Made by a program: the position numbers and the translations under genes
Notes under the pieces: model-generated
What the model saw: only the letters and a program-made list of their open reading frames with translations
Databases searched by the model: none
What the model was told of the DNA's origin: nothing
Part shown: piece after piece, positions 1 to 17,021 of the stretch
How the letters are laid out: the number at the start of each line of letters is the position of its first letter
Numbering within the stretch: the stretch's first letter is position 1
Virus genome (UHGV): UHGV-1579666
Source: a virus
Length of the DNA stretch: 17,021 nt
Strand: one strand, 5' to 3'

Positions 1-170
1 AGATGTTATGCCGGGGCGGCGGGCGCATTCAAAAACCATCGCTCGCAACCTGTCGACGGGAAGTTGACGAAATCCTCAATGCCTCGTTGTTTATGATTTA
101 CCCGGTTCTGGATAGTGCGTTTAAAAACCGGAAACGTGTAGAGAAAATTAAACATGTAGCATAGAACGTG

Positions 171-205
171 TTGACATCATTGAGCAAATGAGCAACACTA
201 TTCGC
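171..205 (+). promoter_or_regulatory. Candidate late promoter (pR-prime-like): TTGACA -35 hexamer at 171-176 with only weak -10 candidates downstream
   Basis: Perfect TTGACA at 171-176; position upstream of a terminator and the lysis genes mirrors the lambdoid pR-prime/tR-prime arrangement. No convincing TATAAT-like -10 at 17 bp spacing. Confidence 0.3.
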
Positions 206-210
206 ATAAG

Positions 211-251
211 CTGCCGTTAGTGACTCTTAAGTTGCAACGGTGGCTTTTTTT
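211..251 (+). terminator. Intrinsic terminator-like hairpin followed by a 7-T run (tR-prime-like)
   Basis: ctgccgtt (211-218) pairs with aacggtgg (236-243), including two G-U wobbles, then TTTTTTT at 245-251. Confidence 0.5.
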
Positions 252-255
252 ATTT

Positions 256-330
256 GGGTCAGTCGTATAAAGGTCATTACGGAAGGCTGTTAACCTTCTT
301 ATCGTGGCTCGATCCCACGCTGTCCCGCCA
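256..330 (+). tRNA. tRNA-like gene, anticodon GUU (Asn) by manual cloverleaf folding; encoded CCA end
   Basis: Acceptor stem GGGTCAG/CTGTCCC (one T-T mismatch), D-loop with GG, perfect anticodon stem GAAGG/CCTTC with loop CTGTTAA, T-arm CGTGG-CTCGATC-CCACG, discriminator G and CCA at 328-330. Deviations: C at position 54, acceptor mismatch at 4-69. Confidence 0.5.
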
Positions 331-335
331 AACAT

Positions 336-411
336 GCTGGTTTAGCTCCAATGGTAGAGCGGTCGCCTTGTAAGCGAATGGGTAGCGGTTCAAGTCCGTT
401 AACCAGCACCA
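336..411 (+). tRNA. tRNA-like gene, anticodon UGU (Thr) by manual cloverleaf folding; encoded CCA end
   Basis: Perfect 7-bp acceptor stem GCTGGTT/AACCAGC, D-stem GCTC/GAGC with GG in the loop, anticodon loop CTTGTAA, T-loop TTCAAGT, CCA at 409-411. Deviations: C at position 14, G-A mismatch at 27-43. Confidence 0.55.
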
Positions 412-498
412 TAACTGAGCCGTAGCCACTGGCTATCATGAATTCATCAGTGATAGTTACGCTGCGGCATTCTACGCATGACCTTCGTGAAAGCGGGT

Positions 499-534
499 GG
501 CAAGAGGTTGCGCTAACAACCTCCTGCCGTTTTG
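499..534 (+). promoter_or_regulatory. Strong RNA hairpin (12-bp stem, one A-C mismatch, 6-nt loop) followed by GTTTTG, about 120 nt upstream of S
   Basis: ggcaagaggttg (499-510) pairs with caacctcctgcc (517-528); short T tract follows. Confidence 0.3.
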
Positions 535-653
535 CCCGTGCATATCGGTCACGAACAAATCTGATTACTAAACACAGTAGCCTGGATTTGTTCTATCAGT
601 AATCGACCTTATTCCTAATTAAATAGAGCAAATCCCCTTATTGGGGGTAAGAC

Positions 654-977
654 ATGAAGATGCCAGAAAAACATGACCTGTTAGCCGCCATTCTCGCGGC
701 AAAGGAACAAGGCATCGGGGCAATCCTTGCGTTTGCAATGGCGTACCTTCGCGGCAGATATAATGGCGGTGCGTTTACAAAAACAGTAATCGACGCAACG
801 ATGTGCGCCATTATCGCCTGGTTCATTCGTGACCTTCTCGACTTCGCCGGACTAAGTAGCAATCTCGCTTATATAACGAGCGTGTTCATCGGCTACATCG
901 GTACTGACTCGATTGGTTCGCTTATCAAACGCTTCGCTGCTAAAAAAGCCGGAGTAGAAGATGGTGGAAATCAATAA
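654..977 (+). CDS. S: Holin/antiholin S (class I holin); S107 from the ATG at 654, S105 from the ATG at 660
   Basis: 107-aa ORF beginning [20 protein letters not shown] with the dual-start Met-Lys-Met motif and hydrophobic transmembrane segments; matches lambda S as I recall it. Confidence 0.95.
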
Positions 978-1437
978 TCAACGTAAGGCGTTCCTCGATA
1001 TGCTGGCGTGGTCAGAGGGAACTGATAACGGACGGCAGAAAACCAGAAATCATGGTTATGACGTCATTGTAGGCGGAGAGCTATTCACTGATTACTCAGA
1101 TCACCCTCGCAAACTTGTCACGCTAAACCCCAAACTCAAATCAACAGCAGCCGGACGTTACCAGCTTCTTTCCCGTTGGTGGGATGCCTATCGTAAGCAG
1201 CTTGGCCTGAAAGACTTCTCTCCGAAAAGCCAGGACGCTGTGGCATTGCAGCAGATTAAAGAGCGTGGCGCTTTGCCGATGATTGATCGCGGTGATATTC
1301 GTCAGGCAATTGACCGTTGCAGCAATATCTGGGCTTCACTGCCGGGTGCTGGTTATGGTCAGTTCGAGCATAAGGCTGACAGCCTGATTGCAAAATTCAA
1401 AGAAGCTGGCGGAACGGTCAGAGAGATTGAGGTATGA
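961..1437 (+). CDS. R: Endolysin R (lytic transglycosylase)
   Basis: 158-aa ORF overlapping the S stop, beginning [24 protein letters not shown]; matches lambda R. Confidence 0.95.
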
Positions 1438-1895
1438 GCAGAGTAACCGCGATTATCTCCGCTCTGGTTATCTGCATCGTCGTCTGCCTGTCATGGGGTG
1501 TTAATCATTACCGTGATAACGCCATCGCCTACAAAGAACAGCGCGACAAAAATGCCAGAGAACTGAAGCTGGCGAACGCGGCAATTACTGACATGCAGAT
1601 GCGTCAGCGTGATGTTGCTGCGCTCGATGCAAAATACACGAAGGAGTTAGCTGATGCGAAAGCTGAAAATGATGCTCTGCGTGATGATGTTGCCGCTGGT
1701 CGTCGTCGGTTGCACATCAAAGCAGTCTGTCAGTCAGTGCGTGAAGCCACCACCGCCTCCGGCGTGGATAATGCAGCCTCCCCCCGACTGGCAGACACCG
1801 CTGAACGGGATTATTTCACCCTCAGAGAGAGGCTGATCACTATGCAAAAACAACTGGAAGGAACCCAGAAGTATATTAATGAGCAGTGCAGATAG
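1434..1895 (+). CDS. Rz: Spanin inner-membrane subunit Rz (i-spanin)
   Basis: 153-aa ORF with an N-terminal transmembrane segment and a coiled-coil-like body; start overlaps the R stop. Confidence 0.92.
1654..1836 (+). CDS. Rz1: Spanin outer-membrane lipoprotein Rz1 (o-spanin), embedded in the +1 frame of Rz
   Basis: 60-aa ORF with signal peptide and lipobox LVVVGC followed by a proline-rich segment; entirely inside Rz. Confidence 0.9.
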
Positions 1896-1926
1896 AGCTG
1901 CCCATATCGATGGGCAACTCATGCAA

Positions 1927-2220
1927 TTATTGTGAGCAATACACACGCGCTTCCAGCGGAGTATAAATGCCTAAAGTAATAAAACCGAGCAATCCATTTA
2001 CGAATGTTTGCTGGGTTTCTGTTTTAACAACATTTTCTGCGCCGCCACAAATTTTGGCTGCATCAACAGTTTTCTCCTGTCCAATTCCCGAAACGAAGAA
2101 GTGATGGGTGATGGTTTCCTTTGGTGTTACTGCTGTCGGTTTGTTTCCAACAGTAAACGTCTGTTGAGCACATCCTGTAATAAGCATTGCCAGAGCGGCA
2201 GAAAACAACATTTTTTTCAT
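1927..2220 (-). CDS. bor: Bor outer-membrane lipoprotein (serum-resistance lysogenic conversion protein), 97 aa
   Basis: Minus-strand ORF; start taken at MKKMLFSAALAMLITGC (lipobox LITGC) with an AGGA Shine-Dalgarno upstream. The ORF track's longer 113-aa version has 16 extra N-terminal residues and no better ribosome-binding site. Confidence 0.9.
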   Translation of the reverse strand: MKKMLFSAALAMLITGCAQQTFTVGNKPTAVTPKETITHHFFVSGIGQEKTVDAAKICGGAENVVKTETQQTFVNGLLGFITLGIYTPLEARVYCSQ

Positions 2221-2578
2221 CTTATTATCCTGCATTGTTAAAAACGGCAGAATCCTATGTGACAACAATTAAACGATAGTTAAATGGATTGATGAAAATT
2301 AAAACTATATAGGTGTACGCTCAGACTATTGGAGGAAGTTGGGGACACTCAGAATCCTGTGGAATGAAATAAACCGCTCTATCAGTCTATTACCCTTTTA
2401 GCTGCGCTGTATCGTCGCCGTATTCCCGCATTAACCATGACCGTAGCCCGACGGGGAATTCCTTCTGCGTGAGTGTGCGGGAATAATCAAAAACGATGCA
2501 CACCGGGGTTACCGGGTACACATATTTCATCATGCCAGCGAGTCCGGTTCTGGCACGGAAGAAACCGGACGTTATGAT

Positions 2579-2989
2579 TTAGTGCGGAAATATTTGTGTA
2601 GTGTTCTGAATGTTCTCAGTAAAGAGTAATGAATTATCAAAGGTATAGTAATACCTTTTGTTTTCGTGGATATTTGTAATCCATCTGAAAACCCCTGCTG
2701 TAGCAAGATTTTTCCTGTATTCGTAAAATGATAACTCTCCTGATTTGAATCCTTTTAAGGTGGCTTCTATAAGGCATTTATTTTTTGAAAATCTTACATT
2801 TACAACCTTACCCTGTCCTTTTATTAAAACCGTATTATCGTTTTCAAGAACAAGATGAATATTCTCTGTGGCTAAATAGTAAATGTAATGTGAGACATTG
2901 TGACGTTTTAGTTCAGAATAAAACCAGTGATAGTTTAAATTATTTCGCACTTTATCGAATATTTGTTTAAAAATGGCAACCTGAGCCAT
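2579..2989 (-). CDS. Hypothetical AT-rich accessory protein, DUF1398/YbcV-like (family assignment from memory); about 136 aa from the second Met
   Basis: Minus-strand ORF 2579-3004. A GGAAGG Shine-Dalgarno precedes the second ATG (protein [14 protein letters not shown]...), so start placed at 2989; the first ATG at 3004 is also possible. N/K/Y/I-rich composition. Confidence 0.6.
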
Positions 2990-3046
2990 TGTAGTACCTT
3001 CCATGTGATATGAGGGTACCTAGTCTGCACGATTATCTAAATTGCT

Positions 3047-3280
3047 TCAATCTGGTCTGACCTGCTTTCTGAGCAATTCAGTAATGTCACTCTTTTCTTT
3101 GTTTGCTTCAGGCGAAACTCTTTTTTCTGAGCACAGTCTCCGGCGGCAGGCTTCAATGACCCAGGCTGAGAAATTCCCGGACCCTTTTTGATCAAGAGCG
3201 ATGTTAATTTGTTCAATCATTTGGTTAGGAAAGCGGATGTTGCGGGTTGTTGTTCTGCGGGTTCTGTTCTTCGTTGACAT
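3047..3280 (-). CDS. Small basic protein with a ribbon-helix-helix-like core, YlcI/DUF3950-like (from memory); putative DNA-binding regulator
   Basis: 77-aa minus-strand ORF with a basic N-terminus (MSTKNRTRRTTTRN) followed by IRFPNQMIEQINIALDQKGSGNFSAWVIEACRRRL, which has the strand-helix-helix pattern of Arc/CopG-type proteins. Lies 42-57 nt upstream of the DUF1398-like gene on the same strand. Confidence 0.55.
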   Translation of the reverse strand: MSTKNRTRRTTTRNIRFPNQMIEQINIALDQKGSGNFSAWVIEACRRRLCSEKRVSPEANKEKSDITELLRKQVRPD

Positions 3281-3449
3281 GAGGTTGCCCTGTATTCAGT
3301 GTCGCTGATTTGTATTGTCTGAAGTTGTTTTTACGTTAAGTTGATGCAGATCAATTAATACGATACCTGCGTCATAATTGATTATTTGACGTGGTTTGAT
3401 GGCGTAGATGCACGTTGTGACATGCAGATGATAATTATTATCATTTTGC

Positions 3450-3668
3450 GGGTCCTTTCCGGCGATCCGACAGGTTACGGGGCGGCGACCTCGCGGGTTT
3501 TCGCTATTTATGAAAATTTTCCGGTTTAAGGCGTTTCCGTTCTTCTTCGTCGTAACTTAATGTTTTTATTTAAAATACCCCCTGAAAAGAAAGGAAACGA
3601 CAGGTGCTGAAAACGGGCTTTTTGGCCTCTGTCGTTTCCTTTCTCTGTTTTTGTCCGTGGAATGAACA
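3450..3668 (+). other. cos: cos region: cosQ (GGGTCCT, 3450-3456), cosN (3480-3491), cosB with R3/I1/R2/R1 elements (about 3492-3668)
   Basis: GGGCGGCGACCT at 3480-3491 is the lambda 12-nt cohesive-end sequence; GGGTCCT lies about 24 bp upstream; repeated CGTTTCC-type elements in both orientations (about 3531-3549, 3589-3603, 3629-3645) flank an AT-rich stretch, directly upstream of Nu1. Confidence 0.9.
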
Positions 3669-4188
3669 ATGGAAGTCAACAAAAAGCAGCTGGCTGACAT
3701 TTTCGGTGCGAGTATCCGTACCATTCAGAACTGGCAGGAACAGGGAATGCCCGTTCTGCGAGGCGGTGGCAAGGGTAATGAGGTGCTTTATGACTCTGCC
3801 GCCGTTATAAGATGGTATGCCGAAAGGGATGCTGAAATTGAGAACGAAAAGCTGCGCCGGGAAGTTGAAGAACTGCGGCAGGCCAGCGAGACAGATCTCC
3901 AGCCAGGGACTATTGAGTACGAACGCCATCGACTTACGCGTGCGCAGGCCGACGCACAGGAGCTGAAAAATGCCAGAGACTCCGCTGAAGTGGTGGAAAC
4001 CGCATTCTGTACTTTCGTGCTGTCGCGGATCGCAGGTGAAATTGCCAGTATTCTCGACGGGATCCCCCTGTCGGTGCAGCGGCGTTTTCCGGAACTGGAA
4101 AACCGACATGTTGATTTCCTGAAACGGGATATCATCAAAGCCATGAACAAAGCAGCCGCGCTGGATGAACTGATACCGGGGTTGCTGA

Positions 4189-4214
<26 letters not shown>
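3669..4214 (+). CDS. nu1: Terminase small subunit Nu1
   Basis: 181-aa ORF beginning MEVNKKQLADIFGASIRTIQNWQEQGMPV (winged helix-turn-helix N-terminus), immediately downstream of cosB. Confidence 0.95.
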
Positions 4215-7895
<3,681 letters not shown>

Positions 7896-7915
<20 letters not shown>

Positions 7916-9215
7916 TCTCCCGCATATTGCCAGCATGGCCTTTAATGAGCCGCTGATGCTTGAACCCGCCTATGCGCGGGTTTTCTTTTGTGCGCTTGCA
8001 GGCCAGCTTGGGATCAGTCGCCTGACGGATGCGGTGTCCGGCGACAGCCTGACTGCCGGAGAGGCACCCGCGGCGCTGGCGTTATCCGGTGATGATGACG
8101 GACCACGACAGGCCCGCAGTTATCAGGTCATGAACGGCATCGCCGTGCTGCCGGTGTCCGGCACGCTGGTCAGCCGGACGCGGGCGCTGCAGCCGTATTC
8201 GGGGATGACCGGTTACAACGGCATTATCGCCCGTCTGCAACAGGCTGCCAGCGATCCGATGGTGGACGGCATTCTGCTGGATATGGACACACCGGGCGGG
8301 ATGGTGGCGGGAGCATTTGACTGTGCTGACATCATCGCCCGTGTGCGAGACATAAAACCGGTATGGGCGCTGGCCAACGACATGAACTGCAGTGCAGGTC
8401 AGCTGCTTGCCAGTGCCGCCTCCCGGCGTCTGGTCACGCAGACCGCCCGGACAGGCTCCATCGGCGTCATGATGGCTCACAGTAATTACGGTGCTGCGCT
8501 GGAGAAACAGGGCGTGGAAATCACGCTGATTTACAGCGGCAGCCATAAGGTGGATGGCAACCCCTACAGCCATCTACCGGATGATGTCCGGGAAACACTG
8601 CAGTCCCGGATGGATGCAACCCGCCAGATGTTTGCGCAGAAGGTGTCGGCATATACCGGCCTGTCCGTGCAGGCTGTGCTGGATACCGAGGCTGCAGTGT
8701 ACAGCGGTCAGGAGGCCATTGATGCCGGACTGGCTGATGAACTTGTTAACAGCACCGATGCGATCACCGTCATGCGTGATGCACTGGATGCACGTAAATC
8801 CCGTCTCTCAGGAGGGCGAATGACCAAAGAGACTCAATCAACAACTGTTTCAGCCACTGCTTCGCAGGCTGACGTTACTGACGTGGTGCCAGCGACGGAG
8901 GGCGAAAACGCCAGCGCGGCGCAGCCGGACGTGAACGCGCAGATCACCGCTGCGGTTGCGGCAGAAAACAGCCGCATTATGGGGATCCTCAACTGTGAGG
9001 AGGCTCACGGACGCGAAGAACAGGCACGCGTGCTGGCAGAAACCCCCGGTATGACCGTGGAAACGGCCCGCCGCATTCTGGCAGCTGCACCACAGAGTGC
9101 ACAGGCGCGCAGTGACACTGCGCTGGATCGTCTGATGCAGGGGGCACCGGCACCGCTGGCTGCAGGTAACCCGGCATCTGATGCCGTTAACGATTTGCTG
9201 AACACACCAGTGTAA
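7896..9215 (+). CDS. C: Head maturation protease C (ClpP/S49-like), GTG start
   Basis: GTG at 7896 preceded by GGAGGAGAAGA gives a 439-aa product beginning VTAELRNLPHIASMAFNEPLM; overlaps the B 3' end by 20 nt. The ORF track's upstream ATG at 7761 lies inside B and is not used. Confidence 0.9.
8610..9215 (+). CDS. nu3: Scaffolding protein Nu3, in-frame internal start within C
   Basis: ATG at 8610 in the C frame (MDATRQMFAQKV...), same stop as C; 201 aa, the lambda nested C/Nu3 arrangement. Confidence 0.8.
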   Translation: MDATRQMFAQKVSAYTGLSVQAVLDTEAAVYSGQEAIDAGLADELVNSTDAITVMRDALDARKSRLSGGRMTKETQSTTVSATASQADVTDVVPATEGENASAAQPDVNAQITAAVAAENSRIMGILNCEEAHGREEQARVLAETPGMTVETARRILAAAPQSAQARSDTALDRLMQGAPAPLAAGNPASDAVNDLLNTPV

Positions 9216-9224
9216 GGGATGTTT

Positions 9225-9557
9225 ATGACGAGCAAAGAAACCTTTACCCATTACCAGCCGCTGGGCAACAGTGACCCGGCTCATACCGCAACCGCGCCCG
9301 GCGGATTGAGTGCGAAAGCGCCTGCAATGACCCCGCTGATGCTGGACACCTCCACCCGTAAGCTGGTTGCGTGGGATGGCACCACCGACGGTGCTGCCGT
9401 TGGCATTCTGGCGGTTGCTGCTGACCAGACCAGCACCACACTGACGTTCTACAAGTCCGGCTCGTTCCGTTATGAGGATGTGCTCTGGCCGGAGGCTGCC
9501 AGCGACGAGACGAAAAAACGGACCGCGTTTGCCGGAACGGCAATCAGCATCGTTTAA
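9225..9557 (+). CDS. D: Head decoration protein D
   Basis: 110-aa product [17 protein letters not shown]... from the ATG at 9225 (Shine-Dalgarno AAGGG 6 nt upstream); the ATG at 9219 is too close to the ribosome-binding site. Confidence 0.93.
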
Positions 9558-9576
9558 CCTTACCCTTCATCACTAA

Positions 9577-9599
9577 AGGCCGCCTGTGCGGCTTTTTTT
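9577..9599 (+). terminator. Intrinsic-terminator-like hairpin with T7 tract between D and E
   Basis: GCCGC (9579-9583), loop CTGT, GCGGC (9588-9592), then TTTTTTT at 9593-9599. Confidence 0.45.
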
Positions 9600-9612
9600 A
9601 CGGGATTTTTTT

Positions 9613-10638
9613 ATGTCGATGTACACAACCGCCCAGCTGCTGGCGGCAAATGAGCAGAAATTTAAGTTTGATCCGCTGTTTCTGCGTCTCTTTTTCCGTG
9701 AGAGCTATCCCTTCACCACGGAGAAAGTCTATCTCTCACAAATTCCGGGACTGGTAAACATGGCGCTGTACGTTTCGCCGATTGTTTCCGGTGAGGTTAT
9801 CCGTTCCCGTGGCGGCTCCACCTCTGAATTTACGCCGGGATATGTCAAACCCAAGCATGAGGTGAATCCGCAGATGACCCTGCGTCGCCTGCCGGATGAA
9901 GATCCGCAGAATCTGGCGGACCCGGCTTACCGCCGCCGTCGCATCATCATGCAGAACATGCGTGACGAAGAGCTGGCCATTGCTCAGGTCGAAGAGATGC
10001 AGGCAGTTTCTGCCGTGCTTAAGGGCAAATACACCATGACCGGTGAAGCCTTCGATCCGGTTGAGGTGGATATGGGCCGCAGTGCGGCGAATAACATCAC
10101 GCAGTCCGGCGGCACGGAGTGGAGCAAGCGTGACAAGTCCACGTATGACCCGACCGACGATATCGAAGCCTACGCGCTGAACGCCAGCGGTGTGGTGAAT
10201 ATCATCGTGTTTGATCCGAAAGGCTGGGCGCTGTTCCGTTCCTTCAAAGCCGTCAAGGAGAAGCTGGATACCCGTCGCGGCTCTCATTCCGAGCTGGAGA
10301 CAGCGGTAAAAGACCTGGGCAAAGCGGTGTCCTATAAGGGAATGTATGGCGATGTGGCCATCGTCGTGTATTCCGGACAGTACGTGGAAAACGGCGTCAA
10401 AAAGAACTTCCTGCCGGACAACACGATGGTGCTGGGGAACACTCAGGCACGCGGTCTGCGCACCTATGGCTGCATTCAGGATGCGGACGCACAGCGCGAA
10501 GGCATTAACGCCTCTGCCCGTTACCCGAAAAACTGGGTGACCACCGGCGATCCGGCGCGTGAGTTCACCATGATTCAGTCAGCACCGCTGATGCTGCTGG
10601 CTGATCCTGATGAGTTCGTGTCCGTTCAACTGGCGTAA
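9613..10638 (+). CDS. E: Major capsid protein E
   Basis: 341-aa product MSMYTTAQLLAANEQKFKFDPLFLRLFF... from the ATG at 9613; the ORF track's 9586 start adds 9 residues inside the terminator-like T tract. Confidence 0.95.
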   Translation: MSMYTTAQLLAANEQKFKFDPLFLRLFFRESYPFTTEKVYLSQIPGLVNMALYVSPIVSGEVIRSRGGSTSEFTPGYVKPKHEVNPQMTLRRLPDEDPQNLADPAYRRRRIIMQNMRDEELAIAQVEEMQAVSAVLKGKYTMTGEAFDPVEVDMGRSAANNITQSGGTEWSKRDKSTYDPTDDIEAYALNASGVVNIIVFDPKGWALFRSFKAVKEKLDTRRGSHSELETAVKDLGKAVSYKGMYGDVAIVVYSGQYVENGVKKNFLPDNTMVLGNTQARGLRTYGCIQDADAQREGINASARYPKNWVTTGDPAREFTMIQSAPLMLLADPDEFVSVQLA

Positions 10639-10679
10639 TCATGGCCCTTCGGGGCCATTTTCTCTCTGTGGAGGAGTCC

Positions 10680-11078
10680 ATGACGAAAGATGAACTGATT
10701 GCCCGTCTTCAGGAGCTGGGTGAGCAACTGAACCGCGATATCAGTTTGACGGGAACGAAAGAAGAACTGGCGCTTCGTGTGGCAGAGCTGGAAGAAGAGC
10801 TTGATGACACGGATGAAACTGCCGGTCAGGACACCCCTCTCAGCCGGGAAAATGTGCTGACCGGGCATGAAAATGAGGTGATATCAGCGCAGCCGGATAC
10901 CGTGATTCAGGATACGGCTGAACTGGTCACGGTCGTGGCACTGGTGACGCTGCATACTGATGCACTTCACGCCACGCGGGATGAACCTGTGGCATTTGTG
11001 CTGCCGGGAACGGCGTTTCGTGTCTCTGCCGGTGTGGCAGCCGAAATGACAGAGCGCGGCCTGGCCAGAATGCAATAA
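10680..11078 (+). CDS. FI: DNA-packaging/head assembly accessory protein FI
   Basis: 132-aa product MTKDELIARLQELGEQ... from the ATG at 10680 with GGAGG Shine-Dalgarno; the upstream ATG at 10641 sits inside a hairpin stem. Confidence 0.9.
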   Translation: MTKDELIARLQELGEQLNRDISLTGTKEELALRVAELEEELDDTDETAGQDTPLSRENVLTGHENEVISAQPDTVIQDTAELVTVVALVTLHTDALHATRDEPVAFVLPGTAFRVSAGVAAEMTERGLARMQ

Positions 11079-11089
11079 CGGGAGGCGCT

Positions 11090-11443
11090 GTGGCTGATTT
11101 CGATAACCTGTTCGATGCTGCCATTGCCCGCGCCGATGAAACGATACGCGGGTACATGGGAACGTCAGCCACCATGACATCCGGTGAGCAGTCCGGTGCT
11201 GTGATACGTGGTGTTTTTGATGACCCTGAAAATATCAGCTATGCCGGACAGGGCGTGCGCGTTGAAGGCTCCAGCCCGTCCCTGTTTGTCCGGACTGATG
11301 AGGTGCGGCAGCTGCGGCGTGGAGACACGCTGACCATCGGTGAGGAAAATTTCTGGGTAGATCGGGTTTCGCCGGATGATGGCGGAAGCTGTCATCTCTG
11401 GCTTGGACGGGGCGTACCGCCTGCCGTTAACCGTCGCCGCTGA
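11090..11443 (+). CDS. FII: Head-tail joining (head completion) protein FII, GTG start
   Basis: 117-aa ORF MADFDNLFDAAIARADE... with GGGAGG upstream. Confidence 0.9.
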   Translation: MADFDNLFDAAIARADETIRGYMGTSATMTSGEQSGAVIRGVFDDPENISYAGQGVRVEGSSPSLFVRTDEVRQLRRGDTLTIGEENFWVDRVSPDDGGSCHLWLGRGVPPAVNRRR

Positions 11444-11454
11444 AAGGGGGATGT

Positions 11455-12033
11455 ATGGCCATAAAAGGTCTTGAGCAGGCCGTTGAAAACCTCAGCCGTA
11501 TCAGCAGAACGGCGGTGCCCGGTGCCGCCGCAATGGCCATTAACCGAGTTGCTTCATCCGCGATATCGCAGTCTGCGTCACAGGTTGCCCGTGAGACAAA
11601 GGTACGCCGGAAACTGGTAAAGGAAAGGGCCAGGCTGAAAAGGGCCACGGTCAAAAATCCGCAGGCCAGAATCAAGGTTAACCGGGGGGATTTGCCCGTA
11701 ATCAAGCTGGGTAATGCGCGGGTTGTCCTTTCGCGCCGCAGGCGTCGTAAAAAGGGGCAGCGTTCATCCCTGAAAGGTGGCGGCAGCGTGCTTGTGGTGG
11801 GAAACCGTCGTATTCCCGGCGCGTTTATTCAGCAACTGAAAAATGGCCGGTGGCATGTCATGCAGCGTGTGGCCGGGAAAAACCGTTACCCCATTGATGT
11901 GGTGAAAATCCCGATGGCGGTGCCGCTGACCACGGCGTTTAAACAGAATATTGAGCGGATACGGCGTGAGCGTCTTCCGAAAGAGCTGGGCTATGCGCTG
12001 CAGCATCAACTGAGAATGGTAATAAAGCGATGA
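11455..12033 (+). CDS. Z: Tail completion protein Z
   Basis: 192-aa ORF MAIKGLEQAVENLSRIS..., position after FII. Confidence 0.9.
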   Translation: MAIKGLEQAVENLSRISRTAVPGAAAMAINRVASSAISQSASQVARETKVRRKLVKERARLKRATVKNPQARIKVNRGDLPVIKLGNARVVLSRRRRRKKGQRSSLKGGGSVLVVGNRRIPGAFIQQLKNGRWHVMQRVAGKNRYPIDVVKIPMAVPLTTAFKQNIERIRRERLPKELGYALQHQLRMVIKR

Positions 12034-12425
12034 AACATACTGAACTCCGTGCAGCCGTACTGGATGCACTGGAGAAGCATGACACCGGGGCGACGCTTTT
12101 TGATGGTCGCCCCGCTGTTTTTGATGAGGCGGATTTTCCGGCAGTTGCCGTTTATCTCACCGGCGCTGAATACACGGGCGAAGAGCTGGACAGCGATACC
12201 TGGCAGGCGGAGCTGCATATCGAAGTTTTCCTGCCTGCTCAGGTGCCGGATTCAGAGCTGGATTCGTGGATGGAGTCCCGGATTTATCCGGTGATGAGCG
12301 ATATCCCGGCACTGTCAGATTTGATCACCAGTATGGTGGCCAGTGGCTATGACTACCGGCGCGACGATGATGCGGGCCTGTGGAGTTCAGCCGATCTGAC
12401 TTATGTCATTACCTATGAAATGTGA
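12030..12425 (+). CDS. U: Tail terminator protein U
   Basis: 131-aa [23 protein letters not shown]..., start overlapping the Z stop. Confidence 0.9.
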
Positions 12426-12432
12426 GGACGAT

Positions 12433-13173
12433 ATGCCAACACCAAATCCTCTGGCACCGGTGAAAGGGGCCGGGACCACACTGTGGGTTTATAACGGGAG
12501 CGGCGACCCTTATGCAAACCCGCTTTCAGACAATGACTGGTCGCGTCTGGCAAAGGTTAAAGACCTGACGCCCGGCGAACTGACCGCTGAGTCCTATGAC
12601 GACAGTTATCTCGATGATGAAGATGCGGACTGGACCGCGACCGGGCAGGGGCAGAAATCCGCCGGAGATACCAGCTTCACGCTGGCGTGGATGCCCGGAG
12701 AGCAGGGGCAGCAGGCGCTGCTGGCGTGGTTTAATGAAGGTGATACCCGTGCCTATAAAATCCGCTTCCCGAACGGCACGGTCGATGTGTTCCGCGGCTG
12801 GGTCAGCAGTATCGGTAAGGCGGTGACGGCGAAGGAAGTGATCACCCGCACGGTGAAAGTCACCAATGTGGGACGTCCGTCGATGGCAGAAGATCGCAGC
12901 ACGGTAACAGCGGCAACCGGTATGACCGTGACGCCAGCCAGCGCTTCCGTAGTGAAAGGGAAGAGCACCACGCTGACCGTGGCATTCCAGCCGGAAGGCG
13001 CAACCGACAAGAGCTTCCGTGCGGTGTCAGCGGATAAAACAAAAGCCACCGTGTCGGTCAGTGGTATGACCATCACCGTGAAAGGTGTTGCTGCAGGCAA
13101 GGTCAACATTCCGGTCGTATCCGGTAATGGTGAACTTGCTGCGGTTGCAGAAATCAACGTCACCGCCAGTTAA
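12433..13173 (+). CDS. V: Major tail tube protein V with C-terminal Ig-like domain
   Basis: 246-aa product from the ATG at 12433 ([20 protein letters not shown]...); C-terminal region shows a Big_2-like Ig repeat pattern. Confidence 0.92.
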
Positions 13174-13188
13174 TCCGGAGAGTCAGCG

Positions 13189-13611
13189 ATGTTCCTGAAA
13201 ACCGAATCATTTGAACATAACGGTGTGACCGTCACGCTTTCTGAACTGTCAGCCCTGCAGCGTATTGAGCATCTCGCCCTGATGAAACGGCAGGCAGAAC
13301 AGGCGGAGTCAGACAGCAACCGGAAGTTTACTGTGGAAGACGCCATCAGAACCGGCGCGTTTCTGGTGGCGATGTCCCTGTGGCATAACCATCCGCAGAA
13401 GACGCAGATGCCGTCCATGAATGAAGCCGTTAAACAGATTGAGCAGGAAGTGCTTACCACCTGGCCCACGGAGGCAATTTCTCATGCTGAAAACGTGGTG
13501 TACCGGCTGTCTGGTATGTATGAGTTTGTTGTGAATAATGCCCCTGAACAGACAGAGGACGCCGGGCCTGCAGAGCCTGTTTCTGCGGGAAAGTGTTCGA
13601 CGGTGAGCTGA
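13189..13611 (+). CDS. G: Tail assembly chaperone G
   Basis: 140-aa ORF MFLKTESFEHNGVTVTLSELSALQRIEH...; contains the slippery heptamer G GGA AAG near its 3' end. Confidence 0.92.
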   Translation: MFLKTESFEHNGVTVTLSELSALQRIEHLALMKRQAEQAESDSNRKFTVEDAIRTGAFLVAMSLWHNHPQKTQMPSMNEAVKQIEQEVLTTWPTEAISHAENVVYRLSGMYEFVVNNAPEQTEDAGPAEPVSAGKCSTVS

Positions 13612-14027
13612 GTTTTGCCCTGAAACTGGCGCGTGAGATGGGGCGACCCGACTGGCGTGCCATGCTTGCCGGGATGTCATCCACGGAGTATGCCGACTGG
13701 CACCGCTTTTACAGTACCCATTATTTTCATGATGTTCTGCTGGATATGCACTTTTCCGGGCTGACGTACACCGTGCTCAGCCTGTTTTTCAGCGATCCGG
13801 ATATGCATCCGCTGGATTTCAGTCTGCTGAACCGGCGCGAGGCTGACGAAGAGCCTGAAGATGATGTGCTGATGCAGAAAGCGGCAGGGCTTGCCGGAGG
13901 TGTCCGCTTTGGCCCGGACGGGAATGAAGTTATCCCCGCTTCCCCGGATGTGGCGGACATGACGGAGGATGACGTAATGCTGATGACAGTATCAGAAGGG
14001 ATCGCAGGAGGAGTCCGGTATGGCTGA
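13189..14027 (+). CDS. T: Tail assembly chaperone G-T fusion, made by programmed -1 ribosomal frameshift at GGGAAAG (13587-13593)
   Basis: The -1 frame downstream of the slip site is open to 14027 and encodes the T-domain sequence (FDGELSFALKLAREMGRPDW...). The ORF track entry 13593-14027 is this T frame. Confidence 0.85.
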
Positions 14028-16581
14028 ACCGGTAGGCGATCTGGTCGTTGATTTAAGTCTGGATGCGGCCAGATTTGACGAGCAGATGGCCAGAGTCAGG
14101 CGTCATTTTTCCGGTACGGAAAGTGATGCGAAAAAAACAGCGGCAGTCGTTGAACAGTCGCTGAGCCGACAGGCGCTGGCTGCACAGAAAGCGGGGATTT
14201 CCGTCGGGCAGTATAAAGCTGCCATGCGTATGCTGCCTGCACAGTTCACCGACGTGGCCACGCAGCTTGCAGGCGGGCAAAGCCCGTGGCTGATCCTGCT
14301 GCAACAGGGTGGTCAGGTTAAGGACTCCTTCGGCGGGATGATCCCCATGTTCAGGGGGCTTGCCGGTGCGATCACCCTGCCGATGGTGGGGGCCACCTCG
14401 CTGGCGGTGGCGACCGGTGCGCTGGCGTATGCCTGGTATCAGGGCAACTCAACCCTGTCCGATTTCAACAAAACGCTGGTCCTTTCCGGCAATCAGGCGG
14501 GACTGACGGCAGATCGTATGCTGGTCCTGTCCAGAGCCGGGCAGGCGGCAGGGCTGACGTTTAACCAGACCAGCGAGTCACTCAGCGCACTGGTTAAGGC
14601 GGGGGTAAGCGGTGAGGCTCAGATTGCGTCCATCAGCCAGAGTGTGGCGCGTTTCTCCTCTGCATCCGGCGTGGAGGTGGACAAGGTCGCTGAAGCCTTC
14701 GGGAAGCTGACCACAGACCCGACGTCGGGGCTGACGGCGATGGCACGCCAGTTCCATAACGTGACGGCGGAGCAGATTGCGTATGTTGCTCAGTTGCAGC
14801 GTTCCGGCGATGAAGCCGGGGCATTGCAGGCGGCGAACGAGGCCGCAACGAAAGGGTTTGATGACCAGACCCGCCGCCTGAAAGAGAACATGGGCACGCT
14901 GGAGACCTGGGCAGACAGGACAGCACGGGCATTCAAATCCATGTGGGATGCGGTGCTGGATATTGGTCGTCCTGATACCGCGCAGGAGATGCTGATTAAG
15001 GCAGAGGCTGCGTTTAAGAAAGCAGACGACATCTGGAATCTGCGCAAGGATGATTATTTTGTTAACGATGAAGCGCGGGCGCGTTACTGGGATGATCGTG
15101 AAAAGGCCCGTCTTGCGCTTGAAGCCGCCCGAAAGAAGGCTGAGCAGCAGACTCAACAGGACAAAAATGCGCAGCAGCAGAGCGATACCGAAGCGTCACG
15201 GCTGAAATATACCGAAGAGGCGCAGAAGGCTTACGAACGGCTGCAGACGCCGCTGGAGAAATATACCGCCCGTCAGGAAGAACTGAACAAGGCACTGAAA
15301 GACGGGAAAATCCTGCAGGCGGATTACAACACGCTGATGGCGGCGGCGAAAAAGGATTATGAAGCGACGCTGAAAAAGCCGAAACAGTCCGGCGTGAAGG
15401 TGTCTGCGGGCGATCGTCAGGAAGACAGTGCTCATGCTGCCCTGCTGACGCTTCAGGCAGAACTCCGGACGCTGGAGAAGCATGCCGGAGCAAATGAGAA
15501 AATCAGCCAGCAGCGCCGGGATTTGTGGAAGGCGGAGAGTCAGTTCGCGGTACTGGAGGAGGCGGCGCAACGTCGCCAGCTGTCTGCACAGGAGAAATCC
15601 CTGCTGGCGCATAAAGATGAGACGCTGGAGTACAAACGCCAGCTGGCTGCACTTGGCGACAAGGTTACGTATCAGGAGCGCCTGAACGCGCTGGCGCAGC
15701 AGGCGGATAAATTCGCACAGCAGCAACGGGCAAAACGGGCCGCCATTGATGCGAAAAGCCGGGGGCTGACTGACCGGCAGGCAGAACGGGAAGCCACGGA
15801 ACAGCGCCTGAAGGAACAGTATGGCGATAATCCGCTGGCGCTGAATAACGTCATGTCAGAGCAGAAAAAGACCTGGGCGGCTGAAGACCAGCTTCGCGGG
15901 AACTGGATGGCAGGCCTGAAGTCCGGCTGGAGTGAGTGGGAAGAGAGCGCCACGGACAGTATGTCGCAGGTAAAAAGTGCAGCCACGCAGACCTTTGATG
16001 GTATTGCACAGAATATGGCGGCGATGCTGACCGGCAGTGAGCAGAACTGGCGCAGCTTCACCCGTTCCGTGCTGTCCATGATGACAGAAATTCTGCTTAA
16101 GCAGGCAATGGTGGGGATTGTCGGGAGTATCGGCAGCGCCATTGGCGGGGCTGTTGGTGGCGGCGCATCCGCGTCAGGCGGTACAGCCATTCAGGCCGCT
16201 GCGGCGAAATTCCATTTTGCAACCGGAGGATTTACGGGAACCGGCGGCAAATATGAGCCAGCGGGGATTGTTCACCGTGGTGAATTTGTCTTCACGAAGG
16301 AGGCAACCAGCCGGATTGGCGTGGGGAATCTTTACCGGCTGATGCGCGGCTATGCCACCGGCGGTTATGTCGGTACACCGGGCAGCATGGCAGACAGCCG
16401 GTCGCAGGCGTCCGGGACGTTTGAGCAGAATAACCATGTGGTGATTAACAACGACGGCACGAACGGGCAGATAGGTCCGGCTGCTCTGAAGGCGGTGTAT
16501 GACATGGCCCGCAAGGGTGCCCGTGATGAAATTCAGACACAGATGCGTGATGGTGGCCTGTTCTCCGGAGGTGGACGATGA
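14020..16581 (+). CDS. H: Tail tape measure protein H
   Basis: 853-aa ORF with long coiled-coil-rich regions and a Gly-rich C-terminal segment; start overlaps the G-T stop. Confidence 0.95.
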   Translation: MAEPVGDLVVDLSLDAARFDEQMARVRRHFSGTESDAKKTAAVVEQSLSRQALAAQKAGISVGQYKAAMRMLPAQFTDVATQLAGGQSPWLILLQQGGQVKDSFGGMIPMFRGLAGAITLPMVGATSLAVATGALAYAWYQGNSTLSDFNKTLVLSGNQAGLTADRMLVLSRAGQAAGLTFNQTSESLSALVKAGVSGEAQIASISQSVARFSSASGVEVDKVAEAFGKLTTDPTSGLTAMARQFHNVTAEQIAYVAQLQRSGDEAGALQAANEAATKGFDDQTRRLKENMGTLETWADRTARAFKSMWDAVLDIGRPDTAQEMLIKAEAAFKKADDIWNLRKDDYFVNDEARARYWDDREKARLALEAARKKAEQQTQQDKNAQQQSDTEASRLKYTEEAQKAYERLQTPLEKYTARQEELNKALKDGKILQADYNTLMAAAKKDYEATLKKPKQSGVKVSAGDRQEDSAHAALLTLQAELRTLEKHAGANEKISQQRRDLWKAESQFAVLEEAAQRRQLSAQEKSLLAHKDETLEYKRQLAALGDKVTYQERLNALAQQADKFAQQQRAKRAAIDAKSRGLTDRQAEREATEQRLKEQYGDNPLALNNVMSEQKKTWAAEDQLRGNWMAGLKSGWSEWEESATDSMSQVKSAATQTFDGIAQNMAAMLTGSEQNWRSFTRSVLSMMTEILLKQAMVGIVGSIGSAIGGAVGGGASASGGTAIQAAAAKFHFATGGFTGTGGKYEPAGIVHRGEFVFTKEATSRIGVGNLYRLMRGYATGGYVGTPGSMADSRSQASGTFEQNNHVVINNDGTNGQIGPAALKAVYDMARKGARDEIQTQMRDGGLFSGGGR

Positions 16582-16907
16582 AAACCTTCCGCTGGAAAGT
16601 GAAACCCGGTATGGATGTGGCTTCGGTCCCTTCTGTAAGAAAGGTGCGCTTTGGTGATGGCTATTCTCAGCGAGCGCCTGCCGGGCTGAATGCCAACCTG
16701 AAAACGTACAGCGTGACGCTTTCTGTCCCCCGTGAGGAGGCCACGGTACTGGAGTCGTTTCTGGAAGAGCACGGGGGCTGGAAAGCCTTTCTGTGGACGC
16801 CGCCTTATGAGTGGCGGCAGATAAAGGTGACCTGCGCAAAATGGTCGTCGCGGGTCAGTATGCTGCGTGTTGAGTTCAGCGCAGAGTTTGAACAGGTGGT
16901 GAACTGA
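16578..16907 (+). CDS. M: Tail tip (distal tail) protein M
   Basis: 109-aa ORF MKTFRWKVKPGMDVASVPSVRKVRFGDGYSQ..., start overlapping the H stop. Confidence 0.92.
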   Translation: MKTFRWKVKPGMDVASVPSVRKVRFGDGYSQRAPAGLNANLKTYSVTLSVPREEATVLESFLEEHGGWKAFLWTPPYEWRQIKVTCAKWSSRVSMLRVEFSAEFEQVVN

Positions 16908-17021
16908 TGCAGGATATCCGGCAGGAAACACTGAATGAATGCACCCGTGCGGAGCAGTCGGCCAGCGTGGTGCTCTGGGAAATCGATCTGACAGAGGTCG
17001 GTGGAGAACGTTATTTTTTCT
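16907..17021 (+). CDS. L: Tail tip assembly protein L, 5' partial (continues beyond the window)
   Basis: ATG at 16907 overlaps the M stop (TGATG); frame MQDIRQETLNECTRAEQSASVVLWEIDLTEVGGERYFF stays open to the window end. Confidence 0.85.
   Translation, partial: MQDIRQETLNECTRAEQSASVVLWEIDLTEVGGERYFF

Follow-up and report, generated by a model that had tools for sequence, protein, structure and literature searches.

The closest described counterpart of the locus analysed here is the late control region of coliphage 21, and Q-dependent read-through of the terminator has been demonstrated for phage 21 itself (PMC6606751; bioRxiv 10.1101/651190). The Q21 binding element (QBE) is made up of two direct TGAGCA repeats that lie between the −35 and the −10 element and have C:G pairs at positions −21 and −13; residues R113, A124, T125, R127 and R128 of Q21 contact the DNA (PMC6606751). 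In the paper on phage L the element is quoted as ATTGAGCA/AaTGAGCA (PMC8022706). One or both of two tRNA genes have been described at the same position, downstream of Q, in phages p21, Sf6, ST64T, PS3 and SfI (PMC3636060; PMC8022706). A phage 21 late switch standing before lambda-type late genes is an already documented configuration, and the locus presented here is nothing new in kind.

The window, i.e. the whole stretch of 17,021 nucleotides of viral DNA that was analysed, very probably carries at positions 1–411 the late control cassette of coliphage 21, placed before lambda-type lysis and head/tail genes, and the boundary at 412/413 is very probably old and widely shared among phages.

The late control region

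A preliminary description of this DNA, made from the letters alone, had regarded positions 1–411 as part of a Q/pR' module of non-lambda type, and it is to phage 21 that this module proved to belong. In a distant-mode search, positions 1–415 were 98.6% identical over their full length to phage 21 (AJ237660) and 99.0% identical to Shigella phage SfI. Considered by segments, the identity to phage 21 amounts to 164/164 for 1–164, 49/49 for 207–255 and 152/156 for 256–411, and the annotation of AJ237660 beneath the match consists of Q, a promoter and a 50-nt 'aRNA'. The promoter-like TTGACA, the terminator and the two tRNA genes noticed earlier within 1–411 were all located, together with further elements of the phage 21 late switch:

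1–164, plus strand: 3' end of a phage-21-type Q antiterminator gene (codons 110–162 and the stop codon TAG at 162–164; bases 1–2 close codon 109)
171–176, plus strand: −35 hexamer TTGACA of the late promoter pR'21, read directly; it lies inside the promoter annotated in AJ237660 and in Sf6, and at −35 to −30 relative to the start derived from PMC6606751
179–194, plus strand: QBE with the tandem 8-bp subsites ATTGAGCA and AATGAGCA, TGAGCA cores at 181–186 and 189–194
194–199, plus strand: putative −10 hexamer AACACT of pR'21 with a 17-bp spacer, positioned by the numbering of PMC6606751; sequence identical to phage 21
206, plus strand: predicted late transcription start +1 (A), from the positions of the QBE cytosines (PMC6606751); within one base of the 'aRNA' of AJ237660
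207–212, plus strand: sigma-dependent pause element, −10-like TAAGCT, at +2 to +7; the exact hexamer is a candidate derived from the bubble +3 to +15 of the paused complex (PMC6606751)
208–251, plus strand: intrinsic terminator tR'21, a 17-bp interrupted hairpin (208–246) and seven T at 245–251
256–330, plus strand: tRNA-Asn gene (anticodon GUU) with encoded CCA and a private T-loop variant (ARAGORN; Rfam 49.5 bits)
336–411, plus strand: tRNA-Thr gene (anticodon UGU) with encoded CCA (ARAGORN; Rfam 61.2 bits)

The open frame running from the window start to the stop codon TAG at 162–164 had been suspected to be the 3' end of an upstream gene, and it is indeed the end of Q. The translation of the frame-3 ORF at 3–164, MLCRGGGRIQKPSLATCRREVDEILNASLFMIYPVLDSAFKNRKRVEKIKHVA, corresponds to residues 110–162 of phage 21 Q and is identical at 53/53 positions to the protein in PDB entries 6JNX and 6P18. 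The DNA of 1–164 is identical at 164/164 positions not only to AJ237660 but likewise to SfI. The first 109 residues of the protein are encoded beyond the window edge, and all five of the DNA-contacting residues of Q21 named above are found within the visible fragment. A Pfam search with the 53-residue fragment by itself gave no match, because the PF06530 model spans residues 15–103; a full-length homologue and the PDB match were therefore used for the family assignment. The homologue, encoded by a prophage of E. coli E89 with DNA identical over 1–164, belongs to PF06530 (86.9 bits), whereas lambda Q belongs to the unrelated family PF03589. These results support the assignment of Q21 specificity (PF06530), and not that of lambda Q, to the gene at the window edge, of which the last third is visible, and agree with the earlier supposition of a Q with a different specificity, as does the presence of the published Q21 element.

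At an interval of 8 bp, the two TGAGCA repeats lie between the −35 and −10 elements and place C185 at −21 and C193 at −13; from these two cytosines it follows that transcription would start at A206, with the −35 element at 171–176 and the −10 element (−12 to −7) at 194–199. The QBE of the window matches exactly the element given in PMC6606751 and PMC8022706 and is identical in 22 IMG/VR loci. The candidate pause element TAAGCT, a −10-like sequence in the initially transcribed region, has A at position 2 and T at position 6 and is unchanged in five reference phages. Between the promoter and the late genes, the hairpin of the intrinsic terminator tR' has a dG of −20.2 kcal/mol (z = −6.1), with 0/200 dinucleotide shuffles as stable, and tR' carries a late leader terminator annotation in the records of Sf6 and Nil2. 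A consensus promoter/terminator scan of 1–1000 detected neither pR' nor tR'. The former was missed because its −10 hexamer AACACT fits the consensus at 3/6 positions, and the latter because a 17-pair stem with a bulge exceeds simple stem/loop rules. The assignment of both, putative for this phage, is made by identity to the experimentally characterised sites of phage 21 and not by independent prediction.

If the published work on Q21, from which the steps of pausing, loading and nozzle formation are taken (PMC6606751; bioRxiv 10.1101/651190), is applied here by sequence identity, late control in this phage would proceed as follows. The Q gene, with its last 53 codons visible, would supply the Q21 antiterminator. 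The promoter pR'21 would fire constitutively with sigma-70 RNA polymerase, using the −35 element at 171–176 and starting at A206, and the polymerase would pause at the −10-like TAAGCT at 207–212. Without Q, transcription would terminate at tR' (hairpin 208–246 and U-run), giving a leader RNA of about 46–50 nt. With Q21, two protomers on the tandem TGAGCA subsites (181–194), between the −35 and −10 elements, would load onto the paused polymerase, and at the RNA exit channel one of them would form a ring or 'nozzle' and so block terminator hairpins, resulting in processive antitermination. The polymerase would then pass tR' and transcribe tRNA-Asn and tRNA-Thr, followed by S, R, Rz and the morphogenetic genes, while host RNase P, together with 3' processing, would release the tRNAs from the leader. 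Antitermination control of the late operon in this lambda-like phage or prophage would be of the Q21 type and not of the lambda type; since a given Q acts through a binding element specific to it, lambda Q is not expected to activate this operon, nor Q21 that of lambda.

The two tRNA genes

Exactly two tRNA genes were found by ARAGORN in the 17-kb window. Both beat the RF00005 gathering score of 29, both have the anticodon and the acceptor end intact, CCA being encoded in each, and their discriminators as read from the sequence are G73 (Asn) and A73 (Thr); both are predicted to function. An Rfam scan of 1–1000 by E-value detected these two tRNAs only, with no described RNA family over the leader or the linker that follows; a match to snoU85 of 15 bits was rejected as noise. 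The tRNA-Asn gene starts 4 nt past the U-run of the terminator, a gap too short to hold a separate promoter, so that the anatomy of the region points to transcription of the tRNAs by read-through from pR'.

The tRNA-Asn gene is placed equally in phage 21, SfI and Sf6. Its T-loop GGCTCGATCCC, however, was found in the window alone among 63 copies, with three private changes that include T54 to C, and an exact-match search of IMG/VR for this variant gave zero matches. Because of these three changes the tRNA-Asn is possibly impaired, although the variant could also represent an adaptive change instead of decay. As to tRNA-Thr, four IMG/VR loci show a compensatory change of G5-C68 to U5-A68 in the acceptor stem, a sign that its fold is under selection.

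Codon demand was considered as a reason for the tRNA cassette and rejected. Over the 4651 codons of the 18 late genes, ACA and ACG account for 12.5% and 34.9% of the threonine codons, respectively, and AAC for 59.7% of the asparagine codons, and this codon use shows no special need. By E. coli standards the usage of ACA, ACG and AAC in the late genes is unremarkable. Lambda gets by without these two tRNAs. For SfI, an ACA bias has been reported by its authors (PMC3636060).

The boundary with lambda-type DNA and the linker

When the whole window was compared by megablast with 50,697 phage records, lambda records matched positions 409–17021 at 97.5% identity. A sensitive blastn search against lambda (NC_001416) placed the left edge of the alignment at window position 413, equivalent to lambda 44945 and one base past the CCA of tRNA-Thr, from which base-by-base identity continues unbroken; no alignment was found by this search to the left of 413. 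In ungapped register, the number of matches per 20 bases rises from 3–6 left of position 400 to 16–20 from 410 rightward. Forced global alignment of the sub-segments of 1–411 gave identities to lambda of 49–65%, which is the level of chance. The breakpoint near 412, lambda-like on its right side, thus lies where the preliminary description had put it, and 1–411, described there as unlike lambda, is neither collinear with nor identical to lambda in the alignment proposed at that time.

Collinearity with lambda spans 413–17021, through cos, which is joined and inside the window at 3480, as far as gene M. The identity is 95.7% over 413–2274, 82.6% over 2400–3067 and 98.4% over 3118–17021, and about 0.6 kb of lambda (47532–48140) is missing from the window. 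Clean ORFs are present for S, R, Rz, Nu1, A, W, B, C, D, E, FI, FII, Z, U, V, G, H and M. The lysis cassette and late operon are of the lambda type, with collinear S (dual start), R, Rz/Rz1, cos and Nu1 through M, whereas the lambda Q/pR'/6S RNA module, with similarity to lambda 43886–44944 and a Q of PF03589, is not what the window contains. The features next to the boundary are the following:

413–473, plus strand: conserved 61-bp linker, joining the exchangeable modules on its two sides and folding into an imperfect hairpin with GAATTC at its centre
474–653, plus strand: lambda-type lysis-gene leader with a stem-loop just 5' of the dual start of S (33/36 identical to lambda over 474–509 and 144/144 over 510–653)
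654–977, plus strand: lambda-type holin/antiholin gene S with the dual start ATG AAG ATG, the first late gene (107-aa ORF, collinear with lambda S 45186–45509)

A seven-way alignment revealed that the linker at 413–473 is common to lambda, phage 21, SfI, Sf6, JEP4 and an E. coli prophage. By local BLAST, phage 21 matches the window up to 445, where AJ237660 ends, and SfI up to 473, departing at 473/474 into a different lysis cassette. Since both phage 21 and SfI carry the lambda-like 413–473, the boundary at 412/413 did not originate in this phage; compared with a genome of the phage 21 type, the switch to lambda-type DNA is at 473/474. Furthermore, 1–411 is not a single block but three separately exchangeable pieces, 1–206, 207–255 and 256–411. 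The identities of the window to three reference phages differ along the region as follows:

1–206: Sf6 65–71%, JEP4 98–100%, lambda 55–61%
207–255: Sf6 98%, JEP4 98%, lambda 65%
256–411: Sf6 97%, JEP4 58%, lambda 49%
413–473: Sf6 90%, JEP4 92%, lambda 88.5%
510–653: Sf6 99%, JEP4 99%, lambda 100%

The piece 207–255, with pause element and terminator, sits behind three unrelated classes of promoter and QBE, which were recovered with the pause element as fixed search anchor: the 21-type with TGAGCA repeats, the Sf6/L-type with TTAGCC repeats, and a third class. Past the U-run there is either the tRNA pair or, in JEP4, a 194-bp filler that is not tRNA. An exact-pattern scan of IMG/VR with the first 19 bases of the linker found at least 120 loci, and context classes were defined from 300 bases on either side of the linker match, only full-length context matches being counted. 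Among the IMG/VR matches listed, the tRNA-type left context is combined with a lambda-S right context at 44 loci and with an S21-type right context at 13, the lambda-type left context with lambda-S at 18 and with S21-type at 1, and the JEP4-type left context with lambda-S at 22. No full-length combination of JEP4-type left with S21-type right occurs among the matches listed, in which this left context is represented by two matches of partial length. Most combinations of the three left and two right contexts are found among these listed matches, and they suggest that the linker acts as a site of homologous recombination: being shared, it offers a place to recombine, so that Q and lysis cassettes would reassort around it.

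It is possible, but rather unlikely, that the boundary at 412/413 arose by illegitimate recombination exactly at the 3' end of a tRNA gene, after which selection kept those products whose genes were intact (the Hendrix model), in which case the 61 bp would be the edge of a leader that has spread and not a site of homologous exchange. A boundary one base past the CCA of tRNA-Thr is what selection for intact units predicts, and the sub-boundaries at 206/207 (start site) and 255/256 (after the U-run) are also functional edges; a functional linker, moreover, finds no support in covariation. However, the 61-bp segment has a limit at either end, as the SfI-type similarity stops at 473/474, and most left/right combinations exist among the IMG/VR matches listed. 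A bounded linker occurring in many combinations is explained more easily by repeated homologous exchange than by many illegitimate events at the same two points. An illegitimate origin and later reuse by homologous exchange are compatible.

Doubtful, and less probable still, is a role of the linker as functional late-leader RNA, either as a processing site that frees the tRNAs or as a back-up terminator stopping leaky pR' transcripts before the holin gene. Its fold has a dG of −26 to −28 kcal/mol, and in S21-type contexts a T-run directly 3' of the hairpin gives it a terminator-like look. Among 38 distinct linker sequences, 96.8% of the cells pair, with zero double-sided changes and no excess over shuffles, and the conservation may reflect recent spread instead of function. 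If the function were true, this conservation would incidentally make the linker a preferred crossover point for Q-specificity and lysis cassettes.

It is hardly credible that the locus has a pR' region which is lambda-like apart from an added tRNA 'moron', without a swap of Q specificity. The tRNA pair does act as a discrete cassette, the JEP4-type phages having the same Q21, pR', tR' and linker but the 194-bp filler in its place, and tRNAs are present at this position in Stx phages, too. Positions 1–255, upstream of the tRNAs, nevertheless have a forced identity to lambda of 55–65% and are unrelated to it, while the protein is Q21, whose Pfam family differs from that of lambda Q, and the QBE is of the Q21 type. 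Simple insertion of tRNA genes is refuted, neither 1–255 nor the Q protein being lambda-like.

The phage 21 cassette in front of lambda-type lysis genes is not confined to this virus. The arrangement of the first 700 bp (1–700) was found, at a threshold of at least 80% coverage, in 176/5426 complete E. coli genomes originating from cattle, poultry, human and wastewater sources, with a best identity of 98.9%; the same search found roughly 1500 prophage copies in E. coli. The best E. coli matches are all annotated in the order 'antiterminator Q family protein', 'tRNA-Asn', 'tRNA-Thr' and 'phage holin, lambda family'. The same arrangement is also present in Sf6 and many P22-like phages, and 32–17021 is covered in one place by three E. 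coli genomes. An artificial junction, whether from a chimeric assembly or from a laboratory lambda-21 hybrid with the phage 21 Q region, is extremely improbable: such hybrids have been widely made in the laboratory, the Q fragment and terminator match phage 21 at 100% and the window passes over the joined cos site, but a late region that shares just 97.5% with lambda, drops to 82.6% at 2400–3067 and lacks about 0.6 kb is unlike a laboratory derivative of lambda, and the identical arrangement in the 176 E. coli genomes, its occurrence in Sf6 and P22-like Salmonella phages and the three genomes spanning 32–17021 in one place speak against it as well.

With five short exchangeable pieces, whose boundaries lie at functional edges, and a conserved 61-bp joint, the locus is a compact and well-sampled example of lambdoid mosaicism at the scale of tens of bases, and involves no new principle. 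In annotation, the small ORF at the edge should be given as the end of Q, and the two tRNAs as belonging to the late leader; beyond such correct annotation the locus is of little importance.

Comparison with known systems

Phage 21 (AJ237660; 6JNX, 6P18) shares with the window all 53 visible residues of Q, the DNA of 1–164 and 207–255, the −35 element, QBE, −10 element, pause element and terminator, both tRNAs in their order and spacing, and the first 33 bases past tRNA-Thr, to the end of the record. Its tRNAs differ from those of the window at four positions, three of which lie close together in the T-loop of tRNA-Asn. AJ237660 furthermore reads AAGT-AGCA in subsite 2 of the QBE, in contrast to AATGAGCA in both the window and the published QBE, which is probably an error of the old record. 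Relatives of phage 21 such as SfI continue past 473 with a 71-codon holin gene and a lysis cassette of their own, whereas the window has lambda S, R and Rz; the SfI holin, unlike lambda S, is probably of the S21 pinholin type, judging from its size and its similarity to DLP12.

The Stx phages with the q21 allele (Nil2, 2851 and Stx2c phages) have the same Q21, pR' and tR', 97.8% identical over window 1–279. Their similarity stops at 279, inside tRNA-Asn, and other DNA takes the place of both the tRNA pair and a lambda-type S; the annotation of Nil2 shows an IS-like insertion at the point where similarity to the window stops. In phages of the JEP4 type, Q21, pR' and tR' (98–100%) as well as the linker are again the same, but the 194-bp non-tRNA filler replaces the tRNAs. 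Lambda itself is collinear with the window from 44945 onward, whereas its Q/pR'/6S/tR' region (43886–44944) has no similarity to 1–411, encodes a Q of PF03589 and contains no tRNA genes. The leader RNA of lambda (6S) is about 194 nt long, compared with about 46–50 nt predicted here.

Sf6 and the P22-like phages (BTP1, SPN9CC, L and ST64T) have a Q21-family gene, tR', the tRNAs and a lambda-type S in the same order as the window, and the same junction of tRNA-Thr, linker and lambda-type S leader. Their virion genes are P22-like, whereas those of the window are lambda-like, and their Q gene and promoter are just 65–71% identical to the window. Their QBE is another tandem repeat, AATTAGCC/ATTTAGCC (PMC8022706), which implies another Q specificity inside the same family. 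In the GenBank record of Sf6, the promoter, qut site, terminator and both tRNAs are annotated as 'similar to phage 21'.

Sequence changes in the two tRNA genes and their replacement

In the acceptor stem of the phage tRNA-Thr, a compensatory double change from G5-C68 to U5-A68 is present in four copies (IMG/VR loci L091, L113, L117 and L044), which is evidence that the fold of this tRNA is under selection within this phage lineage. Comparison with other copies of the tRNA-Asn located an altered T-loop in the window.

Window 313-323: T-arm of tRNA-Asn, with the altered T-loop

Three clustered substitutions private to the window copy change GGTTCGAGTCC to GGCTCGATCCC, and among them the nearly universal T54 is replaced by C. 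None of 62 other tRNA-Asn copies compared, from phage 21, SfI, Sf6, one E. coli prophage and IMG/VR loci, carries the variant, and an exact search of IMG/VR for it returned no match. The Rfam score of the tRNA-Asn is 49.5 bits in the window, compared with 55.3 for the phage 21 copy. The variant could have arisen by gene decay in a prophage or as a gene-conversion patch, or could be a sequencing error.

JEP4-type phages have a filler at the site where the window has the tRNA pair. In JEP4 itself, 194 bp of non-tRNA sequence (1757-1950) lie between the late leader terminator tR'21 and the linker, in place of window 256-411, and ARAGORN detected no tRNA in this filler. It contains a 33-base match to lambda at about 44775-44807, inside orf-64, and its final 9 bases align with lambda too.

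The promoter side

The unit at window 207-255, consisting of the pause element and the tR' hairpin, was also observed in IMG/VR loci L055 and L042, where it stands behind a third unrelated upstream sequence, TTGAGGCAGCCAGAATGAAATATCATACCGTTTAAAGATG, with neither a 21-type nor an Sf6-type QBE (the Q binding element). The phage 21 record of 1999 (AJ237660) reads AAGT-AGCA at 1688-1695, the positions corresponding to window 187-194, whereas AATGAGCA is present there in the window, in SfI and in E. coli prophages, and is also the sequence published for the Q21 QBE; the reading in AJ237660 is probably an error of the deposited sequence.

Hairpins between the tRNA genes and S

The 61-bp linker at window 413-473 can be folded into a stable imperfect hairpin with an EcoRI site at its centre, for which no covariation support was found. 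The linker is kept at 88–100% in phages with unrelated flanks on both sides, and to our knowledge no function has been described for it. In S21-type phages, which have an SfI-like lysis cassette to its right, TTCTTTTTT follows directly on its 3' side, and judged from sequence the two together look terminator-like.

The lambda-type S leader contains another hairpin at window 494-536, GC-rich and with GTTTTG after it (GGCAAGAGGTTGCGCTAACAACCTCCTGCC), which is also kept in lambda, Sf6 and JEP4. Located between tR' and S, this putative element resembles a weak intrinsic terminator.

The cos site and the bor-to-cos region

Window 3480-3491: lambda cos left-end sequence, GGGCGGCGACCT
Window 2579-3004, minus strand: ORF of 141 aa, counterpart of lambdap78

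The cos sequence is flanked by Rz, bor and other genes on the left and by Nu1 on the right. Since cos is inside the window, the source is a prophage, a circle or a concatemer and not a linear virion genome. The bor-to-cos region (window 2274-3118) shows three differences from that of lambda: there is no homology at positions 2274-2400; identity is only 82.6% over positions 2400-3067, the stretch containing the lambdap78 counterpart; and about 50 bases stand in place of lambda 47532-48140, a segment of about 0.6 kb that includes lambdap79.

Follow-up and report, generated by a model that had tools for sequence, protein, structure and literature searches.

A phage 21-type late regulatory cassette ahead of the tRNA genes and lambda-type late operon of UHGV-1579666

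How is the late operon of UHGV virus genome UHGV-1579666 switched on? We analyzed a 17,021-nucleotide stretch of this genome (hereafter, the window), and we conclude that positions 171-255 constitute a late regulatory cassette of the phage 21 type, arranged as the promoter PR', a Q-binding element (QBE), a sigma-dependent pause element (SDPE), and the intrinsic terminator tR', which would work as it does in phage 21. We put the probability of this reading at about 0.96. At the level of sequence, all of the features that define a Q21-type late regulatory cassette are present. The cassette is already known: it is the well-studied late-gene switch of the lambdoid phage 21, which serves as the archetype for antiterminators of the Q21 family, and its primary characterization is reportedly that of Guo, Kainz, and Roberts in 1991.

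A first-pass annotation had likened this segment to a lambdoid late promoter followed by a Q-dependent terminator, and the comparison holds, as the phage 21 record annotates every element at the same positions (Table 1). The value of the analysis is a confirmed annotation, namely that of a lambdoid prophage whose late operon, comprising two tRNAs and lambda-type lysis and structural genes, lies under a Q switch of the phage 21 type. The Q21 crystal and cryo-EM structures were obtained with a switch sequence identical to this one.

Table 1. Features of the cassette and its surroundings (window coordinates)
Feature	Position	Strand	Source
3' end of Q antiterminator gene (Q21 type); codons 3-161, stop TAG 162-164	1-164	+	Q21 identity; phage 21 record "antiterminator"
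PR' -35 hexamer TTGACA (consensus)	171-176	+	OL657228 annotation (curated phage 21 record)
Q-binding element QBEu ATTGAGCA	179-186	+	OL657228 annotation; published QBE sequence
Q-binding element QBEd AATGAGCA	187-194	+	OL657228 annotation; published QBE sequence
PR' -10 hexamer AACACT, 3/6 match, 17-bp spacer	194-199	+	OL657228 annotation
Transcription start +1 (A)	206	+	OL657228 annotation; "aRNA" start in AJ237660 is the same base
SDPE, -10-like TAAGCT(G)	207-213	+	OL657228 annotation
Intrinsic terminator tR'	208-255	+	Fold; annotated in OL657228, Sf6, and Nil2 (Sf6 and Nil2 by homology)
tRNA-Asn (GTT)	256-330	+	ARAGORN; Rfam tRNA 49.5 bits
tRNA-Thr (TGT)	336-411	+	ARAGORN; Rfam tRNA 61.2 bits
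Lambda-type S	654-977	+	ORF; Pfam holin S
Lambda-type R	961-1437	+	ORF
Lambda-type Rz	1434-1895	+	ORF; Pfam Rz

Correspondence with phage 21

Window positions 1-460 are 99.1% identical to Escherichia phage 21 (OL657228, the curated record of Feiss et al. 2022, PMC9119081); the four differences all fall inside the two tRNA genes, and positions 140-270 are base-for-base identical. An older phage 21 record, AJ237660, annotates the promoter together with a 50-nt "aRNA" leader that corresponds to window positions 206-255. Any transfer of phage 21 behavior to this prophage would rest on the identity of positions 140-270, and of the Q C-terminus, to sequences on which experiments have been performed.

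Templates carrying 21PR' from -40 to -1 or from -45 to +34 are transcribed by the sigma-70 holoenzyme (Yin et al., bioRxiv 10.1101/651190; Shi 2019), and the -40 to -1 fragment of PR'21 was used to prepare Q-loaded complexes (Yin et al.). A longer 21PR' template, from -148 to +214, equates to window positions 58-419 and differs from them only inside the tRNAs. On this template in vitro, 21tR' terminates transcription, with a read-through signal that is measurable without Q, and Q21 raises this read-through approximately 2-fold alone and approximately 10-fold with GreB (Shi 2019, PMC6606751). Two Q21 protomers occupy the direct-repeat QBE, and the Q torus at the RNA exit channel prevents hairpin formation (Yin et al.). 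Phages 21, phi80, 82, and P22 all make short terminated RNAs, regulated by antitermination, at their late promoters (PMC7547250).

Only the C-terminal third of the Q gene, its last 53 codons, falls inside the window; the gene continues past the left edge. The translation of positions 3-161 is 100% identical to Q21 residues 110-162 (PDB 6P18, 6JNX) and includes R113, A124, T125, R127, and R128, which are the residues that contact the QBE (Shi 2019, PMC6606751). The Q stop codon lies 6 bp upstream of the -35 hexamer on the same strand. With these contact residues and the exact QBE adjacent to one another, the cognate DNA-reading part of Q sits beside its own binding site. The prophage presumably encodes and expresses an intact Q.

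The QBE itself consists of tandem 8-bp direct-repeat half-sites with a TGAGCA core, placed inside the promoter spacer between the -35 and -10 hexamers. The phage L paper gives its sequence, ATTGAGCA/AATGAGCA, which was the subject of the crystallography and cryo-EM of Yin 2019 and Shi 2019. The functional C:G pairs of both TGAGCA subsites are at positions -21 and -13, and their mutation impairs antitermination (Shi 2019, PMC6606751). With +1 placed at 206, these positions become C185 and C193 of the window, each of which is the C of a TGAGCA; a start at 206 would be consistent with that published numbering. Immediately downstream, TAAGCT occupies +2 to +7 (207-212) in the initial transcribed region, where it is predicted to cause pausing. 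Sigma-dependent pausing occurs 18 bp downstream of phage 21 PR' (PMC9191641), and in the window a pause would be expected near +18, at approximately position 223. Both the start and the pause position given here for this prophage are predictions drawn from the database annotation and later papers.

We propose that the cassette operates as follows, the steps through hairpin blocking being those shown in phage 21. Host sigma-70 RNA polymerase would start at PR', at A206, as has been shown in phage 21 for this sequence. Sigma region 2 would then re-bind the -10-like TAAGCT, and the polymerase would pause near +18. Without Q, transcription would terminate at the tR' hairpin and U-tract (208-251), and a leader of approximately 46-50 nt would be released. 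With Q21, two protomers would bind ATTGAGCA and AATGAGCA in the spacer and load onto the paused polymerase, and the hairpin would be kept from forming by a ring that one protomer makes at the RNA exit channel. Finally, the modified polymerase would pass tR' into tRNA-Asn, tRNA-Thr, and the lysis, head, and tail genes, a step suggested by gene order.

The promoter and its conservation across Q21-type modules

What distinguishes PR' from a chance match? The TTGACA reported by the first-pass annotation is present exactly at 171-176, but the hexamer by itself proves nothing, because it occurs at chance frequency; the whole window contains two copies on each strand versus approximately 3.3 expected per strand. 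The composite element is far beyond chance: positions 140-270 are identical to phage 21, and the window contains a single copy of the tandem TGAGCA-N2-TGAGCA. TTGACA, a 17-bp spacer, and AACACT, directly 3' of Q, form a sigma-70 promoter layout with predicted activity.

The same annotation had remarked that no clean -10 hexamer is present, and this is correct insofar as the window promoter has no consensus -10; AACACT, at 17-bp spacing, keeps the A at position 2 and the T at position 6. The weakness of this hexamer can be attributed in part to position 194, its first base, with which the downstream Q-binding half-site also ends. A generic promoter-prediction scan, proposed by the first-pass annotation as a check and run here over positions 1-1500, called no promoter-like site; PR' itself was missed because AACACT matches the consensus at only three of six positions. 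Similarly, a simple terminator scan of 1-1500 did not list the tR' hairpin, probably because a bulge interrupts its stem. The silence of these scans is no evidence against PR' or tR'.

A search with Q21, taking one genome per species, returned 41 loci across the Enterobacterales with Q identity down to 49%, from genera that include Escherichia, Shimwellia, Pantoea, Yersinia, Photorhabdus, Xenorhabdus, Serratia, Morganella, Providencia, Proteus, and Edwardsiella. We counted architectural features over 39 distinct modules. TTGAC[AT] lies just 3' of the Q stop codon in all 39; the spacer is 17 bp in 35 and 18 bp in the other four; position 2 of the -10 is A in 38 of 39 and position 6 is T, again, in 38 of 39. 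Two 8-bp half-sites that agree at 5/8 positions or more (>=5/8) are found in 37/39 modules, and TAAG-N1-2-TGC, scored by strict motif match, keeps the window's offset in 34/39. Many relatives carry a better -10 hexamer (CATAAT, AATAAT, or CACTAT) at the position of AACACT, and the half-site sequence is lineage-specific, for example TGAGCA, TTAGCC, TGGACA, or TGGCAC. An intrinsic terminator follows within approximately 100 nt of the presumed start in nearly all modules. Since the register is kept and the terminator stays near the start across the family, a weak -10 and a very short leader are family traits and no grounds for doubt; in particular, the weak -10 and 45-nt leader of the window give no reason to reject the PR' call.

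These observations bear on a simpler account of the segment, in which the hairpin is the terminator of the early-right (Q) operon only and TTGACA is a chance hexamer without promoter activity. Such an account would accommodate the position of the hairpin, 44 nt past the Q stop codon, as well as the chance frequency of TTGACA and the failure of the generic scan to call a promoter. It would not explain why the -35, the 17-bp spacer, the A2 and T6 of the -10, and the half-sites stay in register in 39 modules with Q identity down to 49%, and it conflicts with the sigma-70 transcription driven by the 21PR' templates (-40 to -1 and -45 to +34). We give it almost no weight. That tR' may also stop unmodified transcription arriving from upstream is compatible with the phage 21-type switch, which we continue to prefer.

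One module departs from the pattern. In an uncultured Enterobacteriaceae MAG (L050, approximately 1900-1960), a short deletion appears to have removed the downstream QBE half-site and disturbed the normal -10 and SDPE spacing, and the half-sites agree at only 2/8 positions; this module is probably a defective late switch.

Terminator, tRNA genes, and late operon

The RNA from 206 to 255 folds as a single long hairpin (208-246) with a core closed by the G210-C244 pair, one bulged A, and a 4-nt loop, and with an energy of -20.2 kcal/mol versus a shuffle mean of -8.0 (z = -6.14); none of 200 dinucleotide shuffles was as stable. A run of seven T residues follows at 245-251. The distance of approximately 35 bp from TTGACA to a hairpin with a 7-T tract, as first described, is therefore right. 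The first-pass annotation had also considered the intervening segment, at only about 45 nt, to be short for a late promoter; a leader of approximately 46-50 nt is a documented property of phage 21. This leader is nearly all hairpin, with only two unpaired nucleotides at its 5' end. An Rfam search of positions 1-700 (E <= 1) returned the two tRNAs only, with no family matching the leader. We considered a bidirectional terminator and rejected it upon direct reading of the sequence, since the minus-strand tail, CTTATGCGAAT, is not T-rich.

RNAalifold applied to 13 single-hairpin relatives recovers the window hairpin, with compensatory double changes in 8 of the 16 pairs of the terminator stem. 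Comparison of the region approximately 35-130 nt downstream of each TTGAC, over loci L017-L049, distinguishes two layouts. In the single-hairpin layout (21, Sf6, L, some Pantoea, Edwardsiella), the hairpin is the terminator and its T-run lies at approximately +40. In the two-hairpin layout (Yersinia, Photorhabdus, Xenorhabdus, Morganella, Providencia, Proteus), the first hairpin is without a U-tract and a separate terminator lies approximately 50-75 nt downstream. A consensus fold of two-hairpin leaders from Yersinia, Photorhabdus, Xenorhabdus, and Morganella yielded no consensus structure, the alignment shifting register, and single-sequence folds of the first 42 nt of two-hairpin leaders gave mixed results (z from +0.5 to -4.8, median -1.7). 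Conservation of the 5' hairpin beyond the 21/Sf6 group is unproven.

Could the PR'21 leader (approximately 46-50 nt and constitutive in lysogens), or its 5' segment TAAG-N-TGCCGT...GTG, have a role beyond termination? Many distant modules keep TAAG-N-TGCCGT even though their first hairpin no longer has a U-tract and a separate terminator lies downstream. The RNA might, for instance, stabilize the late mRNA as a 5' stem-loop, help to set the site of pausing and Q loading, or act as a small regulatory RNA resembling StxS. We regard a further role as unlikely, and the requirements of the SDPE and pause site probably explain most of the conservation of the 5' segment.

The tRNA-Asn gene, which begins 5 nt past the U-tract, is the first gene of the read-through transcript. 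With tR' between PR' and the tRNAs, PR' transcription reaches the tRNAs only by read-through. It had been claimed that, if this is the late promoter, the tRNAs and all downstream genes depend on Q. The layout favors such a dependence, tR' preceding the tRNAs and no other promoter-like site being found in 1-1500, but its absolute form does not stand, given the in vitro read-through without Q (PMC6606751). Because that signal is measurable, we infer from the layout a dependence of the tRNAs and late genes on Q that is quantitative and not absolute. By analogy with lambda, polymerase modified by N and arriving from upstream might also transcribe past tR'.

The closeness of the tRNA genes to the U-tract and the Q-independent read-through of 21tR' would also suit an arrangement in which TTGACA belongs to a constitutive promoter dedicated to the two tRNAs, the hairpin acts either as an attenuator that leaks or as a structure stabilizing the 5' end, and the tRNAs are made independently of Q in the lysogen. 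We find this quite improbable. A strong hairpin and U7 tract (z = -6.1) intervene between the start and the tRNAs, and the spacer holds an exact Q21 binding element with the cognate Q gene adjacent. Furthermore, Nil2, SF11, and Pocitis76 have this promoter-terminator unit ahead of stx2 or holin genes, with the Asn and Thr tRNAs absent, and the unit is thus not tRNA-specific. We therefore retain the phage 21-type switch as the explanation of the cassette, with the tRNAs presumably cut out of the late transcript. The phage L paper states that the processing of such tRNAs from the late transcript is not established.

We note several peculiarities of the tRNA genes. The T-loop of tRNA-Asn is CTCGATC, versus TTCGAGT in phage 21, Sf6, E. 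albertii, and Escherichia sp. (changes at positions 308, 313, and 314); at 308, the substitution puts C in place of the near-universal U54. The tRNA-Thr gene carries a single A-to-G change at 361. Among 375 E. coli complete-genome records carrying the tRNA pair, none matches it exactly (best 98.2%). ARAGORN and Rfam still call the variant tRNA-Asn, which may be private or decaying.

Downstream of the lysis genes, Nu1, A through E, H, and M follow Rz on the + strand to the end of the window (ORFs; Pfam Nu1, gpA, capsid E, and tape measure), and positions 409-17021 are approximately 97.5% identical to phage lambda. The change from phage 21-like to lambda-like sequence occurs at 409-412, and the window is accordingly a natural mosaic: the 3' end of tRNA-Thr (411) marks the exact joint between a 21-type regulatory module and a late operon of the lambda type. 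Among E. coli complete genomes, none spans window positions 1-2300, which include the junction of Q21 with lambda S, at high identity; the best reach 93.9-94.7% and carry a different Q-module subtype.

Across the 17 kb, five promoter-like sites were found versus 10.3 expected. Hairpins that resemble terminators and have T-rich tails lie on the + strand within the late operon, as at 7962-7983 and at 10641-10658, the latter immediately 3' of the major capsid gene E. These hairpins are consistent with graded expression or with a need for a Q-modified polymerase that resists termination processively. The lambda-derived region between tRNA-Thr and S (412-560, and especially 497-540) is strongly structured (-59.8 kcal/mol, z = -5.1) and holds the hairpin GGCAAGAGGTTG...CAACCTCCTGCC followed by GTTTTGCC; it looks like a weak second terminator. 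Lambda is said to have tandem late terminators, as reportedly described by Luk and Szybalski in 1983.

Comparison with known late switches

The late regulatory region of phage 21 is the closest known counterpart of the cassette. The two share positions 140-270 without a difference, an identical Q C-terminus, and the same two tRNA genes directly past the terminator. They differ by the four tRNA substitutions and by the genes that follow tRNA-Thr, which are the pinholin gene S21 and a SAR endolysin gene in phage 21, whereas the window has lambda-type S, R, and Rz and the structural genes.

The PR'/qut/6S RNA/tR' region of lambda resembles the cassette in its constitutive promoter, its promoter-proximal sigma-dependent pause, its intrinsic terminator ahead of the late operon, its Q-binding site between the -35 and -10 hexamers, and the short abortive RNA made in lysogens. 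The 6S leader of lambda is approximately 194 nt in length, versus approximately 46-50 nt for the leader in the window. The pause is at +16/+17 in lambda, as against +18 in phage 21 (PMC9191641). Lambda also requires an extra -35-like element, which 21PR' lacks, and lambda Q and Q21 have no obvious sequence homology and no structural similarity except for an HTH motif (Shi 2019).

Sf6, L, and CUS-3 (P22-like), together with other late promoters of the Q21 family, have the same -35, -10 position, and SDPE and a nearly identical terminator hairpin. In Sf6 and L, as in the window, tRNA-Asn lies directly downstream; the next gene is tRNA-Thr in Sf6 and tRNA-Leu in L. In contrast to the window, Sf6, L, and CUS-3 have the half-sites AATTAGCC/ATTTAGCC, an 18-bp spacer, and the better -10 hexamer CATAAT, and the half-site differences match the divergent C-terminal domains of their Q proteins.

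The PR'/tR' region of Stx phages, with its small RNA StxS, shares with the cassette a terminated PR' leader that is constitutive in lysogens. StxS belongs to another Q/PR' type; it is 258 nt in length and is processed to a 74-nt Hfq-binding RNA, whereas the 21-type leader, which has no reported function, is almost all hairpin. We note that Stx2c-converting phages (2851, Nil2; hits H65-H71) carry the PR'-tR' module of the window, 98.2% identical over 150-260, upstream of stx2. In Nil2, an IS285-like insertion and Ile, Arg, and Arg tRNAs stand in place of the Asn and Thr tRNAs.

Finally, the tR' hairpin sequence also occurs apart from the promoter described here. In HK629 (L007, 701-750) it lies past an HNH endonuclease gene, downstream of a differently annotated PR', and in CUS-3 (L008, 687-750) it is annotated as "boundary sequence bsq4" and lies outside a 21-type promoter context. 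Such occurrences suggest that lambdoid modules recombine with one another at the tR' terminator.

Follow-up and report, generated by a model that had tools for sequence, protein, structure and literature searches.

A tandem tRNA-Asn and tRNA-Thr cassette in the late operon of a lambda-like phage: probable nuclease-resistant spare tRNAs

Why should a lambda-like phage carry two tRNA genes between its late-leader terminator and its lysis genes, where lambda itself has none, and why should both depart from the tRNA consensus at conserved positions? The question is raised by UHGV virus genome UHGV-1579666, of which we analysed a stretch of 17,021 nucleotides (hereafter the window), all features being given on its plus strand. 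In the window ARAGORN calls two tRNA genes and no others, both on that strand: a tRNA-Asn (anticodon GUU, called as gtt) at 256-330 and a tRNA-Thr (anticodon UGU, called as tgt) at 336-411, separated by the spacer AACAT (331-335), which is conserved within the cassette family as AACAT or AATAT. Rfam RF00005, with a gathering score of 29 bits, scores the tRNA-Asn at 49.5 bits (E=3.6e-8) and the tRNA-Thr at 61.2 bits (E=2.2e-11), and both align at full length, over model positions 1-71 of 71; covariation supports both genes, as do alignments the Thr gene. The two tandem genes that an initial annotation had proposed at 256-411, and for which it had suggested a check by tRNA-finding software, are confirmed by ARAGORN and Rfam alike. 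Its further observations can all be read from the sequence: the 5-nt separation, the encoded CCA ends (328-330 and 409-411), the hairpin before and the S gene after the pair, and the deviations at C54 of the Asn and at C14 and the G27-A43 pair of the Thr.

The tRNA-Asn has the discriminator base G73 and a T-loop of CUCGAUC, hence C54, U59 and C60, together with two additional mismatches, U4.U69 and U13.U22. The tRNA-Thr has G1-C72, C2-G71 and A73; its D-loop contains C14 (CAAUGGUA) and its anticodon stem a G27.A43 mismatch beside U28-A42. Among the near-universal tertiary nucleotides (A14, G18G19, U33, U54-A58 and C56) the departures are C54 in the Asn and C14 in the Thr, all others being present in both; such nucleotides are typical of tRNAs rather than defining, and both genes are still classed as tRNAs. 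In Escherichia coli, synthetase identity depends on G34, U35, U36 and G73 for Asn, and on G1-C72, C2-G71, G35 and U36 for Thr. Direct reading of the sequence finds every one of these elements, and as read the cassette tRNAs would fit the AsnRS and ThrRS identity rules. Unconstrained MFE folding gives no cloverleaf for either tRNA, which is usual for tRNA transcripts and was not counted against them.

The surroundings of the pair are mosaic. The left edge of the window cuts into the late antiterminator gene Q, the 3' end of which (3-164) translates into 53 residues identical, 53 of 53, to the C-terminus of phage 21 Q; its homologue in E. coli H22 is annotated 'antiterminator Q family protein'. 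The late promoter PR' and qut region, also of phage 21 type, lies at 171-205 (-35 element TTGACA at 171-176) and is placed by homology only, being almost identical to the annotated pQ promoter of phage 21 and to PR'/qut of Sf6; a consensus promoter and terminator scan of positions 1-700 called nothing, the tR' loop exceeding the limit of the scan and the PR' spacer being long. That spacer (181-195) contains one base more than in phage 21 (GAGCAAATGAGCAAC versus GAGCAAGT-AGCAAC), as it does in E. coli H22, and the extra base lengthens the -35/-10 spacing in the window. There follows the leader transcript (206-255; the 'aRNA' of phage 21) with its intrinsic terminator tR', made up of a hairpin at 208-246 and a U-tract at 245-251; this is the counterpart of the aRNA feature in AJ237660, a 50-nt terminated leader, and of Sf6 tR'. 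The leader hairpin folds at -20.2 kcal/mol (z=-6.1), as well as which none of 200 shuffles folded, and the U7AUUU behind it ends at 255, with tRNA-Asn beginning at the very next base.

The part of the window from 409 onward shares 97.5% identity with phage lambda, from S, R and Rz through Nu1 to the tail genes. A lambda-type leader (409-653, from megablast and alignment) precedes S, the holin/antiholin and first gene of the lysis cassette (654-977, from the list of open reading frames and the annotation of Sf6, E. coli and lambda). On the right the tRNA cassette is bounded by the 3' end of tRNA-Thr, since the megablast match to lambda starts at 409; at the position of the cassette lambda has an unrelated segment of about 190 nt without a tRNA. 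Alignment thus bears out the statement in the initial annotation that lambda itself has no tRNA genes, and its view of the pair as accessory cargo carried at this position by some lambdoid phages agrees with what is seen in phage 21, Sf6, HK446 and BTP1. Just before the homology resumes, where the window (395-425) reads AACCAGCACCATAACTGAGCC, lambda (L254, about 1185-1215) reads AACAGCACAACCCAAACTGAGCC, which could be a remnant of a tRNA-Thr 3' end or merely a decaying edge of homology. Since Q, PR' and tR' resemble phage 21 and everything from 409 onward resembles lambda, the window is, judged by its sequence, a lambda-like phage or prophage that combines a Q/PR'/tR' module of phage 21 type with a discrete tRNA cassette.

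The Asn-Thr pair is a known and annotated lambdoid cassette, and the mechanism of its Thr has been published. The 156-nt pair matches 129 phage records, at about 97% identity in phage 21, Sf6 and BTP1 (97.4% to the pairs of these three) and in many other P22-like and lambda-like phages, in which it is usually annotated as tRNA-Asn and tRNA-Thr; it is also present in 369 of 5,426 complete E. coli genomes, with both genes annotated by PGAP. Two tRNA genes were reported in the phage 21 genome paper, and the phage L paper states that some P22-like phages, Sf6 for example, have Asn and Thr tRNAs at this site. We defined the lambdoid late-leader cassette as an Asn gene followed by a Thr gene between the tR' U-tract and the lysis genes, with a spacer of about 5 nt and an identity of 95% or more with the phage 21 pair, and each of these features is found in the window pair, from alignments and from the annotated context in Sf6 and HK446. 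Because the same pair directly follows a lambda-type tR' in HK446, the cassette is not bound to one type of Q; among approximately 130 IMG/VR and other loci, at least four different terminator types precede tRNA-Asn, which starts 2-5 nt past their U-tracts. Whichever of the two genes served as the anchor of the scan, nearly every locus has Asn(GUU) immediately upstream of Thr(UGU). A 16-mer scan of species-representative genomes (596 Gb) was dominated by chance matches, three enterobacterial loci being relevant.

Related loci show considerable variation around this theme. In related prophages (L002, L138, L141, L196, L261, L272 and others) the gap between tR' and the holin gene houses other tRNA arrays, of the types Asn-Phe(GAA)-Thr-Arg(UCU), Asn-Gly(UCC), Ser(GCU)-Thr-Arg(UCU)-Met/Ile(CAU) and Met-Arg-Gly-Thr. 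In three IMG/VR loci (L270, L271 and L273) the interior of the lambdoid Asn has given way to another Asn(GUU) body: the D, anticodon and T arms are new, whereas the acceptor stem and the place upstream of Thr are the same. In another, L239, the tRNA-Thr that follows tRNA-Asn is a chimera, of phage type through the D-arm and matching E. coli thrU exactly in all that follows, anticodon arm to CCA, which implies that the prophage tRNA has recombined there with the host gene. The tRNA-Asn of L259 (IMG/VR) is probably damaged: its anticodon is changed from GTT to GAT (ARAGORN calls it Ile), and its D and T stems contain further substitutions. In Salmonella phage L (L003:1281-1352; the same in the ST160/ST-87 group) tRNA-Asn is followed by a 72-nt tRNA-like sequence, which keeps acceptor and T arms of Thr type while its anticodon arm is shortened and rearranged; it scores 42.1 bits in Rfam, receives no ARAGORN call and is given as tRNA-Leu(UAA) in the record, and it could be either a Thr copy that has decayed or a tRNA-like RNA without a decoding function.

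The function of the Thr gene is best approached through the P2 OLD nuclease. In classical P2-lambda interference the effector is OLD, which kills by cutting host tRNA-Thr(UGU), or ThrU, the sole decoder of ACA, after C28 and C40 in paired CNG motifs of the anticodon stem (Govande et al. 2025, PMC12445682). Phage tRNA-Thr(UGU) rescue OLD-hit cells by substituting for the host tRNA, and that of phage 21 ('tRNA-Thr21') both protects cells and resists purified OLD, the features responsible being a shorter anticodon stem and C28U/G42A (PMC12445682); we equated 'tRNA-Thr21' with the AJ237660 sequence from the text of that paper, which names C28U/G42A and the shorter stem. According to a 2026 preprint (10.64898/2026.07.10.737580), the tRNA-Thr of HK446 provides strong counter-defence against OLD for HK97, HK542 and Bas34, tRNA-Thr alone gives no rescue of lambda, and Gly(UCC) is among the tRNAs depleted by OLD. 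The window Thr equals the phage 21/HK446 Thr except for A26G (75 of 76 positions identical), the G26 form being the second most common natural allele (16 loci). Where host thrU has A27-U43 and C28-G42, the window Thr has the G27.A43 mismatch and U28-A42; positions 28-30 and 40-42 read UCG and CGA, compared with CUG and CAG in the host, and G39 and G41 are present. It therefore displays every sequence feature by which we recognised an OLD-resistant 'rescue' tRNA-Thr, namely a UGU anticodon, a shortened stem and alteration of the paired CNG at 28-30/40-42. The G27.A43 mismatch, first suspected as decay, corresponds in sequence to the published 'shorter anticodon stem' resistance feature, accompanied by C28U/G42A, and by analogy the G26 allele of the window is presumably equivalent to the OLD-resistant A26 allele.

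The best explanation for the locus, and probably the right one, is that the Asn-Thr cassette supplies nuclease-resistant spare tRNAs that are expressed late via Q. Q-dependent transcription is expected because the cassette sits immediately after the late-leader terminator: it would be transcribed only when Q permits RNA polymerase to read through tR', on one transcript with the lysis and virion genes, from which RNase P and 3' trimming would release the tRNAs, CCA addition being unnecessary. Toprim tRNases of abortive infection (P2 OLD and PARIS AriB) cut the anticodon stem of host tRNA-Thr(UGU) and, more slowly, that of tRNA-Asn(GUU); the phage copies, in which anticodon and synthetase identity are kept and the anticodon stems altered, would allow late-protein synthesis to continue. 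For OLD, the literature has shown that the phage 21/HK446 Thr allele, one nucleotide from that of the window, resists the nuclease and rescues both cells and phages, and the cassette tRNAs may be resistant to AriB also. Among the points against this mechanism are that the tRNAs would be made late while OLD is triggered early, by Gam, that tRNA-Thr alone did not rescue lambda itself, and that A26G in the window Thr, which may have an effect, adjoins the OLD cleavage site.

A parallel role may be proposed for the tRNA-Asn. The host substrates of AriB are Lys(UUU), Thr(UGU) and Asn(GUU), which it cuts at U36AAUC|N41, with U39, N41 and U16 of importance (PMC11464382, PMC12409363); tRNA-Lys is its main target and host tRNA-Asn(GUU) a secondary but biologically relevant one, and P2 OLD also cuts host tRNA-Asn(GUU), more slowly (PMC12445682). 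The literature yielded no experiment on a lambdoid tRNA-Asn. The anticodon stem of host asnT has a CNG on both strands (CGG/CCG), whereas the window Asn has it on neither (AAG/CUU). In the AriB context the window Asn and Thr read UAACCU and UAAGCG, against UAAUCC and UAAUCA in the host, and neither has U16; both therefore differ from the host at 39, 41 and 16, the sequence differences by which we judged AriB resistance, although this is a weak test since such differences are likely to arise by chance in any diverged tRNA. To the contrary, Klebsiella-type Asn variants keep a paired CNG (CAG/CUG) and the P1 tRNA-Asn keeps UAAUCA. We found no tRNA-Lys in the window or in any of approximately 160 related arrays, so the cassette alone cannot neutralise B185 PARIS, and we do not class it as a complete anti-PARIS set, which would include a resistant tRNA-Lys(UUU).

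Because host Asn(GUU) is a secondary target of OLD and AriB alike and the phage copy is without both cleavage motifs, the tRNA-Asn would plausibly serve, like the Thr, as a resistant spare. At least three Asn bodies that are unrelated to one another (lambdoid, L270-type and P1/N4-type) furthermore occur in the Asn(GUU)-Thr(UGU) combination, a recurrence that suggests selection for it. We tentatively advance, at somewhat less than even odds, that the pair is a selected two-component 'anti-Toprim-tRNase' cassette, in which Asn is a cleavage-resistant replacement for the secondary OLD/AriB target and which has been assembled repeatedly from unrelated Asn bodies (lambdoid, L270 type and P1/N4/Cyrano). 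If this is true, the lambdoid tR'-S gap would be a dedicated slot for counter-defence tRNAs, among them the Gly(UCC), Arg(UCU), Phe, Ser(GCU) and Met/Ile(CAU) of other arrays.

The initial annotation had left it open whether the unusual bases mark decayed copies or phage-specific variants, and here the family as a whole is informative. Across 20 distinct Asn variants, 6 stem pairs and 20 cells are changed on both sides, a cell count reached by none of 500 shuffles; across 23 distinct Thr variants, including those of P1, N4 and Cyrano, the figures are 8 stem pairs and 21 cells (0 of 500 shuffles), and controls with the register slid give far lower double-change counts than the true register. 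These compensatory changes fall in acceptor, anticodon and T stems, and because of them we conclude that both cloverleaves are under selection in the family. Four of the deviations (C14 and G27.A43 of the Thr; U4.U69 and U13.U22 of the Asn) are conserved throughout the lambdoid family and are features of the lineage rather than signs of erosion; those of the Thr we regard as functional and phage-specific, since G27.A43 and U28-A42 match the published resistance features. Of the two options it is therefore the phage-specific variants that stand, on the covariation, the family-wide C14 and G27.A43 and the published OLD resistance; decay falls as a general account, and survives possibly for the private C54 of the window Asn.

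That one or both genes have travelled with the Q/PR' module as eroding pseudogenes, or more narrowly that only the tRNA-Asn allele of the window is impaired, is decidedly improbable as an account of the locus, and its case is built on this private allele. The T-loop reads CTCGATC (C54, U59 and C60) where the family has TTCGAGT; it occurs in no other variant among approximately 160 loci and the complete E. coli genomes (369 with the pair), and an exact-pattern search for the C54 T-arm in IMG/VR and metagenome contigs found none. The best match to the pair in a complete E. coli genome (98.1%, in E2348/69) differs at exactly these three T-loop bases, which cost 5.8 Rfam bits relative to the phage 21 allele (49.5 against 55.3). 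A nearest-neighbour model predicts that T54C on its own makes a competing D-loop/T-arm helix more stable by 5.4 kcal/mol and lowers the cloverleaf-compatible fraction from 0.18 to 0.003, but the model leaves out tertiary contacts and modifications, and the evaluation for thrU, which includes a non-canonical A52.C62 pair, is not comparable. The C54 allele may on this prediction be weakened and work poorly, and that its T-loop is adaptive rather than damage is the less likely reading. Broken copies do exist elsewhere, in L259 with its GAT anticodon and in the second gene of phage L, without an ARAGORN call. Set against erosion are the compensatory changes in three stems of the family, the experimental demonstration of Thr function in the literature, and the window Asn itself, which still lies 20 bits over the Rfam threshold with its stems and identity elements intact.

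The classical view of phage tRNAs would have the pair add decoders of Asn and of Thr(ACA) codons for highly expressed late genes with non-host codon usage. This role has been suggested for the phage L homologue of the Asn gene, AAC accounting for 24 of the 25 Asn codons of the capsid in that phage, and ACA is read by a single-copy host tRNA; the initial annotation likewise suggested comparing the anticodons with the codon usage of the late genes. That comparison, over 4,730 late-gene codons of the window, lends the idea no support: ACA occurs at 8.0 per 1000 (12% of Thr codons), AAC at 20.3 and AAT at 14.0 per 1000, and in the major capsid gene E AAC is used 10 times and AAT 5 times. These frequencies are near the averages of the E. 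coli genome, and host tRNA-Asn is encoded by four genes. The late genes of lambda, 97.5% identical, are moreover without tRNAs, and over-expressed host tRNA-ThrU gives no rescue from OLD while the phage Thr does, such that supply alone is not decisive there. Codon supplementation may thus bring a small added benefit and is not the best explanation; as the main role of the cassette we consider it unlikely. A structural or processing role, in which the tRNAs offer RNase P/RNase E cleavage points that free the lysis mRNA from the leader, or recombination and boundary sequences for mosaic exchange, accords with the position of the cassette edges at mosaic junctions (on the left at the tR' U-tract, on the right at 409, where lambda homology starts) and with the L239 chimera, which indicates that recombination with host tRNA genes occurs. 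It is nonetheless highly improbable, for it leaves unexplained why the GUU and UGU anticodons, the identity elements and the CCA are strictly conserved, why the Asn body has been swapped for unrelated Asn(GUU) tRNAs, and why Thr gives a rescue that depends on decoding. We also considered evasion of colicin E5 or HepS and rejected it: the phage anticodon loops (CUGUUAA and CUUGUAA) equal the host loops, and loop-cutting nucleases should not be evaded by sequence.

The reading of the cassette as nuclease-resistant spare tRNAs makes it a clear example of phage tRNAs acting as counter-defence rather than as codon supply. It is a feature resembling damage, the mismatch within the anticodon stem, that confers resistance to P2 OLD on the tRNA-Thr, and the lesson for annotation is that deviations of this kind in phage tRNAs should not be read as pseudogenisation.

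Other phages offer several points of comparison. Stx-converting lambdoid phages such as 933W have the tRNA genes ileZ-argN-argO between Q/PR' and the downstream late genes; these are Ile and Arg isoacceptors, traditionally explained by rare codons, and are not homologous to the Asn-Thr pair. P1 (L004:1425-1578), N4 (L005:1337-1586) and Cyrano (L007:2473-2625) have Asn(GUU) directly upstream of Thr(UGU) on one strand, with a Thr 76-83% identical to that of the window and an unrelated Asn body (53-61%); the P1 pair lies in the C1-controlled early ban operon, unlike the late operon of the window, and its Asn retains U39-C40-A41. The tRNA-Lys/Thr/Asn set of phage T5, which neutralises PARIS AriB (PMC11464382, PMC12409363), shares with the window Thr(UGU) and Asn(GUU) and the substitutions at 39, 41 and 16, although the lambdoid arrays have no tRNA-Lys, their sequences are only 55-60% identical to the T5 tRNAs, and the likeness in respect of AriB would be one of sequence. 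The phage tRNA-Thr that counters OLD (PMC12445682; 10.64898/2026.07.10.737580) shares the UGU anticodon, the 27.43 mismatch and the loss of the paired CNG (U28-A42); it was measured as the A26 allele on plasmids, whereas the window has the G26 allele in its native late operon. Closest of all are the pairs of phage 21, HK446 and Sf6, identical to one another, which have the same place (after tR' and before the lysis genes), order and 5-nt spacing as the window. Relative to phage 21, the window Thr is identical at 75 of 76 positions, with G26, a common natural allele, in place of A26, and the Asn at 72 of 75, with its private C54, U59 and C60; the likeness extends to the Q C-terminus, PR' and tR', while the remainder of the window is lambda-like (97.5%) and not phage 21-like.

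What the first reader, a model, noticed from the sequence alone, without database searches (positions are those of the whole stretch)
2579..3280. Two-gene minus-strand accessory cassette next to cos: small RHH-like DNA-binding protein followed by an AT-rich DUF1398-like protein
A 77-aa basic protein with a ribbon-helix-helix-like core lies 42-57 nt upstream of a roughly 136-aa AT-rich protein of unknown function, both against the late operon and between bor and cos. A small DNA-binding protein followed by a larger effector is the layout of toxin-antitoxin and some prophage-encoded exclusion modules; the AT-rich composition suggests horizontal acquisition. This is the best candidate in the window for uncharacterised function. 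I have no sequence evidence for toxin or nuclease motifs; the idea rests on architecture alone.
Basis: inference. Interest (0 to 1): 0.55.

Follow-up and report, generated by a model that had tools for sequence, protein, structure and literature searches.

The report
Lambda-type ynfO–ydfO accessory gene pair
The two minus-strand genes between bor and cos are real, but they are the already catalogued ynfO/ylcI (DUF3950) and ydfO/ybcV (DUF1398) genes of phage lambda and the E. coli K-12 cryptic prophages, and comparative evidence shows they are two independent accessory genes rather than a toxin–antitoxin or exclusion cassette.

Summary
A 77-aa basic protein (3047-3280, minus) and a 136/141-aa AT-rich protein (2579-2989/3004, minus) lie between bor and cosN (3480-3491), antisense to the late operon, 57 or 42 nt apart.

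They are not new. The pair matches K-12 Qin ynfO-ydfO in gene lengths and spacing. Lambda and DLP12 carry the same two genes with ybcW inserted between them. The families are DUF3950/YlcI_YnfO and DUF1398, and DUF1398 has a solved structure (YdfO, PDB 2HH8).

Both genes are under purifying selection, so both encode real proteins.

The toxin-antitoxin/exclusion reading is not supported:
- DUF1398 occurs alone in 31 fetched loci, including K-12 ycgX and Klebsiella.
- DUF3950 occurs in 155 phage records, DUF1398 in only 43. The two Stx-type phages examined carry DUF3950 alone.
- Lambda has an opposite-strand gene between the two.
- A reported PdhR site sits just upstream of the DUF1398 gene in the K-12 homologues.
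- The DUF1398 fold resembles no toxin or nuclease, and PADLOC gives no significant hit.

A ribbon-helix-helix fold for the small protein is plausible but unproven.

Best reading: two independent lysogen-expressed accessory genes ("morons") of unknown function.

Novelty: already known. Interest: low.

The parts
3047..3280 (-). ynfO/ylcI-type gene: 77-aa basic protein of the DUF3950 / YlcI_YnfO family. It has a near-invariant 50-aa N-terminal core (a basic arm, then a probable strand-helix-helix) and a hypervariable C-terminal tail.
   Evidence: Pfam PF13132 E=5e-21 and NCBIfam NF041551 35.7 bits against a cut-off of 30. RefSeq names the 99.3%-identical locus 'YlcI/YnfO family protein'. It has the same length as K-12 YnfO and differs from it at 2 residues. 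Core dN/dS is 0.04-0.10. The core is invariant and the tails vary. AF2 gives helices 19-32 and 34-54.
2579..2989 (-). ydfO/ybcV-type gene: 136-aa DUF1398 protein (alternative upstream ATG at 3004 gives 141 aa). It is a cytoplasmic alpha/beta protein with the YdfO fold, a tandem (alpha-alpha-beta-beta-beta) x2.
3050..3066 (-). PdhR-box-like palindrome AGCAGGTCAGACCAGAT. It overlaps the last codons of the ynfO-type gene and lies about 60-77 nt upstream of the DUF1398 start. It is followed by a GATAAT -10-like hexamer at 3037-3032. I read this as the DUF1398 gene's own regulatory region (inference).
   Evidence: gSELEX PdhR sites are reported in K-12 in the ynfO>ydfO region (AAcaGGTcagACCAgaT) and between ybcV and ybcW. 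ybcV mRNA falls 10-fold in a pdhR mutant (PMC7660256). The core GGTCAGACCAGAT is conserved upstream of DUF1398 in the Qin type, in the lambda type and in a phage that lacks ylcI. By sequence alone it is a weak match, with more than 3 mismatches to the 17-mer consensus.
3067..3134 (-). Mosaic junction. This segment encodes the YnfO-type C-terminal tail. In lambda and DLP12 it is replaced by roughly 575 bp carrying ybcW (lambdap79) on the opposite strand.
   Evidence: Four-way alignment of the window, Qin, DLP12 and lambda. Annotations.
3350..3382 (.). Inverted repeat of 13-nt arms (ATCAATTAATACG / CGTCATAATTGAT, 85% complementary, 7-nt spacer), 70-100 nt upstream of the ynfO-type start. It is a candidate operator or promoter element, by inference only.
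   Evidence: the repeat finder I1. It lies in a 120-bp block that is nearly invariant across the window, Qin, DLP12 and lambda. The block is absent upstream of the Stx-phage homologues, where similarity starts at the ATG.
3480..3491 (+). cosN cohesive-end sequence GGGCGGCGACCT. It is context only and marks the boundary of the accessory region.
   Evidence: Exact single match; 0 matches in 200 shuffles.

Best explanation
The region holds two separate accessory genes ('morons') that sit side by side in the accessory-gene slot between the lysis genes and cos of a lambda-like prophage. It is the same arrangement as ynfO-ydfO in the E. coli K-12 Qin prophage.

Gene 1 (ynfO/ylcI type, DUF3950) encodes a small basic protein. 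Its conserved 50-residue core most likely forms a dimeric ribbon-helix-helix-type DNA-binding domain with a basic N-terminal arm. I infer that it is made from its own leftward promoter in the lysogen, antisense to the late operon, and acts as a transcriptional regulator. Its target is unknown. The inverted repeat at 3350-3382 is one candidate operator.

Gene 2 (ydfO/ybcV type, DUF1398) encodes a non-enzymatic-looking alpha/beta protein with the otherwise unique YdfO fold. In the K-12 homologues, published work reports PdhR binding in the ynfO-ydfO region, and a matching box lies just upstream of this gene. Published expression data show the K-12 copies respond to solvent or ionic-liquid stress and to T4 MotB over-expression. 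From the title of that paper I infer loss of H-NS silencing. The lambda copy is dispensable for lytic growth. I infer that it acts by binding a host partner or ligand in the lysogen, not as a toxin.

Shown here: gene identity, family membership, fold, purifying selection, independent distribution of the two families, and conservation of the upstream box. Inferred: DNA binding, RHH dimerisation, separate transcription, and any physiological role.
For: Identity:
- K-12 Qin has ynfO (234 nt), a 57-nt gap and ydfO (411 nt), next to nohA. The gene lengths and spacing are the same as in the window, and the two align base for base.
- Part of the 1.8-kb query (bor to the nu1 start) is found in 5025 of 5426 complete E. 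coli genomes; 892 carry at least 80% of it.
- Lambda, 434, HK629/630 and DE3 carry both genes.

Independence of the two genes:
1. DUF1398 without DUF3950 within about 4 kb: K-12 ycgX beside bluR and 31 fetched loci, including Citrobacter, Klebsiella, Kluyvera, Raoultella, Pseudocitrobacter and Salmonella diarizonae. In Klebsiella pneumoniae it follows what look to me like yeeE/yeeD-type genes, my reading of the ORFs, not a family search.
2. One phage-like contig has ybcW and ybcV but no ylcI.
3. DUF3950 is in 155 phage records and DUF1398 in 43. In the Stx-type phages Stx2a_WGPS8 and JLK-2012 the DUF3950 gene is the only opposite-strand gene between the lysis genes and HNH-TerS-TerL, with no DUF1398. 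Similarity to the window copy starts at the ATG.
4. In lambda and DLP12, roughly 575 bp with ybcW on the other strand separates the two genes.

Own regulation of DUF1398:
- PdhR gSELEX sites and a 10-fold drop of ybcV mRNA in a pdhR mutant (PMC7660256).
- The box travels with DUF1398.
- ydfO is induced about 100-fold by [C2mim]Cl (PMC4077768).
- ybcV and ybcW rise more than 1000-fold on T4 MotB expression (PMC7827196).

Not a toxin:
- PADLOC gives only one insignificant hit (Csx23, E=0.025) and there is no toxin Pfam hit.
- lambdap78 is non-essential by CRISPRi (PMC10695390).
- ybcV was expressed alone from pACYCDuet in BL21(DE3) (PMC7181518).
- A Keio ybcV::kan mutant exists (PMC3945230).
- YdfO protein was produced for NMR (2HH8).

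Both genes are under purifying selection.
Against: - No experiment assigns a function to either protein, so the regulator and binding-protein roles are inference.
- The RHH fold is not statistically supported: AF2 pLDDT 68 with no strand in the monomer, Foldseek E>5, hhalign probability 2%.
- The consensus scan found no minus-strand sigma-70 promoter and no intrinsic terminator between or after the genes. Read-through co-transcription from the ynfO-type promoter into the DUF1398 gene is therefore not excluded in this arrangement.
- Among the 80 closest ynfO-type viral contigs, 79 have DUF1398 directly downstream. These are near-identical relatives, so this reflects common descent.
- The over-expression and deletion data come from strains that still carry ylcI/ynfO paralogues. 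A cross-protecting antitoxin is not formally excluded.
Confidence: 0.75

Rival explanations
1. Regulator-target pair without toxicity. In the Qin-type arrangement the YnfO-type DNA-binding protein controls transcription of the adjacent DUF1398 gene, or is co-transcribed with it. The two would then form a loose functional unit although each can also exist alone.
For: The genes are on the same strand with only a 42-57 nt gap. No terminator-like site lies between them. 79 of the 80 closest viral contigs keep the pair. The DUF1398 upstream box overlaps the 3' end of the ynfO-type gene.
Against: The families are distributed independently. Two examined Stx-type phages have DUF3950 only, and DUF1398 stands alone in ycgX, Klebsiella, Kluyvera and other loci. 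In lambda and DLP12 the opposite-strand ybcW separates them. A host factor, PdhR, is the regulator reported for ybcV. The 79/80 linkage is among near-identical sequences.
Confidence: 0.15
2. Type II toxin-antitoxin or abortive-infection/exclusion module. The 77-aa RHH protein would be the antitoxin and repressor, and the DUF1398 protein the toxin or effector.
For: The architecture fits: a small DNA-binding-like protein upstream of a larger protein, in a prophage accessory region. There is a weak PHROG hit of the small protein to a HicB-like antitoxin family, E=0.007. A non-significant Foldseek hit to the ParD2 antitoxin appears among the top hits.
Against: Conserved pairing fails in both directions. 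The gap is 42-57 nt rather than an overlap, and lambda has an opposite-strand gene in between. DUF1398 has no similarity to any toxin or nuclease family or fold, and PADLOC gives no significant hit. ybcV was over-expressed alone and YdfO was produced for NMR. The putative toxin has its own reported PdhR site. In Klebsiella DUF1398 is a solitary gene among what look to me like ordinary chromosomal genes.
Confidence: 0.05
3. The small protein serves the phage's own late or packaging programme. For example, it could bind near cos or the packaging genes, or act as a roadblock or antisense element to late read-through in the prophage. This would explain its fixed position just before the packaging module.
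For: The DUF3950 gene lies immediately before the packaging genes, on the opposite strand, in phages with unrelated packaging modules: lambda Nu1/A here, HNH-TerS-TerL in Stx phages. Its core is extremely conserved.
Against: I know of no requirement for this region in lambda growth or packaging (memory). The published CRISPRi map that I read did not target the unannotated ylcI-type gene. The upstream DNA is not conserved between the lambda-type and Stx-type copies, so no shared nearby binding site is evident. Its position is also simply the usual accessory-gene slot.
Confidence: 0.05

Closest known systems
E. coli K-12 Qin prophage ynfO (b4533) - ydfO (b1549)
   Same: Same order, strand relationship and neighbour (nohA/nu1 across cos). 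Same gene lengths (234 and 411 nt) and the same 57-nt gap. YnfO differs at 2 of 77 residues and YdfO is about 76-80% identical. The PdhR box sits at the same place.
   Different: Only sequence divergence. The window is in an apparently intact lambda-like late region with bor/iss, whereas Qin is a decayed prophage with gnsB downstream.
Phage lambda right end: lambdap78 (ybcV type), lambdap79 (ybcW) and an unannotated ylcI-type ORF (lambda 48109-48303, complement); also DLP12 ybcV-ybcW-ylcI
   Same: The same two families lie in the same slot between bor and cos. The promoter-proximal 120 bp and the first 50 codons of the small gene are nearly identical. The DUF1398 protein is 76% identical.
   Different: Lambda and DLP12 have roughly 575 bp with ybcW on the opposite strand between the two genes, and a short 64-aa YlcI with a different tail. 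A 2026 preprint reports ybcW/lambdap79 as the activator of the Vulcan NADase defence, and escape phages that lose it, which its authors attribute to likely recombination with Qin. That exchange would give the window's arrangement.
YdfO solution structure, PDB 2HH8 (DUF1398, 'YdfO-like' fold)
Arc/Mnt-type ribbon-helix-helix repressors and RHH antitoxins (ParD, HicB C-terminal domain)
   Same: The size fits. There is a basic N-terminal arm, an N-I-R-F-P motif in the register of Arc N-L-R-W-P, a glycine-containing loop, and two helices. Weak, non-significant hits go to a HicB-like PHROG, to ParD2 and to TCP domains.
   Different: There is no statistically significant sequence or structure match. 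The beta-strand is not formed in the monomer model. Dimerisation and DNA binding are untested.
Lambda morons bor and lom
   Same: It lies in the same inter-module region, is transcribed against the late operon, has deviant (AT-rich) composition, shows presence/absence polymorphism among relatives and is dispensable for lytic growth.
   Different: bor has a defined product (a lipoprotein) and phenotype (serum resistance). No phenotype is known for these two genes. The consensus scan did not confirm their promoters or terminators.

Membership tests
DUF1398 (Pfam PF07166; YbcV/YdfO/YcgX) | Score above the Pfam gathering threshold over the full-length domain | tested here: met
   147 bits against a cut-off of 22, E=3e-43, profile positions 1-119 of 119
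DUF1398 (Pfam PF07166; YbcV/YdfO/YcgX) | YdfO fold, tandem (alpha-alpha-beta3) x2, as in PDB 2HH8 | tested here: met
DUF3950 / YlcI_YnfO family (PF13132, NF041551) | Score above the curated thresholds, with the conserved core including the NFS motif | tested here: met
   PF13132 74.6 bits against 25. NF041551 35.7 bits against 30. The core MIEQINIAL..GSGNFSAW is near-invariant in homologues
Ribbon-helix-helix (Arc/MetJ) superfamily | Significant sequence or structure similarity to a known RHH domain | tested here: inconclusive
   No Pfam RHH hit even at E<=10. No PDB sequence hit. hhalign against Arc gives the right register but probability 2%. Foldseek top hits are TCP domains and ParD2 at E>5
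Ribbon-helix-helix (Arc/MetJ) superfamily | Strand-helix-helix topology forming an intertwined dimer with an antiparallel beta-ribbon | not testable with these tools
   The monomer model gives helix 19-32 and helix 34-54 with no strand.
Type II toxin-antitoxin system | The two genes co-occur as a conserved pair across diverse genomes | tested here: not met
   DUF1398 alone in 31 fetched loci and at K-12 ycgX. DUF3950 in 155 phage records against 43 with DUF1398, with DUF3950 alone in two examined Stx-type phages
Type II toxin-antitoxin system | Compact bicistronic operon (overlapping or a few nt apart) under one autoregulated promoter | tested here: inconclusive
   The gap is 42-57 nt. In lambda and DLP12 an opposite-strand gene intervenes. 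A reported PdhR site lies upstream of the second gene. There are no transcript data for this locus
Type II toxin-antitoxin system | The effector belongs to a toxin family or has a toxin-like fold or motif | tested here: not met
Type II toxin-antitoxin system | The effector is toxic and is neutralised by its partner | not testable with these tools
   Indirect only. ybcV was over-expressed alone in BL21(DE3), and the passages I read report no toxicity. YdfO was produced for NMR. The hosts used carry ylcI paralogues
Known anti-phage defence systems (PADLOC-DB v2) | Match to a model of a known or candidate defence protein | tested here: not met
   The only hit is Csx23 at E=0.025 for DUF1398. There is none for the small protein
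Phage 'moron' (independently expressed accessory gene) | Inserted between functional modules, with deviant composition, present or absent among close relatives, and dispensable for lytic growth | tested here: met
   Position and orientation. GC 31-33% against 53-57%. Presence/absence and the ybcW indel. lambdap78 is non-essential
Phage 'moron' (independently expressed accessory gene) | Own promoter and terminator | tested here: inconclusive
   The consensus scan finds no minus-strand promoter or terminator in 1900-3700. The hairpin after the stop codon is not better than shuffles, z=-0.7. Published regulation of the K-12 homologues implies a promoter

The most novel reading that the evidence does not exclude
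The near-invariant 50-residue DUF3950 core may be a prophage-encoded DNA-binding factor that acts in phage-phage or phage-defence conflicts. It sits as the lone antisense gene before unrelated packaging modules in the lambda-like and Stx-type phages examined. It could, for example, repress or block late or packaging functions of superinfecting relatives. The neighbouring DUF1398 platform protein could be a PdhR/H-NS-controlled binder of a host or defence component. The slot between them is reported to be shaped by defence pressure: ybcW is described as the trigger of the Vulcan NADase system and is missing here.
Probability: 0.1. Interest if true: 0.55.

Novelty: already known. Interest (0 to 1): 0.18.

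Why it matters
As a discovery it matters little. The pair is annotated in thousands of E. coli genomes and in phage lambda, and the toxin-antitoxin idea does not survive comparative analysis.

There is residual value. These are among the last lambda and K-12 prophage genes with no assigned function. The comparison made here gives concrete, cheap experiments:
- The small gene is an autonomous, very strongly conserved module at the lysis-packaging junction.
- The DUF1398 gene carries its own PdhR-box region.
- The window has the ybcW-less form of a locus where ybcW is reported to trigger a defence system.

The work also flags annotation errors. 'Head protein' and 'envelope protein' labels are attached to lambdap78 and PHROG 413. 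The ylcI-type gene is unannotated in the lambda RefSeq record. One paper appears to confuse YdfO with YfdO.

Tried and rejected
- Toxin/nuclease search. Pfam, NCBIfam, PHROGs and PADLOC on both proteins gave only DUF1398 and DUF3950, a 'head protein' PHROG label with no supporting evidence, and sub-threshold noise: HEPN_AbiA_CTD E=0.014 (15.8 bits against a cut-off of 27) and Csx23 E=0.025. I rejected these as chance.
- RHH proof. PDB sequence searches with the single protein and with a profile found nothing. Pfam at E<=10 found nothing. hhalign against Arc was not significant. The monomer AF2 model was of low confidence and its Foldseek hits were not significant.
- A tblastn hit of the small protein to a Pasteurella phage 'transcriptional repressor' lies on the strand opposite the annotated gene. 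I discarded it.
- 'YdfO over-expression increases oxidative-stress resistance' is stated in PMC4077768. The cited paper, PMC3105296, never mentions ydfO and reports YfdK, YfdO and YfdS. It looks like a name mix-up, so I did not use it.
- ylcI 'mutations' in resequencing papers carry no functional information. They may be paralogue mapping effects.
- Promoter/terminator scan. There were no minus-strand calls, and total counts were within shuffle expectation. The hairpin after the DUF1398 stop is not significant. The PdhR consensus search with 3 mismatches or fewer does not find the box, so PdhR binding rests on the published K-12 experiment.
- Many DUF1398/YlcI 'hits' in Pseudomonas, Bacillus-group, Flavobacterium and similar assemblies look like lambda DNA, probably contamination. 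They are 76% identical to the window protein, as lambda's copy is, and sit on contigs of about 3.5 kb or 48.5 kb. I ignored them for taxonomic distribution.
- The AFDB50 fold library was unavailable. BFVD gave nothing significant.
- The first attempt at a genome scan with the 16-sequence alignment failed for lack of a conserved stretch. A 6-sequence alignment worked.
- The 47-aa ORF at 2390-2533 has no family hit, its ATG is not conserved in lambda or DLP12, and RefSeq does not annotate it. I treat it as not a gene.
Full report
**1. What is there**

The window is the late region of a lambda-like prophage.
- Two tRNAs lie at 256-411.
- S, R, Rz and Rz1 are on the plus strand (654-1895).
- A bor/iss lipoprotein gene is on the minus strand (1927-2268).
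- cosN (GGGCGGCGACCT) is at 3480-3491.
- nu1 (3669-4214) and terminase A (4189-6114) follow.

- The first is a 77-aa basic protein at 3047-3280.
- The second is a 141-aa ORF at 2579-3004. Its likelier start is the second ATG at 2989 (136 aa). That ATG has a GGAAGG Shine-Dalgarno 7 nt upstream, aligns with the start of distant homologues, and is the start RefSeq uses.
- The gap is therefore 57 nt, or 42 nt from the first ATG.
- The larger gene is 31-33% GC against 53-57% for the packaging genes.

**2. Identity**

The larger protein is a full-length DUF1398 member (PF07166, E=3e-43). It matches the solved YdfO structure 2HH8 at E=1e-69. The small protein is a DUF3950 / YlcI_YnfO family member (PF13132 E=5e-21; NF041551 above threshold). 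A 99.3%-identical E. coli chromosome is annotated with exactly these names.

The arrangement matches E. coli K-12 Qin in gene lengths and spacing: nohA, ynfO (234 nt), 57 nt, ydfO (411 nt).

Lambda itself and DLP12 carry the same two genes.
- In lambda the DUF1398 gene is lambdap78. It is annotated as a 177-aa GTG-extended ORF and labelled 'head protein' or 'putative envelope protein'.
- The ylcI-type ORF (64 aa, lambda 48109-48303, complement) is not annotated in NC_001416.

Part of the 1.8-kb query around the pair occurs in 5025 of 5426 complete E. coli genomes, and 892 carry at least 80% of it.

**3. Are they real genes?**

Yes.
- DUF1398 has dN/dS 0.18-0.37 between the window, Qin, DLP12 and lambda copies at dS 0.36-0.67.
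- The first 50 codons of the small gene have dN/dS 0.04-0.10 against Stx-phage copies at dS 0.7-1.6. That is very strong protein-level constraint.
- The small protein's first 50 residues or so are nearly invariant in the database. The C-terminal tail exists in at least six unrelated versions.
- Against the Stx-phage copies, nucleotide similarity begins at the ATG. The conserved unit is the coding core itself.

**4. Is it a two-gene cassette?**

The evidence says no.

(a) DUF1398 without DUF3950.
- K-12 has a third paralogue, ycgX, beside bluR with no YlcI-type gene nearby.
- In a scan of one genome per species, 31 DUF1398 loci had no DUF3950 ORF within about 4 kb. They include Citrobacter, other Escherichia species, Klebsiella, Kluyvera, Raoultella, Pseudocitrobacter and Salmonella diarizonae.
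- In Klebsiella pneumoniae the gene is solitary and follows what look to me like yeeE/yeeD-type genes. That reading comes from the ORF translations, not from a family search.
- One phage-like contig has ybcW and ybcV beside a different small-terminase-like ORF and no ylcI.

(b) DUF3950 without DUF1398.
- 155 phage records encode a YlcI-type protein and only 43 encode DUF1398.
- In Stx2a_WGPS8 and JLK-2012 the DUF3950 gene is the only opposite-strand gene between the lysis genes and an HNH-TerS-TerL packaging module. No DUF1398 is present.

(c) In lambda and DLP12, roughly 575 bp carrying ybcW on the opposite strand replaces window positions about 3067-3134 and separates the two genes.

(d) The DUF1398 gene keeps its own upstream block in all arrangements.
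- The palindrome-containing sequence AGCAGGTCAGACCAGAT (3066-3050) overlaps the last codons of the ynfO-type gene here. The same core precedes ybcV in lambda and DLP12 and in the ylcI-less contig.
- In K-12, published gSELEX places PdhR in the ynfO>ydfO region and between ybcV and ybcW. ybcV mRNA drops 10-fold in a pdhR mutant (PMC7660256).
- By sequence alone the box is a weak PdhR match, so this point rests on the published experiment.

(e) Among the 80 closest ynfO-type viral contigs, 79 keep DUF1398 downstream, and one has an IS5 element in its place. These are 97-100% identical relatives, so the linkage reflects descent, not constraint.

**5. Structures**

The DUF1398 AF2 model is confident (pLDDT 88). 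It is a tandem repeat of alpha-alpha-beta-beta-beta.
- BFVD gives nothing significant.
- No catalytic motif is evident in the diverse alignment. That alignment is my reading, not a formal test.
- The family is small: 189 representatives at E<=1e-3 among 1.84 billion. Apart from partial matches in Epilithonimonas, the credible genome loci are all in Enterobacteriaceae.

For the small protein, the AF2 monomer is of modest confidence (pLDDT 68). It shows helices 19-32, 34-54 and 59-72 after an unstructured basic N-terminus.
- The motif N-I-R-F-P followed by a helix aligns in register with N-L-R-W-P of the Arc repressor, but at 2% probability. I checked my recalled Arc sequence against the PDB first.
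- The top Foldseek hits are TCP domains, which I recall as RHH-like, and the ParD2 antitoxin. All are non-significant.
- There is a weak HicB-like PHROG hit at E=0.007.
- An RHH dimer is therefore a reasonable but unproven reading. I could not model the dimer.

**6. Expression and phenotype data from the literature**

All of these concern homologues.
- ydfO is induced about 100-fold by the ionic liquid [C2mim]Cl (PMC4077768).
- ybcV is up 11-fold in a sabinene-adapted strain. It was over-expressed alone from pACYCDuet in BL21(DE3), and neither benefit nor toxicity is reported in the passages I read (PMC7181518).
- ybcV and ybcW rise more than 1000-fold when T4 MotB is expressed (PMC7827196). 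The paper's title concerns altered H-NS repression, and I infer H-NS silencing of this AT-rich DNA.
- lambdap78 is non-essential in a lambda CRISPRi map (PMC10695390).
- A Keio ybcV::kan mutant is viable (PMC3945230).
- I rejected one claim. 'YdfO increases oxidative-stress resistance' cites a paper that is about YfdO of CPS-53.

**7. Mechanism**

My best reading is two independent accessory genes. I hold it at about 0.75.
- The small gene most likely encodes a dimeric DNA-binding regulator made in the lysogen from a leftward promoter within the 200 bp between cosN and its ATG.
- That stretch contains a 120-bp block that is nearly invariant across the window, Qin, DLP12 and lambda. It also holds a 13-nt-arm inverted repeat at 3350-3382.
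- The DUF1398 protein most likely acts by binding rather than catalysis and is expressed from its own stress- and PdhR-responsive promoter.

Which steps are shown: identity, fold, selection, independent distribution, and conservation of the upstream box. Which are inferred: DNA binding, separate transcripts, and any physiological role.

Rivals:
- A loose regulator-target pair, about 0.15.
- A role of the small protein in late or packaging control, about 0.05.

**8. Novelty and score**

The pair is already known and annotated, though functionally uncharacterised. Interest is low (0.18).

The most novel reading still open is that the autonomous, ultra-conserved DUF3950 core and/or the DUF1398 protein act in phage-phage or phage-defence conflict. 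The context for this is a 2026 preprint reporting that ybcW (lambdap79), the gene that sits between them in lambda, triggers the Vulcan NADase defence. Escape phages lose it, which the authors attribute to likely recombination with Qin. That exchange would produce the arrangement seen in this window. I put that reading at about 0.1.

Noticed in passing
window 3067-3134 (compare lambda 47738-47944, lambdap79/ybcW): The window has the ybcW-less (Qin-type) form of this locus. A 2026 preprint reports lambdap79/ybcW as the activator of the Vulcan NADase defence. Lambda-vir escapers lose it, which the authors attribute to likely recombination with Qin. That would give the junction seen here. This prophage may therefore be naturally invisible to that system.
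   Followed up: partly
window 256-330 and 336-411 (+): tRNA-Asn(GTT) and tRNA-Thr(TGT) genes lie upstream of the holin gene, found by both ARAGORN and Rfam. I recall this as the usual phage tRNA slot downstream of Q in lambdoid and Stx phages (memory).
   Followed up: no
window 1927-2268 (-): The bor homologue is annotated 'iss, increased serum survival lipoprotein' in the 99.3%-identical E. coli genome. The mechanical ORF (113 aa from TTG) is longer than the annotated 97-aa product.
   Followed up: no
L002 (lambda NC_001416) 2111-2644 and 3178-3372: Annotation problems in the lambda RefSeq record. lambdap78 is a 177-aa GTG-extended ORF called 'head protein' (older records say 'putative envelope protein'), although it is a 136-aa DUF1398 protein. 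The 64-aa ylcI-type ORF is not annotated at all. PHROG 413 carries the same 'head protein' label, which I suspect was propagated from this annotation.
   Followed up: partly
loci L014-L035, L046-L050 and many P-hits on contigs of about 3.5 kb: Assemblies labelled Pseudomonas, Brevibacillus, Flavobacterium, Bradyrhizobium and others contain lambda-type ybcV/ylcI on contigs of about 3.5 kb or about 48.5 kb. This looks like lambda control-DNA contamination. The 3.5-kb size matches my recollection of a nanopore control amplicon from the lambda right end. It inflates the apparent host range of both families.
   Followed up: partly
literature: PMC4077768 citing PMC3105296: The statement that YdfO over-expression increases oxidative-stress resistance appears to confuse YdfO (Qin) with YfdO (CPS-53). 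The cited paper never mentions ydfO.
   Followed up: yes
window 3281-3400 and 3427-3444: A 120-bp block upstream of the ynfO-type gene is nearly invariant across the window, Qin, DLP12 and lambda (one mismatch), while the flanks vary. It holds the inverted repeat at 3350-3382. A separate AT-rich palindrome (ATGATAAT.ATTATCAT, 3428-3444) lies closer to cosN. Whether these serve the gene's promoter or cos function (cosQ side) is not resolved.
   Followed up: partly
literature: PMC10695390, lambda CRISPRi map: lambdap79 scored 'essential' by CRISPRi although it is listed there as non-essential from earlier work. It lies on the late-transcript strand just before cos and nu1, so I suspect a polar block of late transcription rather than a requirement for the gene.
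   Followed up: no
L054, L056, L063, L069 (Kluyvera and related), about 250-500 bp upstream of DUF1398, opposite strand: Several distant DUF1398 loci share a conserved divergent small ORF (roughly 74-105 aa, containing ...RKRLLAVQAALEI[AS]KA...). This may be a recurrent neighbour of chromosomal DUF1398 genes. I did not identify it.
   Followed up: no
L082 438-1454: In one viral contig an IS5-family transposase sits directly after the ynfO-type gene, where DUF1398 and bor would be. That prophage has lost the DUF1398 gene.
   Followed up: partly

Follow-up and report, generated by a model that had tools for sequence, protein, structure and literature searches.

At the classical Fur promoters (fhuF, entC, fepA-fes, cir, and iucA), a box of very high information content that follows the 19-bp and 7-1-7 consensus, with overlapping sites 6 bp apart, lies over the mapped −35 and −10 elements of an iron-uptake gene, and repression has been measured. 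Host Fur also reads iron on phage DNA; the stx1 promoter of Stx1-converting lambdoid phages reportedly carries a Fur box, and iron-regulated expression of the toxin is said to have been shown. The feoABC operon is FNR-activated and Fur-repressed, with boxes for both regulators in a single intergenic region. In lambda itself, the described cos subsites are cosQ (R4), cosN, I2, and cosB with its IHF site I1; the role of cosQ in packaging termination is taken here from published cos papers.

Two Fur sites of K-12 lie in defective prophages with truncated packaging genes and are named after the downstream gene: nohB (now nohD) in DLP12 and nohA in Qin. The nohB site, at 579824, has 25.3 bits and four overlapping Fur sites within 28 bp and is the third strongest of 363 K-12 Fur clusters (Chen et al. 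2007, PMC2189734). The nohA site, at 1634624 and position −233, has 22.3 bits, and an oligonucleotide carrying it was shifted by 150 nM Fur (PMC2189734). As cited in that study, the nohB site was detected by Fur titration (FURTA; Stojiljkovic 1994), and an in vivo selection for Fur binding yielded the Sau3A fragment that carries nohA (Vassinova & Kozyrev 2000). Of the 42 strongest Fur clusters, 39 overlap predicted sigma-70 promoters, and for some very strong ones (oppA, acnA) microarrays showed no effect of Fur (Chen et al. 2007, PMC2189734).

The window studied here, the whole stretch of 17,021 bases, carries a palindrome of this kind a few base pairs upstream of cosQ (Table 1). It is orthologous to the DLP12 and Qin sites, which lie at the same distance from the small-terminase gene (−233) and from cosQ and have the same FNR box; unlike them, it adjoins Nu1, A, and the downstream head and tail ORFs. 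It resembles the classical Fur promoters in consensus, overlapping sites, and information content but differs from them in that it has no conserved promoter overlap, the mapped transcription start sites (TSSs) lie upstream of it, and its neighbor is a packaging signal. As at feoABC, FNR and Fur boxes occupy one intergenic region. Whereas the stx1 box is at a toxin promoter, the window box is at cos. Like the cos subsites, it is fixed in the cos block, and it would be bound by a host protein as I1 is by IHF; in contrast to them, it is not listed as a subsite and is absent from some working lambda-type cos sites.

Table 1. Features around the cos-adjacent palindrome of the window, and box sequences of other phages
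Feature	Position	Strand	Remarks
bor-like lipoprotein gene	1927..2268	−	Pfam PF06291, E = 9.9e-31
DUF1398 gene (YdfO/YbcV-like)	2579..3004	−	Pfam PF07166, E = 3.3e-43
DUF3950 gene (YnfO/YlcI-like, 77 aa; earlier "RHH-like")	3047..3280	−	Pfam PF13132, E = 5.4e-21
Perfect FNR box TTGATGCAGATCAA	3341..3354		Center 3347.5; between DUF3950 gene and Fur box
Rightward promoter	3373..3385	+	−10 CATAAT 3373-3378, TSS equivalent 3385; second TSS equivalent 3349
Promoter-like match GTGACA-16-TATCAT	3417..3444	+	10 of 12 matches; −10 within palindrome
Extended conserved footprint TG-n-A-R-n + TGATAAT-Y-ATTATC-R + TTT	3423..3446		From 49 distinct cos-adjacent sequences
Fur-box palindrome ATGATAATTATTATCAT	3428..3444		Perfect 8-1-8 palindrome, 17 bp, center 3436; 7-1-7 core TGATAATTATTATCA at 3429-3443; 19 bp identical to DLP12 nohB/nohD site
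cosQ (GGGTCCT), packaging termination signal	3450..3456	+	Identical to annotated cosQ of phage 434
12-nt cohesive end GGGCGGCGACCT inside cosN	3480..3491	+	Lambda/434 right ends stop at ...GGTTACG
Nu1 small terminase gene, homolog of nohA/nohD	3669..4214	+	Pfam PF07471, E = 2.4e-101
Box of phi80, TGATAATTATTATCA			Just upstream of cosQ
Box of HK225, TGATAATTATTATCG			Just upstream of cosQ
Box of 21, TGATAATTATTCTCG			Just upstream of cosQ
Box of PhiR12_1, TGACAATCATTATCA			Just upstream of cosQ
Box of N15, CGATAACTATTATCG			Just upstream of cosQ

The Palindrome and Its K-12 Counterparts

Where they share sequence, the region has 94.5 to 99% identity with lambda, 434, HK629, DE3, and many new Escherichia phages, and we assign the window to a lambda/434-like phage with apparently intact packaging and head genes. 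Virion DNA would have its right end at 3479. Farther right, at 3583 to 3650, the cosB region upstream of Nu1 contains a long inverted repeat; its sub-threshold matches to Rfam miRNA families are spurious, and it probably reflects inverted terminase-binding R sites.

The first-pass annotation had described a perfect Fur-box-like 7-1-7 palindrome about 150 bp from the start of an RHH-like gene and 6 bp before cosQ, and the match is borne out, as is, in essence, the geometry. The palindrome core is the sole exact match in the window to TGATAATnATTATCA, agreeing at 14 of the 14 specified positions of the 7-1-7 form; this is the Baichoo-Helmann unit, which was confirmed by Chen et al. (2007, PMC2189734). 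It is also the one exact match (zero mismatches) to TGATAATNATTATCA among the 17,021 bases. The start codons of the minus-strand DUF3950 gene (ATG at 3280) and of Nu1 (ATG at 3669) are 156 and 233 bp, respectively, from the palindrome center, and the gap to cosQ is 5 bp from the 17-mer, or 6 bp from the 7-1-7 core. GATAAT hexamers occur within the palindrome on both strands (plus, 3430 to 3435; minus, 3442 to 3437), and the window sequence around the box reads ...gacatgcagATGATAATTATTATCATtttgcGGGTCCTttcc... The 19-bp Fur consensus GATAATGATAATCATTATC is matched at 16 of 19 positions on the minus strand, where the 19-mer is CAAAATGATAATAATTATC, and at 15 of 19 on the plus strand.

With up to three mismatches allowed, the window contains four matches to TGATAATNATTATCA vs. 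0.41 expected, and none of 200 shuffles reached four; two of the four are the palindrome itself and an offset of it. Across 1.27 Mb of related phage and prophage DNA, in which matches with up to three mismatches have a background rate of 1.8e-4 per position, those with zero or one mismatch are found exclusively beside cos sites. On the shuffles and on this exclusive placement, a chance AT-rich palindrome is rejected.

We aligned the window without gaps to lambda, 434, and the K-12 prophages DLP12 and Qin. The 19 bp centered on 3436 are identical in the ylcI-nohD intergenic region of DLP12, the "nohB" (now nohD) Fur site, and the published coordinate 579824 converts exactly onto the palindrome center. 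The 434 palindrome is also identical to that of the window. The lambda palindrome, ATGATAATCATTATCAC at 48451 to 48467, differs from that of the window at two bases of the 17-mer, the central one (3436) and the outermost one (3444), and the ynfO-nohA intergenic region of Qin is identical to this lambda variant. The palindrome is unannotated in both the lambda and the 434 sequence records. In the model of Chen et al., the window/DLP12 variant scores above the nohA variant (25.3 vs. 22.3 bits); the lambda/Qin variant is the one that was shifted, and a literature search returned no EMSA report for the window/DLP12 variant. In Table 4 of Chen et al. 2007 (PMC2189734), nohB is printed at −133, while its coordinate of 579824 converts to −233 from the nohD start; the entry is probably a misprint or reflects an older start annotation.

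Because the orthologous DLP12 and Qin sites are published Fur targets, binding of Fur to the palindrome is as good as shown, and the window copy, by its identity with DNA of published binding, almost certainly binds Fur. The best explanation of the palindrome is a genuine high-affinity Fur operator, the counterpart of the nohB/nohD and nohA sites. As a Fur site it is already known, having been in the literature since 1994 under the names nohB and nohA. The earlier suggestion that this might be an AT-rich element that only looks like a Fur box fails, as identical DNA binds Fur, although its packaging-linked part is kept alive by the conserved position beside cosQ.

Conservation of the Box with cos

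Among close relatives the whole of 3280 to 3520 is nearly invariant, so that conservation within this class is uninformative; the segment is present in 4,412 of 5,426 complete E. coli genomes (∼80%), in up to eight copies. We collected diverged cos regions of the lambda type and searched IMG/VR and GTDB genomes for a cosQ...cosN pattern. Contexts were defined as clusters of the −150 to −30 flank, which gave 28 contexts from 128 cos sites.

The box is carried by 102 of the 128 cos sites and by 20 of the 28 unrelated upstream contexts, against a chance expectation of ∼0.002 per context, and in the box-bearing contexts the gap between box and cosQ is 3 to 8 bp with a mode of 6 bp. Lambda, 434, 21, phi80, N15, and HK225 all have it within this range, and Citrobacter and Trabulsiella prophages also carry a cos-adjacent box. 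In the phages that share it (phi80, HK225, 21, PhiR12_1, and N15), the DNA farther upstream is unrelated. A plus-strand gp59-like gene ends at the box in N15 and phi80, the upstream neighbor in HK225 is Rz, and other contexts have other ORFs; a minus-strand DUF3950 gene is the upstream neighbor in only 3 of the 20 box-bearing contexts. Homology with Stx1a phages begins at window position 3423, which is the left edge of the box.

The position frequency table of the 49 distinct sequences behind the conserved footprint (Table 1) shows a strongly conserved TG 6 bp farther left of the 7-1-7 core. This extra TG fits a second, overlapping Fur dimer site, and the footprint as a whole fits two or more overlapping Fur dimer sites.

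Since the box occurs without the bor-DUF1398-DUF3950 cassette (N15, phi80, 21, HK225, and others) and always with cosQ and cosN, it belongs to cos and not to the cassette. Judged by its distribution, it lies outside the cassette and, of the conserved elements in the lambda-type cos module, farthest to the left. The question of whether the site is conserved at this position in lambda and its relatives is thus answered in the affirmative for lambda and most of its relatives, and the proposed Fur control of the locus is left standing in part: Fur binding is upheld, the DLP12-identical core and the Qin variant being published targets by titration, selection, and gel shift, whereas the accessory cassette as its target finds no support, many contexts having the box alone. 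No paper containing both "cosQ" and "Fur" was found in the searchable literature, and the link of the box to cosQ, its conservation across lambda-type phages, and its prevalence appear to have gone unremarked so far.

Two further observations were made in the scanned genomes. In a Citrobacter meridianamericanus prophage (L134, ∼4210 to 4280), the cos-adjacent box is preceded upstream by more Fur-box-like stretches, ATGATAATCAATATTGA and AATAATCATT, suggestive of an extended Fur cluster. Lambda-identical cos segments are present in unrelated assemblies (L135-L138, L142, L143, L146, and L149-L152, all genome_contigs) of Shewanella, Oceanobacillus, Raphidiopsis, Archangium, and MAGs, one of them on a contig of 48,542 bp with ∼1x coverage; they have the look of contaminating lambda, phi80, or cosmid DNA rather than of genuine prophages.

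cos Sites without the Box

The box is not present in all functional lambda-type cos sites. It is absent, with cosQ and cosN kept, from 4A7, Gifsy-1, Enterobacter phage MStein-2023a, Enterobacter prophages, and satellite-like elements. One box-less class has instead a strong intrinsic terminator, GGCCGGAGAAATCCGGC followed by T8 (−18.8 kcal/mol), directly before cosQ. The class is represented by locus L020 (positions 4120 to 4165) and by some 10 further IMG/VR loci; with genes for a Pox_D5-like primase, SSB, and homologs of capsid proteins E and D, L020 looks like a capsid-forming phage satellite. A terminator at the position of the box points to a shared job, that of stopping rightward transcription.

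A T-run ending 2 to 4 bp before cosQ recurs across classes: TTT in the Fur-box class (in the window the run is at 3444 to 3447), T7-8 in the terminator class, T6 in Gifsy, and T5 in L082. It may be a cos-related feature of its own.

Transcription around the Box

Plus-strand TSSs of the DLP12 region, mapped by Cappable-seq in MG1655 grown in M9 glucose, were converted to window coordinates by gap-free alignment. The starts at U00096.2 579773 and 579737 correspond to 3385 and 3349, and the next plus-strand TSS lies beyond nohD. The equivalents of 3349 and 3385 are the sole mapped plus-strand starts able to feed nohD, and both are upstream of the box, by 43 to 87 bp; relative to the 3385 start, the box spans +43 to +59. 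For the GTGACA-16-TATCAT match that runs into the palindrome, no plus-strand TSS is mapped in DLP12 by Cappable-seq, and the match is not conserved in lambda or in other contexts. Scanning for promoter hexamers across contexts returned weak, nonconserved matches, as is expected given that GATAAT resembles a −10 element; on the minus strand, a weak arrangement of TCGCCG, TTGCCG, or TTGCCA, a 16- to 18-bp spacer, and GATAAT recurs wherever the box is present. We found no published report of a Fur- or iron-dependent RNA change for nohA/nohD, ynfO/ylcI, or ydfO/ybcV. The neighboring genes are not mentioned in the article of Beauchene (2015), and published boric-acid, microaerobic, and copper studies contain nothing relevant to them.

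The perfect FNR box is centered 88.5 bp left of the Fur-box center, an arrangement shared by DLP12 and Qin, and the box or a one-mismatch variant occurs in all three DUF3950-type contexts. The same FNR 24-mer is a target of FNR by ChIP-chip and gel shift at nohB and nohA/ydfO, and a nohA/B::lacZ fusion had low activity with little fnr dependence (Grainger et al. 2007). Myers et al. (2013) class nohA as FNR-bound but masked by Fur repression, the category that they also give to feoA; the geometry in the window would fit the leftward DUF3950 gene better. The FNR box is suitably placed for a class II promoter of that gene, with a candidate −10 GACAAT at 3319 to 3314, a TSS near 3306, and the ATG at 3280. 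It is the FNR box, rather than the Fur box, that accompanies the DUF3950 gene. In Table 4 of Myers et al. (2013), the FNR ChIP-seq summit for nohA, 1634625, falls on the Fur-box center, 89 bp from the FNR box; we attach no meaning to the offset, a possible cause of which is that uniquely mapped reads pile up where Qin and DLP12, near-identical in this region, differ, mainly around the Fur box.

The chances seem to us evenly balanced that the function of the box is that of a transcription gate that, depending on iron, keeps non-late transcription out of cos and the terminase genes. With sufficient iron, dimers of Fe2+-Fur would occupy about 3423 to 3446, cover the −10-like hexamers within the box (GATAAT on both strands, TATCAT), and act against the weak rightward promoter(s) with TSS equivalents at 3349 and 3385 as a roadblock placed at +43 to +59. 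Transcription that is not Q-antiterminated would then fail to cross cos into the terminase and head genes (Nu1, A), and iron starvation would open the gate. We infer the effect of binding on transcription, its direction, and the benefit to the phage. This is the most economical model because the mapped TSSs are upstream of the box and a terminator occupies the same place in box-less cos sites; the independent listing of nohA as Fur-masked (Myers et al. 2013) also speaks for it. On the other side, late, Q-modified transcription must read through the site anyway, the promoter hexamers near the box are weak and not conserved between contexts, the lacZ fusion has low activity, and some very strong Fur clusters are without microarray effect. 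A purely transcriptional role also leaves the constant distance of 3 to 8 bp from cosQ unexplained.

Other Readings of the Box

The distance to cosQ is what a role in packaging would account for. The box would then be a functional part of cos, with Fur, or the AT-rich palindrome and T-run themselves, slowing, marking, or bending the DNA as the motor arrives from the left and so improving cosQ recognition and cosN cutting. The spacing in 20 of 28 contexts, centered on 6 bp, and mosaic junctions that abut the left edge of the box (Stx1a, 3423) are consistent with this, and mutations that slow packaging suppress cosQ mutations. The box is also the same in lambda, 21, N15, and phi80, whose small-terminase specificities differ, and its ligand must therefore be common to all four. 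The phi80 record places the box inside its "cosQ; aka R4 region" feature, and the minimal cos inserts of the Feiss laboratory (lambda 48446-182) contain it. Against these points, the box is missing from 4A7, Gifsy-1, Enterobacter phages, and satellite-like elements despite intact cosQ and cosN, and spacings differ by as much as 5 bp, roughly half a turn of the helix. Saturation mutagenesis reportedly limited cosQ to 7 bp. The published cos papers examined name only cosQ, cosN, I2, and cosB, and fur is unmentioned among the host genes of a genome-wide Keio screen for lambda infectivity. Overall, we consider a packaging role unlikely.

A leftward promoter under the box is similarly doubtful. Here the box would be the operator of a promoter with its −10 GATAAT at 3442 to 3437 on the minus strand and its −35 in the cosQ-cosN spacer, which would place DUF3950-DUF1398(-bor) under iron control. 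The weak minus-strand arrangement recurs wherever the box is present, the right half of the box, ATTATC (the complement of this −10), is slightly better conserved than the left half, and in the window the minus strand carries the genes left of the box; biologically, it would be sensible for lysogenic-conversion genes to be induced under iron-limited, anaerobic conditions. The −35, however, matches at three of six positions in the window, and a candidate FNR-dependent promoter of the DUF3950 gene itself lies 130 bp nearer to it. A plus-strand CDS immediately precedes the box in N15, phi80, and related contexts, which would make the transcript antisense; in HK225, Rz and the box have no such cassette between them, and a search upstream in the 21-type contexts found none either. 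No supporting expression report was found in the literature; as for leftward starts at the box, the mapped TSSs cover the plus strand of the DLP12 region. A Fur-controlled cassette promoter fits the window but not N15, phi80, or HK225.

We regard it as very unlikely that the box is a decoy, by which hundreds of replicating genome copies titrate Fur and derepress host iron uptake to the benefit of the phage; in lysogens, the many lambdoid prophages would be extra Fur sinks. The nohB site was found by titrating Fur at high copy (FURTA, as cited in PMC2189734) and ranks third among K-12 Fur sites (PMC2189734), and the segment is as widespread and as repeated in E. coli genomes as described above. 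Titration, though, needs no fixed position next to cosQ, and there is no experimental hint of it. A cell holds thousands of Fur molecules, for which one site per genome copy may be too few.

That the palindrome is no Fur site at all, and is instead an operator of the DUF3950 protein, a putative RHH protein, or an RNA hairpin or weak terminator, is barely credible. The palindrome and T-run do fold as RNA (−6.3 to −8.1 kcal/mol, z about −3), and in another class of cos sites a true terminator stands at this position, but it is the primary sequence and not the pairing that is conserved (1.2 to 2 bits per position, no covariation). The stem is nearly all A-U rather than G+C-rich and was not called by a terminator scan, by which an intrinsic terminator is rejected; with no Rfam match, a weak A-U hairpin, and no covariation, an RNA element is rejected likewise. 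The DUF3950 sequence and its single-sequence AlphaFold model show a beta-alpha-alpha-like order at low confidence (pLDDT 54); no PDB relative was found, nor a BLASTP alignment to P22 Arc, so that the RHH fold proposed in the first-pass annotation is unconfirmed. Most box contexts have no DUF3950 neighbor (it is present in 3 of 20), and this missing co-occurrence speaks against the operator for that protein that the same annotation had offered.

Meaning for Lambda-Type Phages

One of the strongest E. coli Fur sites thus lies a few base pairs from cosQ in lambda itself, a context that is undiscussed in the Fur literature and unmentioned in the cos literature. The distribution of the box indicates that selection has kept it beside cosQ across lambda, 21, phi80, N15, and many prophages. 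There is a slim chance that the lambda-type cos module includes the Fur box as a working part, rather than the box being an ordinary gene operator, and that iron would thereby be coupled to packaging, terminase gated, or Fur titrated. If so, Fur bound 5 to 6 bp before cosQ might slow or mark the incoming motor at termination, or gate terminase expression and so the cutting of cos in lysogens; in another version, replicating phage copies would titrate Fur and reprogram the uptake of iron by the host. Whichever version holds, lambda DNA maturation would involve a host metal sensor whose participation has so far escaped notice. An old oddity, that "Fur regulates a phage packaging gene," becomes three testable questions in the best-studied phage: whether iron or Fur gates transcription into the terminase operon, whether it affects the termination of packaging, and whether Fur is titrated during phage growth. 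The link to cosQ, the conservation, and the prevalence of the box are a modest but real reason for follow-up in lambda.
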